From: an uncultured Methanoregulaceae archaeon
Lineage (GTDB): Archaea; Halobacteriota; Methanomicrobia; Methanomicrobiales; Methanospirillaceae
Direction: 5' to 3'
DNA length: 64,000 bases
Assembly (NCBI GenBank): GCA_963701095.1
Contig: OY969564.1
Location: 2,496,001-2,560,000 of the forward strand
This document shows positions 1-64,000 of this stretch, in pieces (position 1 is the stretch's first letter; every line of letters starts with the position of its first letter). The position numbers and the translations under genes are program-made. The notes under the pieces were generated by a model. It was not told the origin of the DNA and made no database searches. It saw only the letters and a list, made by a program, of their open reading frames with translations.

Positions 1-412
1 TTGCATTCCCGGTACGGAACCTGAAAAAAAGGGGCGAAAGCATGACCGCGACCCCGATCAGGTGCAGGATGCCGAATATGACATACCCTTCATGAAGATA
101 CCACCAGGTTGCAACCGTTACCAGAAGCCCGCAGCAGAAAATGCCTGCACCCCGAAAGACAAATTTTTTTACCAGTGCCGGGCCATTGAGGCGGGATACT
201 GCGCGGGCGTGGCTTATCGAAAGTGATATCCCAACAATTAGCAGGAACAGTGAGGCTGTTGCATAGGCAAAAAACCGCCAGAATCCATCAGTAACATCGA
301 ACGGAACAATCTGGAAAAACGCAAGATCGAAAATGGTATGAAAAAGGATCATCATCACGATGGCGATACCCCGGAAAAGATCTATTTCGGGATATCGTGC
401 CGTGCCGCTCAT
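1..412 (-). CDS. DUF1624/HGSNAT-like membrane acyltransferase-family protein (3' end outside window)
   Basis: Manual translation from ATG 412: MSGTARYPEIDLFRGIAIVMMILFH...GILHLIG, the D-x-x-RG-x-A...H motif with hydrophobic helices; not in the ORF track because it is truncated. Confidence 0.8.
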   Translation of the reverse strand, partial: MSGTARYPEIDLFRGIAIVMMILFHTIFDLAFFQIVPFDVTDGFWRFFAYATASLFLLIVGISLSISHARAVSRLNGPALVKKFVFRGAGIFCCGLLVTVATWWYLHEGYVIFGILHLIGVAVMLSPLFFRFRTGNA

Positions 413-532
413 GGATACAGGTACAATCGCTCCCGGACTCTGATATGTGTTTGGAAGTACGGTATCCCCCTGTGGCTTACTCAGGCCTTTCTTGCTGAGG
501 GCGAACAGGTGATAACAGGTACCCGATCCCCA

Positions 533-1555
533 TTACAATTGCATTTCGTTATGGATTTTTTGCACCTTAAGGTCCATCTTGCTCATCGTCATAATCATCT
601 CGTCAATTACCCCGGATATCTTTTGAATAACAGGATCGTTGTCCTTTTTTTCATCCTTTATTACAACCCCCAATCTGGCAAGCAACTGTTCATAATTTGC
701 CTGCAAGGCTCGTAATTGCTGTTCATGTGCCTTCTCCCGGGTAATATCCTGCAGGATCACTGCCACATATCGTGTGGTTTCTTCAACGAGTGGGAAACGT
801 ACCATGATATATGTTTTTTGAGCGTCACCAACCATGATCGCCTTTTCTACCCGGGTAATCTGCCTGGTTTCCATGACATCTTTGTATTCCCGGGCGCTAC
901 CCAGGTATGATCCAGGAACGCTTCGGAAGAAATCTTCGTCAAACCACGTTCTTGTATATCCCATTTTCAGGAAAAGCCGCTCAAGCGCCGTGTTAATGTA
1001 CACGGGCCGCAAATCGGCACTAAGAACCAAAACCGGAGTGTCCATAACGGTAAGGATCATCTTTTCAAAATCTTCAGGCACATGTGGTTTTCTTTCCGGG
1101 GCATGATAATCGGTCACGGGCTGTACTGAAGAAGGTATTTCCTCGTTTTTCGCAGCAATTTCTTTCTGTATCAGACGGTGTTTAAAGAGGGCAATCTGGA
1201 TGGTGGAATGCAGATCCCTTTCGCGAAACGGTTTGATAAGGTATCCGTATGGGAGGGTTTTCCTCGCCCGTTCCAGTGTTTCATTGTCCGAGTGTGCAGT
1301 GAGGTACACTATAGGGATTTTATATAACCGGTTGATCTCCTCTGCTGCTGCAATCCCGTCTTTTTCTCCCTGGATCCTGATATCCATCAGGATCAGTTCA
1401 GGTCTGCTCTCACCGGCCATGCGTATAGCGTCGTCAGCGGTGCAGACGGAACCTACTACTACATATCCCATTCTCTGCAGGGTTTCTTCAAGCGTCATTG
1501 CGATGATAGCTTGATCTTCTACAACCAGAATTCGTGTTTCTGCTTTCGTTTTCAT
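533..1555 (-). CDS. Response regulator (receiver + PAS-like domain + coiled coil)
   Basis: ILVVED...ILMDI...YLTA...YLIKPF receiver motifs; C-terminal PAS-like segment ending QDIT. Confidence 0.9.
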   Translation of the reverse strand: MKTKAETRILVVEDQAIIAMTLEETLQRMGYVVVGSVCTADDAIRMAGESRPELILMDIRIQGEKDGIAAAEEINRLYKIPIVYLTAHSDNETLERARKTLPYGYLIKPFRERDLHSTIQIALFKHRLIQKEIAAKNEEIPSSVQPVTDYHAPERKPHVPEDFEKMILTVMDTPVLVLSADLRPVYINTALERLFLKMGYTRTWFDEDFFRSVPGSYLGSAREYKDVMETRQITRVEKAIMVGDAQKTYIMVRFPLVEETTRYVAVILQDITREKAHEQQLRALQANYEQLLARLGVVIKDEKKDNDPVIQKISGVIDEMIMTMSKMDLKVQKIHNEMQL

Positions 1556-1748
1556 AAATCTTGTATTCCCATATATCAGTCTCCACTAATAAACCGGGAA
1601 TTGCAGTTTCAAAAAATGAAACTACGTAAAAGTGTGTTGGATTGGGGATGATTCATACCACTGTGACAAAGCAGTATTATCCATCGATGCCGTTTACTTT
1701 ATTTTTCACAAGTAATTCAGAGAAAAGGTTTGAGAAATCCGGATTTTA

Positions 1749-2243
1749 TTACTGCATATCCGCCATCTGCCTGGGCGTCAGTAACCATTGGAGATCACCG
1801 GAGGGTTTACGATCAAATGAATACGTTCGGATTTTTGCCATCCCTCCCTTTGTAAGAATAAGAGAGGCTGTGTCGCCACCGGTAATTATGGTTCCAATAA
1901 GACCGGATAACGCAGGCTCATGCCCGACGAGAATTATTGCCGCATCTTTGTCATACTGTGCAACGTGGGAAAACAGGGTTTCCTGGTTGCCTCCAGGGGA
2001 AAGTTCGTCCCAGACCTCAAGACGGCCCTTTTCTTTGAGGGTCCTTGCCACGATCTCCGCGGTTTCGTATGCGCGTGTGAGGGGGCTCGTCGCAATTACC
2101 TCAAACCGGATTTTTTTCGACCGTATCCATCGTGCTACTTTTCGGATATCGCTTCGCCCCTCAGAAGTAAGCTTCCGGTCACTATCTTCGGCACGATTGA
2201 ATGACTGCCCTGCTTTCCCGTGGCGGAGTATGTAAAGATCCAT
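1749..2243 (-). CDS. sixA: Phosphohistidine phosphatase SixA
   Basis: LYILRHGKA, SPLTRAYETA and LVGHEP histidine-phosphatase motifs. Confidence 0.9.
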   Translation of the reverse strand: MDLYILRHGKAGQSFNRAEDSDRKLTSEGRSDIRKVARWIRSKKIRFEVIATSPLTRAYETAEIVARTLKEKGRLEVWDELSPGGNQETLFSHVAQYDKDAAIILVGHEPALSGLIGTIITGGDTASLILTKGGMAKIRTYSFDRKPSGDLQWLLTPRQMADMQ

Positions 2244-2380
2244 GAAGAAACCCTCCTTTGTCTTTATGAGTCAATCTCACGTTCACACGTATTTTCTTTT
2301 CTCCAATGGGGCTTTATGTCATTTTTAATCATTGCCAATCTTTAGGGGGAATCTCCTCGGCATTGGACGTTTTCCATCCG

Positions 2381-2869
2381 TCACTTTTTGTTATCCCCCT
2401 CGGCTTTTGAAAACAATTCTGCGAAACGTTCCATGGATTCAACAGCGCCACTCTCCATACCCGACTGGAGCGTGTTTTCCCTGTCACCGACTGTTTTGAA
2501 AAGAACCATATCGATAACCAGGGTCTTGCCATCCTGATCTTCCAGCGTCAACGTTTCGATCAGTTCGTGCCCCGGCATTCCTTCGTATTCGAACGTAGAA
2601 ACGAGTCTCTCGGGAGGAACGACCTCCCGGTATATACCATGAAAAGCGTAGGTATTGTTATCGGAATCCCGCTGGACAAACCGCCAGGTACCTCCCGGTT
2701 TTGTATCCATTTTATCGACTGTGGTCGTAAGACGTTTCGGGCCCCACCATTTTGGGATGAACCGGGGATCGGTTATAGTCCGGAACACAAGATCACGTGG
2801 CGCATCGAAAACTCGTGATATGACAATTTCTTTTTTTCCAGGTTCTGCAACAAACCGGGTTTTTGCCAT
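2381..2869 (-). CDS. SRPBCC/AHSA1-like ligand-binding protein
   Basis: ISRVFDAPRDLVF...KWWGP...GGTWRF...PPERLV pattern. Confidence 0.85.
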   Translation of the reverse strand: MAKTRFVAEPGKKEIVISRVFDAPRDLVFRTITDPRFIPKWWGPKRLTTTVDKMDTKPGGTWRFVQRDSDNNTYAFHGIYREVVPPERLVSTFEYEGMPGHELIETLTLEDQDGKTLVIDMVLFKTVGDRENTLQSGMESGAVESMERFAELFSKAEGDNKK

Positions 2870-3285
2870 AGTAGTCCACTGTGCTGAAGATAACGATATA
2901 GCTTATTATCATGATATTCCGGAAGGGGTTTTGTGTCACACTCGATACATTGTCCGAAATGTCCCGAAATAAAAATAATCACGAAGATAAGGAAAAAGAG
3001 CCGGGCATGTGGGTCTTATGCCCGGGGAAGCTCAATGGAATCTCTGGGTGCTTTCCTGTTGACCGTGCTGGTACGGTCAAACCCTGTGAACCGAATATGC
3101 ATAAAAAAGTCGTGGTCACTTTCTATTTTTTGGAACTACGGTTAGATTAATTCTCTCTTATCGTCAGAAAAAGAAATAATGGTCGTGATAGATAAATACA
3201 CATCTCTCTCGTGGCATTCAGATCCTGTAATAATCTGTCAAAATAGGAAACAGAACGTCTGAATAATCCCTAATGTCCGTTGGTC

Positions 3286-3359
3286 ATTTTCAAAATATGT
3301 TATAAAATCTGACAATCAGACAAGACTCTATTAAACGGCAGTTTGAATCAACTAATCGG
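3286..3359 (+). promoter_or_regulatory. Upstream regulatory block duplicated in front of both paralogues (second copy 3897-3971)
   Basis: ATTTTCAAAATATGTTAT is identical at 3286-3303 and 3897-3914; similarity continues through AGACAAGAyTCTATTAAA up to the GTG starts. Confidence 0.6.
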
Positions 3360-3713
3360 GTGAATGAAATGATAACATCGACAGAAATGCAAGCCAGAAT
3401 TCAATCTGCGGGAACGTATGGATTGCCACAAGTGGCCGGGAATGAACTGGATGAAATTGCCATGTTCCATAAATTCTTATCCATGCATGTGCGGCGTAAC
3501 CGGATTAAAAGCGTTCAGCGTGCATTGCTCTGGTCGGAATGGGTCCGGTTTCACCTGAAACAGACAAATACGTTTCCCCGTTATATATTCGAAAATGAGT
3601 TTGATAACATAATGACGGGAAAATTAAATATCAACGTTGTGACCGAGGATTTTTTCGGGCACATGTACGATGGCATTCAGTTTATCTCAGGGGAGACTTC
3701 TAAAAAGAAGTGA
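3360..3713 (+). CDS. Small hypothetical protein, possible winged-helix domain (paralogue 1)
   Basis: Clear paralogue of 3972-4367 (shared KFLSxHVRRNxIKSVQRxLLWSEWVRF...FFGxMYxGIQFI). Confidence 0.75.
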   Translation: MNEMITSTEMQARIQSAGTYGLPQVAGNELDEIAMFHKFLSMHVRRNRIKSVQRALLWSEWVRFHLKQTNTFPRYIFENEFDNIMTGKLNINVVTEDFFGHMYDGIQFISGETSKKK

Positions 3714-3971
3714 ACGTTGGATTATTCAAAAACTGGTGAGCACCGCCGCATGTAAAAGATGGCTCCATTATTGTTTAGGTGCGATCACGTTTCTTGGCGA
3801 TCGCGTTGTATATTCTATATGTCGAAAGATCACCAATTTTGACATCATTCTGATTTTCGGGCGGTAGAACATCCGGATTATAAATATATGGTGGCAATTT
3901 TCAAAATATGTTATTTATTTTGACAAATAGACAAGATTCTATTAAAAGGCAGGTTTAGATCAACCAATCAG

Positions 3972-4367
3972 GTGATTACCATTATCACATCGACCGAAAT
4001 GTCAGCCAGAATTCAATCTTCCAAAATGAACGGAATAACGGATTTGAACAATAAAGAATTGGATGAAATGTCTTTGTTCAGTAAATTTTTATCACAGCAT
4101 GTTCGGCGTAACCAGATAAAGAGTGTTCAACGGATGCTACTTTGGTCGGAGTGGGTCCGATTTTATCTGAAAAAGACAAACACGTTTCCCGACCAGATAT
4201 GCGAGCAGGAATTTGACGAAATAATAACGGGGAAATTAAATATTAACGTCGTCAGTGAAAATTTTTTCGGGCAGATGTACTACGGAATTCAGTTTATCCC
4301 GGGAGATCATGGCGAAACGAGTGAAAACCAGTGGTGGGATTTCCATACTGTCGTCAAAGCTTCGTAG
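3972..4367 (+). CDS. Small hypothetical protein, possible winged-helix domain (paralogue 2)
   Basis: Tandem duplicate of 3360-3713 with the reading frame conserved. Confidence 0.75.
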   Translation: MITIITSTEMSARIQSSKMNGITDLNNKELDEMSLFSKFLSQHVRRNQIKSVQRMLLWSEWVRFYLKKTNTFPDQICEQEFDEIITGKLNINVVSENFFGQMYYGIQFIPGDHGETSENQWWDFHTVVKAS

Positions 4368-4412
4368 CGAATGTTTGCGGTTTCCATGTCCCAATCCATG
4401 AGGGATTTCTGA

Positions 4413-5513
4413 ATGTCCGGCGAATCGATTCTCGTTGTAGAAGATAACGGAATCATCGCACTTGAGATTGGAGAAATGCTGGAGAAGCACGGGTACCGGT
4501 TGTCCGGCACTACGGCATATGGTGAAGATGCAGTGCAAACAGCGGAGAAAAATCCACCTGATCTTATTTGCATGGATATTGAGTTACAGGGAGAGATCGA
4601 TGGCATTGAAACTGCCCGGATGATACATGAACACGCCGATATACCTGTTATTTACCTGTCTTCTTACGCAGACAAAAAACACGTTAGCCGGGCAAAAGAG
4701 ACTACGCCTTACAACTATATTATCAAGCCTTTTAATGAAGAGGACCTTCTTTTATCCGTAGATCTGGCACTTCACCGGCATGCAATCGATCAACAGATTA
4801 AAGAGACTATTATAGAAAGGGAGCGTGCGGAGAAGGCATTACTTCAGGCGAACAAGCAACTTAACCTTCTTTCCAGCATTACACGGCACGATATAACCAA
4901 TAAACTGGCGGTTTTACAAGGGTATCTCACTTTATTGGAAAAGAGCAGGCTCGATCCCCCGTTCGATGAGTATTTCCAGAAGGCCAAAACATCAGCAAAC
5001 CAAATAATCTCAATGATTCAGTTCACCAAGGAATATGAATCGATTGGAATCAAGGCTCCGGTCTGGCAGGATTGCCGTAAACTTGTAGTCACCGCGATAA
5101 AGAAATCCACTTTTAAGAACATCCTGGTGATAAACAATATTCCCGCCGGAACAGAAGTATTCGCCGATGCTCTTGTGGAGAAGGTCTTCTACAACCTTAT
5201 CGAAAATGCTTTTCGGTATGGTGGCGGAAAAATGACACAGATCCAGTTCTTTACTTCTGGTACGGATAAAGGGCTTATCATCGTATGTGAAGATAACGGG
5301 AATGGGATCAGCAAAGAAGACAAAAAACATCTTTTCGAGAGAGGATATGGGAAAAACTCCGGGCTTGGCCTTTTTCTCTCCCGTGAGATTCTCTCTATTT
5401 CGGGAATTTCTATTACGGAAACCAGCGAACCCGGCAATGGTGCCCGGTTCGAAATTGTCGTACCGAAAGGAATGTACCGGTTTACCGACGCTTCATGCCT
5501 GGAATGTGAGTGA
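4413..5513 (+). CDS. Hybrid receiver-histidine kinase
   Basis: Receiver, then H-box ITRHDITNKL, N-box NLIENA, and G-boxes EDNGNG/GLGL. Confidence 0.92.
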   Translation: MSGESILVVEDNGIIALEIGEMLEKHGYRLSGTTAYGEDAVQTAEKNPPDLICMDIELQGEIDGIETARMIHEHADIPVIYLSSYADKKHVSRAKETTPYNYIIKPFNEEDLLLSVDLALHRHAIDQQIKETIIERERAEKALLQANKQLNLLSSITRHDITNKLAVLQGYLTLLEKSRLDPPFDEYFQKAKTSANQIISMIQFTKEYESIGIKAPVWQDCRKLVVTAIKKSTFKNILVINNIPAGTEVFADALVEKVFYNLIENAFRYGGGKMTQIQFFTSGTDKGLIIVCEDNGNGISKEDKKHLFERGYGKNSGLGLFLSREILSISGISITETSEPGNGARFEIVVPKGMYRFTDASCLECE

Positions 5514-5796
5514 TTAATTAAAAACTTCGCGCTCGTTGATATCGAAATCCGGGAAAAAGTCATTTTAGGATAATGACACGGAGAAATCTTATAGCATTTT
5601 TTTACTACCGCCACCGCGTTGTAAGGGTTTTTGTTGTAAACGGTAATTTTCTCCTTTCAAGATTACGCTGCTATTGTTGAGCATCTTCATCCCTTTACTT
5701 AAAGAAACAGATCTCTTTTTATTGGTGACTGACGGCTAAAAACTACGAAACAAACGAATTTTTATTTCTTCAAAAAATGGAATGGTGCATTAACTC

Positions 5797-7500
5797 ATGT
5801 CGCTACCTGAAGAAAGCACCCCGAGAACGAAGAAACTCCCGATTCTCCAAGGGATTCTTCCTCTCAAAATATCACAGGTACCTTGGGATATTATTGCCGG
5901 GATAACTTTAGCGGCGCTTGCAATTCCACAGGTAATGGGATACGCAAGAATCGCCGGAATACCTGTCGTCTTCGGTCTGTACACCCTTCTGATTCCTCTG
6001 GCAGTGTTCGCGATTTTTGGAGCTTCCCGCCATCTCGTTGTCGCAGCAGATTCTGCAACCGCTGCCATCCTTGCAGCCGCCCTTGTGACTATGGCTCTCC
6101 CCGATTCGCCCCAATACGTTACTCTTGCAAGCATGGTTGCGTTACTTTCTGCGGGATTCTTAATTCTTGCATATCTCTTTAAACTCGGTTTTATCTCAGA
6201 TTTTCTCTCCCGAACTGTCCTGATTGGGTTTTTAACGGGAGTCGGGATACAGATTGCGTTGAGTCAGATTGCCGGGATGTTTGGAGTTTTGCAAGTGGGG
6301 AGCAACCCCCTCATTCAGATCGTAAATTTGTTCACCGAAGAAATCAGCAGTATGAATGAATTCACGATTTTACTTTCACTCCTTGTCCTTGCTATTATTC
6401 TGGGGGGTAGAAGAGTTATGAAAAAAGTGCCCTGGCCTTTCCTCGTAGTCATTGGGACTATTATCGCAAGCTGGGCTTTTTCTTTTGAAAGCTATGGCAT
6501 AAAAACGATCGGCTCTATTCCTGCGGGACTGCCCGTGCTTGCATTTCCAGCCGTCCCCCTTGATAAAATCCCCGATCTTCTTGGTGTTGCTGCTACCTGT
6601 TTCGTAGTGATTCTCGCTCAAAGTGCAATAACATCGCGGGCATATGCAATACAACACGGAGAACACTTTGATGATGAAGGAGATCTTGTAGGGTTGGGGC
6701 TTTCAAACGTGGCAGCCGGTATATCGGGCACTTTCGTTGTCAACGGAAGCCCGACGATGACTGAAATCACTGACAGTTACGGTAGTATGTCACAGCTTGC
6801 CCAGCTTGTTGCGGCTGGCGTAGTTCTCGGAGTATTATTATTTTTTACCCCACCTCTTTCCTATCTGCCCAGTGCAGTACTAGCGACCATTGTGTTTGCC
6901 ATCGGTGTTCACCTCACCGATCTCCAGGGTATGAAAAATCTGCTTGACCGTCGTCCCGTTGAATTTATGGTGGCGCTTGCAACGGCACTGACCGTGATCT
7001 TTGTCAGCGTGGGATGGGGCATAGCTCTTGCGATATTGCTCTCAATGCTAGCCCACCTCCGTCATAGTTACCATCCCCGGAACTTTCTCCTTGTCGAATC
7101 ACCAAACCGGGGGTGGGCATTAAAATCTATCGAATCCGGAAGCCTGGCTGCACCGGGACTTGCGATATACCAATTCGGAGCAAACCTGTATTATGCGAAT
7201 GAAGAACGGTTCATAAGTGATATTCTCGAAATCGTGAAAAATGCCGGCCCGTCGTTGAAATGGATCTGCATTTCGGCGTTATCCATTCAGGATGTAGATT
7301 ATTCCGGCTCTGAAGCTCTTAAGCAGATTATTAGCGAACTCAAAAAACGGGGTATAGTTCTCGTCCTGAGCAATGTAGAAGAAGCGGTAAAACGTCAATT
7401 GGAACGCGACAAAATTATTGATCTTATCGGAAAGGAACACTTCTTCGAGTTCAACAAAGATGCCTTGGTAACGTATCGAAAAATAATGGGAATCTCCTGA
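5797..7500 (+). CDS. SulP/SLC26 anion transporter with STAS domain
   Basis: DIIAGITLAALAIPQVMGYA signature, many TM helices, C-terminal STAS (DVDYSG). Confidence 0.93.
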   Translation: MSLPEESTPRTKKLPILQGILPLKISQVPWDIIAGITLAALAIPQVMGYARIAGIPVVFGLYTLLIPLAVFAIFGASRHLVVAADSATAAILAAALVTMALPDSPQYVTLASMVALLSAGFLILAYLFKLGFISDFLSRTVLIGFLTGVGIQIALSQIAGMFGVLQVGSNPLIQIVNLFTEEISSMNEFTILLSLLVLAIILGGRRVMKKVPWPFLVVIGTIIASWAFSFESYGIKTIGSIPAGLPVLAFPAVPLDKIPDLLGVAATCFVVILAQSAITSRAYAIQHGEHFDDEGDLVGLGLSNVAAGISGTFVVNGSPTMTEITDSYGSMSQLAQLVAAGVVLGVLLFFTPPLSYLPSAVLATIVFAIGVHLTDLQGMKNLLDRRPVEFMVALATALTVIFVSVGWGIALAILLSMLAHLRHSYHPRNFLLVESPNRGWALKSIESGSLAAPGLAIYQFGANLYYANEERFISDILEIVKNAGPSLKWICISALSIQDVDYSGSEALKQIISELKKRGIVLVLSNVEEAVKRQLERDKIIDLIGKEHFFEFNKDALVTYRKIMGIS

Positions 7501-7603
7501 AATTGTTCGATGGATCAAAAAGAGAAGTCCCATAAAATTTGTTGGAATCGCCACTCCGACGGCTTTTCAACAATATTTAAATAAAAAGGGAAAACAGTGA
7601 GGA

Positions 7604-7840
7604 TTGATGGCCATGGACCGAAGAAAAGGGATCGAGCGTTGTCTCTGCCGGGAGTGCCCGACTTTTGTTGATTGTAAAGAAGAGGTCGCGTATTGTCTGG
7701 GAAATACCGGAAAGAGCACCTGTATAATGGAAGAACAGGGTTGCCTCTGCCCCGGATGCCCGGTACTTGAAGAAGAGGGATTTTCGTATGTCTATTACTG
7801 CACCAGAGGAACCGAAACAGACCAGCTTGCCCCCAGGTAA
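7604..7840 (+). CDS. DUF2769-like Cys-rich protein (possibly the N-terminus of the next gene)
   Basis: CLCRECPTF..C....YC...GKSTC...GCLCPGCPV...YYCTRG pattern. Confidence 0.7.
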   Translation: MMAMDRRKGIERCLCRECPTFVDCKEEVAYCLGNTGKSTCIMEEQGCLCPGCPVLEEEGFSYVYYCTRGTETDQLAPR

Positions 7841-8621
7841 GGTCTGGAAATGTCACGTATGCGGATTCATCTACCGGGGTGAGAGTCCTCCGGAAGAATG
7901 CCCGCAATGTGCCAGTACATACCGTGAATATGAAGAAATTACCGATACAAAGAAACTCAGGTATGACAGGGAAAAATTCGATGTCCTTCTCATCAACGGC
8001 AGCAATCACCGGGCGAATAATACCGGGTACATGGTTGATCTCATCGAAGAGGTCCTCAAAGAAAAGGGCGTGAGTTACCGGCGATATAACCTTAATGAAT
8101 TCACTATTAACCATTGCTGGTGCTGTTACAGTATGCGGGACAATGCATGCAGGTATCCATGCCGTGACCAGCTGGATGATATGCCGGCGTTCCATGAGAT
8201 GATCATCGCTGCAAAGGGAGTCATTGTTGCCTCCCCTATAAACTGGAACAATATGGCAGCACGGCTCAAGGATTTCCTCGACCGGTTAAACTGCATCCAG
8301 AACCTCTACCTGTTAAAAAAGCCGGGATTAACGGAAGGTAAAATAGTGGGTATTACGGTTTCCGGTCATGAAGATGGTGCGACGAAAACCGCGATGGACA
8401 TTTACCTCTATTTTCAGCAGATGGGGTATATTCTCGCACCTTTCGGCATCTCATACCGCACGCACGGGGCACAGTTTAACACGAATACTGATACGGAATA
8501 TCTCAAGAGTGATCCACTTGTGAATCAAAAAGTCAAAGGAATGGCTTACAACGTAATAGAAATGCTATCTCTTGATATTGAAGGAAAGGTGAAAGGGAAA
8601 CTGGTACCTGTCTGTGAATGA
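7767..8621 (+). CDS. Rubredoxin-like domain + iron-sulfur flavoprotein (FMN reductase fold)
   Basis: WKCHVCGFIY...CPQC; LINGS..NT; CWCC...C...C cluster motif; ASPINW...LKDFLDR. Confidence 0.85.
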   Translation: MKKRDFRMSITAPEEPKQTSLPPGKVWKCHVCGFIYRGESPPEECPQCASTYREYEEITDTKKLRYDREKFDVLLINGSNHRANNTGYMVDLIEEVLKEKGVSYRRYNLNEFTINHCWCCYSMRDNACRYPCRDQLDDMPAFHEMIIAAKGVIVASPINWNNMAARLKDFLDRLNCIQNLYLLKKPGLTEGKIVGITVSGHEDGATKTAMDIYLYFQQMGYILAPFGISYRTHGAQFNTNTDTEYLKSDPLVNQKVKGMAYNVIEMLSLDIEGKVKGKLVPVCE

Positions 8622-8643
8622 TGTTAGAACCCCATTTTCCGAC

Positions 8644-8763
8644 TCATGAATAGGGATGGATGCGATTAAACAGCCAGACTTTCACGATATCATTTACTAC
8701 AAAGAAGAAGAGCGCGTAGCCCCATACAAGGAGTGCGAGGAACACACCGATAGGTGATAATAA
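8644..8763 (-). pseudogene. 3'-terminal remnant resembling a proton-efflux P-type ATPase
   Basis: Manual translation LLSPIGVFLALLVWGYALFFFVVNDIVKVWLFNRIHPYS* resembles the last TM helix of P3A H+-ATPases; no room upstream for the rest of the gene. Confidence 0.5.
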
Positions 8764-8845
8764 CTTCTCGGGAATTATGTAACCTTCTCTAACTTATTAC
8801 GTCGAAAAAATTCATATTTTATTGAATTTTTCCTATTAGTACCGA

Positions 8846-9473
8846 TCAGACTGTTTCAGATATCATGAGTTGAGAGCTAGCGGAATTCGTAAGCGAGGCA
8901 CCAAGGGAAAATCCCTTATTATAAGCAGTATTGAGAAGATCTTGACGGGTTGTTATATCTTTGATCCTGTCCATATTGCTGATGAGTAATTCGTCATAAT
9001 ACGGGCTATCGATGATCTCGAAAAACGCCCGGGCCGTTTGTTTTGTTCCGTTGAACACACCGGGAATATCCATTCCGGAAAGACCGATAAAGAGACTTTT
9101 CCTTTTCTTTTTGAGCGCCGGCGAGACAAGAGGCTCGTTCCGGAAGTACTTCGCCATGTAGAAGACCTGAAACCGGTCGATAAACGATTTGAGGTGCCCG
9201 GGTATCCCCATCGTCATGACCGGTGTGGCAAGGATCAGGCTATCCATAAATGCAAACTTTGGATAGATCGAGATCATATCGTCGTTCAAGAGACAAGTAT
9301 CATGATCCTTGCAATAATAAATCTCCTGACAGACTCTGGATGTCCAGACCGATTACATCGATAAGCTCTACTTCACAGCCGGCTGCCTTTGCTCCCTCAA
9401 GGGCCTTATCGAGCAACAGGGCGGTATTGCCTTGCGGAATCGGGCTCCCCAGAATCCCAATGATCTTTGGCAT
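8846..9473 (-). CDS. Flavodoxin-family/iron-sulfur flavoprotein (frameshift near 9330)
   Basis: From ATG 9473: MPKIIGILGSP..GNTALLL..ALEGA; after the shift CQEIYYC...C..NDDM...ATPV...LKSFIDR. Confidence 0.8.
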
Positions 9474-9548
9474 ACGTGAAATTGAGAGGAGGAGTGAAAT
9501 TATAGTTTTGTATAGGTACGATAATCAAGTGGGATTGATACTGAACAA

Positions 9549-9914
9549 TTACCTTTGGAAGATCTTCTCTATTGCAGCGAGAAGATCTTTTTCCAAATAT
9601 GGCTTGCCGAGATAACCACAGGATGATATGCTTTAACCTCTTCGATTTTAATTAAATTCACATATGCAGTGAGAAATGGGATCAGGATATTATACCGTTG
9701 CGGATTTTCCGGGCAGTTCGACTCCATCAGGAGAACCAGCAAGCCCGATGTCCATAAGGATAAGATCAGGTTCGGGGATTTTTCGAGTGCTTTAAGCACC
9801 ATCTCACCTGAATATATGGGGCCAATAATCTTGTATCCGGCATTTTCCACTGTCTCAACAATGTGGAGGGATGAGACCGGTATCTTCTACAATCTGGACG
9901 GTTTGCCCGGTCAT
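9549..9914 (-). pseudogene. Degenerate stand-alone receiver domain
   Basis: Pieces MTGQTVQIVED, ILMDIGL, IPFLTAY and GYLGKPY fall in several frames; several lesions. Confidence 0.65.
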
Positions 9915-12900
9915 GGATTATTCTTGGTATTTTTCAGACGGAAGATAAACTCAGTTCCTTTATCCCGTTGAATCGAAATCTCGGCCAGCAGCTGGTGTCG
10001 GGAAAGGAAGTTCACCAGCTTAAGGCCAAGTGATTTTGAGGAGAAGGGATCAAAACTTTCCGGAAATCCGCATCCATTATCGGAAACTCTCAACACATCG
10101 GTTCCATCTTCCTTAGCAAGAGAGACCCGGATTGTGCACGGTGCTCCGCGAAGCGCCATACAGTCAAAATCCGGTGGGAATGCGTACTTGAACGAATTTG
10201 TTACCAGTTCGTTGATAATCAGCCCAGCCGTTGTTGCCCGGTCAATACTCAGGGTTCCATCAACTCCGACATATATTTTAATGTCAGAGCGTATTCCGTA
10301 CGATTGGGCAATCTGATCGACAAGATTTTTTAGGTAGATGCTCATATCCACATTTGAAAATTTCCCGGTCCGGTAAAGGGTCTCATGGATCAGAGCCATG
10401 CTCCGGGCCCGGTTCTGGAGGTCTTTACGTAATGCACGCCCGCTTTCGGAGTCCTCATACGAACCATCAAGACTCAGAAGCGAGATGAACGCGGTTAGGT
10501 TATTCTTGACCCGGTGGTGAATCTCGGAGAGAAGGACCTCTTTTTCGGCAAGTGCCGTTTGTAGTTCCTTTTCCCGAAGGGCAAGTTCTTCGACATTTTG
10601 GTGAAGTTCCTCTTCTGATGCTGTGAGTTCTTCGTTTATTTCATTGAGTTCTGCATTTTTACGGATTACTTCATTTTCGGCTTTCTTTCTTTCGGTGATA
10701 TCGTGAGAGATCGCACCTACACCATATATCTGGCCATGAATGTCCACGAGCGGAAACTTGTTTGAGAGGAAGATATGGTGACGGTCCGGGAGATCAGCCT
10801 CTTCTTCAATTTGGATTGGTTTACCCGTGTTTACTACTTTTTTGTCGTGAGATCTCCAATAATCAGCCAACTCCTTTGGTGCAATGTCATAATCGGTTTT
10901 GCCTTTCAGCTCTTGCCTTGACTTTCCAAGCATTCTCTCCAGAGCTGAATTGATTGAAATGAACTTTCCCTCGAGATCTTTGAGAAAAATCGGAGAAGGA
11001 CTGCCTTCCATAACCTCTTCCAGGAGCCGGATGTTATTCTGCAACGCTTCCTCTCCTTTTTTGATATCCGTAATATCACGGCCGACCACTACCGAACCAA
11101 CGATTGACGCGTTTTTGTCACGGATCGGGCCGAAGCTATAACTTCCCACCCAGGTCTCACCCGTATCCTTCCGCTTGAGCCGGTATTCGATGTTAGTGGC
11201 AGATTCACCTCGCAACGCCCGCGGAACTGCCCACATATCAAGTGGTGCCAGAGTTCCATCTGCCATATACACATCAAGGAACTCAGGATATTCTGAAAGG
11301 GTTGTAGCGCATTCGTCCCGGTTCCGGAACTTGTGGAACGTGGCAAATGCATCGTTGAATTGGATGAAACGCCCCTTAGTATCTGATATAAACACGGCAT
11401 CAGTCATACTATCCAGCGCTGCATCCAGTTTCGCCCTCGTTTCCCGGAGGGCTTCTTCAGTTTTCTTGAGATCCGTGATGTCACGATTGGTTTCCAGCAC
11501 TAAATCGAAGCCATCACTGTCATGGATAAGCTGATGCCTGGAATTGACAATTATCTCACGGCCATCTTCAGTACGGTGGCGAAGCTCACCCTCCCACATG
11601 CCTTTTTCCCGAATCTCGGTCTCGATCTGGTCCCACGGTTTGGGGTGAATGGTTGCCAGTAATTTGTGAGTGATCTTGCCACACACTTCATTTTCAGTGT
11701 ACCCATACAACAGCTCGGCACCACGATTCCAGCTCTCGATGCCACCATCCAGGCGCCACACAATAATGGCATCGTACGACAGCCTCAGAAGTTCGGCCTG
11801 ACGACGCTGTATCGCCTCAGAACGCGTGAGTTCTTCGAGATTTTGGCGCATTTCTTCCTGTATAGAGCTGAGCTCTTCATTGAGTTCATTGAGATTGTCT
11901 CTTTCCAGCCTCAATTCAAATTCAGCTTTTTTGAGTCCGGTAATATCCATACCGTAAATTCGCACCCGCTGAATTTCCGGCAGATAATGAATTGACTGCT
12001 GATAGCACCGGTCACCTACCCAGACTTCCCGAAACGTCAAATTCGTCGTACCTTGGATCAATTCTGTGAAAGTACTCTCAAGATTTGCTAAGAATGGGTG
12101 ATTATTCATCTGAAGATCGGGAAACAGCCCTACAGCTGAAGGATTGTTGTACAGGATATGGCCACTAACGTCAATCTCGATAATCGGGTTTGTGTTCTTT
12201 TCCGGAAACGATGATAACCGCAGGAGGCTCGCCTCCGTTCTTTTACGTTCGGTGAGGTCACGCAGGATGCAGGTACTTATCCACGTACCTGCTACCAGGT
12301 TCCAGGAACACGCTAGTTCCAGGGGGAATAAATTGCCCTCTTTTCTCCTGGCTGAAATCTCCACTGATTTTGGAGTAGGGGACCTCGTTTCAGGAGGTTC
12401 CGGGTTCGGGAAACTGTTTTTTACGACGTTTGTGAATTCGTCCGGGATAACCCTGTGAAAAAAAGAGGATCCTGTTGCTTCGGCTGATGTGTATCCGAAC
12501 ATCTTTTCAGCGGCCCGGTTCCATACGATTATCCTGTCCTCAGAATCAAAGACTACGATGGCGTCAGTTGCAGTATCAATGAGCGTCTTGTAATTCGTCT
12601 CGGATTCACCAAAGAACCGGGATAACATTTCGCTGACCTGAATGCCAGTTCGATGAGCGCTTATGTTAAGGGAAATAAATGCGATAAGAAGATAGGCTCC
12701 CCCAATATACTGGGCTGACCTTCCGATCCAACCAAGTGGGCTACCGAGTACTGAAGGGAAATGGACTGCGAGGAGACCAAGCCCGATCAGTTCCATTCCG
12801 ATCGAGTACCAGAAGAAAAAATTCTCATGTTTCTTGAAATACAACCAGAGGAGAATCCCTGCTGAAAGGACGAAGAATTCAATCGCACTGGTGATGATGA

Positions 12901-13429
12901 ATTCACGAAGCGCCGTAAAGCCGATACCCTGAATAAAAAAGGGGGGGACTGCCCCGAGCACGGCAGCAATCGAAAAAAGGGAAAATCCGAGAATACATCC
13001 GCTGTAGAGGATCGTTATCTTAGAAACATCACTCCGTCGTTGTTTTGGCATTGTTCCGGAGAGTGCTATCAGAATTCCGATTAGTTGAAAAAAAGCGCCG
13101 ATGCAGAATCCGGTGTTCTGGACAGTAACATTGGCATTCATGGAGTTCGGCAGGTAGTTGACGATCCCGGCAATAATCGCTCCAAGACCGATCATCAGCA
13201 TACCTGTTCCCTTCAGCAGCACGCCGTTAGAACCGCTCACCCTGAAGGATTTGTACGCAATATACGCGGCATACAGAGGGATCAGGCCAAGGAACAGCGC
13301 GTTGAACACCAGGAGCAGAATTGGCGGATTGAATGAAGTACTAATATTCAGAATCAGGAAAATGGTGATAAGAATAATAAAGACCGGGATGAGCAGCAGC
13401 GACAGAAATTTCCGGGTATCAAGGGTCAT
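9911..13429 (-). CDS. Membrane sensor + multi-PAS histidine kinase (HisKA_2 type)
   Basis: About 8 TM helices, several PAS/PAC units, EIHHRVKNNL, NELVTNS, DNGCG. Confidence 0.93.
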   Translation of the reverse strand: MTLDTRKFLSLLLIPVFIILITIFLILNISTSFNPPILLLVFNALFLGLIPLYAAYIAYKSFRVSGSNGVLLKGTGMLMIGLGAIIAGIVNYLPNSMNANVTVQNTGFCIGAFFQLIGILIALSGTMPKQRRSDVSKITILYSGCILGFSLFSIAAVLGAVPPFFIQGIGFTALREFIITSAIEFFVLSAGILLWLYFKKHENFFFWYSIGMELIGLGLLAVHFPSVLGSPLGWIGRSAQYIGGAYLLIAFISLNISAHRTGIQVSEMLSRFFGESETNYKTLIDTATDAIVVFDSEDRIIVWNRAAEKMFGYTSAEATGSSFFHRVIPDEFTNVVKNSFPNPEPPETRSPTPKSVEISARRKEGNLFPLELACSWNLVAGTWISTCILRDLTERKRTEASLLRLSSFPEKNTNPIIEIDVSGHILYNNPSAVGLFPDLQMNNHPFLANLESTFTELIQGTTNLTFREVWVGDRCYQQSIHYLPEIQRVRIYGMDITGLKKAEFELRLERDNLNELNEELSSIQEEMRQNLEELTRSEAIQRRQAELLRLSYDAIIVWRLDGGIESWNRGAELLYGYTENEVCGKITHKLLATIHPKPWDQIETEIREKGMWEGELRHRTEDGREIIVNSRHQLIHDSDGFDLVLETNRDITDLKKTEEALRETRAKLDAALDSMTDAVFISDTKGRFIQFNDAFATFHKFRNRDECATTLSEYPEFLDVYMADGTLAPLDMWAVPRALRGESATNIEYRLKRKDTGETWVGSYSFGPIRDKNASIVGSVVVGRDITDIKKGEEALQNNIRLLEEVMEGSPSPIFLKDLEGKFISINSALERMLGKSRQELKGKTDYDIAPKELADYWRSHDKKVVNTGKPIQIEEEADLPDRHHIFLSNKFPLVDIHGQIYGVGAISHDITERKKAENEVIRKNAELNEINEELTASEEELHQNVEELALREKELQTALAEKEVLLSEIHHRVKNNLTAFISLLSLDGSYEDSESGRALRKDLQNRARSMALIHETLYRTGKFSNVDMSIYLKNLVDQIAQSYGIRSDIKIYVGVDGTLSIDRATTAGLIINELVTNSFKYAFPPDFDCMALRGAPCTIRVSLAKEDGTDVLRVSDNGCGFPESFDPFSSKSLGLKLVNFLSRHQLLAEISIQRDKGTEFIFRLKNTKNNP

Positions 13430-13836
13430 TGATATAAGTCCGTGAAAACATCTTCCGAGATGAAATTTTTATATTTTTTGATATTTTACATCTTAATGGA
13501 TAAAGATATTTATTTAAACATTTATGCTGCGCCAGATTTGAAGGTCCGATCACTTCCTACGCCTCATGGCCTAACCCTAATCCTGCTTAACAGGAGAGCG
13601 AACCGGTGCTATGCCGATCGAGATTCAAGGGTGTGTTGTAAATGGTCAAAGACGCATTCGAGCGTAGGCTGTGGCGTTTCTCCGCACTTGTGGAGATTCT
13701 CAAGCGTTAGGATCAATAAAAAATATACGAGAAAGAATGGGATCCTTGATTTGATATATCTGATAAAAGGATGTTTTATCAGACGGTTTACGGACAATTC
13801 GATAACATTATCATGTCAATTATAGAATAGCGCTTT

Positions 13837-14562
13837 ATGATTATGCCGGCTCGGCTTTCCCTCATTGAACTCCTTGATATGTCGGACCCTGATATCGTCC
13901 AAATCATCAATACTTTTGTCACTCATTTCAACAAAGCCTATGGCCATACGGGTACGGATCGATGGGATATTTCCAAGGAAGACTGGGAGCGGTATGAATT
14001 CCTTGGTGACCGGGTGATTAACCTGGTTATTGCCCAGAACCTCTTTACCCGGCGCAATTCAGTCCTGAACGAAGGGGAGATGACAAAAATGTTGAGTTCT
14101 GTCGTGTCCAACGAATCGCTTTCTGCTCTCGTCTTGAGACTTGATTCTTTGGGATTTGAACGGCTGGTCCCGGCATCTATCGCTGTACAGGATAGTTATG
14201 GAAAGCGAATTATCGGAGGAACATTCGAGGCATTCATTGGTGCTCTGTACTGTGAGATCGGACTTGACGATGTCGCTTATTTCATTAACACTATAATGGC
14301 AAAATCACTCGACGATTATAACCCAAAAAGTAATGCAGTCGGCATTTTGCAGGAACATTTCCAGAAACTCTTCAAATCTACGCCATTCTACCGTGAGAAA
14401 AACCGCACCGGGCCAGACCATAAGCCTGTCTTTACGTACGAGGTTCTTTTCAATAACGAAGTTCTTGGCGAAGGATGCAGCGATAGTGTCCAGCAGGCGC
14501 AACAAGCTGCGGCAAACCGGGCGCTCCAAAATCTCGGCCTGATGGATCACTCTCCGTCTTAA
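13837..14562 (+). CDS. rnc: Ribonuclease III (bacterial type) with C-terminal dsRBD
   Basis: ERYEFLGD signature, EGEMT, FEAFIGALY, and dsRBD LQE...GPDH..F....G.....AQQAAA. Confidence 0.9.
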   Translation: MIMPARLSLIELLDMSDPDIVQIINTFVTHFNKAYGHTGTDRWDISKEDWERYEFLGDRVINLVIAQNLFTRRNSVLNEGEMTKMLSSVVSNESLSALVLRLDSLGFERLVPASIAVQDSYGKRIIGGTFEAFIGALYCEIGLDDVAYFINTIMAKSLDDYNPKSNAVGILQEHFQKLFKSTPFYREKNRTGPDHKPVFTYEVLFNNEVLGEGCSDSVQQAQQAAANRALQNLGLMDHSPS

Positions 14563-14615
14563 AACTTCGAAAAAATCGTATGAACTGGTGAAATATCGAC
14601 AAAGCAACTTAACCT

Positions 14616-15404
14616 TCAGGAAGAAAAAAACTCAATGAGCACAGGAGCGAGGACTGCTTGATCATATTCGTGAGTCTGGCCTTCCAGTGTTCGATACTGC
14701 GCACGGGGAGCTGCATCCTTAACTCCTTTTGCGGCATTACGCATGAAAAGAGGGCTTGCTCCTCCATCTATGACAAGGAGAGGTATAGTAACGGATGCAA
14801 CGAGTTTTTCCGGCAAAGAACCATCACCCATGATTTCATTATCATACGCAAGTGTCGGTGCTACGGACTCAAACATTGACCATGCAGGTGTTTGTTTCAT
14901 CACGGCAATTATGTTGGGAGGAGTCCCCCAGCTCCTCCTGGCAAGTTCAACAGCCTCACTCCGGCGGTTCTCCAGCAACAGGAGGTTCAGCTGTTTTGTG
15001 TAGCGTTCTGCCGCTTTGCGGGCGTCATCATTCCCGGAGTTGAATGGAGGCTCATACACCGCCAGTTTCTTAATATCGAGACCTTGTGCAGCTGCGTGCA
15101 GGGCAAGGACTGCTCCTGACGACATACCGAATAGATATACTGATCTACCGGAATCTTTGATGAGGGCACTGATGTCTTCAATCTCACGATCTACTGCGTA
15201 TGGCTGTGCGTCAGTGCTGTCTCCTCTTCCCCGGCGATCATAGTGATACGTTGTGTAGTATTTGCTCAGAAGTCTGGCAAGCTGTGTCATTCGTGGGTCA
15301 ATTGATCGGGAATGGAAAGCACCACCGACCAAAATAAGGGCCGGGCCTTGGCCAATTTTATCAAAAGCAATCTGTGTACCATCTTTTGAAATTACCGTTT
15401 GCAT
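14616..15404 (-). CDS. Alpha/beta hydrolase
   Basis: Start moved to MQTVISKDG; YDRRGRGDS, nucleophile elbow GMSSG, LEGQTH. Confidence 0.88.
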   Translation of the reverse strand: MQTVISKDGTQIAFDKIGQGPALILVGGAFHSRSIDPRMTQLARLLSKYYTTYHYDRRGRGDSTDAQPYAVDREIEDISALIKDSGRSVYLFGMSSGAVLALHAAAQGLDIKKLAVYEPPFNSGNDDARKAAERYTKQLNLLLLENRRSEAVELARRSWGTPPNIIAVMKQTPAWSMFESVAPTLAYDNEIMGDGSLPEKLVASVTIPLLVIDGGASPLFMRNAAKGVKDAAPRAQYRTLEGQTHEYDQAVLAPVLIEFFSS

Positions 15405-15695
15405 GTAAGCCTCAACAGATTTGTTTTTTGGATAGATACAAAAAACTTTTATTAATATTTTTTCCATGCGGGTACTGTCAAGTTTGCATTTCTGAACTTT
15501 AACACTCCGAAGAAACTTGACAACCTGCCGAAGATTTGGAAGTAATCTCCTCTCCCGTATGCACATGGAGAGAATAGAATTCAGTGAAGTGCGTTCCGTG
15601 ATATCTGCGGGAATGTTAAAAAACAGTCAATATTGAGGATAACGACGATGTCATCTTTCTTTAAGCCCCTTGGACGAATAGCACTGAAAAAAGTA

Positions 15696-17750
15696 TCAAA
15701 ACTTTTCCGGGAACGTGATCGTGAATGTAGTGCCTTGCTGGGAAGTGATGGTGATCTCCCCGCCAAGCTGGCGCACCAGTACCTGCACTAGTTGCATTCC
15801 AAGCGTAGCTGTACTCTTGAGATCAAAATTTTTTGGAAGACCTGTTCCGTTATCACTGACTTTAAGTGTGAAACGATGATCCGGGGAAAGATGCAGGGAT
15901 ATGCCGAGTGTCCCGGAAGATCTCCCCTTGAATGCATACTTCAGTGAATTAGTTAGCAATTCATTGATAATCAACCCGCAGGGAATTGCCGTATCGAGAT
16001 TAATATTGATATTCTCGACATCAACTTCAAATTTAACCTCAGTCTGAACGACGTAAGATTCCTGAAGCTCTGAAGTGAGACTTTTTAGGTATTCGGCAAC
16101 ATTGATGAACCCGAGGTGCTTTGATTGATAGAGTTTCTCATGGACCAGTGCCATGGATCTCACACGTCGCTGGCATTCTTCGAGCTTTTCGGCAGATTCG
16201 GGATCTTTAATATAATTAGTCTGAAGCTGGAGGAACCCAGAGATTACCTGCATGTTGTTTTTGACCCGGTGGTGAACTTCTTTGATGATAACTTCTTTCT
16301 CCCGGACGGATGTCTCGAGCTGGTTTTCATACTGCCGCCGGTCGGTGATATCCAGATGAATGCCTACAAAGGATGTGATCTTTCCAGAACTGTCACGGAT
16401 CGGAGAACCACGGCTTAAGATAAAATGTTCCTGGCCGGTTTTATCAAAAATCCGGTACTCGTAATCCCAGAATCCTCCAGTCTGAACGGTCTGCATCCAG
16501 TCATTCTTTGTTCGCTCTGCATCTTCGGGAGAAAGTTGTCTCATCCATGCGTGGTTCTTACAATCCTCCTGTTTCATTCCAATAAGCGCAAGGAAGGATT
16601 CCGAACAATAAGTAAACTGGCCGGAGGCATCACAGATCCAGACCCCATAGGGAATGAGTTCTCCCGTCATACGAAAACGCTGCTCACGTTCCCGGATCGA
16701 CGTTTCCGCTCGTTTCCGCTCCGATATATCGCGTATGATGCAGATCACGGCAGGGTGGCCATGATAATCGATGCGGCTGCTGCTGATCTCCGTAGGAATC
16801 TCACTTCCGAATCGGTTACGGTGGATTGTCTCGTAAATCAGTGACCCTTTGACTTCCATTTCTTTTATATTGGCACGTGTTCTTTCTGCGCACGGTGAAA
16901 TACCAAGATCCATAATGCGCATTTTTTTGAGTTCATCTAATGAGTACCCGGAACTCTGGCAGGCAATCTTGTTTGCATCAAGGATGATTCCGTCCATATT
17001 ATGGATGACTATTGCGTCGCCAGCCTGATCAAAAAGGAGCTGGTATTGGACTTCGGATTCACGAAGCTTGTCGCTGACGTTTTTTCGCTCGCTGATATCA
17101 GCTACGAAACATACCACGAGGTTCTCTACGGTGAGCGATGCCGTAACCTGAGCCCAGACCCGGGAACCATCTTTTTTTACAAACTCGATTTCAGCATCGT
17201 TAACCGCACGATCTTGCCGGATCCGGGAGATTAGCGTATGCATTACGTCAGGTTTATCCCAGAGTATTGATATCTCCCGGTTATCCAGATCCCCACTCTC
17301 ATACCCGAGGATATGGTCAAGTCGGGCGTTGTGTTGCTGGATTTTTTGGGATTCAAGATCGAATGTGAAGATTCCCGATTGTGAGTTTACGAAAATATCC
17401 AGGTATTTCCGTTGTCTGACGATCTCATTTGTATATGCGGAGATTAGGACACCCAAAGAGACGAAAACATAGAACCACACGCTGCTGGATGCAAGCAGTT
17501 GCACATTAAATGCGCCATAAAAGTAGACTAGTCCCAGGTACAGCCATCCAAGGATGATAGTAAAATAGACACCTGATCGTGGATATTCGTATGCAACAAG
17601 AATAACCGGCACGATGTATAAATAAGGATAAACATCAACAACACCGCTTTTCAGGCTGAAGATCGTTATCAGAAGAGTGCTCAAAGTAAGAAGTGCAGCG
17701 ACAATAATAATAATTAATCGAGACCTGGAGATTTCAGCCAATTTTACCAA
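15696..17750 (-). CDS. Membrane multi-PAS histidine kinase (HisKA_2 type)
   Basis: N-terminal TM helices, 3 PAS, EVHHRVKNNMQ, NELLTNS, DNGTG. Confidence 0.93.
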   Translation of the reverse strand: MVKLAEISRSRLIIIIVAALLTLSTLLITIFSLKSGVVDVYPYLYIVPVILVAYEYPRSGVYFTIILGWLYLGLVYFYGAFNVQLLASSSVWFYVFVSLGVLISAYTNEIVRQRKYLDIFVNSQSGIFTFDLESQKIQQHNARLDHILGYESGDLDNREISILWDKPDVMHTLISRIRQDRAVNDAEIEFVKKDGSRVWAQVTASLTVENLVVCFVADISERKNVSDKLRESEVQYQLLFDQAGDAIVIHNMDGIILDANKIACQSSGYSLDELKKMRIMDLGISPCAERTRANIKEMEVKGSLIYETIHRNRFGSEIPTEISSSRIDYHGHPAVICIIRDISERKRAETSIREREQRFRMTGELIPYGVWICDASGQFTYCSESFLALIGMKQEDCKNHAWMRQLSPEDAERTKNDWMQTVQTGGFWDYEYRIFDKTGQEHFILSRGSPIRDSSGKITSFVGIHLDITDRRQYENQLETSVREKEVIIKEVHHRVKNNMQVISGFLQLQTNYIKDPESAEKLEECQRRVRSMALVHEKLYQSKHLGFINVAEYLKSLTSELQESYVVQTEVKFEVDVENININLDTAIPCGLIINELLTNSLKYAFKGRSSGTLGISLHLSPDHRFTLKVSDNGTGLPKNFDLKSTATLGMQLVQVLVRQLGGEITITSQQGTTFTITFPEKF

Positions 17751-17946
17751 TCCTTTTCAGGTCCGGTGATTAGTTTGTCCATGATACCTACAATCCCCTC
17801 GTTCTCTCATCAGTGTCAGAGTATTATATAGTTTTATATAAATCAGAAGCGACGGTTACTCTAGGGTACTATAAGGTTCGTGGAACGGGAAATTCCAGAT
17901 ATCCCGTATCTTAAACCCCAAAACAACAGAAGGAATTCGTGGGAAC

Positions 17947-18716
17947 ATGCAACAAAAGAAAGTACTTATTGTCGAGGACGAAGGGGTCGTGGCCCTGTCG
18001 CTCCAGTCCATCCTGACAAAAATGGGATATACCGTTGTCGGGAATGCAATTACCGGGGATGAAGCGATTGCGCTGGCCCGGGATCATCGTCCTGATGTCA
18101 TCCTTATGGACATCCATATCAAGGGATCCTTGGATGGTATCCAGACGACAGAAAAGATCAACGAGTTTTCCGATGTGCCAGTAATCTACCTGACGGCGTA
18201 TGCCGATGACGAGACCGTCAGCCGTGCAATCAAGACACGGTCCCACAGTTACCTGGTTAAACCGGTAAACCAGCGGGAACTGTATTCCAATATCGAATTT
18301 GCGATCTACAAGCGCCGGTCAGAGACCGGGCAGGGACATCACAGGAAAACCTCGAACTTTTCCTAACCAATATAAAAGAGGCAGGATTTATCATTAACCT
18401 GAAGAACCGGATCGTTTTTTCCAATTCTGCTGCCGAAGTGCTGACCGGATACAAGGCGGAAGAAATGAAGGAAATGAATTTCTTCGACCTCATGAACTTG
18501 GCCCCTTCCCAAAGGGGAGATGCCGGAGATGAGACGATACAGAAGATTCTCGATCTCGAGGCAATTGATTATCTCCCACCAATTGCAACGTTCTCAGCAA
18601 AAAGTGGTAAACGGAGAACTGCACTCATCAGGGCCGGTATGATCCGGGAGGATAAAGACGAGCACAAGAATGTCTTTATCCTGGTTAAAGAGATGGATCC
18701 TGCGGATTATTCATAG
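17947..18716 (+). CDS. Receiver + PAS protein (frameshift near 18318)
   Basis: Receiver ORF 17947-18366 continues in another frame as ...ENLELFLTNIKEAGFIINLKNRIVFSNSAAEVLTGY into ORF 18438-18716. Confidence 0.8.
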
Positions 18717-18760
18717 TAAAAACCCTTTTACGAGAGAATATCGTGAATGAGTGGGATCCC

Positions 18761-20572
18761 TTATCCTTCAATATTGTAATGTTTCCGCAAAAACATTCTG
18801 ATTTTTTCCGATTCGAGATACCCTTTGTCCATTCGGTCAAGAATGAATTGGATCTCTTGTGATCGTTCGACGATTTTGCGCGAATGCTCATCATCGCAAA
18901 GACCGGCCAGCATCATAATGACCGTAAGGGGGTTACGGATGTGATCATTAAGCGTCGCAAACTGCTGGAGGTTCTGTTCAATCTGACGATATAACGTGCG
19001 CTGTTGTTCTTCGATCTCTTTGTTACGGGTAATATCCCGTCCCACGGACTGGTATTCAGTTATATTCCCGGCTGCATCGAAAAATGCCCGGTTGCTCCAT
19101 TGTTGCCAGACAACTGCACCATCACTCATGATACAACGGTATTCGATGAGGCCAATCGGATGATCTGGCGTAAGAGATGCAAAATGGGCGTCCAAAACAT
19201 GTTGATCATCCGGATGAACTGGTAGACGGAAAATATAGCCAATCGTTCCCTTTTCTTCAAGAGCAAAATAATCAAGGAATGCCTTGTTTGCAAACAGGAT
19301 CCGCCGGTCTAAACGGAACCGGTAGATCAACTCCGATTGATCCTGAACAACAGCCCGGAACCTTTTCTCGCTTTCTGAAAGTGCTTCTTCGACCCGAACC
19401 CGCTCACTAATGTCCACCATGACACCGATAATCCCCCTCGTCTTAATCTTGCCATCACTGAACGTCGCTTGTCTGATAATCATATCCCGAATCGATGAGT
19501 CCTGATGGGGGAACTTGATCTGGTAGACCTGGATACCCTGGTGACTGATCAGGTACCTATCTTTACTGCTGATCGGTGCAGCTAGTTCGCTTGCAAGAAT
19601 TATATCCGCAGTTTTCCCGATTATGGCATTCCGCGAAAGACCAAAGTAGCTTTCGAATGTCTTGTTACATCCCATATATCGGAGATCATTATCCTTGTAA
19701 TAGACCGGGCTAGGGATTGTATCGATCAGCTGCTGGAGGAATTGAACCTGATGATCAAGTGACGCGGTCCGTTCCTGAACCCTCATTTCCAGTTCCTCGT
19801 TTATATGGCGCAATTTTTCTTCAGCCATCACACGATCCGTGATATCCGTAAGCATGGAAAAGGATCCAGAGAACGCTCCACGCTCATCATAGACCGGAGT
19901 GGCCGAGATATGCATCCATCGTACTGTACTGTCTGGATTCAACATCCGCAAATCGTAGCTTCCAAGTTTCCCGGCTCGTTGCCCCTCCAGTTCACGGGAA
20001 AATATAGGGAGATCCCCTGGGAAGATAAAATCGACAATACGGTGCCCGGTAATCTCATCTAAAGAACGTCCAATAAGATTGGCCATTCGCTGGTTGACAA
20101 GAGTTGTTTTGCCTTCTGCATCGATGCCCCAGATACCTTCATTGGCCGTTTCAACAATACGACGATATTTTTCTTCATTCTCTTTGAGCTGCCGGTCAAG
20201 ACTATATTTGTAAAGGGAGATCTCAATGATTGTATTCAGTTCCCTTTCCTGATAGGGTTTGAGAATATATCCGTAAGGCTGGGTAACCTTGGCCTTCTCC
20301 ATGATAGCCGCATCGGCAAATGCGGTCAGGTAAACTACGGGCACTTTTGAAAATTTCCGTATCTCCTCCGTTGCAGTGAGCCCGTTCATTTCCCCCGCAA
20401 GAAAAATATCCATGAGGACAAGATCGGGATTGGTCTCTCTAGCGAGCCGGACTGCATCTTCACCCGTCCCAGTACTTCCTGCAATATCATAACCAAGCTG
20501 GATGAGAGTCAACCGGAGATCCTCAGCGACAATCCGTTCATCCTCAACAATCAGGATCCGAGCAGCCGTCAT
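18761..20572 (-). CDS. Receiver + 3 PAS + DHp-like tail, no ATPase domain
   Basis: Receiver motifs; three PAS/PAC units; ends FATLNDHIRNPL...HYNIEG without N/G boxes. Confidence 0.88.
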   Translation of the reverse strand: MTAARILIVEDERIVAEDLRLTLIQLGYDIAGSTGTGEDAVRLARETNPDLVLMDIFLAGEMNGLTATEEIRKFSKVPVVYLTAFADAAIMEKAKVTQPYGYILKPYQERELNTIIEISLYKYSLDRQLKENEEKYRRIVETANEGIWGIDAEGKTTLVNQRMANLIGRSLDEITGHRIVDFIFPGDLPIFSRELEGQRAGKLGSYDLRMLNPDSTVRWMHISATPVYDERGAFSGSFSMLTDITDRVMAEEKLRHINEELEMRVQERTASLDHQVQFLQQLIDTIPSPVYYKDNDLRYMGCNKTFESYFGLSRNAIIGKTADIILASELAAPISSKDRYLISHQGIQVYQIKFPHQDSSIRDMIIRQATFSDGKIKTRGIIGVMVDISERVRVEEALSESEKRFRAVVQDQSELIYRFRLDRRILFANKAFLDYFALEEKGTIGYIFRLPVHPDDQHVLDAHFASLTPDHPIGLIEYRCIMSDGAVVWQQWSNRAFFDAAGNITEYQSVGRDITRNKEIEEQQRTLYRQIEQNLQQFATLNDHIRNPLTVIMMLAGLCDDEHSRKIVERSQEIQFILDRMDKGYLESEKIRMFLRKHYNIEG

Positions 20573-20704
20573 AATTCTTAAGTCTCTTTAATATTCTTAT
20601 CGCTTAATAATTCTCTTATTTCCGTCCATTCACCTGAATATCATCTCAACCATGTGTTTTGAAGTAAATCTACCTGAACAATCTCCGAACCCCATATTCC
20701 CAGC

Positions 20705-23700
20705 TCACCCAACAGGATGGATCTCTCCTATTTTCTCGCTGATTGGAATGGTAAGACTAAAACAGGTCCCGCATGCATGATCAAGTGTTATTGTCCCCCG
20801 AAGTTGTTCTATGAGGATTTGAACGAGCTTTAACCCAAGAGTCCGGGTATTTTTCCAGTCGAAATCCGCAGGGATCCCGATACCGTTATCACAAATCGAC
20901 ACCGTAAGAATCTGCCCATCACGATGCGCCGAGATCGTACATTCTCCTTTTCTCCCATCAGGGAACGCATATTTGAGCATGTTCGATATTAATTCGTTAA
21001 ATATGAGACCAAGAGGAGCGGCGGTATCAACATCGAGCACGATGTTTTCTGCATCGAAGATAAGACTGAGGGTGGCAGGATCTTTCTGGTAGAAGGCAAA
21101 CAGGCTCCTGCTTAGGTACCGAAGGTATGCCCCGAAATCGATCCGTGCTAAATCCTTTGACATATGCAGGCGTTCGTGCACGAGCGAGATTGCCCGGACC
21201 CGGTTCTGGGTGTCCCTTAGCGATTCAACCACGGCGGGATCGTGGATGATTTTTGACTGGAGATTAATGAGGCTAATGATGATCTGGAGATTGTTCTTTA
21301 CCCGGTGATGAACTTCGCGGAGGAGGATTTCCTTTTCCTTGAGCTGGTCAGTGATTAGCTGTTCATCATGCAGGATCTGTGTGATATCATGAAGTGTTAC
21401 AAATACACCGTTAACGGAACCATCGCTATCTCGGAAGAGATTTGAACCGGAAATCACTGGTGTACCATGCCCATCGAGGTGAAGAATGATATACCGGCTG
21501 CCTATTACCTTTCCGTCTTTCAGGACTGCATCAAAGCCTGATTGGGCCTGTTCCTTATTTTCGACATAATCCAGAAAGGGAGTCCCGAGGAGCAAATCTC
21601 GCCCCAGCCCCGTAATTTTTTCACCGGCCTTGTTGACATCCTTTATCCTGCCATCGGTACCGATAAGGACAAGAGGATCGAGATCCGCTTCGATCAGGCT
21701 GCGCGTATACGTTCTCGCATCGTCAAGTTCCCGGGTCCTGTCCTGCACGCGTTGCTCAAGAGTGTGGGTGAGTTCCTTGAGATCATTCTCAGTTTTTTTG
21801 ATTGCGGTGATATCCCGGATGGATTCTATCGCGCCAGCGATTTCTCCAGTTTGATTGAAAAGAGGGGTTGCGACGATCCAGAGATCTGCTGGTTTTCCCA
21901 ACAGGGAATGTACGTGGAACTGGCCGGAGAGAATTTTACCATCCTGGCGGGTATTTTTGTAATGCTTCTGGAGTTCTTCAGAATCCATGTGAATGACTAG
22001 ATCGATCAGAAGAGGTCTTCGTTCCCCAAACAATCGGAAAGCGTATTCATAGTCACCCTTTCCAAGAATTGCTTCCGGGGGAATTCCAGAGAGATTCTGG
22101 ATAGCGAGGTTCCAGGAGATGACCTTTCCTTTGTTATCGATCACAAATGTCGGATCTGGAAGGAAGCTGATGATATCAAAGAGCTGGTGTCTTGACTCAC
22201 GGAGTGCATTTTCCATCTCCTTACGTTCTGTAATATCCTGATTTGCACCATATGTCCGGATTACGGTTCCGTCAGGACCCATGACCGGCGCATATCGTGC
22301 AATAATCGTCCGGACACTCCCGTCCCTGGGTGTAATACGGTGTTCCAACTGGCCGGTATAGGCTGGATCCTTAGTTACAAGTAGTTTCTGGATTTCTCCA
22401 GGTACATTTTGCCGGTCTTCCGGATACACAAACTGCTGCATGTAGGTCTCAGCTGACATCAGGTTACCACCCTCTCGGTCGGCATTTGATCCATAGAGTG
22501 CATAAAACCGGTCATCAAACGTGAACATCCCTGATGCGACATCAAACTCCCAGTTCACGAGATGGGCAATATCCATTGCTGAGGCAAGCCGTTTTTGGCT
22601 CTCCCGAAGGTTTTCCTCACTTTTTCTAAGCGCCTTTTCTGCCTGCCGGCTTTCAGTGATGTCGCTGAAAACCGCAACAAAAAATTCCTCTTCCGGGGAA
22701 TATACAGAGATATGCAGCAGTTTTTTCGACGGGGTGAAATCGAGATCGAACGATTCGGGTTTGCGGGTCCGGGCGACCCTTCCGTAAATTTCGAACAACT
22801 CTGGAAATGCAGAGCGGATACCCGGGAATACTTTCGTAACCGGTTTCCCTAAAACCACGTCGGCGCCGATAATCCGGTTAAAGACGTCGTTGACAGCGAG
22901 ATAAATAAAATCTATTGATTGACCCTTATCGTCATAGATCATGCGACAGTAGGCTAACCCTTCTGCCATGTTATCGAAGAGGGTGCGGTATTTCTCCTCA
23001 CTCTCCCGCAGCGCTTCTTCGACTAGCTTGCGGTCAGTGATGTCAAGTGTGGTGCCGACATAACGAATCAGCGTTCCATCGTCGGCAAAATACGGATTCG
23101 CACGGTTATATACCCATCGCACGCTACCGTCAGGCCGAATAATCCGGTGCTCCAACACATACATCGAGCGGTTCCGCATCGCCGTGGTGAAAGTCTCATG
23201 CAGCAAGGTCGCGTCATCGGGATGGACGTACTTCTTTAGCATTTCATCGTACTCCGGGGAGGGGCCTGCGGGATCGAGGCCATATATACGGTACTCCTCT
23301 TCAGACCATACCGTAGTCCGCGTCACGGCAAAATACTCAAAGCTGCCCAGATGCGCGATCTTCTGGGCTTCCGCCAACGTTTTACGCGTCTCCTCCAACG
23401 CCTTTTCGGCCTTTTTCCGATCGGTAATGTCCCGAATGACAGACTACAACTACTTTTCTTCCGCCAAGGAAGGAAACATGGGCATTGATCTCGACCGGAA
23501 CAATTGTCCCGTCTTTTCTCCGATGTTCGGTTTCGAATATCGATTGGCCGACAGTTGATAACTCTTTAGTAATCTCTGGCAAAGGCTTGGAGTGGGACCC
23601 GCTCACAAAATCAAGAGGTCCAAACTGAAGCAATTCCTCTCGTGTATACTGCAACATCCGGCACGCGACTTCATTTACCTCAACAAATTTTCCCGGTTTA

Positions 23701-24554
23701 CCGTCAGATTCTATCTCGTGAATATGGATTCCATCATTTATCGTGTCAAAGATGCCCCGGAATTTCTCCTCACTCTCACGGAGCGCCCGGTCTGCCTGTC
23801 TACGGGTGGTGATATCCTCAAAAATCGTGACAAATCTGCCTTTTCCGGATGAATAAACGGATATTGCAAAATGCTTTTTCATCGGTGGAAAATATTCTTC
23901 GAACACTTCTGGCTGACCCGAAGCAGCAACCCGTCCATAGAGATCGAGGAATGGAGGAGTGTCGATACTATATGCCTCCCGGCTAGTTTTTCCGATAACA
24001 TCATTTCGATTGATTCCAAGGATCCTTTCGAATGCCATATTCACCTCGAGAATACGGTAATCGACCGGGTTTCCAGATAAGTCATAGATTATCTCATGGA
24101 ATGCACTCCCGTTGATCATCTGGTTTGAGAGATTCCGGAAGTCCTCCTCACTTTTCCGCAGATTTTCGATTGCTAGTCGTAAATCTAACGATTTTCTCTC
24201 AAGATTATCAGAGAGCATGGCAATAATGACACCAATGATGATAAACATCCCTGCACGAAGACCAGCGAATTCGATCTCAATAACTGAGGGATAAACGAAA
24301 AAAACAGCAAGGGCAAAATAGATCCCTGAAAGGATAAAGATCAGCGGTATGCCACGACACCGATAGTAATACCCAACAAGGACAAGCGGGAAAAAATACA
24401 GGAGGTTGAAGGCAGAGTTGATATGGTAGATAAAGCAGAACACCGCAATTGCAAGAATGACGGCAATACTCCCCCAGATAGCAACAGGAAGAATCCAGGA
24501 ACGTCTTCTTTTCCAGAAACCGGATCCTGCTGAAAACATCTGTAATCGTCTCAC
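20705..24554 (-). CDS. Large membrane multi-PAS histidine kinase (frameshift near 23445)
   Basis: ORFs 23382-24554 and 20705-23398 join as ...GRKVV/SVIRDITDRKKAEKALEETRK; EVHHRVKNNLQ, DNGIG. Confidence 0.88.
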
Positions 24555-24711
24555 CGGTGAGTTGATATCTGAACTATTTAATGGTTCAGCTCTGATTGGC
24601 TTTGCATCTCAGATCCTCAAAGTCGATCTCTTCGAAACATTTTTGTGGGCCGAACCTCACAGTGACTATACCTGAACTTGAGGGAGCGACAGTCAGCCAG
24701 ATCGTTTTCTT

Positions 24712-25041
24712 ATGGATTCCCATGATGAATATTCTCAACAGACCGCAGAATACGCAATGGCATTGGATCTCTGTTCCCGGAAGATGGACTTTTCCTGCCA
24801 TACATCCGAGACTGGACTTTTCCTCACATATCGCGATAATGGTGTGGGTATCTCTGAAGAGGACAAAAAGAAACGCTTCAAGAAGGGGTTCGGGAAGCAT
24901 ACCGGCCTTGGCCTCTACCTCTCCCGCTCGATCCTTGCAATCACCGGTAATTCCATCACAGAGACCGGGGTCCCGGGGACAGGGGTGCAATTTGAGATAC
25001 TTATTCCATTTAGACTGTACCGCTTCCCAATTCCTCGTTAA
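24712..25041 (+). pseudogene. Remnant HATPase_c domain of a histidine kinase
   Basis: YRDNGVGI...GFGKHTGLGLYLSR...GVQFEI present; no H-box; stops upstream. Confidence 0.7.
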
Positions 25042-25391
25042 TGGTAAAGATTCCCTGTTTAGCTGACAAAACAAGGATGCATTTTCCTCAGTTGGTTCAC
25101 AGCTTCCCGTGGAAGGCGAAAATCACGTCTTATGTAGTAGAGTGGAGATAATATATTGAGTGATTAATTATATTAACATTGATAATCTCACCATCCCTAT
25201 ACTCCTATGCAAACTATCGGATTATTTTTTTAATAATCTAGTAGGGGAGCCTGCAAAATACGTCCTCATACAGAACAGCGGAGAACCCACCTCTTGAAGA
25301 GGATTCTAAAGAGGGCCGGTCGATTTTCCGGAGCCTTCTCATTATTTCCGGTGCCGGATCCTTTGTTATAGGTGCTGCCGGAATTCTAGGG

Positions 25392-28127
25392 TTGTTTTTT
25401 GGGATTTCCACACTCACCAGTGTCTGGCCGGGAGACAAACCAATCGCTTTATCTGCTGCATTGGTATGGGTTTTTTTTGGGTTGGTACTGATCATCCATG
25501 CGCGACACTCGCCCTCCAGGGCCGGGCAGATATTCGTTGGGGCACCGCTTGCTCTTATCGCCGTATCAGCCGCCCTTGAACTTCCCCTCAACCTGCTCGG
25601 TCACCATTTCCTGATCGAGAACTTCATCAACAGCGTTGCAGCACCTTTCATGGCCGCCTCTCTCTCCCCCATTTCTCCTGTTGCCACGTTTCTGGTTATT
25701 CCTTCTGCTATTGGCCTGTTTCTGCTGAACTTCATGCCAGAAAAACATCCCCGGGACCAGCACGAACAGAATATCGTGAGTATAATCGGGTTTTTTTGCG
25801 CTGCAACCGGCTTTCTGTTAGCGGTGAGCTACCTGTATGGTTCGCCATTTTTCTATAACACTCAGATCACACCTATTGCCTTCACTTCTGCACTTGCCGG
25901 TATGTTTGTGGGAACCGGCTTGATAGTGGCGGCAGGGTTAGATGCATTTCCACTGGTTTATTTTTCCGGCTCCAGCACTCGAGCACGGCTCCTCCGGGTC
26001 TTCTTCCCCCTTACGATCGCATTTGTCCTTCTCCAAAACCTGTTTTCTGTTGTTTTAGTCTCAATCCTGCATGTTCGTCAGGCAATCGAATTTGCAGTAT
26101 GCCTTCTCCTGTTCTGCCTCCTCACCAGTTTGGTCATCAACAAAGTTACAAAAGAAATAGGATTGTCCATAGATCAGGAAGCGAAGAAGCGAAAGGAAGC
26201 TGAAGAAATACTTGTAAAAAGCCAGGCAGATCTGACTGCTGCCTATGAAGAGATTATAACCTCTGAAGAGGAGAGAATCCTTCTTGCGGCCATCGTAGAA
26301 TACTCTGATGATGCCATCATAGGTAAAACACTGGATGGGATCATTACCAGCTGGAATGCTGCTTCTGAGAAGATCTATGGATATACTTCAGCCGAGACCG
26401 TTGGTAAGCATATTTCGATTATCGTCCCCCCGGACCGGCTAGATGAACTTGCTGGAATCATGCCGAAGATTTCTCATGGTGATCATGTCACCCATTTCGA
26501 AACCGATCGGCTGAAAAAAAACGGTTCCCGTATCAGGGTTTCCCTGACAATATCCCCCATCAGGAGTCATGATGGCCGTATTACCGGAGTCTCCACAATT
26601 GCACGAGATATTACCGAACTCAAAGAAACCGAATTATCACTTAAAAAAAGCGAAGAGCAGTACCGGTTGCTGTTTGAGAATATGAATGAGGGATTTGCCT
26701 ATTGCCGTATGTTCTATACTGACAGAGGTGAGCCAATCGATTTCGTATTTCTGAATGTCAATAATGCATTTGAAAGAATTATAGGTACGGGTATCGTAAT
26801 CGGGAAACCGGTTACGGAAGTGTTCCCCGGTATTCGCAATGCATTTCCGCAACTGTTTGAGATTTACGGCCGGGTGACCCGGACCGGGAAACCCGAATCG
26901 TTTGAGATCAATTTTATGCCCGTGAAAAAATGGCTATTCATCTCAGTGTATTCTCCTTCCCCGGAACACTTTGTTGCAATCTTTACTGATATCACGGACC
27001 GTAAGCATGCAGAAAAAAATCTTCGTGATGCCAATGAATATCTCCAAAACCTGATAAACTATGCAAATGCCCCGATCATCGTCTGGGATCCGGAGTTCCG
27101 GATCACCAGGTTCAACCACGCATTCGAACTGCTGACCGGCAGAACCGAGAAGGACGTTATTGGCCTAAATCTTGGGATTCTCTTCCCGGAAACAAGTAGA
27201 GATGCATCCTTCGAATTCATAAGAAAAGCTCTTTCCGGTGAGCGGTGGGAGATCGTAGAAATACCGATTCTCAATGTATCCGGTGAGATAAGGATAGTAC
27301 TCTGGAACTCGGCCAATATTGTTGATCCCAGCGGAAAAATAATATCGATCATCGCGCAGGGTCAGGATATTACAGACCGTAAGCTGACTGAAGCAGAACG
27401 TGAGCAAATTATCAAGGATCTTGAGCAGAAAAATGCCGAACTCGAACGCTTTACGTATACCGCTTCGCATGACTTAAAAAGCCCGTTAATCACTATCCGC
27501 GGTTTTTCTGACATTTTGGCAGAAGATATCAAGAAAAACGATATGGTCATGGTGGTACGGGATCTGGATCGAATCAATGCAGCAGCACAGAAGATGGAAA
27601 TTCTCCTTAAGGATCTCCTGAATCTTTCAAGGATCGGCAGAATCGTCAACCCCCCCGAAAATGTGCCGTTTGGTGAAATTGCAAACGAAGCTGTTGAGCT
27701 CCTGAATGCATCCCTCCAGCAGCATAACGTTACAGTAACAATTGATCCGGATATGCCAACCGTCTGCGTCGATAACGTCAGGGTTCGCGAAGCCCTGACA
27801 AATCTTGTAGAGAACGCGATCAAATTCATGGATGACCAGTCACACCCGGAGATCCATATCGGAGTGAAATATGATGAAAAACAGCCGGTATTTTTTGTTC
27901 GAGACAACGGTATCGGTATCGATCCAAGATACCAGATACGAATTTTCAACTTGTTTGAAAAACTGGACCCAAGAAAGGAAGGTTCGGGTGCGGGTCTTGC
28001 CATCGTTAAACGGATTATTGAAGTTCACGGCGGAAAAATCTGGGTGGAATCCGCAGGTGACGGTAGTGGAAGTACGTTCTGGTTCACGCTGCCGGTTGTC
28101 CCCGCTACTGGAGAAGATACCGTATGA
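25392..28127 (+). CDS. Membrane multi-PAS histidine kinase (Cph1-like HisKA); start uncertain
   Basis: TM helices, 3 PAS, FTYTASHDLKSPL, NLVENAIKF, DNGIG, GAGLAIVKR; the frame is open back to ~25245. Confidence 0.9.
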   Translation: MFFGISTLTSVWPGDKPIALSAALVWVFFGLVLIIHARHSPSRAGQIFVGAPLALIAVSAALELPLNLLGHHFLIENFINSVAAPFMAASLSPISPVATFLVIPSAIGLFLLNFMPEKHPRDQHEQNIVSIIGFFCAATGFLLAVSYLYGSPFFYNTQITPIAFTSALAGMFVGTGLIVAAGLDAFPLVYFSGSSTRARLLRVFFPLTIAFVLLQNLFSVVLVSILHVRQAIEFAVCLLLFCLLTSLVINKVTKEIGLSIDQEAKKRKEAEEILVKSQADLTAAYEEIITSEEERILLAAIVEYSDDAIIGKTLDGIITSWNAASEKIYGYTSAETVGKHISIIVPPDRLDELAGIMPKISHGDHVTHFETDRLKKNGSRIRVSLTISPIRSHDGRITGVSTIARDITELKETELSLKKSEEQYRLLFENMNEGFAYCRMFYTDRGEPIDFVFLNVNNAFERIIGTGIVIGKPVTEVFPGIRNAFPQLFEIYGRVTRTGKPESFEINFMPVKKWLFISVYSPSPEHFVAIFTDITDRKHAEKNLRDANEYLQNLINYANAPIIVWDPEFRITRFNHAFELLTGRTEKDVIGLNLGILFPETSRDASFEFIRKALSGERWEIVEIPILNVSGEIRIVLWNSANIVDPSGKIISIIAQGQDITDRKLTEAEREQIIKDLEQKNAELERFTYTASHDLKSPLITIRGFSDILAEDIKKNDMVMVVRDLDRINAAAQKMEILLKDLLNLSRIGRIVNPPENVPFGEIANEAVELLNASLQQHNVTVTIDPDMPTVCVDNVRVREALTNLVENAIKFMDDQSHPEIHIGVKYDEKQPVFFVRDNGIGIDPRYQIRIFNLFEKLDPRKEGSGAGLAIVKRIIEVHGGKIWVESAGDGSGSTFWFTLPVVPATGEDTV

Positions 28128-29344
28128 AAAAACAACCCGTAGCATCAATCAATTCAGAAAAAAAGCCGAAAAATTCTGCCGGCATAATAAAAAAGCAGAG
28201 AAGATCAGAGAATTCCAGGGAACCTGAAAAGACAATCAGTTGGGAATCAGTCTTCCGTGCAATCGGTACACCAGTCCTTATTCTTTCCCCCGATTACACA
28301 ATCCTTGCTGCGAATGATACAATCTTGCGTTTGACCGGAAAAACAGAAACAGAACTCCGGAATATGAAGTGTTGGGAGGTTTTCCACGGGCACGACGCGA
28401 AATGTCCCCCGCAGGGTTGCCCGATGGAAAAGTTACTCATCTCTAAAAAACACGAAACTGCTGATATGAAGGTATCCTTGGATAGCGGGTGCTACCTGGT
28501 ATCCTGCACGCCGGTTTTTGATAAGAGGGGAGTTCTCACCACAATCATCCACATTGCCACAAATATCACAGGAACGAAGAAGATTGAACGGGAGCACGAG
28601 ATCCTCATAAAGGATCTCGCGCAGAAAAATGATGAGCTCGAACGGTTCACATACACCGTTTCGCATGATCTCCAGAGTCCACTCACAACCATCCGTGGAT
28701 TCGCAAGCCTTGTGGAAGAAGATATTAGGAAAAATGATAAGGCGAACGTGGCACGGGATCTTGAACGTATAAATAAAGCCGCACAGAAAATGGAGACACT
28801 CTTACAACATCTCCTCACCCTTTCAAGAATCGGCAGAATTGCCAACCCCCCGGAAAATGCTCCGTTTGTTGAGATCGCACAAGAAGCAGTGGAACTTCTG
28901 CATGCAAACCTTCATGTGAGGCATGTGAAGGTCACGATCGATCCGGGTATGCCATCAGTTAATGTAGACCGTATTCGAATGCGTGAAGCGATAATAAACC
29001 TCATCGATAATGCGATCAAGTTCATGGGAGACCAGTCGCACCCGGAGATTCATATAGGTACACAGTATGTCGAAGGGTCGCCGGTATTCTTTGTCCGGGA
29101 TAATGGTATCGGGATTGAATTGAAAAACTACGGACAGATCTTCAACCTGTTCGAAAAACTGGATGACAAAAAAGAAGGTTCCGGGGCAGGTCTTGCTATT
29201 GTAAAACGTATCATTGAAGTCCATGGGGGTAAGATCTGGGTAGAATCGAAGGGTAATGGAAACGGATGCACATTCCTGTTCACGCTTCCTGCCCTTGTAA
29301 CGGATAAAAGAGATATGTATAATAAGGCTAACAGGGGAGAATGA
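28124..29344 (+). CDS. PAS histidine kinase
   Basis: PAS with a Cys motif; FTYTVSHDLQSPL; kinase core closely similar to the upstream gene. Confidence 0.9.
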   Translation: MKKQPVASINSEKKPKNSAGIIKKQRRSENSREPEKTISWESVFRAIGTPVLILSPDYTILAANDTILRLTGKTETELRNMKCWEVFHGHDAKCPPQGCPMEKLLISKKHETADMKVSLDSGCYLVSCTPVFDKRGVLTTIIHIATNITGTKKIEREHEILIKDLAQKNDELERFTYTVSHDLQSPLTTIRGFASLVEEDIRKNDKANVARDLERINKAAQKMETLLQHLLTLSRIGRIANPPENAPFVEIAQEAVELLHANLHVRHVKVTIDPGMPSVNVDRIRMREAIINLIDNAIKFMGDQSHPEIHIGTQYVEGSPVFFVRDNGIGIELKNYGQIFNLFEKLDDKKEGSGAGLAIVKRIIEVHGGKIWVESKGNGNGCTFLFTLPALVTDKRDMYNKANRGE

Positions 29345-29808
29345 TTTATATGGTTGAACTTAATGGAGGACCACTCGTTATTCTGCTTGTCGAGGATAAT
29401 GAAGCTCATGCTGAACTTGTTGTGAGGAGTATGAAAGATCAACGCGTGGCAAATAAAATTTATCACGTTATTGATGGCCAGATGGCACTTGATTTCCTGA
29501 ACCGTACTGGAGATTTCAAGGATAAAGCAAAAAGTCCGTACCCGAACCTGATCCTCCTTGACCTGCGGCTTCCCAAAGTGGACGGGCTTGAAGTACTCAA
29601 AGAGATTAAGACTACACCTCACCTCCAGCGCATTCCTGTCGTTATCCTCACGAGCTCTGACGCTGAGACCGATATCGCCCAATCGTATGATTACCATGCG
29701 AACAGCTATGTGGTCAAACCACTTGAATTCAAAAAATTTACCCAGTTAATGGGAGACCTCGGGTTCTACTGGCTGGGCTGGAATACCTCTCCCCATAAAG
29801 AAGAGTAG
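29341..29808 (+). CDS. Single-domain response regulator (Rcp1-like)
   Basis: ILLVEDN, ILLDLRLPKVDG, ANSYVVKP, LGFYWL tail. Confidence 0.92.
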   Translation: MIYMVELNGGPLVILLVEDNEAHAELVVRSMKDQRVANKIYHVIDGQMALDFLNRTGDFKDKAKSPYPNLILLDLRLPKVDGLEVLKEIKTTPHLQRIPVVILTSSDAETDIAQSYDYHANSYVVKPLEFKKFTQLMGDLGFYWLGWNTSPHKEE

Positions 29809-29811
29809 TAT

Positions 29812-32800
29812 ATGAAAACTCCGCCACAAAAAAAACAACGAAAACGACGTTCGCCTTCCCTCCCAAACAATAAACCGCTCCATTTTCTTATCGTGGAAGA
29901 TGAGCCTTCTCATGCCGAACTTATCCGGCGCGGGCTTCTTTCGTATGATAACCCGTACCGGCTGACTGTCACGACATCGTTGGCTGGAGCCCGGGATCTG
30001 ATTTCTACTGATCCCCCGGATCTCATAATCTTAGACTGGCTGCTCCCGGACGGGAAAGGAGAGGAACTTCTGCCGGAAAACCCGGATTCGATCCTGTTTC
30101 CGGTTATTGTCATGACGAGTTATGGGGACAATAAGCTCGCCGCACAAATCCTCCAGAGAGGGGCGATAGATTATTTAGTAAAGGGGAAGCCTTTTTTCGA
30201 TGACTTACCTCACATCGCGGAACGTGCATTACAGACGTGGAAGAACCTTCAGTCACAGAAGATACTTGAAGGGAAGCTGATTGCCCAGGAGTCAGTTCTC
30301 CGTGCCCTTGTAAACAACCCGGCAGATTCCATCGTTCTGCTTGATAGTGATGGCACTATACTTGACCTGAACACAACCATGGTAGATCATCTGGGAATGC
30401 ATACGTCAGCTCTCATTGGAACATGTATATTCGATTATTTTCCGAAAAATCTTGCATCATCCCGGCGCCGACATATAAAAACGGTTTTCGAGACGGGAAC
30501 AGTGGCACGTTTCGATGATGAACGCGATGGCAGGTGGTATGATAATATTCTCCAGCCGGTTTTGAATAATACCGGAAAAGTTTCTCAGATCGTTATCATC
30601 GGCAGGGATATCAGTGAACGGAAACAGGTTGGTGAGGCGTTAAAAAAGAGCGAGGAACGGTACAGGATTCTAGTCGAGAATGTGCAGGAAGTTGTGTTTA
30701 TGATGACTTCCGACTTGAAGTTTACTTTCGTTAATCGAGCCACTGAGGATATGACCGGTTACTCTGCTGATGAAATGACCGGAAGATCCATTCTTGAGAT
30801 CCTGACGCCGCAGTCCGCAATGATTGTACAGAAGCGGCTTGATATGCGTAATGAAGAGGCGAACCACCACATAAAAGGTGCAAGCACCACATTCGAAATA
30901 GAAATACAGAAAAAAAACGGGGATATTATTCAGGCAGAGGTAAGTTCTAATCCCATTATAACCCCACGGGGAACATTGGCCGGCTTCCGGGGAATCGTCA
31001 GGGACGTCTCCGAGCGCAAACGGGTAGATGAGCGTCACAGGACGTACGAAACCCGACTCAATACCGCCATGGAGATCGGAAACATGGCGTGGTGGGAAAT
31101 GGATCTGCCGGGAGGGGAAGTAAGATTTGATGACCGGAAAGCCGCCATGCTGGGATATCCTTCAGACCGGTTCCATCATTACTCGGATTTTACAGCACTC
31201 CTCCACCCAAACGATTTTGAACCGACAATGCAGGCTATGCGGGATCATCTCTGCGGGAATCTTGAACGGTATTGTGCAGATTACCGTATCCGAACAGCTG
31301 ACGGAAAATTCCGATGGCTCCGGGATGTTGGCGGTATCACGAAATGGCATACCGATGGAACACCAGCAACGGTGACCGGTATCGTCATTGATATTACCGC
31401 GGGAAAACACGCAGAAGAGGCCCTGTATGAGAGCGAGGAGAGGTATCGAACCCTTGTTGAAGAGCTCCCTGACCTTGTTATTGTGCAACGGCAGGGAGAA
31501 CTCGTATATGTCAATGCAGCAGTCTTGAGGTTACTGGGGAACTCCGGGGTTAATGTGATTCACACCAGTATCTTCGACTATATCATGCCGGAATCCAGGG
31601 AAACGATCGTTAAGGCGATGGAAACGCGGGGAGGAGGAAGAAACCCGCTACCGTATGTCGTCAAGATTACTGTACCGGATGGTTCAATCCGGTGGGTTGA
31701 AATCCGGGGCGCTGACATCATGTATGAAGGACTACCGGCAACCCTCAATGTCCTGACAGACGTCACCGAGAAAAAATGGGCAGAAGAGGCAATCTTCGCA
31801 AGCGAACAGAAATTCCGGACACTTGCAGATTATACCTTTGATTGGGAGTATTGGATCGGCCCGGATGAGAAATACATTTATATCACTCCCTCCTGCGAAC
31901 GAATTACCGGATTCACGCCAGATGAGTTCTATTATAACAAGAATCTCCTTGACGATCTCATTGTACCTGAAGACAGAGATAAATTCCGGACACACAACAA
32001 TCAGGAAACGAATTTGCCAGATCCGGGGTTTATCGAGTTCCGGATACGGACAAAAGAGGACAACATCATATGGATCGGGCACATCTGCCACCCGATTTAC
32101 AATGCTGACGGGAAATATCTGGGGCGAAGGGGGAGCAACCGGGACATCACGCAAAGGAAGATGGCGGAAGAGGCGTTGCATCAGGAAGAGGCAAAATACC
32201 GCAGAATTTACGAGACTGCGTTCGAAGGGATATGGGGACTTGACGAGGGGTTCCATATACAATTTGTCAACCCGATGATGGCAAGATTGCTGGGTTATTC
32301 AATCGAGGAAATCATCGGCCACCATGTATCGGAGTTTATTGTCCCTGAAGATAAGGGAGATGCCGAACAGCACTTTGAGCTCCGGAAAAAAGGGTTAAAG
32401 GAACAGTTCGAACGCCGGTATAAACGCAAGGATGGTTCGATCATTACCCTTCTTGTTTCAGCTTCGCCTATCATTGGCGACGATCGGAAATTCAAAGGCT
32501 CGTTCGCCATGTTTACGGATATTACCGATCGCAAACAAGCAGAGGAAGCTCTGCGCGAAAGTGAGACCCGGTTCCGTTTGCTTATCCAGAATGCATCTGA
32601 CATGATCCGGATCCTCGGTCATGACAGGAAGATAGTGTATGAATCCCCGTCGTCGGAACCCATTCTTGGCTATCCAACCGGAACCTTAATCGGGAAAAAT
32701 CCTTTGGAATATATTCATCCTGATGACCGGGAACGAGTAAAATCAGATTTCCAGAGGGTTATTGAACGGAAGAATTTAGGTATACCTACAGAATTCCGGA

Positions 32801-33990
32801 TCAGGAAAGCAGATGGTACCTATATCTGGGTCGATTCCATCGGAGTGAACCTGTTTGGCGTTCCCGGAATAGATGGCATTGTAATCACAACAAGACCGAT
32901 TGAAGAACGCAAGGAAATGGAGCGATCCCTGCAGGAGAGTGAGGAACGTTTCCGTGACATTTTCAACCTTTCACCAGTTGGGATCGCTCTCACAGATGAG
33001 GTCGGGAATATCCTCGAGATGAACGATGCCATGCTGGATACATTCGGGTATTCCCCGGGAGAGGTTCGGAGGATGAATACTCTCGAATTATATGCACTAC
33101 CTGATGAGAGGCGGAATGTAATTGAGATTGTACTCGCCAAAGGTCAGATTCTTGATTATGAGGTCCTTTTAAAGCGTGCTGACGGTAGTACCTTCCCGGG
33201 AATTCTTAATGCTACCCGAATATTACGTAAAGGGAAAATATTACTTCAGTCATCCATTATCGACATCTCTGATCGTAAAATGATGGAAGAGGAGATCCGT
33301 TCATTAAACAGGGCTCTCGAACAGAGAGTTCGACAGCGTACAAACGACCTCAATGCATCACTTGCAGAAAAGGAAATCCTGCTCCGCGAGATCCACCACC
33401 GGGTAAAGAACAATCTCCAGATCATTATTAGCATCCTCCGGCTTCAGAAACGTCAGATAACAGATCCCAGGACCTTGGAAATTCTTCTCGACTGTGAAAG
33501 CCGGGTGAGATCCATGGCATTAGTTCATGAGAAACTCTACCGTTCAGCTGATTTGGCACACATCGATATCGGGGACTACCTCAGGACCCTTACCAATTAC
33601 CTTTTCACCACATATTCGATCGATCAGAAACAGGTGACTTTTCATGTAGAAATTACGACCCTTGCACTTGATATTAACCGTGCAATACCGGTAGGTCTTA
33701 TCCTGAATGAGCTTGTTTCCAATTCGCTCAAACATGCATTTCCTGAGGGAAGAAATGGGAAGATTGAGATAACGGGAGGGCAGGAGGAAGAAAATATAGT
33801 GATATCCATCCAAGATAACGGCATCGGGATTCCGGTAGATTTTGACTGGAGACACACGCTCTCATTGGGGATGCATTTAATTATGACCCTTGTCGAACAG
33901 GTTAATGGAACAATTGAACTTACTGATAGAAATGAAGGAACACATTTTACCATCCGGATTCCCCGGGATTCCAGAATAGGGGGACGATGA
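29812..33990 (+). CDS. Receiver + ~8 PAS + HisKA_2 histidine kinase
   Basis: Receiver, repeated PAS/PAC units, EIHHRVKNNLQ, DNGIG. Confidence 0.93.
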   Translation: MKTPPQKKQRKRRSPSLPNNKPLHFLIVEDEPSHAELIRRGLLSYDNPYRLTVTTSLAGARDLISTDPPDLIILDWLLPDGKGEELLPENPDSILFPVIVMTSYGDNKLAAQILQRGAIDYLVKGKPFFDDLPHIAERALQTWKNLQSQKILEGKLIAQESVLRALVNNPADSIVLLDSDGTILDLNTTMVDHLGMHTSALIGTCIFDYFPKNLASSRRRHIKTVFETGTVARFDDERDGRWYDNILQPVLNNTGKVSQIVIIGRDISERKQVGEALKKSEERYRILVENVQEVVFMMTSDLKFTFVNRATEDMTGYSADEMTGRSILEILTPQSAMIVQKRLDMRNEEANHHIKGASTTFEIEIQKKNGDIIQAEVSSNPIITPRGTLAGFRGIVRDVSERKRVDERHRTYETRLNTAMEIGNMAWWEMDLPGGEVRFDDRKAAMLGYPSDRFHHYSDFTALLHPNDFEPTMQAMRDHLCGNLERYCADYRIRTADGKFRWLRDVGGITKWHTDGTPATVTGIVIDITAGKHAEEALYESEERYRTLVEELPDLVIVQRQGELVYVNAAVLRLLGNSGVNVIHTSIFDYIMPESRETIVKAMETRGGGRNPLPYVVKITVPDGSIRWVEIRGADIMYEGLPATLNVLTDVTEKKWAEEAIFASEQKFRTLADYTFDWEYWIGPDEKYIYITPSCERITGFTPDEFYYNKNLLDDLIVPEDRDKFRTHNNQETNLPDPGFIEFRIRTKEDNIIWIGHICHPIYNADGKYLGRRGSNRDITQRKMAEEALHQEEAKYRRIYETAFEGIWGLDEGFHIQFVNPMMARLLGYSIEEIIGHHVSEFIVPEDKGDAEQHFELRKKGLKEQFERRYKRKDGSIITLLVSASPIIGDDRKFKGSFAMFTDITDRKQAEEALRESETRFRLLIQNASDMIRILGHDRKIVYESPSSEPILGYPTGTLIGKNPLEYIHPDDRERVKSDFQRVIERKNLGIPTEFRIRKADGTYIWVDSIGVNLFGVPGIDGIVITTRPIEERKEMERSLQESEERFRDIFNLSPVGIALTDEVGNILEMNDAMLDTFGYSPGEVRRMNTLELYALPDERRNVIEIVLAKGQILDYEVLLKRADGSTFPGILNATRILRKGKILLQSSIIDISDRKMMEEEIRSLNRALEQRVRQRTNDLNASLAEKEILLREIHHRVKNNLQIIISILRLQKRQITDPRTLEILLDCESRVRSMALVHEKLYRSADLAHIDIGDYLRTLTNYLFTTYSIDQKQVTFHVEITTLALDINRAIPVGLILNELVSNSLKHAFPEGRNGKIEITGGQEEENIVISIQDNGIGIPVDFDWRHTLSLGMHLIMTLVEQVNGTIELTDRNEGTHFTIRIPRDSRIGGR

Positions 33991-34937
33991 CGAAGGCACG
34001 GATACTTATCGTGGAAGATGAACTGATCGTTGCTGAAGATCTTCGCACTACTCTTGTTTCCCTTGGCTATGATGTCGTCGGAATTGCCGGATCTGGCGAG
34101 CGTGCCATTGAACTCGCCGAGGAAAAAGAACCTGAAATCATTCTCATGGATATTATGCTCAGCGGAAATCTGGATGGCATTGCAACAGCGGGCAGGATCC
34201 AGACAAAACATGCTATCCCGGTAATCTATGTTACTGCATATGCCGATGAAGCTTTGATTGCCCGGGCCAAAATGACAGAGCCCTTCGGTTATATCGTTAA
34301 ACCATTTAATGAACGGGAGATCCAGTCAAATATCGAGATTGCACTCTACCGGCACAAAATGGAACAGGAGATTAAAAAACGCGACGCGATCCTGCTTGCA
34401 ATCGGTTCAGGCATCGAATGGTTCCTCAGGGAGTTCGCCAGCTGCCATAGCATTCTCCCCAAAAAAAGTGATCGCACTTCCAATCTACCGGAGTATTATC
34501 CTATCCTCGAAAGCATCGGAAGTGCCATGAACCTTTACCGGATTGCCGTTTTCCACTATGAAACTCAAGATGAGAATGCCATAACGATGAAAGAGGAATG
34601 GACGTCCCAAGGCTATTCCTCACTGTTAGATACTCCCTTTATTGAAAAGATCAATCCAATCCGGTTTGGGCTTGGATCGCAGCTTCCAGAACTGAAACGC
34701 GGGAATGCAATTAAGCTCAATATTAATGATTTCGAATCAACTATCCGGGATACATTCGAGCGGTACTGTTTTGCAAGCATGGTGGTTTTTGAAGTTCAGG
34801 CAAACGAGATACCCTATGGCCTGATCTTCTTTGTGGATGCAGAGGATCGTACCTGGTCGTCAGAAGAACTTGAGGCCATGCGAATCGCAACAAACATCAT
34901 AGGAAGTGCCATTGGACTTTCTGCAAAACGTAACTAA
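33987..34937 (+). CDS. Receiver + GAF-like protein
   Basis: Receiver motifs; C-terminal GLIFFVD...RTWSSEELEAM...IGSA GAF-like ending. Confidence 0.85.
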   Translation: MTKARILIVEDELIVAEDLRTTLVSLGYDVVGIAGSGERAIELAEEKEPEIILMDIMLSGNLDGIATAGRIQTKHAIPVIYVTAYADEALIARAKMTEPFGYIVKPFNEREIQSNIEIALYRHKMEQEIKKRDAILLAIGSGIEWFLREFASCHSILPKKSDRTSNLPEYYPILESIGSAMNLYRIAVFHYETQDENAITMKEEWTSQGYSSLLDTPFIEKINPIRFGLGSQLPELKRGNAIKLNINDFESTIRDTFERYCFASMVVFEVQANEIPYGLIFFVDAEDRTWSSEELEAMRIATNIIGSAIGLSAKRN

Positions 34938-34982
34938 AATACTATCTATAATATAATATACATAATAATTTAGAAGATAACC

Positions 34983-35387
34983 ATGGAAACGATTGTAATT
35001 GTTGATGATGACCCTGACATTGTTGAAGTCTTTTCGCAGATGCTATTAGTATTCGGATTTCATTCCTACTCCTTTACCAATCCAGTCGAGGCACTTGAAC
35101 ATATCCCTGGGGAAGAACCACTCCCTTCACTCATTTTGCTCGACCTGATGATGACCCCGATAACCGGGCTTCAGTTCTTGGAAGAACGAAGAAAAAATGA
35201 GATTCTGAAAGCGATCCCGGTCTTCATCATATCAGCATGGGATCTTCCTGATGATGATCGCAAACGATTTGGCTCAGAAATTGCCTCCGTGCTCAGAAAA
35301 CCCATCACTCCAAAAGATCTAGTTGAGAAAATTGGTACTGAATTGGATCGGAGAATCGGGAATAGATCCGAGTTAGACGCCCAATAA
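34983..35387 (+). CDS. Single-domain response regulator
   Basis: IVIVDDD, ILLDLMM, IISA, LRKP. Confidence 0.9.
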   Translation: METIVIVDDDPDIVEVFSQMLLVFGFHSYSFTNPVEALEHIPGEEPLPSLILLDLMMTPITGLQFLEERRKNEILKAIPVFIISAWDLPDDDRKRFGSEIASVLRKPITPKDLVEKIGTELDRRIGNRSELDAQ

Positions 35388-35491
35388 CCGGTTCTGGGCT
35401 ATTACGTTTTTACATCGTTTCTTAGTGAGGAAGAAGTCCCGGTTCCTATCGAAAAAAGAGAGAAACAGACCTTTTCTTAAAGGTTCTGCAG

Positions 35492-36043
35492 TCATCCTGT
35501 GTCAACTACATTGTCGACAAACGTGGTAAGTTGTGACATCAGCATGGGATCGAGTCCCTTCTCAACAGCCAGAAATACTCCTGAAACATCCATAAGCCTG
35601 AGTTTGTTGGTTACAAAATGGATAAATTTCGAGATATTAGCTGATGAAAGATAGATCAACATTGTACTAACTGAGTCATACATAATGCAAACTTTCTTCC
35701 CGGACTGCTCCTTAAGCACTTCAGTAACCGCGATACCAAGATCTGTAAGGTTCGCCGGATTATTGATAAATCTCACAACCCCGTGTATATTCTCGGCGCT
35801 TCCGACAGAGTTGCGGGTTACAGCATCGATGAATGAAACGTGATCAAGGGGAATACCGTGCTGGGCATACATCTTGGTGAGCACGCTGTAAGGAAAATTT
35901 GTAGTAATGACAACCGTATGATACCCCAAGCCAGAAATTTCCTTGATAATATCAGTGTTGCGCTGACGGATCGTACCTGGTGTTGCCAGAATCAGGAAGA
36001 TCTTTTTCTGTTCGATTTCCTTAGGGTCAATATAGTCTGGCAT
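35492..36043 (-). CDS. Inactive KaiC/RecA-fold protein (DUF835/DUF7504-like)
   Basis: Start moved to MPDYIDP; FIDAV, P.NLTDLGIA, DSVSTMLIY, KFIHFVTNKLR; no intact Walker A. Confidence 0.7.
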   Translation of the reverse strand: MPDYIDPKEIEQKKIFLILATPGTIRQRNTDIIKEISGLGYHTVVITTNFPYSVLTKMYAQHGIPLDHVSFIDAVTRNSVGSAENIHGVVRFINNPANLTDLGIAVTEVLKEQSGKKVCIMYDSVSTMLIYLSSANISKFIHFVTNKLRLMDVSGVFLAVEKGLDPMLMSQLTTFVDNVVDTG

Positions 36044-36047
36044 CTCA

Positions 36048-37055
36048 TCATCCTTCGAGGAATTTCTTGTACGCTTCTGGGATAGATCGGTTCTTTCCGA
36101 CAATCGCCTTCTGGAACTCCTGAATATTTGCCTCAATCTGGGCGGCATTGCGGGCTTGACTTTCAAAAACTACGATAATTTCATCATGGTTAAGCAGTCC
36201 TTCTTTCATAAGCTGTGCTGATTCAAGGAGTGCATTACTGACGATACCAACCGGCTGCTTCAGCCGCATGGCCATCTCGGTCATATAAGCAATGAGCGCT
36301 TCCTCTGCCCTACGCTGCTCGGTGATGTCTCTTCCAATGGCGATTTCGTAATATATATCACCAGATCCAATCTGCCTGGTGTTCCATGATAGGATCCGCT
36401 GCTCCCCGTTTTTCGTATGAATAGTAGTCTCAAAATTCTCAAAATAATTGCATTTTGAAATGATCCGGGAAATCTTATGAGTTATATCTCGACGGTATTC
36501 AGCGTCCGGATACAGTTTTTTCCAGATGTCTCGACGGCCGACGACTTCGTGATGGGAATACCCGGTGATCATCTCTGCGGCTTTGTTCCAGATCTTGATT
36601 TTTCCTTTGGGATCGAGAACAGCAAGGAGGACATAGGCATTTTCTATGATACTCTCGCGGAATGCCATTGCCTCCCGCTCATTTGTTACATCTATACCGA
36701 CCGCAATACTCCTTGGAGGGCCACCGTCTAAGATCCTTTTGGTATTCCAGAGAATAATGCGAGACTCACCAGAACGCGTACGAATAGTTGTTTCGAGGTT
36801 TTCGAAAAAAATTTTTGTTTTAAGTATACCGTCAATTTTTTGAGTGACAATCTTGCGGTAACCATCATCCGGATAGAGTTTTTTCCATACCGAACTATGA
36901 CCGATTACTTCTTGCTGTATATACCCGGTGATGGTTTCTGCAGCATGATTCCACGATAAGACCTGGCCCTTCTCTCCAAGAACCGCTATTATGACAAGTG
37001 CGTTGTCAAGGATATCAGACTCGGAACAGAATTTTTGATCATTTGTCCTTTCCAT
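36048..37055 (-). CDS. Tandem-PAS protein with His-less DHp-like tail
   Basis: Two closely similar PAS domains; tail EMAMRLKQPV; no ATPase domain. Confidence 0.85.
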   Translation of the reverse strand: MERTNDQKFCSESDILDNALVIIAVLGEKGQVLSWNHAAETITGYIQQEVIGHSSVWKKLYPDDGYRKIVTQKIDGILKTKIFFENLETTIRTRSGESRIILWNTKRILDGGPPRSIAVGIDVTNEREAMAFRESIIENAYVLLAVLDPKGKIKIWNKAAEMITGYSHHEVVGRRDIWKKLYPDAEYRRDITHKISRIISKCNYFENFETTIHTKNGEQRILSWNTRQIGSGDIYYEIAIGRDITEQRRAEEALIAYMTEMAMRLKQPVGIVSNALLESAQLMKEGLLNHDEIIVVFESQARNAAQIEANIQEFQKAIVGKNRSIPEAYKKFLEG

Positions 37056-37279
37056 AAGAATATGCCCCCATCGGCGCCCAATTATTAATTTAAGTTAGAA
37101 TGCTTTCTTCACATATATGAAATAAACAGGTGTGAAGATCCGGTTTGAAAATGCATAAGAATCTCATCAAAAAATTGGCCGGCGCAGTTATGTAACAGGA
37201 GTCAATGAAAATAATTTCGTCGCAATCCATTAAAATCGACTGTTTAAGATCCCGACACCGTGACAGCACCATGTTACCT

Positions 37280-39724
37280 TCAGGTCTGAGGCGCAGAGGC
37301 CAACCGGAATGCCTCCTTCGGTACAACCATTTCGAACCGCGCTCCTCTGCCCTGCTCGCCTGTTTCCCTGATCATTATAGCAGTAATATCAAGAATTTCC
37401 CGGGCAAGGAAGAGGCCCATACCGGTATTTCTTCCAAATCCCTGATCAAAAATTTTTTCCTTTTCATCAACAGGGATACCTAGACCGTCATCTTCGCAGA
37501 AAATGACCCGATTTCCATCGCGGTCTCCAACGGAGAACCGGATGGTTGTGACCCTGCCGCCATGCCGCACTGCATTGTCTATCAGATTGTAAAAGACCTT
37601 GTAGATCAGCGGATCGGCAAACACTTCCTCTGCAGCAGGAAGATCGTTTTTCACGAGGGTATCGCCTAAGAGAATATGCTTTTTTGCAGAATCGACAAGG
37701 ATATGGCAATTTTGCCATGCTGGTTCTGTAATCCCTATCTTTTCGTATTCTTTGGAAAACTGGATCATTGTATTAATACGCTGAGCAGCAAGGGTAACCT
37801 TCTTGAAATATTCATAGGATGAGGGATCCGGCAGTTGATCTTTTAGGAGTGAACTATATGCATTCAAGGTTAAAAGCTGGTTATTGATATCATGCCTGGT
37901 TATACTTGAAAGAAGATTGAGTTTTTTGTTTGCTTTAGAGAGTGCATCGCCAGTCAGTTTCCGCTCGGTGATATCCTCAATTTGGGCAGCAAAATAAAGC
38001 AATGTTCCTTGTCGATCGAGAATGGTAGTGATACGGAGCAATCCCCAGAGGATGCTTCCATCTTTCCTGATGTACCGTTTTTCTGTGCTGTATACCGGAA
38101 TTTTTCCTTCCACAAGATTCTGGATATATTGTAGATCACCGGGAAGATGATTCGGATGCGTGATATCTTTAAAGGAAAGGTCCATAAGTTCTTTTTCCGA
38201 ATATCCGGTCATGGCTATCCAGGCAGGGTTAACTGAAAAATAGTGGTAATCGGGAGTGATGAGCACCATGCCAACAGGACTGTTATGGAATATCTTACGG
38301 TATCGTTCTTCGCTCAGCCGAAGTTCCTGCTGGCTCTTATTCAGTTCATTGTAATTCTGCCGGAGTTCTTCTTCAGTCGCTGTAAGTTGCTCATAAGAAG
38401 CGTTCATTTCTTCGTTCATCGATTTCAGTTTCGCTTCAATTTCCATGCGCTCCGTTGTATCTCTTCCGACAGACTGGTATTCGATAACATGGCCATCAGC
38501 ATCAAAGGTTGCCCGGTCACTCCATTGTTGCCATCGCACCTCCCCGGAGGGCATAATGATCCGGTGGTCTAGAATTCCCACAGGATTCTCCGGGGAGAGG
38601 GCAGAAAGATGATCCTTCATCAAACGCAGATCTTCCGGAGGGATAACTACCGTATGATGAGATCCAATACATAAATTCTTGTCCAGACCAAAATACCGGC
38701 AGTATGCATCATTGACAAAGGTGAGCCTTCCGTCGACGGTAAACCGGCAAATAAATTCTGTCTGGTCTTCAACGACATTCCGGTACCGTTCCTCGCTCAA
38801 CCGTAGTTCCAGCTGGCCTTTGCTCATTTCTTCGTAATTCTGCCGGAGTTCCTCTTCAACTGTGGTCAATTCTTCAAATGCAGCATTGAGTTCCTCATTC
38901 TTGCGAAGCAGTTCATCTTCTGCCCGTTTGCGGTCAGTGATTTCCCGGATCGACTCAATTGCACCGACAACCGTACCCTTGGTATCGTAGAGCTGGGACG
39001 CAATGAACCAGAACGAGGCCCCTTTCCCGTTATTGAAATGAGGGATAGTAACCTCCGAAATGAGATTGTTTTGGTCCCTGATTACATTCTGATATTTTCC
39101 TGTGGTCACCGGGTCATTCTGGAGGACTAGATCGATCAGAACAGGACGCCGCTCACGGTAAAAGGGAAGCGCATATTCAAAATTGCCTTTTCCAAGGATT
39201 TGAGCTGCCCTGATGCCGGTCATCTTCTCCATTGCACGGTTCCATGCTATCACAAACCCGTAAGTGTCAATAGCAAAGGTTGCATCCGGAAGAAAGTTGA
39301 TGATATCGGCCTCTCTGCGCTTAAGATCCCTGATACTGATAACGGCTCTTCTCTGCTGGATCGACTGGCGGACCTTGTGTGCAAGTTCGGCAAACTGCGC
39401 TCTTGGCTCGCCGCCTTTCTGGATATAAAAGTCAGCCCCTTCATTTAATGCCTGAATAACAATCTCTTCCCGCCCTTTTCCTGTAAAAAGAATAAACGGG
39501 ATGGTATTTCCCGAAGATCTTACCATCTTTAAAAATTCTATACCGTCCATCTTTGGCATCTGGTAATCGGAGATGATTGCATCATAGTCACTTGTACTGA
39601 GAAGAGTAAGTGCATCAGGGATCGTTGTGACAATGTCGACGTTGAATTGTCCATTACATTCAAGGTAAAGTTTAGCTATTTCGAGAAGAGCTGGTTCATC
39701 GTCCACATAAAGAATTGTAAACAA
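37280..39724 (-). CDS. Receiver + 3 PAS + histidine kinase
   Basis: ILYVDDE, ISDYQMP; ITRHDINNQL; NLIDNA; EDDGLG; GMGL. Confidence 0.93.
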   Translation of the reverse strand: MFTILYVDDEPALLEIAKLYLECNGQFNVDIVTTIPDALTLLSTSDYDAIISDYQMPKMDGIEFLKMVRSSGNTIPFILFTGKGREEIVIQALNEGADFYIQKGGEPRAQFAELAHKVRQSIQQRRAVISIRDLKRREADIINFLPDATFAIDTYGFVIAWNRAMEKMTGIRAAQILGKGNFEYALPFYRERRPVLIDLVLQNDPVTTGKYQNVIRDQNNLISEVTIPHFNNGKGASFWFIASQLYDTKGTVVGAIESIREITDRKRAEDELLRKNEELNAAFEELTTVEEELRQNYEEMSKGQLELRLSEERYRNVVEDQTEFICRFTVDGRLTFVNDAYCRYFGLDKNLCIGSHHTVVIPPEDLRLMKDHLSALSPENPVGILDHRIIMPSGEVRWQQWSDRATFDADGHVIEYQSVGRDTTERMEIEAKLKSMNEEMNASYEQLTATEEELRQNYNELNKSQQELRLSEERYRKIFHNSPVGMVLITPDYHYFSVNPAWIAMTGYSEKELMDLSFKDITHPNHLPGDLQYIQNLVEGKIPVYSTEKRYIRKDGSILWGLLRITTILDRQGTLLYFAAQIEDITERKLTGDALSKANKKLNLLSSITRHDINNQLLTLNAYSSLLKDQLPDPSSYEYFKKVTLAAQRINTMIQFSKEYEKIGITEPAWQNCHILVDSAKKHILLGDTLVKNDLPAAEEVFADPLIYKVFYNLIDNAVRHGGRVTTIRFSVGDRDGNRVIFCEDDGLGIPVDEKEKIFDQGFGRNTGMGLFLAREILDITAIMIRETGEQGRGARFEMVVPKEAFRLASAPQT

Positions 39725-39903
39725 AATATGACATCCCAGATTGAACAGTAGAGGAATTTTCTTTCTGGAGTTATTATAGATTTTTTTAAATCGATGGCAT
39801 TATAAAATAGATTTATTCAGTTGTTTTTTTGCAAGTCGTTGGGGGAGAATAGTACCAAAATTGTTTGATGGTTTCGCATGCTCGCGAAATTTAAAATGGG
39901 AAA

Positions 39904-39961
39904 TGCGAGGGATGGGATTCGAACCCAAGAACTCCTGCGAGACTAGGCCCTGAACCTAGCG
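39904..39961 (-). pseudogene. 3' part of the split host tRNA-Leu(CAG) gene (left att junction)
   Basis: Reverse complement CGCTAGGTTCAGGGCCTAGTCTCGCAGGAGTTCTTGGGTTCGAATCCCATCCCTCGCA: anticodon arm, variable arm, T arm and 3' acceptor strand; no D arm or 5' strand. Confidence 0.9.
39945..39961. repeat. att core, left copy (17-bp direct repeat)
   Basis: AGGCCCTGAACCTAGCG, identical to 47671-47687; covers the anticodon loop. Confidence 0.9.
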
Positions 39962-40002
39962 GTAAACAAAGGCACTATATCTTATGATGCAGATTAAGGA
40001 TC

Positions 40003-41164
40003 ATGGAAGATGTTTTGACAAAATACAAGCGGCTCGATCCGGTCAATCATCGGTATTTCGTTGATTATCTACGGTACCTCCAGCTTCGTAACATCCGGGA
40101 AACGACGATCACAACGAAACTCTGGAAGATCTACGGATACCTGATCTGGTCAGACTTCCGGGATGCGAAGACAGCACAACCGCAGGATCTCGAAAACTTC
40201 TATCTTCAGCGGAGAAAGGAGCGATCACCCATCACGGCATTTGGCGATATCCAAGAGCTCGCCCTGTTCTTCCGTTGGTTACTCCCGGACCGTGAGCTTG
40301 TCAAGTTCAAACCGCAGAAGCCCCGGGTCGATGTGCCGCCGGAAAAGGTCTTACAATCTGATAATATACGGGGAATACTGGAATACTGCGAGTCCCAGCG
40401 GGATCGTGCCCTGGTTGCCGTGGCATGGGACAGCGCGGCCCGGATCTCCGAGCTTCTCGATATCAATATCGGGCACGTCAACTTTGACCGGTACGGTGCG
40501 GTGATCAGCGTGAGTGGTAAGACCGGGCGCCGGAATATCCGGCTCGTGAGCTCAGGTACCGGACCTTCAAGCCTGGATCAATATCCACCCTCTCAAAGGC
40601 AACCCGGACGCCCCGCTCTTTGTCACCTCCCGGAGGCGTGGGAACACGTCTCTATCCCGGCTCACCGTGCGCCGGGTGCAGAACATCTTTGCCCGGCTGG
40701 GAGATCTTGCAGGTTGTCAAAAGGACACCAATCCCCACGCATTCCGGCACGGGCGTCTTACAATCCGGGGCAAGCAGCTTACCGAGTCCGAGCTCCGGGA
40801 GTATGCCGGATGGTCCAAAGGATCGAGCATGGCCCAGGTCTATGTGCATCTGTCCAGCCGGGATATCGACAATAAGATTCTGGCGGTGGATGGGGTCAAG
40901 CCGGAAGAAGAACCGGAGGCGGACCCGATGGCAGCGCAGATATGCCCCCGGTGCAAGAAATCGAACGCCCCGGACGCAATGTACTGCGACAGATGCAGCA
41001 TGGCCCTTAATGATGAAGCACTGGATAAGATCACCGCTCTACAAAATATCAATGAGGATCCGGACGCTCATGCGGAGTACGCGGTATGGCTGAAGGCTCT
41101 GAAAGACAATCCCGCTGGCCATTACGAGCGCCGGCAAGGCATGCGGAGTACGCGGTATGGCTGA
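40003..41164 (+). CDS. Tyrosine recombinase/integrase with C-terminal zinc ribbon (frameshift near 40553)
   Basis: RDRAL...SAARISELL, GKTG.R, HAFRH, YAGW...MAQVYVH, CPRC...CDRC; removing one G at TCAGGTACC gives LVSSVPDLQAWINIHP. Confidence 0.92.
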
Positions 41165-41177
41165 AGGCTCTGAAAGA
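41069..41177 (+). repeat. Two perfect 38-bp direct repeats separated by 33 bp
   Basis: CATGCGGAGTACGCGGTATGGCTGAAGGCTCTGAAAGA at 41069-41106 and 41140-41177. Confidence 0.9.
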
Positions 41178-41200
41178 GAAGCGGGGTTGATGGGGGATAT

Positions 41201-41782
41201 TCATCGCTTTTTCCGGTAAAATCTCCCGGATTCGTCCAGCTCATATTCCTTTTTAAACTCACGCCGCTCTTCTTCAGTATTCGCTGTTTTATAGACCTCT
41301 TTTCCCTTCTCAAGAACTATAAGCCTCCACGGCCCCTCATATTCGAGATATTCTTCCTTGTTTCGTGGGTGGAGGTCCTCGTATTCTTTTAATAATTTAT
41401 GATTTTTCAACACCTTTCTAGCGTCAAAAATTCTCTTTTCCTGTTCCACCCATTCCCTTGAGAGCGCCTCGCAGGCCATCTTGTACCCTTCTTCATAACT
41501 ACGGAATTCAAAGCGGGTAGGAGCCCCTTCCGGGAGCCGATACGTGGCGAGATTAGTACCTTTCCGGGTTTTCTTTTCAACGAGCCTTTCCTCTACAAGC
41601 TCTTTGAGCAGCCGGAACAGGGTAGCCTCTGGAATATCCGGATGTTTCAGATCCTTGGCCTTGCATCCCGGGTGATCGCGGATGAACGAGAGGATCCGGG
41701 GTATGTAATTTCCAACCTCTCCCCGCCGTCCGTTTTGAAACTTTATATACCGGTTGACCCATTCCAAGTCGATAGTTTCCAT
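41201..41782 (-). CDS. Winged-helix regulator (putative element repressor)
   Basis: ILSFIRDHPG...IPEATLFRLLKELVEERLVEK...TYRL; divergent from the replication operon. Confidence 0.75.
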   Translation of the reverse strand: METIDLEWVNRYIKFQNGRRGEVGNYIPRILSFIRDHPGCKAKDLKHPDIPEATLFRLLKELVEERLVEKKTRKGTNLATYRLPEGAPTRFEFRSYEEGYKMACEALSREWVEQEKRIFDARKVLKNHKLLKEYEDLHPRNKEEYLEYEGPWRLIVLEKGKEVYKTANTEEERREFKKEYELDESGRFYRKKR

Positions 41783-41872
41783 AATTCAACGTCCTTATTA
41801 CTATCACTATGATATTATTTATGAGAGTTAATAACATTATGCCTACATAGAGAAAACCGGAGGAAAGCCTCA

Positions 41873-42019
41873 ATGAGAATTTGTTTAAATCTTCAAAAAG
41901 GACTCGTCGAACGAATCGATAAACAGCGTGGCGACATCCCACGCTCTCGGATTGTCGAACGGGCTCTTATGGAAAAGTATAGTGAAACTCCGGAAAAGGC
42001 AGTCGGGAGTGGTGAGTGA
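41873..42019 (+). CDS. Ribbon-helix-helix (CopG-like) protein, 48 aa
   Basis: Manual ORF MRICLNLQKGLVERIDKQRGDIPRSRIVERALMEKY...; GGAGG upstream; stop overlaps the next start. Confidence 0.75.
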   Translation: MRICLNLQKGLVERIDKQRGDIPRSRIVERALMEKYSETPEKAVGSGE

Positions 42020-42222
42020 TGGTAGCTTCGCAGGCAGTCCAGCACGCCACCCCCGGTTTATCTTTCGATGCAGGATCACAAAAACCCGCGTTTACTCCTA
42101 TCCGAGTACCTCATGCCACCGTTGAAGCATACCGACGATCCGAACCATTGTTCACGGAATTTCTGATTGAATCCGGGCGGGTCATTGTTGAAGGAATGCC
42201 GAACCGGCCGGAGGGGTCCTGA
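42016..42222 (+). CDS. Hypothetical protein
   Basis: Start and stop overlap both neighbours. Confidence 0.55.
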   Translation: MMVASQAVQHATPGLSFDAGSQKPAFTPIRVPHATVEAYRRSEPLFTEFLIESGRVIVEGMPNRPEGS

Positions 42223-42434
42223 TGAAGAAATGTAGCCAGCCCCGGGCAGGGCAGGCCAGAAAAGAATTGGACATGATTAGTTCAACTCGTCCAATATTAA
42301 ACTATTGCCCGGCCTGCTCTAGCGACGGCACTCTCTGTGGATATTATGAGACAGACCGATGCCCGCACCGCGGAGGAGCGTTGGAAGAACTCCATCGGAT
42401 CTTCACTGAAAAGAGGCTGGAGGATGAACCGTGA
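42222..42434 (+). CDS. Small Cys-rich protein
   Basis: CPAC..C...CPH; GGAGG upstream; coupled to the primase start. Confidence 0.55.
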   Translation: MKKCSQPRAGQARKELDMISSTRPILNYCPACSSDGTLCGYYETDRCPHRGGALEELHRIFTEKRLEDEP

Positions 42435-44886
42435 CAGCCTACGACAACATCCCGGAACCGCTAGTAGGAGCCCGCCGCTGGGTAACGTTCCGGGTAATCC
42501 CGCAGCCAGACGGATCGTTAAAAAAGATCCCGCTGACCATCCGGGGATCGATGGCAAGATCCGACACACCGGGAGACTGGTGTACCTTATCAGAGGTTCG
42601 CCGGGCGATCCAATTCGACATTGGCAATGCCGCTGCATTTGCTCTAGGCGAAGACTATCCGCTCCGGGTACTGGACCTCGACCACTGCATCGATGACCGG
42701 GGGAACCTATCGCCTCTAGCAGTACAGATCGTCAGCCGGGCCGGGGATACCTACATCGAAAAATCAGTGTCCGGTCACGGTCTACACGTTCTCGTATGGC
42801 GGTCTGAAAATAATTATCCGACCAACCCGGTCCCGGGTCTTGAAATCTATGGTGGGGCTCCGAGGTTCATAATCATGACCGGGAACTTGTGGGGGCCGAT
42901 CCCAACCAGCGATCCGGAATTCAACCGACAACTGGCATACGCGGAGGCACGAACTTGACAGCTGCCGCAGAAAACCCGACCGAACCGGAATACCGGCTGT
43001 GTTGTGACGATGTGCCGGAAGAGCCTGAAGAACTGGACGTGATGGAAGAACCGGACGAGGAGCCGGAAGAACAGGAAGAATGGGAAGAACAGACAACGGC
43101 CGCCAAAGTCACCAGAAAGCCGGAACCGGCTGTAATAATCAATCACACTACACAGCCGGCTAAAGTGCCGCAGAAGCAATCCGTGAGGCCAACACCGGCA
43201 CCTGTGGTAAATTCAGAGGCCGACCCACTGACCGGATTCTTATCGTCCCTGTCACCGTCATGTAAAGCCGAGGCTGTGAAGTATTCAGAAATTCCCGATA
43301 GGGACCTCAAGATCCCGACCGGGCAGAGCGCGACGGCAATCCTTGCGACATTCTGCAAGAAGTACGCAACCGTCCCGAAAGGCCAACGGAACCACACACT
43401 GTTTAAGTTGTCCTGCACTCTTCGCCGGTGCGGGTATGAGGAAAAAGACATCCTCGCGGGACTGTGGCAATTCTCCCGGGAGCATTGCAAGCCCCCGCAC
43501 AAGCAGAGCGACCGGAGTGATGTTGAGGAACTCACGCAACTCTCCAGGAGGGCCGCCCGCCATGTGCGGCCGGGTTTTCCTGTCGAGAAGGTGAAAGGGG
43601 AGCACACAACTGTGGCGAATGTATCGAACCCAGCCCCCGCCGCGATTGATTTGGATCCATGCGGGATTGATCCGGGAAACATCACCGGGGAAGAGATCAA
43701 AGATCTGATGTTAAAAGGGTTTCAGGCGAACTCCGCTGATATCGGATCGAATGATTCCTCCCTAATTTGCCTGTTGTCTTACATTGGAGGGCGAGAACTT
43801 ACCGGAGACGGACTCCACCTGAAAGTGTCCGGGGAATCACAAGGGGGGAAATCGATCACGATTGGTGCCGGACTGAACTGTTTACCCCCAGAGGACATAT
43901 ATGCCGGGGCCTGCACGCCGAAAGCGCCGATTTACGACAGCAGCCTTCAATCTGGAATCATCATAAAAATTGACGAATCCCAAAAATTAGAACCGGAGTT
44001 CTTGGCACTGATGAAGGAATCAGTATCGACGTTTCAAACCCCGGTCCTGTATCGAACGGTTATTGATAAAAAAACCGTAGTTAAACAGATCCCGCCGCGG
44101 ATTACCTGGGTGTTTGTCTCTGTCGATTCTATCGGGGACGAACAGGTGTTAAATCGCCTCTTCCCCCTCGGAGTTGATAGTAAGGAAAAATATCAGAACG
44201 TCACGGACTTCAGGCTGAAACGTAGGGAGGACGGGATTTCGAAAAATGCTGTGACTGACGATGTACTGCGAATACGTGCCGCCCTCCGACACTATCGTGA
44301 CAACCGGTTTAGGGTTCTGGTCCCATTTGCGTCACGGATCCGGTATAAGTCGCAGGTCAAAAGAGACCAGAGACTTCAGGAGTTTTTCGAAAATTGTCTG
44401 ATCTATCATGCAGCGCTTTGCTACCGGGAGCGGACCCACGATACCGGATCTGATGGAGTAATCACAGTTGAAGCAACCGAAGATGATTTTTATGCGGTCC
44501 TGAAACTACGGATCTTTAACCGACCCACAGAGGCAACCAACCGATTGAGTCCGTCCGAAATCCAACTGATCAAGGATATCGTGGCAAAAGGCCTCAATGG
44601 AACCACGTACCCCATCCCGCGGCAGGATCTGCTCAAGGTGGGGGCCGGTTATTCACAATCCCGACTATCCAACATCCTTAGGGGTCGCAACGGTGAAGAC
44701 AACGGGCTCTTGTGCAAGATCCCGGGATTCACTGAGGTGCAGGCGTCAACCGCAAACCGGGACGATTTGTGCCGATTCACTGAAAGGGCATATATCATCC
44801 CGGCAGAAATTTCAGATCTGGTACCGTCCAACGAGGGTATCGATGACCAATGTCAATCAATAGCCTGCCTGATCCCTCACGCCTGA
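42431..44886 (+). CDS. Replication protein: AEP primase-polymerase + PriCT-like domain + P-loop helicase (probable frameshift at G5 run 42891-42895)
   Basis: LDLDHC, EKSVSGHGLH, GLEIY...RFIIMTG; GQRNHTLFKLSC; Walker A GESQGGKS, Walker B IKIDE; one extra G joins the ORFs as NLWGADPNQR. Confidence 0.82.
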
Positions 44887-44896
44887 CCACGACGTC

Positions 44897-45170
44897 CATT
44901 ACACCGCTACACACCTTTTGGGAGAAAAGGTAAGAAAGCAACCGAGAATCCAAAAACGTTAAACAAACCCATTTAACTTTTTTCTCCTACCTTACCTTTT
45001 TTTAGAAACAGTGTGTAACATCCCTCATTTTTACGTCTGTATAGTAGTAGTGTGTAGTGGCTGTGAAATGGTGTGTATTATGCTCGGAGGCGTACTGTGT
45101 ATGGGCTGTGTAATATGCTCATCCATTTCACACCCATTTCACACCCACTACACAGCACTTTACACAGCCC
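44897..45170. other. Candidate replication origin (inverted repeats + TGTGTA/TACACA motifs)
   Basis: 21-bp IR 45051-45071/45134-45154 (20/21), 11-bp IR 45103-45113/45160-45170, 10-bp IR 44925-44934/44991-45000; directly after rep. Confidence 0.55.
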
Positions 45171-45844
45171 AGACCCCCCCGGAATCCCCCCAAGCTCCTT
45201 ACCTCGAGAGTAACTCCGACAGTAAGTCCAAAACCCTGTTCCTTGTCACGAGGAGAGCACCGACTGTAAAAAAGAACCTGCAAGAATAATAACAACTTCT
45301 AAATATTATCCATGGTAATAATCCCAAAAATACCAACCATCCGCAGACGCGATGACCCGGACCCTCCTCTACCCATAACCATCAATGTTTTTTCAAGCAC
45401 ATTCCAAAAATGGTATGCGTCTCAATTTTGGAGGTCAACCGGGCCGTAACCGGGTGATAATCGCTATACGGGCTCCGTTTGCCAAAAGTCCCGAGAGATA
45501 TTGCCCCGATTGATTCCTGGACCTGTGTCCAGGGTGCCGGGCAAAGCCCTTGGTAGCTGTGGTCCTGGTCCCGGGCCCTGCCGAGCGGTGCCCTCTCACG
45601 TCGAACTGTCGCAGAATAGTTGTTCTGCGCAATGTGACCCCTCTATATAGTGCACGTCGTAGCGTATGCATTGCGTAGAATAATGATGAATAATAGTGGG
45701 TGTACAAGTGCACTTGTTCTAGGTTCACATCCGGAAGATAGAGCGCGATATATGCCAAGACCCTCGTACAAAAATCCGGGAATTTTCACCTTTTTTAGGC
45801 CTACCCGCTTCTACAAAAATCTTAAAAAAATGGGTTTTGGGAGA

Positions 45845-46081
45845 TCAACCGCCGGTAATATTCCGGACTGCACCGGAGAGCCCAGTGGTCCCCCTGGCGA
45901 TCTGGTTTGTCACGTTCGAGTAGTCCCGGGCGGTATCCTGTTGGATGTGGGGGTTTGCTGCCGATTCATAAGCTCCGATCCCGACACAGACCACAAGCAG
46001 AGCCCCAAGAACCAAGGCAGCGATGACAATCAGGATAGAGACTGTGATCGCGACTTTCCCACAGAATGAAACCAGGCTCAT
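45845..46081 (-). CDS. Small single-pass membrane protein
   Basis: Long hydrophobic N-terminal helix; AGGTGA RBS upstream. Confidence 0.65.
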   Translation of the reverse strand: MSLVSFCGKVAITVSILIVIAALVLGALLVVCVGIGAYESAANPHIQQDTARDYSNVTNQIARGTTGLSGAVRNITGG

Positions 46082-46247
46082 TCTCTCACCTTTTGTATGG
46101 TGCTTCTTCCTCCGAGGGGATAAAGGTTGTTTTTTCGCGGGCGTCAGGTCGTAGAAAATGTGTTCAACCGGTTCACCGTGTTCACAACTGCATTTGTTTT
46201 AACTAAAGTAAAGTTTATATTGGATGGTGCAGTATAGACTATTCATT

Positions 46248-46415
46248 ATGAGAACCATCGTCAGAGGAGAGAAAACGTACTCCTTAACCTCCGTGGCAAT
46301 CCCTGCGGATTTGAAGGCCCGGGCACAGGATCACGATGTCAACATGACCCAGGTCTGTGTGAATGCACTTGAACGGGAAGTCGAACGTCTGGAGAAGGCA
46401 GGGGTGCCGGCATGA
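46248..46415 (+). CDS. Ribbon-helix-helix protein (CcdA/VapB/CopG-like)
   Basis: TSVAIPADLKARAQDHDVNMTQVCVNALEREV; TTTATAT box at ~46214-46220. Confidence 0.75.
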   Translation: MRTIVRGEKTYSLTSVAIPADLKARAQDHDVNMTQVCVNALEREVERLEKAGVPA

Positions 46416-46585
46416 GATCTGAAGAGCCCCAGACCGCTTCCGATGTGTGGTCCATCGACCGCAAACGGCAGGCAGAGACAGCCCTCCGGGAAAACGAAGC
46501 GTACCAGCGCGGTATGCTTGAAGGAATGCGGAAGTTTAACAGTACCCTGTTGAACCCCGAAAACAATCAGGAGATGGTGCAGTAA
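46412..46585 (+). CDS. Hypothetical protein, 57 aa
   Basis: Manual ORF MRSEEPQ...NQEMVQ; ATGA overlap upstream, 1 bp gap to the next ATG. Confidence 0.6.
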   Translation: MRSEEPQTASDVWSIDRKRQAETALRENEAYQRGMLEGMRKFNSTLLNPENNQEMVQ

Positions 46586-46586
46586 T

Positions 46587-47159
46587 ATGGCCGTTTCCGA
46601 AATGCAGATCGAAATTCTGCTCCGGCCCGTCCTTGCCGAGATGGAAAGAGGTTTTTTTAAAGTCGCCGATAAGCTCCAGCGGGACCAACTGGCGATCAAT
46701 GTTCAGGAGATTGAGGCAGGGTTTAGGAACGGCCAAAAAGCAACCCTGGCACAATACGCGGGCCTCAAATACTACAAAGACGACGACCCCGAACTGCGGG
46801 GCCTTCCAAAAGGGAACCGTAATATGGAACGGGCAAAGTTCAATAAGGGTGTCCGTGATGTCCTGCGAGCGATCCGGTGGTACCGCAAGCACCCAAACGC
46901 AACCGAACGAGATCTAATCCAGCTCCGGCAGATACTGCGGGATTTCCCGTCGACTCTGGATATCCGGGCGATTCCGACACTGGTGATGTGGGGTGATGTA
47001 CTTACGATGCTATCACGGGCCCAGACCGATGCAAAATTCGATCTCGATATGGAGGAGGACGCAGCTGATGAGAATATTCTCAAACCCCGGCATCCCGGTT
47101 CAAACCCGGAGGACGACGTGATGATCCGCAAGACTGATTTCCCGGAGTTAGACCGATAA
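46587..47159 (+). CDS. Hypothetical protein, 190 aa
   Basis: Coupled ORF in the operon; no motif recognised. Confidence 0.7.
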   Translation: MAVSEMQIEILLRPVLAEMERGFFKVADKLQRDQLAINVQEIEAGFRNGQKATLAQYAGLKYYKDDDPELRGLPKGNRNMERAKFNKGVRDVLRAIRWYRKHPNATERDLIQLRQILRDFPSTLDIRAIPTLVMWGDVLTMLSRAQTDAKFDLDMEEDAADENILKPRHPGSNPEDDVMIRKTDFPELDR

Positions 47160-47269
47160 TGCCCGCAAAACCGATTCGGTGCAGACAATGCGGACGGGTG
47201 TTCGCGGACCGGATGACCTTAATCCTGCACAAACCCTGTAAGGGCGTACCAGTCAAAACCAAACCATGA
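47159..47269 (+). CDS. Micro zinc-finger protein (C2HC), 36 aa
   Basis: Manual ORF MPAKPIRCRQCGRVFADRMTLILHKPCKGVPVKTKP; TAATG coupling. Confidence 0.6.
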   Translation: MPAKPIRCRQCGRVFADRMTLILHKPCKGVPVKTKP

Positions 47270-47528
47270 CCGGGGGGGCGAGCGGGTTTGTCACATTTTC
47301 CCGCGATGAACCCCGTGCCATCAAACCCCGTTACTACATTTTTTACACTCCCTGGGGGGGAAATTACAACCCCCGGGGGAATCGTGCCTTTTACCACAAT
47401 TGACTACCACCAGCATCGACAGCGGCGCCTCATAGACGCGTTTGCGCGGCGTTTCTCGTGCCGGATAGGTAAAAGTATGTAACAAGTGGAAAAAAGGCCG
47501 GTCTTAAGAGAAACAAACTTCAGAAAAG

Positions 47529-47613
47529 TGCGAGGGATGGGATTCGAACCCAAGAACTCCTACGAGATTAGGCCCTGAACCTAACGCCTTTGACCTGGCT
47601 TGGCTACCCTCGC
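47529..47613 (-). tRNA. tRNA-Leu(CAG), complete, located inside the element
   Basis: GCGAGGG/CCCTCGC-A acceptor stem, anticodon arm TTAGG-TTCAGGG-CCTAA, long variable arm, GGTTCGAATCC; 85 nt, no CCA encoded. Confidence 0.95.
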
Positions 47614-47670
47614 CCAACTCTTTTTTGAGGGATCTTGTTTTTGTGCGATGCAGCGTATAAACCCTGTCCA

Positions 47671-47687
47671 AGGCCCTGAACCTAGCG
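47671..47687. repeat. att core, right copy (17-bp direct repeat)
   Basis: AGGCCCTGAACCTAGCG, identical to 39945-39961. Confidence 0.9.
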
Positions 47688-47714
47688 CCGTTGACCTGGC
47701 TTGGCTACCCTCGC
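47671..47714 (-). pseudogene. 5' part of the split host tRNA-Leu(CAG) gene (right att junction)
   Basis: Reverse complement GCGAGGGTAGCCAAGCCAGGTCAACGGCGCTAGGTTCAGGGCCT, then non-tRNA sequence. Confidence 0.9.
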
Positions 47715-47737
47715 GCCTGTATAGATTACGCTCTTGG

Positions 47738-47746
47738 TTTAATAAA
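47738..47746 (-). promoter_or_regulatory. TATA box of the host tRNA-Leu promoter
   Basis: TTTATTAAA ~24 nt upstream of the tRNA 5' half. Confidence 0.6.
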
Positions 47747-47775
47747 GGTAAGGGAATGGGGATTGTGGCCGGAAA

Positions 47776-49607
47776 CTACTGTGAGTTCTGACCGTTTGCA
47801 GCCCGTTTGAGTTCCCGCTCCCGTAGTTCAATTCTCCGGATTTTACCTGAGATGGTTTTGGGCAGGGAATCGACAAACTCGATTGCCCGGGGATATTTAT
47901 ACGGCGCTGTCACCTTTTTTACATGACTCTGGAGATCCCGGACCAGAGCATCTGACGGACTAAACCCGGGTTTTAAGATCACAAACGCCTTGACGATCAA
48001 GCCCCGGATGTCATCGGGGGAACCAACAACTGCTGCCTCCTGGACAGAAGGATGCTCAATAAGAGCGCTTTCCACTTCGAACGGACCGATACGGTAACCC
48101 GAAGCTTTGATCACGTCATCGTCACGGCCGATGAACCAAAAATAACCGTCTTCATCCTTATACGCCTTGTCGCCAGTGTAGTACCAACCATTCACAAACG
48201 ATTTCTTGTTCTCTTCGGGATTGTTGATATACTCGGTAAACATGCCGACCGGCCACGGATCAAGCTTGATCGCAATTCTTCCCTCTTCATGGCCTCCTAC
48301 CGGGTTCCCGTGCTCATCATGAAGTTCGATTATCCACCCGGTGCTGGTTTTCCCATAGCCCCAAAACGCGCCTCCATACAGGGAAATGTCCCGATACACA
48401 GTACAGTTTCGGTCTGGCCGTAGCCTTCGTAGATGGTCAGGCCGGTTGCGTCCTTCCAGGCTTTGATAACCTCGGGGTTGAGAGGCTCGCCGGCACTTAC
48501 GCAGTGGCGGAGTTCGGAGAAGTCAAACTTGTCAAGATCGGCGAGGATCAGCATCCGGTAGATAGTAGGGGGGCAGCAGAATGTCGATATGCCGTACCGT
48601 TCGATCAGCGGCAGGAGTTCGGTCGCGTTAAACCGGCCCCGGATATCGTAAACGAAAATGGCAGTCCCCTCAAGCCACGGGCCGTAGAGTTTCCCCCATG
48701 CACTTTTTCCCCAACCGGTATCAGAAAAGGTGAAATGGAGGTCGTTCTGGCGGACATCGTGCCAGAACCGGGAGGTCACCATATGACCAAGTGCATAGCT
48801 CTGACTGTGCAGCACCATCTTTGCTTCCCCGGTAGTCCCTGAAGTAAAGAAGATGAGCATTGGATCGGTAGCTTTGGTTCTTTTCATACCGGGAAGGTTA
48901 ACCAGTTTTGCCGAGACCGGTGCCGGGTAGTCGAGTTCAACTGGGTAACTGATCCATCCGGATCTTTTGCCATCAATGAGGAAGCGGCAGGTCAGGGAAG
49001 GGCACTGGCTTGCAATAGCATCAATTTTATCTGCAAATTCTTCGGACGTGATCACCATCTTGATATCAGCCGCGTTAATCCGGTACTTCAGGTCGTGTTC
49101 GGTAAGCATGGTCGGGGCCGGGCAGTAGACCGCTCCGCGTTTAATGAGGGCAATAGTGGCAATCCACCACTCCGGTACCCGGGGCAGCATAATGAGAACA
49201 CGGTCGCCTTTGTTCACACCGTACTTGATAAGCATATTAACGACCTGGTTGGAGAGACGCATCAGGTCCCAGAATGTGTATTTCTTTTCGTCGCCTTTCT
49301 GGTTCGTCCAGATCATGGCAAGCTTGTTCCTGTCTTTCTTTGCCCATGCGTCAATAACATCAAAACCGAAGTTGAAGTACTCGGGAACCTCGATATGGAA
49401 ATCTCGGTAGGTAGCGTCGTAATCGCGCATGTTCGGCCCGGGTGCTCCGGTATCCGGAAGGGTACATGCGAGGCTGGATGTATTTGTAGTCAGGTGACCG
49501 GAACAAGCCTCTGCAATCCAGTCAGAACGCGAAATCTTCCGATGTTCACAGACCTTATCGATACTACTTGTCAGGGTATCGTCCATGGAAATTGAATACC
49601 GCACCAT
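47776..49607 (-). CDS. Acyl-CoA synthetase (ACSM-like) with N-terminal RHH domain (frameshift near 48335)
   Basis: FTSGTTG, YGQTET, GDKA..DEDG, SGKIRR; N-terminus MVRYSISMDDTLTSSIDKVCEHRKISRSDWIAEA. Confidence 0.88.
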
Positions 49608-49736
49608 ACATTTCGTTTTGTTGGTGCACTTTATCAGTATTTTGCTTTTCTCATGAACCAAAATATCATATGGTGCTATTTTCTGGTGCTCTCAACTAAA
49701 AAATGCTAAAACTAAAAGAGATTGAAAAAGTGATTC

Positions 49737-51403
49737 TCACCGGAGTTCGCGGTGTTTCCGCAATTCCTGTTCCCTAAGCTCGGCACGCCGGATTTTACCG
49801 GAATGGGTCTTAGGAAGTTCGGTGACAAACTCAATTGCCCGGGGTACTTGTAAGGTGCCGTGGTGCGCTTGACATAGTTCTTGATCTCTCTGATGAGTGT
49901 CTCTGAGGGTTCATAACCCTCTTTGAGGACAACAAACGCTTTCACGATTAAACCCCGAAGCCGGTCCGGTGCACCCACGACTGCGGCTTCCTGGACTGCT
50001 GGATGCTCGATAAGTGCGCTTTCCACTTCAAACGGGCCGATCCGGTAGCCGGACGATTTTATTACATCGTCGTCCCGACCTACGAACCAGAAAAACCCGT
50101 CTTCATCTGCATAAGCCTTGTCCCCGGTATAGTACCAGCCATTCACAAACGATTTTTTGTTTTCTTCAGGATTGTCCACGTATTCTACAAAAAGACCGGG
50201 TGGTGGCGGGGTACAGGAAATGGCAATCCTGCCCTCCTCGCGGATTTTTACCGGTTTTCCATCATCATCATGGATCTCCACGTCCCAGCAGGGTGAGGGT
50301 TTTCCCATTGAACCCGGTCTTAACTCAAGACAGGGAAATTCGGCAACACAGCAGCAGGTCTCGCTCTGGCCGTATCCTTCCCGGATAGCAAGGCCCGTCC
50401 CTTCCCGCCAGACACGGATCACCTCAGGGTTGAGGGGTTCGCCGGCACTTGTACAGTGTCGCAGTGACGAGAGATCGAATTTATCGAGATCGGCAAGGAT
50501 CAGCATACGGTAGATAGTTGGTGGGGCACAGAATGTGGTGATCTGGTACCGTTCAAGCAGCGGAAGTATCTCGGTAGCATTGAACTTTCCAATAAAATTA
50601 TAGACAAAGAGACAGGCTCCTTCAATCCACTGGCCAAAGATTTTTCCCCACCCGCATTTTGCCCAACCAGTATCCGTGACCGTAAAATGCAGGTCGTTAT
50701 GCCGGATGTCCTGCCAGAACCGGGCGGTAACAATCTGTCCGAGCGGATGGTCGTGGTTATGAATTACCATCTTTGGCTCTCCTACCGTCCCGGAAGTAAA
50801 ATAGATCAGCATCGGATCAGAACTTTTCGTGCGATTTTCATCAGGAATGCTCACGGAATGATGAGAAACCGGGGCCGGGTACAACAACTCGTAGGGCCAG
50901 CTTGCCCAGCCTTTGATTTCCGCATCAACCACAAACCGGCAGGAAAGGGTGGGGCACTCGTTGCAGATCTCTTCGACCTTACCGGAATTCTCCAGGTCGG
51001 TGATGATCATCCGGAATTTTCCTTTGTTTACCCGGTACTTGATATCCCGTGAGGTTAGCATGGTGGGACAGGGACAAAAGACCGCGCCAAGCTTGATGAG
51101 TGCGACGACGAAGATCCACCATTCGGGTATCCGGGGGAGCATGATGAGCACACGGTCTCCCTTGTTAATCCCGTACTTCAAAAGAACGTTTGCTGCCTGA
51201 TTGGAAAGATTTGACATATCCAGAAAACTGAACTTTTTCTCTTCGCCCTTCTGGTTTGCCCAGATCATGGCAAGTTTGTTCCGGTCCTTTCGGGCCCAGG
51301 CATCGACTACATCGAAGCCAAAATTGTAATATTCGGGAACATCGATGGTAAAAGTCGCCTTTGTCTTTTCGTAATCTTCCATATTATGCCGGTCTTCACC
51401 CAT
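49737..51403 (-). CDS. Acyl-CoA synthetase (ACSM-like), paralogue without RHH (frameshift near 49840)
   Basis: YFTSGT, YGQSET; corrected end KYPRAIEFVTELPKTHSGKIRR...ELR*. Confidence 0.9.
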
Positions 51404-51597
51404 GCAATCCACCTGGATAATTGCGAAAATATTAATGGTACTTCCTTTTCAATCTGTCTTTTGGATGTTTCCGGAGAATTCTTGGCAGCACAACCCCGGA
51501 TTTTTTGTCCATTTTCCAGTCTAACGTCAGAGAAGAATCAGGGGACATAAAGGTTCGCCATTAGTATTATGATTCGATACACTTCATAGTATACAGG

Positions 51598-52152
51598 ATG
51601 GCTGACAAACGGTACGAATCATTAAAAATTGAGAACGTGGTGGCTTCAGGAGTCATCGCCGAGTCCATAGATCTCAATGAGGTTTCCAGTAAGATCAAGA
51701 GCTGCGAGCTTAACACCAAAAGGTTCCCGGGTGCGGTATACCGTATCGAGAACCCGAAGATCGCTTCCCTAATCTTTTCCTCAGGTAAAGTTGTTCTTAC
51801 CGGAATCCGTGATGACAAAGCATTAAAAGACGGCCTTGCAATCATTATCAAATCCCTGAAGGAAGCGGGCGTAAAGACGCTGGACAAACCCCGGGTCGCA
51901 ATTACTAATATTGTCTGTTCTTACGACATTGGCAAGTACATCAATCTTAACAAGGTTGTTGTCACGCTCAACCTCGAAAACATTGAGTACGAACCCGAGC
52001 AGTTCCCTGGTCTCGTTTACCGGATTAAGGATCCCAAGATTGTGGCGCTTTTGTTCTCTTCAGGAAAGATCATCCTTACCGGCGGAAAAAATCTCGAGGA
52101 TATCAAGAAAGGTCTCGATTTTCTTGAACAGAAACTTGAAAGCATTATGTAA
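51598..52152 (+). CDS. tbp: TATA-box-binding protein
   Basis: IENVVAS, LIFSSGKVVLTG, YEPEQFPGLVYR. Confidence 0.97.
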   Translation: MADKRYESLKIENVVASGVIAESIDLNEVSSKIKSCELNTKRFPGAVYRIENPKIASLIFSSGKVVLTGIRDDKALKDGLAIIIKSLKEAGVKTLDKPRVAITNIVCSYDIGKYINLNKVVVTLNLENIEYEPEQFPGLVYRIKDPKIVALLFSSGKIILTGGKNLEDIKKGLDFLEQKLESIM

Positions 52153-52271
52153 TCCCGGTGCCGGTTCGTACCTGCATCACGACTTTTTTTTCGTAATTCT
52201 CTTTGAACTCTTTGAAGTATTTTGGATCCTTTTAAGGAAGCGCGAGCCTATCGGGAATGGTCCTGTAATCT

Positions 52272-54963
52272 TTATGCCCAGTACCGGTGTGTCTGGATGA
52301 AATTTCGTTCTGCTTTGAGGATCTCGCGGTAAAAAGCATCCCCGTCAGAAAGGGTAGCAAGGATCCGTGATGCGTTCTCAGGCCCCACTCCCCGGGCCGA
52401 GAGAGCGATGATAGCTTTTTCCCGCTCGAAAGAACGATATTTGCATTTCTGAACAGGCGCTGTTCGATTGCTCGTTCCTCCCCGGATTTCTTCTTTTTTG
52501 AGATGATATCATAGGAATCCGCCTCGTAGGGTTTAAGAGCGGCTATGAGTCTTGCGCCACACTTCGGACACTGGGGATTTTCCGGTACCCGGGAAACGAC
52601 GGTTCTGCTTCTCCAGTTCCGGCAGTTCATGCAGGCAAGGATAACCTCATCCTGATCAAGCCTTCGTTTCAGGGTTGCAAGAACTGCCTGGTCTGCGGTT
52701 GGCGGGGGAATCTGGTCACGGGAAGAGAGGATGCCGTCCGCTCCGATAATCGAGTGGGGGCCGATGGCGACTTCGATTTCGCCGGTTTTAACAAGGCTTA
52801 CGATCTGGGCTGCGGCATCTATGTCCATGTAACCGGACAACAGCTCGCGGTATGCTTCCTGCTGGACGACGGTATTGTCGAAATAGTCCAGTAACCGCTG
52901 GATGCTGATTTTTTCATAATCGGCATCCGGGTCGATCGCACCGAACTTTTTTGCGATTTGCACCAGTTTCCATTTGAAAAGCGCCGTTCGTTTGAGGGCA
53001 AGCCTGAGGATGCCCGGCATATGCTCAGGCTCAAGGGACAGGAGAAAATCGCGGATTTCAGCGGCCCGGACATCGAATGGCAGGCGCAACAGGATCCGGT
53101 ATGCATCCAGTTCGATTCCTACGGTGGTTCCGTACCGGGCCGAGATCAGGATAGAGAGTACCCGCCCTAACGCTTCATTTGCCTTATGGCCGGCACAGAC
53201 ATTGCAGACAACACCGTCATCGATATTCTCGAGGGTGATGAGCCGGTCTGTCGGGATTTTGCACCGGTTCTTCTCCATATCGGAAAGGACATGGGCGGCA
53301 AATGCTATGCTCTCTTTTTCTCTTGTGTACTGCCCGGTCGTGCGTTCACGACGTATTGCCCCGACCTCCCGCGCTACGGCAAACGGAACCGGTATCTGTT
53401 CACCTTCCCATGATGGGAGCTCACCAATTGCTTTCTTTGCAGGTTCAACGGTGAGGCGGCCTTCGTTTAATTCTAGGACCCGCCAGAGCTGACCTTTGGT
53501 TATGAACACGGCCCCGGTGTGCACCCATCCCACTACAAACGATTCGTCAAGTGTTCCTACGGTCCGGCGCGAGACCATGTCAAAGACGGGGATCTTGCGT
53601 TCATCATGGATCATCGAAAGGTTACCGGAGAGGTAACGCCGGGCGCGGGCTGTAGTTATAATCCGGCTGCTATCGATCCTTATGAGACGGTGTTCTTCGA
53701 GCTGGGAACAGACGTCATCAAGAAGCTTGTCGTCATCTGTAAAAAGGGATGTCCGGCTGATAATCGTCCCTATCCGGGAACGCTCTATTTCGCCATACTC
53801 TACGGCAATCGCTGCGATCTGGTTTGCAAGCACATCTGCAGCATGTGTGTCCGGTATCACCGGTTCGATCTCATTTGCCTGGGCGCGTCGTGTAATGACC
53901 AGTGATTCCAGAAGGTCGTCAAAACCGGTTGCAAGGATCGTGCCGCGGGATATGGTGTTGAGCTGGTGACCAGCACGTCCTACTCTCTGCACAAGCCGTG
54001 CAACCTCGCGGGGAGACCCAAACTGGATCACGTGGTCGACTCTTCCGATATCAATCCCGAGTTCCATGGACGACGTACAGATAAGGGTCCGGACCTCCCC
54101 TTTTTTGAACCGGTCTTCGGCATCGATGCGGATCTCTTTTGAAAGCGAACCATGATGCACTTCCACGTCGCCCCGGGAGAAGAGGGCATGACCCAGAGCC
54201 TCTGCAGTTACCCGGTGTTAACAAAGACGAGGGTCGAACCTTCCCGGTCGAGCGCCCGTTCAAGGGCCTGTACCTGGTGCTTGAAGTCGTCACCGACAAA
54301 AATAACGGAAATATCCAGTTGTTTTGCGACCGGTACCTCAACGATCTCACAAGGGCGCGAACCGCACAGGAACCGGGCAATTGTCTCAGGATTTCCTACG
54401 GTCGCAGAAAGGCCTATGCGCTGGAATTCCCCGGCGTATTCGGCGAGCCGTTCAAGCGCGACAGCAAGCTGTACGCCCCGCTTGCTTGCCGCCATCTCGT
54501 GGATTTCATCGATCACGACAAACCGGACATGTTCGAGATGTTTACGCAGCCTTTTTCCCATAAAGAGAGCCTGGAGCGTCTCCGGGGTGGTGATGAGGAG
54601 ATCGGGAGGCGACAGTGCCTGTTTCCGGCGTTCGTTGAGCGGAGTGTCTCCGTGACGGACACCAACGGTAAGACCGAGCTCGTGGCACCACCACTCCATC
54701 CGGGCCAGAATATCCCGGTTAAGTGAGCGGAGCGGTGTTACATATATAGCTTTGAAACCCCCGCCCGGTGGCATTTTGAGAAGTTCGTCAAAGACCGGGA
54801 ACATCGCACTCTCGGTTTTTCCTGTACCAGTCGGTGCAATCAGGACGATGTTTTTCTTTTTAAGGATAAGAGGAATTGCCTGTTCCTGTGCCGGGGAAAG
54901 CCGTAAAAAGCCTCGTTTCCTGATGCGCTCGCGGACCTGGTGACCGAGCAGTTCAAGCGTCAT
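52272..54963 (-). CDS. lhr: Lhr-family DEAD/DEAH helicase (frameshifts near 54214 and 52415)
   Basis: APTGTGKT, TTPETL, DEIH, LSAT, HHGSLS, ELGIDIG, QRVGRAGH, C-terminal CxxC..CxxC. Confidence 0.9.
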
Positions 54964-55738
54964 GATGACCTTTCCCCGGCTTTTTATCCATATCATCGTC
55001 TTCGAGAAACAGCGAAAGCGGGCCGATGTATGACCCATCGGCAAGGATAATCTCTGCATCTTCCTGTCGTATGCATCGGGAGATCGGTGAGAACGGATCG
55101 CGGGCAATCCTGACAATATCATAGCCTGAGATCTCGTTAAACGCGGGTACAAACAGTGCCCGTGCGACGCCACTTCCCTCTGGTATGTCAAGGCCAAGTG
55201 CAGATGTGTCGATAGTTGCCCGCAGGTATGCCGGGGCCTGAAGGGAACAGCCCACATGATCGCGCAGGTTTACCTGGGGGTGATGGTGACCTGTTATGAG
55301 GAGATGACCCCCCAGGTGTGCAGCTGGGTACGTATGCCCGTGGAAGTATGCAACATCGTCAATAACCGCCCCCTCTTTAGGCTGAAGCTCACCGTTTTGG
55401 AGGAACCGTTCGATACCAATATCATGGTTTCCCGGGAACACAAGAATCGGGATGCGGCGACGGATTGTATCGAGGATCCCGGGGATTTCTGCCCATTCCT
55501 GCCGGGTAAGCGTGGGAATACTGTGTTTTATGTCCCCGAGAAGGACAAGACGGTCCGGCGCCGAAGTATCTACCGTCTTCAAAAGCCGGTCGAGACGTTC
55601 GCGACTGTGGCTCCTGAAATGCAGGCCATGTGCGGCAAGATCGGCTTCGATCCCGAAATGAAGATCGGCAACAATGAGCGTGCGCTCGGTGTTTTCTATA
55701 AGAAGAGCCGGACCATCACGGATAAACTCCAGTCTCAT
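54953..55738 (-). CDS. Metallophosphoesterase (Lhr-associated MPE type)
   Basis: ADLHFG, LGDIKH, GNHD, HGH, GHHHP, PAFN. Confidence 0.9.
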   Translation of the reverse strand: MRLEFIRDGPALLIENTERTLIVADLHFGIEADLAAHGLHFRSHSRERLDRLLKTVDTSAPDRLVLLGDIKHSIPTLTRQEWAEIPGILDTIRRRIPILVFPGNHDIGIERFLQNGELQPKEGAVIDDVAYFHGHTYPAAHLGGHLLITGHHHPQVNLRDHVGCSLQAPAYLRATIDTSALGLDIPEGSGVARALFVPAFNEISGYDIVRIARDPFSPISRCIRQEDAEIILADGSYIGPLSLFLEDDDMDKKPGKGHHDA

Positions 55739-56508
55739 AATGGTTTTACGTATCCTTTCTGGGGCTGGTAGCAATCGTCGTTGGTTATCAGGGTCTCGAT
55801 CGCGGAAAGTACCGCCTCCTGACTGTACCCTAACGATATACCTTCGTCAATTATGTCCTGAACGGCAACGCCCCGGGGACCGCTTTTTGCACAGATGATC
55901 TCCATCACCTTTTCGCTAATGTCGGTTTCTGCGGCAACCGGATTTCCGGTTGTTGAAGGGATACCGGTAAGCGCACGTTCAACCATCGCCGCCATAATAG
56001 TGATCTGCTCCTTTGTCAGGTTGTAATGCCGGACTACCCGTTCAGCCTTTGCATCTTCTGATTGTCCTTCAAGCGCGGCAAGCAGGAGCTCAAGCCGTTC
56101 AGCCATCATATCTGCCGTGGCAACGATCCACCGGTTCCGGGTTGATTTATCGATTTCCTGGATATAATCAGGTTTGACAGAAACTTCCCAGGTCCCGTTT
56201 TTCCGGTAAAGCCGGGCTGTCCCGGTCACCGCAACAAATGATGGTACCGGGATCGTCCGGATCTGTTCCATGACGATTCCCCGCCGGAGCCCGGTGACAA
56301 GGTCAAACGCACCGGTAGGATCGGCAAGACGGCAGAGAAGTACATCTGCGTTCTCGGTGACCTCAGTAAGCGCACCGCACAGGTAGACAGACCGGCACCA
56401 CGCCCCTCCCGGAGTCACAACCCATGCTGTGCTATTAGAATCCTTGCCGGGAACTGCAAGAGTGGATCCGGAGAAATCTCCGGCAAAAACGCGGGCCGCA
56501 CCTTCCAT
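55735..56508 (-). CDS. RPA-family OB-fold + winged-helix protein
   Basis: ARVFA, VTPGGA, GALTEV, RLADPTG, RNRWI, C-terminal CYQP..G. Confidence 0.75.
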   Translation of the reverse strand: MEGAARVFAGDFSGSTLAVPGKDSNSTAWVVTPGGAWCRSVYLCGALTEVTENADVLLCRLADPTGAFDLVTGLRRGIVMEQIRTIPVPSFVAVTGTARLYRKNGTWEVSVKPDYIQEIDKSTRNRWIVATADMMAERLELLLAALEGQSEDAKAERVVRHYNLTKEQITIMAAMVERALTGIPSTTGNPVAAETDISEKVMEIICAKSGPRGVAVQDIIDEGISLGYSQEAVLSAIETLITNDDCYQPQKGYVKPL

Positions 56509-56695
56509 GATTGTGATAAGTACTTGCAAAAGAGAGATATTCAAAGTATAGGCGTTGATAAAAGAACGGGGATTGAAAAATAGGTTCTTGGTGCATCAAT
56601 TTATCCCAGAATTATAACCGATTGACCTCCACTGTCGTTACAATCCCACATACCGGCATAAACTGCAGAAATAGGGAAGAAAGGATTGGTAGTAT

Positions 56696-57259
56696 TTATC
56701 GATTATATCGCCGGAGACTTGGTTTTCGTTTATTTATAAATGATCGGGAATAATCTTGTGTGATGGATCGAGAGGCTGATGCATTTGCATAAGCCGAGGC
56801 TGCATCAGAAGTCATGTTCAGGTCTTGAAATGCGCGTGCCTTCCAGTACCAGGCTATACTCTTGAGTGTTGTCAGATTCCCGGTTGCGTTGATAGCGACG
56901 TCCGCGGCAGATATCGCATCATTGTTCCGGCCTAGCTCTACCAGAATTCCCGCACGGTTCGACTGGATGATTGGGATTAAAGAACTTACATTTTGAGCAA
57001 GGGCAAAATCGGCGTCCTGCAGTGCCTCACTATAATTCCCGGCATAAGCGAGATCAACGCTCATGCAATAATACTCACCAGCTACTTCTACAGGGCTCTT
57101 GGCTTGTTCCGGAGAAAGAGGACCCTGTCTGACTACAACAAAAACTGCAGTCGCAACAATGCAGACAACAACCACGACACAGATTGCAATAATAATTTTT
57201 CGAGAAATCCTCTTTTTTTCCGGTAGAATTTTTCGGCTTTTGGTTTTGTTCTTACTCAT
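56696..57259 (-). CDS. Membrane-anchored TPR-like protein
   Basis: N-terminal TM helix; TPR-like helices (GNYSEAL, NRAGILVELGR..DAI, AWYWKARA). Confidence 0.7.
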   Translation of the reverse strand: MSKNKTKSRKILPEKKRISRKIIIAICVVVVVCIVATAVFVVVRQGPLSPEQAKSPVEVAGEYYCMSVDLAYAGNYSEALQDADFALAQNVSSLIPIIQSNRAGILVELGRNNDAISAADVAINATGNLTTLKSIAWYWKARAFQDLNMTSDAASAYANASASRSITQDYSRSFINKRKPSLRRYNR

Positions 57260-57285
57260 CTATTAAAAGAAGGAAATTTCGATGA

Positions 57286-58284
57286 TTAATACTTCCGCCT
57301 CATTGCAAAAGCAAACCCTGCTACACCTAGGCCAAAGATTGCACTATATTCAGGCAACGGAGAATAGGTAGTCTTTTTCGGTATTACTGTTGCTGTTGGC
57401 AAAACGGTTGATGGCACCGTCGTAATAACTGTCGCAGTTGCGGCTGGCGTAGCCATAGTCGGCTGAACCGTTGTTGGTATTGCGTAAGCGGGAACAGTAA
57501 ACGTGATTGTTTTATCGCCACTAGTTACGTTTCCTATTGCTGTCAAACCCGGGTAACTAGGACTCATGCCGTTGAGATTCTGGGAGACCTCAAAGGTATA
57601 CGTCCCCGCCGGATATACCCTGCTTCCATCTGTGGATATCGCATTGCGGTTCCAGGACGGGCCATATGGCCATATATACGGCGAGGATGATATGACCGGA
57701 TTGCTATTGAACGGGAGGATCTGAGTTGTTGGGTTTCCCACGTTTCCTGTGAAGATATGGGGAATATTACCTCCCGATGGAGAAGTAAGGGTGACTGTGT
57801 AAAAAATGTCAGAAGGATTGGCATTGGGACGTGTTGAATAATTAGCCATCCACAGGTTTGTATCGATATGATAGGTCACGTTCGTGGACATCGGTACCGT
57901 CTGGCCGGTGATATCTGTGTTGGTATCTACATTCCATATTGAGAGATTGATCTGGGGTTGGTAAACGACAAAGACCGGGACATTAGGTTTTGTATCATAG
58001 GAATACCATGTGCCGGTATATCCGGTAAAAATAGCCGGATCTACATAAAACGATGTTTGTCTCCCAGTTACCGTTACCGTTTGAGAAGGACTTGTGCTCA
58101 TGTCAGACCCTGGCGGCCACCAGGCAATAACCGAATGGCCGTTCAACGCTGCCGTGATATCAAGGTTGTGTTCACCAATAAAAACCGGTGCATCGGAAAC
58201 GATCTTCCCAAGGCTTGCATTTGCAGGAGCCAGGATAAGAACCATAAGCATGAGAAAAACAAGGCAAATTCGATTGGATAACAT
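57286..58284 (-). CDS. DUF3821-like surface protein with archaeosortase-type C-terminal anchor
   Basis: Signal peptide, VFIGE..LDIT, Thr/Pro linker, SPL + TM helix + RRK tail. Confidence 0.7.
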   Translation of the reverse strand: MLSNRICLVFLMLMVLILAPANASLGKIVSDAPVFIGEHNLDITAALNGHSVIAWWPPGSDMSTSPSQTVTVTGRQTSFYVDPAIFTGYTGTWYSYDTKPNVPVFVVYQPQINLSIWNVDTNTDITGQTVPMSTNVTYHIDTNLWMANYSTRPNANPSDIFYTVTLTSPSGGNIPHIFTGNVGNPTTQILPFNSNPVISSSPYIWPYGPSWNRNAISTDGSRVYPAGTYTFEVSQNLNGMSPSYPGLTAIGNVTSGDKTITFTVPAYAIPTTVQPTMATPAATATVITTVPSTVLPTATVIPKKTTYSPLPEYSAIFGLGVAGFAFAMRRKY

Positions 58285-58433
58285 GAAAAGTAATTTCAAA
58301 ACTCTTATGATAAAGATTATGACATTTTAGTGATTATCTACAGGATCCTTTTCTGTACAGGGACCGGCATCTTCCGGATTTCTGGCAGGAAAAATCAATC
58401 ATAGTCCAGAGACAATCTAGTCTGTACCAATAG

Positions 58434-59411
58434 GTGATGCGCATGGATGAGACCCATACGATATGGATAGAAAAGTATCGGCCGGCACGGCTCGCTGATA
58501 TTGTCGGGCAGGACGATATTGTTGAACGGCTCTCATCGTATGTGAAATCCGGTAACCTCCCCCATCTTCTCTTTACCGGAAGCGCCGGCGTAGGAAAAAC
58601 AACTGCAGCAGTTACACTTGCCCGGGAATTTTTCGGATCATCATGGCAGATGAACTTCCGGGAACTCAATGCGTCCGATGAACGGGGGATTGATGTCGTA
58701 CGTAACCAGATCAAAGAGTTCGCCAGAACAAAACCCTTCGGGGATACAACCTTCAAGATCCTGTTCCTCGATGAGGCGGATGCGCTCACGACTGACGCCC
58801 AGGCGGCACTGCGCAGGACTATGGAGAGCTATGCAAATATCTGCCGGTTCATCCTTTCCTGCAATTATTCATCGAAGATCATCGACCCTATCCAGAGTCG
58901 GTGCGCGATCTACCGGTTCAGGCCGCTTAGTCCGGAGGCGGTAAAAGAGGAGATCGCACGAATTGCGGCAAAAGAACATTTGACGGTTACACCCCTGGCA
59001 ATGGATGCCATGGTTTATATCGCGCAAGGAGATATGAGAAAGGCAATCAATGCTCTGCAGGGTGCTGCAATCATCAGCACGAAGATCGAGGCCCCGATGG
59101 TTTATGCAATCACTTCCAACGCGCGGCCTGACGAAATTGAGAATCTCCTCAAAGTAGCTCTTAGTGGTGATTTTGACGGGGCTGAATCCCTGCTTATGCG
59201 GCTGCTGCGTGAGCGGGGGATCTCGCCAAACGAATTGATCAACCAGTGTTACCGGGCTTTGGTAAAACGTGAAATGAACAGGACACTCAAGGTGGAATTG
59301 GTTGACGCTCTTGGAGAGACCGATTTCCGGCTCTCTGAGGGGGCAAACAGCGATATCCAGATGGAGGCGCTGATCGCCCGCTTCGTTCTTGCCAGTACAA
59401 AACAGCGGTGA
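58434..59411 (+). CDS. rfcS: Replication factor C small subunit
   Basis: [31 protein letters not shown]. Confidence 0.96.
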
Positions 59412-59421
59412 GGGAAAGATA

Positions 59422-61533
59422 ATGGAGAAAAACCCCGAACTGCACCAGGGTGACCGCGCCGATGACTGGGGCCGGTTCCTTAAAAGCCGGTACAAGAAAG
59501 AACTTGGCGAAATAACCCGGCTCTATCCCCACAAACGTTCACTCGTCGTAGATTACCGCCAGATCGAGCGGTTCGGTAAAGCAGGAATAACTCTTGCAGA
59601 TGAACTTCTTGAAAACCCCGGTAAAGTACTCGAGGATGTCTGGGACGGGATTAAACATAACCAGCTGATTCGGACCAAAGATGGAAAAGAGCCAAAGGGC
59701 ATCAATATACGGTTTACAAACCTTCCTAAAAAGACTGCTATCCGTGAGATCCGGTCTGACGATATTAACCGGTTTGTTTCTGTTGAAGGTATCCTCAGGA
59801 AGACTACAGAAGTACGTCCCCGGATCGTGGAAGCGGTTTTCAAGTGTCCGGCCGGGCATTTTACCAAGAAATCCCAGAAATATGGTAAATTCATTGAACC
59901 AGAAGGATGCTCAACAGACGGATGCACCTTCAAGAAACTGGAACTGATCCCAAAGAGGTCTACATTTGTCGATTCCCAGAAACTCAGGGTTCAGGAGTCT
60001 CCTGAAGGTCTCCGAGGTGGAGAACAACCGCAGACGCTCGATATCGATGTGACTGACGATCTTACCGGTATGGTTGCAGCGGGTGACCGGGTTATCATCA
60101 ACGGAGTTCTCCGATCCATGCAGCGCATGGTGAAAGGGGAGAAGAGCACGGTCTTTGATATTTTCCTTGAATGCAACTCGATCGAGATCGCCGAAAAGGA
60201 GTTCGAAGAAGTCGAGATCGACGAAAAGGCAGAAGATGAAATCAAGAAACTCTCCAAGGATCCTATGATCTACCGGATGGCAACCCATTCTATAGCCCCG
60301 ACAATCTATGGAAACGACGATGTCAAAGATGCGATCACTCTCCAGCTTTTCGGGGGTATTGCAAAAGAGATGCCGGATGGGAGCCACCTGAGAGGAGACA
60401 TCCATGTCCTTTTGATCGGGGATCCCGGAATAGCAAAAAGCCAGCTCCTCCGTTATATCGTGAAATGTTCGCCACGTGCTATCTATACAAGCGGCCAGTC
60501 CTCAACATCGGCCGGTCTTACCGCTACCGCAGTCAAGGATGAGTTTGGCGAGGGTCGCTGGACACTGGAAGCCGGGGCGCTTGTCCTTGCAGACATGGGT
60601 ATTGCTGCTGTCGATGAGATGGACAAAATGCAAAAAGAGGACCGGTCCGCCCTCCACGAGGCGATGGAGCAACAGACCATCAGCGTTGCAAAAGCGGGTA
60701 TTACCGCGACACTTAAATCCCGGTGTGCGCTCCTTGGGGCTGCTAACCCGAAATACGGTCGTTTCGACATGTTCGGGGATATTGCCGATCAGATTAACAT
60801 GCCCCCATCGCTTCTCTCACGCTTTGATTTGATCTTTATTATGACGGATCAGCCGGAACAGAAACGGGATCTTGCCATTGCTGAACATATCCTCAAAGCA
60901 CATGGCATCGGCGAACTTATCGCCCAGCACAAGAAGACACCGATCCCTGGTATCACACAGGAATACATCGACCAGCAGCTCAAACCGGTCATGCCGGACA
61001 TTGAACCGGCACTTTTCAGGAAGTATGTCGCGTATGCCAAACGCACCTGTTTTCCAATCCTTTCGGCAGAAGCAAAAGAGGCTTTGGTAAGTTATTATCT
61101 CAAACTCAGGGGGATTGCGGAACCCAACAAACCGGTGCCGGTCACCGCCCGGCAGCTTGAAGCGCTTGTCCGGCTTGGAGAAGCAAGCGCCCGGATCCGG
61201 CTCTCGGACAAGATTGAAGCCGGGGACGCAGAACGCGTGATACGCATCGTTGATGCATGCCTGCGCCAGATCGCCTACGATGCAAAGACCGGAAACTTTG
61301 ATATCGACAAGGTCGCGACCGGAATATCCAAGGAAAAACGCGATATAGTCCGGGTGATCAAGGATGCGATCCGTGAGATTGGGGGAGAAGGCCGCCGTGC
61401 TGCTGTCGATCAGGTGGTAGAGAACGTTACGTCCAAGGGATTTGCGCATGATAAAGTGCGGGAAGGAATCGATATGCTCCTGCGACACGGTGAAGCCATG
61501 GAGCCAAAACAGGGCATCATCCAGTTGATTTAG
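59422..61533 (+). CDS. mcm: MCM replicative helicase
   Basis: GDPGIAKSQ, GLTA, DEMDKM, AMEQQ, SRFD; no intein seen. Confidence 0.97.
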   Translation: MEKNPELHQGDRADDWGRFLKSRYKKELGEITRLYPHKRSLVVDYRQIERFGKAGITLADELLENPGKVLEDVWDGIKHNQLIRTKDGKEPKGINIRFTNLPKKTAIREIRSDDINRFVSVEGILRKTTEVRPRIVEAVFKCPAGHFTKKSQKYGKFIEPEGCSTDGCTFKKLELIPKRSTFVDSQKLRVQESPEGLRGGEQPQTLDIDVTDDLTGMVAAGDRVIINGVLRSMQRMVKGEKSTVFDIFLECNSIEIAEKEFEEVEIDEKAEDEIKKLSKDPMIYRMATHSIAPTIYGNDDVKDAITLQLFGGIAKEMPDGSHLRGDIHVLLIGDPGIAKSQLLRYIVKCSPRAIYTSGQSSTSAGLTATAVKDEFGEGRWTLEAGALVLADMGIAAVDEMDKMQKEDRSALHEAMEQQTISVAKAGITATLKSRCALLGAANPKYGRFDMFGDIADQINMPPSLLSRFDLIFIMTDQPEQKRDLAIAEHILKAHGIGELIAQHKKTPIPGITQEYIDQQLKPVMPDIEPALFRKYVAYAKRTCFPILSAEAKEALVSYYLKLRGIAEPNKPVPVTARQLEALVRLGEASARIRLSDKIEAGDAERVIRIVDACLRQIAYDAKTGNFDIDKVATGISKEKRDIVRVIKDAIREIGGEGRRAAVDQVVENVTSKGFAHDKVREGIDMLLRHGEAMEPKQGIIQLI

Positions 61534-61547
61534 TGAGGTGGAAAAGT

Positions 61548-61925
61548 ATGAAACTGTCACAAGCCGGAGACAAATCCACCGATCGGGAACGGGCAATCTT
61601 TGAAGCCGGAATCAAACTCGGGGCGCTTTATCATCAATGGGTTGGAACACCGATTGCACAGGAATCAGCACAAAGTGTCGCATCTGCAATCGAAAAAGCT
61701 GTAATTCTCCAGCCTTTTGTCGAGGAAATCACGGTGAATCTCGATCCCCTGCTAATGAAAAAGAATGTATTTGGGTATAGCGAACTCTCCGGATTAATGT
61801 TTGATGTGGAGATCGTAACCCGGGTGGGATTTTCGTACTGCCGGGCCACGCTTACTCCTGATAACGGCTACCCTCTCATGAGAATTCTGGAGTGCCATGA
61901 GATCACGACTCTTTCCGATAACTGA
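61548..61925 (+). CDS. mptD: Archaeal dihydroneopterin aldolase (MptD family)
   Basis: FEAGIKLGALYHQ..GTP, QPFV, GYSEL, YPLM. Confidence 0.8.
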   Translation: MKLSQAGDKSTDRERAIFEAGIKLGALYHQWVGTPIAQESAQSVASAIEKAVILQPFVEEITVNLDPLLMKKNVFGYSELSGLMFDVEIVTRVGFSYCRATLTPDNGYPLMRILECHEITTLSDN

Positions 61926-62722
61926 CGATCATATCCATTTCGATCCCATAAACGGACGGGGAGTCGAAGCGGCAAAGGATTTCCTGCATGCAGGAGGGAC
62001 ACATATCTTTCTTGTATCGAAACCTTCGTGGTCGCTTGGAGTCTCACCGGTCTCTGGAACGGATTACGTGCCCGTTTTTGACGAAACGCTCCGGGTCGCC
62101 GGGTTAATACGGGAGACCGGCCTTGTCGTGTTTCCTGTCCTGGGTATTCATCCCGCCGAAATAAGCAGACTTACGGAACGTATGTCGTTATCTCAGGCAG
62201 TTACAGTCATGAAAGAAGGACTTGAACATGCCGCAGGTTATATCAGGGACGGTAGTGCGGTTGCCCTTAAGAGTGGGCGGCCGCATTATGAAGTAAGCCC
62301 TGAAGTATGGGCGGCTTCAAATGAAGTACTGTCCCATGCTCTCGAACTAGCCGCAGGATACCGTTGCGCTCTCCAGATCCATGCAGAAAGCGGGCCGTGT
62401 ACTGATATTGTCGGGATGGCCGAAGCTGCTGGCATTCCGGTTGATCGTGTTGTCAAGCATTACGGATCACCCGACACACCGTTGCATCCTTCACTTGTAG
62501 CCCGACATGAAGCAATTCCGGTCCTCGCCCGGAACACCGGCCGTTCACCATGGAAAGCGATTTTATGGATGAGAACTCCCGCCGGGTGCTGTGACCGGCC
62601 CTAAATCCGTTCCACGGATCACAAAAAAACTACTTGAATCGGGTGCAATTACTGAAGACGACTGCTGGCGTATTCACGGAGAGACCGTAGAGAAGGTTTA
62701 CGGTGTCCGCATTACATTGTAA
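61897..62722 (+). CDS. TatD-like metal-dependent hydrolase (frameshifts near 62530-62600)
   Basis: TDDHIH, GIHPAE, GRPHY, QIHAE, VKHY; tail continues in other frames to ...VEKVYGVRITL*. Confidence 0.8.
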
Positions 62723-62776
62723 ACCCCAGGTATCCTTCCCATCTTTTATCTGGTGGCCACGCCAAAGATCTGATCA

Positions 62777-63070
62777 ATGTTTCTTAAAATACACCACTCA
62801 CCGGAAATTGGCGATGTGGTTGCAGTCTGTGACTATGAACTGCTCAATACAACCATTACCGGTGGCGACCTTAAAGTCACGCCATCGGGATATTTTTATG
62901 GAACCACGCGGGTGGACGAGGCTGCAGTAACCGAGGCCCTTCGTACAGGTGGAAATATCAATCTCATTGGAGAACGCGCTGTTGGCGTAGCCGTAAGGAT
63001 GGGTTTGATCACCCGCGCCGACTGTATCATGATCGGCAGTGTCCCGCATGCCCAAATCTACCAGCTATGA
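62777..63070 (+). CDS. DUF424 family protein
   Basis: VVAVCDYELL, FYG, NLIGERAV, VPHAQ. Confidence 0.85.
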   Translation: MFLKIHHSPEIGDVVAVCDYELLNTTITGGDLKVTPSGYFYGTTRVDEAAVTEALRTGGNINLIGERAVGVAVRMGLITRADCIMIGSVPHAQIYQL

Positions 63071-64000
63071 CGACGATCAGGGATAGGTTCTGCCCAAAAT
63101 GTGGCGGACCTTCAGATGAAGAAGGGCTGTGCGCAAAATGCCAGGCTGCAGATACGCAGTGGGCTGAATGCGACACCCGGGTGACAAGCACCCATTGTCC
63201 CAGTTGCGGTGCGACTAAACAGGTGAATACATGGACGGATACGAACCGCGAGCGGGCGGAGCTTGCACCTGATCTAGCCCGAACTGCGGTTCATTTTCAC
63301 CCTGACGTGAAAAAACGCGCGATTAGTGTTGAAATCCAGGACATCAGCCCCAACCGGTCCCGTGCATATCTTACTATCACCGGCACGTTATACGGGCATT
63401 CGGTTGATAAGACCTGCATGGTTGAACTGGCATGGAACAAAGAGCAATGTGACCGGTGCAACCGTATCACCGGCAGTTACTACGAAGGCATAGTACAGGT
63501 CCGTGCAGAGGAGCGTACAATTAGCATCTTTGAGATGCAGAAAGCCGCTGCCATTGCGACCCAGATAGAGGAAACCCTTCAGGAAGGTGGGGAACGACTT
63601 TCATTTATATCGGATATGACAGAGACCCGGGATGGTCTTGATATCACGGTTGGATCCCAGCATATCGGTTTACTTATTGTGCAGGGAATCACAGCGCAAC
63701 TGGGTGGAAGATATACGACCCACCCAAAACTCGTCGGAGAGAAATGCGGAAGGCAGATCTTCAGAATCACGTACCTCGTCCGGCTGCCCCGGTACCAGCG
63801 TCATGATGTGGTGAAACTAGGACGGACCTACGCGGAGATCGAACAGGTAGATTCCCGTCATGTCCGGGTTTTTGATCTCTCCGAAGGCAGGAGCCGGTCA
63901 ATAAAAGAGGAGGATATCGTACGCATGATCGGGAATGTCCGTAATGCTGAACCAGCCCTTATCGCGTATGTCTCCGCAGGTATGATGGGACTTCTTGACC
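63067..64000 (+). CDS. NMD3-family protein (runs off the window)
   Basis: Manual translation MTTIRDRFCPKCG...LCAKC...CPSCG...CDRC...YYEGIVQVR. Confidence 0.85.
   Translation, partial: MTTIRDRFCPKCGGPSDEEGLCAKCQAADTQWAECDTRVTSTHCPSCGATKQVNTWTDTNRERAELAPDLARTAVHFHPDVKKRAISVEIQDISPNRSRAYLTITGTLYGHSVDKTCMVELAWNKEQCDRCNRITGSYYEGIVQVRAEERTISIFEMQKAAAIATQIEETLQEGGERLSFISDMTETRDGLDITVGSQHIGLLIVQGITAQLGGRYTTHPKLVGEKCGRQIFRITYLVRLPRYQRHDVVKLGRTYAEIEQVDSRHVRVFDLSEGRSRSIKEEDIVRMIGNVRNAEPALIAYVSAGMMGLLD

Follow-up and report, generated by a model that had tools for sequence, protein, structure and literature searches.

Known Systems of Integration into tRNA Genes

The system closest to the locus described here is tRNA-dependent lysogeny, as reported by Guerrero-Bustamante and Hatfull (2024, mBio, PMC10865867) for the phages Fionnbharth, LeBron and Gaia (tRNA-Leu-CAA). 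The parts of that paper drawn on here describe a tyrosine integrase acting on an attB inside a tRNA gene, a common core of only 8–17 bp, and close relatives with different tRNA targets, each of which brings its own cognate tRNA. The Fionnbharth tRNA lies partly over the end of another gene; a promoter of its own has been demonstrated, and the requirement for the phage tRNA was established by genetics. Canonical integration in archaea is also directed at tRNA genes, with the anticodon loop and flanking stem as the likely overlap or core and the integrase beside the att site and, in the relevant portions of a 2021 review of archaeal tyrosine recombinases (PMC8371274), it is said always to restore the gene. 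The same portions cover the SSV-type elements, whose tyrosine recombinases likewise act on tRNA genes, SSV1 at the anticodon loop. Finally, excerpts of Sugahara et al. 2012 (PMC3293823) describe, in an archaeal population, a recombinase-bearing element that leaves behind a 5' tRNA fragment beside a complete tRNA gene, a case that involves intron gain and a scattered tRNA-Thr fragment and, in those excerpts, neither a defined att core nor a cognate-replacement cassette. In the literature searched, no description was found of an archaeal element that splits a tRNA gene and brings the replacement.

The window analyzed here is a stretch of 64,000 nucleotides from an uncultured Methanoregulaceae archaeon (contig OY969564.1). 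We put at about 85% the probability that its positions 39962–47670 are a plasmid-like integrative element of 7.7 kb in a Methanoregula-like archaeon, one that uses tRNA-dependent integration with a replacement cargo tRNA. The system is an archaeal counterpart of bacteriophage tRNA-dependent lysogeny, in the form of a compact integrase–attP–tRNA cassette. As in the phages, a tyrosine integrase uses an attB inside a tRNA gene, close relatives with different targets each carry their own cognate tRNA, and no tRNA is rebuilt because the common core is short, at 9–18 bp in the archaeal clade. Unlike the phage systems, the hosts are archaea, the integrase is from an archaeal clade marked by a zinc ribbon at the C terminus, the entire clade examined uses this design on all five tRNA-Leu isoacceptors, and the cargo lies 28–101 nt from the attP core, co-oriented with the target in one compact cassette, which is not how the Fionnbharth tRNA is placed. 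Among the archaeal carriers is a plasmid-like element of 7.7 kb that has no virion genes, and the tRNA requirement, which genetics established in the phages, is inferred for the archaeal element.

The differences from the other archaeal systems are equally plain. In canonical integration the tRNA part of attP regenerates an intact gene at one junction, whereas neither junction of the window element is a tRNA and a separate full gene is supplied. The attP of SSV-type elements lies within the integrase gene, which is split on integration; here it precedes the integrase start by about 45 nt, and a second, integrated element in the same genome has an uninterrupted integrase open reading frame of 371 aa. 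In comparison with the case of Sugahara et al., the present one has its two halves, its two junctions and its free form all defined.

The Split tRNA-Leu(CAG) Gene

Read on the minus strand, the locus consists of a 5' half (47714–47671), a full tRNA-Leu(CAG) (47613–47529) and, at the far end of the element, a 3' half (39961–39904), with the following features.

47738..47746, minus strand: TATA-like box TTTATTAAA, from sequence reading, 24–32 nt upstream of the 5' half
47671..47714, minus strand: 5' half (44 nt) of the native host tRNA-Leu(CAG), attL side; its terminal 17 nt (47687–47671) are the core
47614..47670, minus strand: spacer of 57 nt between core and cargo tRNA, containing GGTTTATAC
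47529..47613, minus strand: complete cargo tRNA-Leu(CAG), anticodon stem TTAGG/CCTAA, from ARAGORN and Rfam (RF00005, 48.7 bits)
39962..47670, no strand: integrated plasmid-like element, 7,709 bp counting the core once, from homology ends, the joint contig and G+C
39962..40002, no strand: attP arm and integrase promoter region, between core and integrase start
39904..39961, minus strand: displaced 3' half (58 nt) of the native host tRNA-Leu(CAG), attR side; its initial 17 nt (39961–39945) are the core

The original prediction had described this three-piece arrangement and its 17-bp overlap, and it was correct to the base. The exact block common to both halves is CGCTAGGTTCAGGGCCT, and a repeat search recovered both repeat families (D2, 61 nt, 93%; D4, 44 nt, 95%). 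ARAGORN called a single tRNA in the window, a tRNA-Leu(CAG) at 47528–47613 on the minus strand, and Rfam scored the cargo well above the gathering score of 29. Neither program called a tRNA at either junction of the element, with zero Rfam calls for the two halves at E ≤ 1. Motifs of the TTTATTAAA type also precede the intact gene or the half in relatives, and the box is probably the promoter of the native tRNA-Leu(CAG), while GGTTTATAC in the spacer may be a TATA box belonging to the cargo. The spacer and the 5' half together gave a folding z of −3.1. The G+C of the element is higher than that of its left flank.

The unoccupied site can be seen in relatives. Downstream of the orthologous AMP-binding gene, nine of eleven loci carry a single intact tRNA-Leu(CAG), and the other two (G008 and G013) carry a half and a different full tRNA. 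The joined halves match, at 85/85 positions, the intact gene that G018 has at the orthologous site, and this places the split-tRNA layout far beyond chance and supports the claim that integration splits the host gene. Two observations had been named in advance as counting against that claim: a half and a full tRNA in tandem, which was absent from element-free relatives, and a native T27–A43 allele at the site, which was absent among the native genes seen in the genus.

Misassembly or local duplication might also have produced the 5' half and spacer (47614–47714), in a genome that looks indel-prone (split integrase, split primase and split neighboring AMP-binding gene) and is 86% complete for a single contig. 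The probability of this is negligible, as the half/spacer/full layout is repeated in 10 other elements from independent assemblies, and on an independent contig the integrase arm continues into the core, the spacer and the full tRNA.

The attP Joint and a Probable Free Form

The independent contig (record 22) is from run X7, a metagenome from a different study, in which the attP joint is represented by one contig of 332 nt. It joins 47523–47670 directly to 39945–40067, with 17 letters that fit both sides, and so leaves 57 bp between the core and the full tRNA. The 47670→39945 joint could be the attP of an unintegrated circle, and a tandem array could equally yield it. Seven related loci are in the attP form, with the order integrase start, about 45 nt, an anticodon-loop mimic, about 50 nt and a full tRNA-Leu; three of them are on viral contigs, and the anticodon of the mimic is that of the full tRNA. 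The expectation that attP holds only a minimal core was thus upheld, by the X7 joint and by the seven loci alike.

These data also bear on whether the integration was canonical after all, with the full tRNA as a hybrid of a host 5' half and an attP 3' half and the extra 5' half as debris of another event. The full copy and the 3' half do form a 61-nt repeat of 93% identity, resembling an attL/attR pair. However, the full copy has a non-host 5' part (A24, T27) while the lone 5' half is of host type, the attP forms hold a whole tRNA beside a short core, the empty sites have a single gene, and two elements at different host sites have homologous spacers and full tRNAs. Taken with these observations, a canonical origin is very improbable.

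The Integrase and Its Clade

The integrase is the gene next to the core.

40003..41164, plus strand: tyrosine integrase with a C-terminal CPRC...C..C zinc ribbon, from Phage_integrase and phrog_1 matches

Its start lies 41 nt downstream of the core, and in relatives the attP arm adjoins either host 3' halves (attR) or spacer and cargo (attP). Tyrosine recombinases use the catalytic residues R, K, H-x-x-R, H/W and Y. R147, K173, H245, R248, W270 and Y280 are invariant among four homologues of 42–71% identity, and we read them as the putative catalytic set, which would place the protein in the tyrosine recombinase superfamily. An extra G at about 40555 splits the window copy into two frames (40003–40875 and 40667–41164), and there is a 71-bp tandem duplication at 41069–41180. 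Both are missing from the contigs of other runs; the extra G is absent in contigs of four runs, in which copies of the second element are also present. The window copy is out of frame and may be immobile, or the frame may have been lost to an indel of the assembly.

A survey of 58 integrase loci found 47 with an attR-type junction to a tRNA-Leu 3' half, seven in the attP form and four that were uninformative. All five tRNA-Leu isoacceptors are represented among the 47 junctions, and the 54 loci with a junction or an attP are distributed as CAG 15, GAG 7, TAG 12, TAA 6 and CAA 14. Both ends could be seen in 11 of the 47 junction loci, and all 11 complete elements have the 5' half, a spacer of 28–101 nt and a co-oriented full cargo, with attP/attB identity blocks of 9–18 bp; this is the half/full/half layout that the original prediction had proposed to look for among integrase homologues. 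At one locus (G034/L091), the cargo and 5' half were not found within 50 kb beyond the integrase. The target and cargo anticodons are the same in all 21 visible cases (11 complete, 7 attP and 3 partial).

The second element of the same genome, at 315.9–324.0 kb, is a mosaic relative that splits the native tRNA-Leu(GAG); its joined halves equal the gene of G004 at 85/85 positions. It is related to the window element at the two ends only, and the homology between them ends at the outer ends of the halves, with the spacers 84% homologous. The two cargos differ only at position 34 of the anticodon (C34/G34). With one core base and one cargo-anticodon base between them, the two elements amount to a natural experiment in att specificity.

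The Cargo tRNA and the Probable Course of Integration

The claim that a cognate tRNA is supplied was borne out genome-wide, since the cargo is the sole intact tRNA-Leu(CAG) gene in the 2.63-Mb genome and the anticodons match throughout the clade. CUG makes up 20% of the leucine codons. A tRNA-Leu(UAG) gene at genome position 233010 might read CUG by wobble, so that the cargo may be helpful rather than essential. The GAG element, too, shares its genome with another GAG gene, at genome position 187357.

This has to be weighed against cargo carried for another purpose, such as codon supply in replication or a decoy or replacement against tRNA-cleaving defenses, with replacement of the split gene being incidental. 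Roles of this kind are discussed for phage-borne tRNAs in parts of PMC10865867, and the possible service of tRNA-Leu(UAG) to host CUG codons would leave room for them. Against this, the cargo anticodon is always that of the target, across five isoacceptors, and the cargo always lies 28–101 nt from the core and co-oriented with the target; such couplings of anticodon and position are expected under complementation and not under general codon supply, which leaves another purpose improbable.

Under tRNA-dependent integration, the tyrosine integrase would recombine the minimal attP with the native tRNA-Leu(CAG) gene. The attP match covers tRNA positions 25–41 (17 bp) and is centered on the 7-nt anticodon loop, within which strand exchange probably occurs. 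The gene is not rebuilt because attP carries no usable 3' half; insertion would leave the 5' half at the host promoter and move the 3' half 7.7 kb away to the integrase end. The cargo, with the same anticodon and the orientation of the target, 57 bp behind the attP core, would then have the host tRNA promoter about 100 nt upstream and could take over decoding, with transcription presumably from the captured host promoter, the TATA-like box of the spacer or both. Judged from sequence, the cargo is likely to be expressed and charged and to complement the lost gene.

Leucyl-tRNA synthetase does not read the anticodon. As leucine identity is independent of it, retargeting by single-base changes is possible, and a single base change in each of two places, the attP core and the cargo anticodon, would probably suffice to move an element to another isoacceptor. 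A wider reading, to which we give somewhat less than an even chance, is that a portable integrase–attP–tRNA cassette of about 1.4 kb shuttles, in methanogens and Methanoperedens, between plasmids and tailed viruses, retargets among the five isoacceptors by such coupled changes, leaves its hosts dependent and steadily replaces native tRNA-Leu genes in an addiction-like manner. Decay of the integrase or mutation of a host half would make the host dependent on the element's tRNA, and native tRNA-Leu genes would gradually be exchanged for foreign ones by insertions that select for themselves. The present genome might serve as an example, with its native CAG and GAG genes split, a further, non-syntenic GAG gene with a cargo-type stem and several decayed cargo-like pseudo-tRNAs.

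A clade of integrases that does not restore the target gene carries tRNA-dependent lysogeny beyond actinobacteriophages, to plasmids and tailed viruses of archaea, and gives a concrete function to tRNA genes on archaeal mobile elements. The hosts concerned are of the methane cycle (Methanoregula, Methanoculleus, Methanosarcina, Methanococcoides and Methanoperedens, as named in the records), and tRNA-Leu genes in these genomes should be annotated with caution, as some may have been brought in by an element to replace the native ones. A short cassette with selection against its loss is also a candidate marker-light integration vector for methanogen genetics.

The Anticodon-Stem Swap

The cargo differs from the joined halves at exactly four places (47589, 47584, 47568 and 47562), those that had been predicted, and 47584 and 47568 together are a C27–G43 to T27–A43 swap. 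The further proposal, that the swap keeps the integrase from using the cargo as a second attB, fared less well. In the second element, cargo and host gene differ by nothing but the swap (2/85), the cargo anticodon stem is unlike that of the host in all 11 complete elements, and neither the CAG nor the GAG sites of the genus showed a native TTAGG/CCTAA gene. Yet five of the 11 cargos contain the whole attP/attB identity block, so protection is unsupported as a general rule; the anticodon loop, the likely overlap region, is the same in cargo and host, a native host gene with the TTAGG/CCTAA stem exists (L097), and native genes also vary at positions 27–28 and 42–43. Since the swap is common to one cargo lineage (L1, L2, L061 and G003), it counts as one event, and we consider a protective adaptation unlikely.

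The Body of the Element

Three further features lie between the integrase and the cargo.

41201..41782, minus strand: 193-aa open reading frame with a weak helix-turn-helix match (Pfam HTH_IclR/MarR_2, E about 0.007, below cut-off)
42431..44886, plus strand: replication protein in two overlapping frames, from PHROG and Pfam
46224..46415, plus strand: 63-aa open reading frame with a weak CcdA-antitoxin-like match (Pfam CcdA, 2e-4)

PHROGs and Pfam identified a primase and an integrase, and no virion genes, in the window element, which thus works like the tRNA-dependent lysogeny family without being a lysogenic virus; the relatives L140 and L142 have tail genes alongside the same cassette. The replication protein matches PHROG primase families (4e-23) and PriCT_1 (1.8e-7), with a primase-polymerase domain at 42431–42958 and a 665-aa open reading frame with the PriCT_1 domain at 42889–44886, and its split may be an assembly indel. 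The 193-aa product is a possible regulator, and the CcdA match of the 63-aa product reached 22.1 bits, close to the cut-off of 22.4.

Split host gene and complete element-borne tRNA

The window element lies between a 5' and a 3' half of the host tRNA-Leu(CAG) gene and brings a complete tRNA-Leu of its own, the cargo. It had been proposed from the sequence that the two halves overlap by 17 bp and that the full copy differs from them at four positions, and reading of the minus strand confirmed this half/full/half layout in every part, the differences from the joined halves lying at 47589, 47584, 47568 and 47562. Both repeat families were also picked up by a repeat finder.

Features of the split gene and its surroundings (window coordinates)
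47746-47738, minus strand: TTTATTAAA preceding the 5' half (sequence reading)
47714-47671, minus strand: 5' half of tRNA-Leu(CAG), 44 nt (sequence reading)
39961-39904, minus strand: 3' half of tRNA-Leu(CAG), 58 nt (sequence reading)
Core common to both halves: CGCTAGGTTCAGGGCCT, an exact 17-bp overlap
47776-48399 and 48330-49661, minus strand: split host AMP-binding enzyme gene, two overlapping frames
42431-42958 and 42889-44886, plus strand: split element primase, two overlapping frames

A single tRNA was called in the window by ARAGORN, a tRNA-Leu(CAG) at 47528-47613 on the minus strand, and 47529-47613 scored 48.7 bits with Rfam, the only tRNA hit it gave within 39500-48000 up to E=1. The 5' half together with the first 31 nt of the spacer (47640-47714, minus strand) folds unusually well (z = -3.1), and MFE folding yields no cloverleaf. 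In the spacer, the stretch ending in ...GCTGCATCGCA forms pairs with the 5' acceptor/D side, and its end resembles a tRNA 3' end; speculatively, attP (the unintegrated joint) may once have had a complete 3' half of which this stretch is left over.

The AMP-binding enzyme gene upstream of the 5' half is conserved across the genus, and just downstream of it one intact tRNA-Leu(CAG) is found in nine of 11 relatives' loci, the other two (genomes G008 and G013) having a 5' half and then a different full tRNA. The intact gene of the relative G018 is identical to the window halves joined at the core (85/85), so the halves are, judged by sequence identity, the native gene split in place, as had been predicted for integration here. 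An intact host gene of the C27-G43 type, also expected at the empty site of relatives, was seen there, with the TTAGG/CCTAA stem in none of the nine native genes. Past the 3' half comes a PAS histidine kinase. Nothing matching this flank follows the intact gene in G018, G004 and G003, and being non-syntenic in these three relatives, the flank gives no empty-site test. In G003 the orthologous site has a different integrase, 31% identical (C63:26266-26970, locus L046), directly next to its intact tRNA-Leu(CAG), and is therefore a hotspot used by other element types.

A second element and the attP joint

The same genome (G000) holds a second half/full/half set outside the window, at C1:315938-324000 (315.9-324.0 kb; loci L002, L006, L021 and L049), which splits the native tRNA-Leu(GAG) gene and whose halves have an 18-bp core in common. 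Joined, these halves equal (85/85) the intact gene that G004 has at the orthologous site. Among relatives, the GAG site has a single intact gene in 10 of 11 loci; G003, the remaining locus, has a half plus a full tRNA that matches the second element's cargo exactly. Between the two cargo tRNAs in G000 the first anticodon base is the one difference, and the second cargo differs from the host gene it replaced solely by the swap of C27-G43 to T27-A43. The integrase of the second element, at genome 316037-317152, is an uninterrupted ORF of 371 aa. Rejoining of the halves at the RNA level, as a split tRNA, was considered and set aside, as the second element offers only 7 bp of arm complementarity and no supporting evidence was found.

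The window region and this second region are alike at two places only, the integrase ends (94.5% over 1,207 bp) and the tRNA ends (84% over about 540 bp). On either side it breaks off precisely where the tRNA halves end outwards, and the element limits are therefore 39962-47670. Logan contigs of four metagenome runs were compared with 38500-49000 at a 90% threshold, and one 332-nt contig, from a run (X7) of another study than the best-matching run, follows 47523-47670 and then 39945-40067. This joint is the attP junction of the window element, as a circle or a tandem array. In this contig 57 bp separate the core from the complete tRNA, and the view that attP has only a minimal core was borne out, the contig joining 47670 to 39945 across 17 letters that fit both sides. 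A joint from 39943 to 47523 in run X5 and loose ends at 39943, 47613 and 47615 came from other tRNA-Leu genes sharing the T-arm, and were not used. Among the contig pieces listed, none covers the full stretch.

Survey of related integrases

A search with an alignment of four integrases (42-71% identity) yielded 79 loci on genome contigs and 16 on viral contigs. The 58 closest (L061-L112, L134 and L140-L144) were surveyed by reading, on the strand opposite to the integrase, the region ahead of its start; the 26 genome loci that are more distant, and 11 viral matches that are weak, were excluded. The integrated form, in which the element arm runs into a tRNA-Leu anticodon loop with its 3' half, was present at 47 of the 58 loci, and the unintegrated form (arm, short anticodon-loop mimic, spacer of about 50 nt and complete tRNA-Leu) at seven, with four loci uninformative. 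By reading of the junction sequences, the 54 informative loci were assigned to anticodons CAG (15), CAA (14), TAG (12), GAG (7) and TAA (6).

Both ends were seen in 11 elements: two in G000, and those of G008 (duplicated as L089), G015 (duplicated as L064), G025, L061, L083, L085, L097, G033/L084 and G032/L071. Every one of these has the half/full/half layout with a cognate cargo: behind the 5' half come 28-101 nt of spacer and then a co-oriented full tRNA with the same anticodon. The identity blocks measure 9-18 bp and have the anticodon loop at their centre. In 21 of 21 cases (11 complete, seven unintegrated and three partial, the last being G003, G013 and L063) the cargo has the anticodon of its target. 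At G031/L066 and G035/L093 the contig ends before the far end of the element, and at G034/L091 there is no tRNA-Leu piece within 50 kb past the integrase.

On a quick tree (82 rows, with 4 short rows dropped), near relatives have different targets and the isoacceptor label needs at least 17 changes. Ten of the distant integrases (L114, L115, L117, L121, L125, L128, L131, L137, L138 and L139), one well-supported clade on this tree, are directly preceded by an intact co-oriented tRNA gene for Thr, Arg, Cys, Glu or Ser. The arrangement resembles integration of the ordinary tRNA-restoring kind, so that the design with a cargo tRNA may be limited to the tRNA-Leu clade.

The window element has genes for the integrase and for a primase-polymerase with a PriCT_1 region, plus two ORFs with weak matches, one helix-turn-helix and one CcdA-like. 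Virion genes are absent, and the element is thus plasmid-like. On the viral contigs L142 and L140 the unintegrated cassette stands alongside tape-measure, Dit, minor-tail and tail-fibre genes. Elements range in size from 7.7 kb to about 38 kb, and the hosts of the clade, by record titles, are Methanomicrobiales, Methanosarcinales and Methanoperedens. Among them, the Methanosarcina loci L105 and L107 have members of the clade on tRNA-Leu(TAA/CAA). Contigs with the archaeal integrase and tRNA-Leu junctions also occur in bins titled as bacteria (L062, L079, L082, L090, L095, L116 and L129; titles Dehalococcoidia, Anaerolineales, WOR-3, Oscillospiraceae, Bacteroides, Thermotogaceae and Proteobacteria), and are probably mis-binned mobile-element contigs.

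Proposed mechanism and relation to known systems

Strand exchange would take place within the anticodon loop, described as the usual 7-bp overlap for tRNA-targeting tyrosine recombinases (PMC8371274). Transcription of the cargo would start at the captured host promoter, the 5' half and spacer then being trimmed off as a leader, and/or at a GGTTTATAC motif in the spacer, and retargeting would proceed via paired single-base changes. The original suggestion that the stem swap shields the cargo from the integrase is unsupported as a rule: the whole identity block lies inside the cargo in five of the 11 complete elements, the swap is confined to one cargo lineage, and the host of L097 has a native TTAGG/CCTAA gene.

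The anatomy, the empty sites, the attP form and the clade-wide coupling of target and cargo are observed. The design matches that of tRNA-dependent lysogeny in actinobacteriophages, where the core measures 8-17 bp and the phage brings a cognate tRNA that genetics has shown to be required (PMC10865867); here, as read from sequence, the cargo would complement the lost host gene. A 2021 review of archaeal tyrosine recombinases has all archaeal events restoring the gene (PMC8371274). Judged by title or abstract, no paper in the literature searched that names tRNA-dependent lysogeny together with archaea is on an archaeal system, and the matches listed for Methanoregula proviruses, for tRNA-Leu/integrase/methanogen proviruses and for non-restoring archaeal integrases include no such report; descriptions outside the literature searched are possible, and this is the first archaeal case of tRNA-dependent integration that could be found. 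The design is in use throughout the clade on five isoacceptors, as a contiguous integrase-attP-tRNA cassette common to plasmid-like elements and tailed viruses.

Frame breaks and assembly quality

Relative to the second element, the window integrase is out of frame through an extra G near 40555, which is absent from contigs of all four runs, where second-element copies also match at the 90% threshold. A 71-bp tandem duplication (41069-41180; 41-nt copies at 98%) at the 3' end of the integrase gene is missing from contigs of three of the four runs (X2, X5 and X7; joint 41068 to 41140). The split primase and split host AMP-binding gene, with a completeness of 86% for a one-contig genome, suggest assembly indels as a live explanation for the frame breaks in all three genes.

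Possible host dependence on the cargo and probable relics of earlier elements

The genome-wide scan for another tRNA-Leu(CAG) gave none: by ARAGORN, a tRNA-Leu profile and Rfam alike, the cargo is the only intact gene of this kind in the genome. A second 'tRNA-Leu(CAG)' called by ARAGORN at genome position 2214249 was rejected, being without Rfam support. In ORFs of at least 400 codons, CUG makes up 20% of Leu codons, and CUC and CUU together 61%. CUG might also be covered by tRNA-Leu(UAG). Loss of the element is plausibly costly, its cargo being the one CAG gene. The displaced half of the host gene has itself mutated in L083 and L085, so that precise excision would no longer restore the gene.

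An extra intact tRNA-Leu(GAG) with the TTAGG/CCTAA stem (G000:C1:187357-187441; L163 858-942; Rfam 39.2 bits) stands beside a tRNA-Ser(TGA); relatives keep the tRNA-Ser region with no Leu gene next to it, and so the extra gene may be a cargo copy retained from an older element. Four decayed tRNA-Leu-like pieces in G000:C1, at 371585-371662 (plus), 1070261-1070340 (minus), 1099828-1099894 (plus) and 171870-171910 (minus), comprise two cargo-like pseudo-tRNAs preceded by spacer-like sequence and two 5' halves near other integrase genes (170107 and 1097843), and probably remain from earlier elements. Inside related elements, G033 has a Leu-like pseudo-tRNA whose anticodon loop is odd about 120 nt behind its cargo (L157 12978-13059), and L085 has a lone Leu-like 3' fragment (12316-12358) at a distance of about 1 kb from its cargo; nested or tandem insertions into cargo tRNAs may have left these extra pieces.
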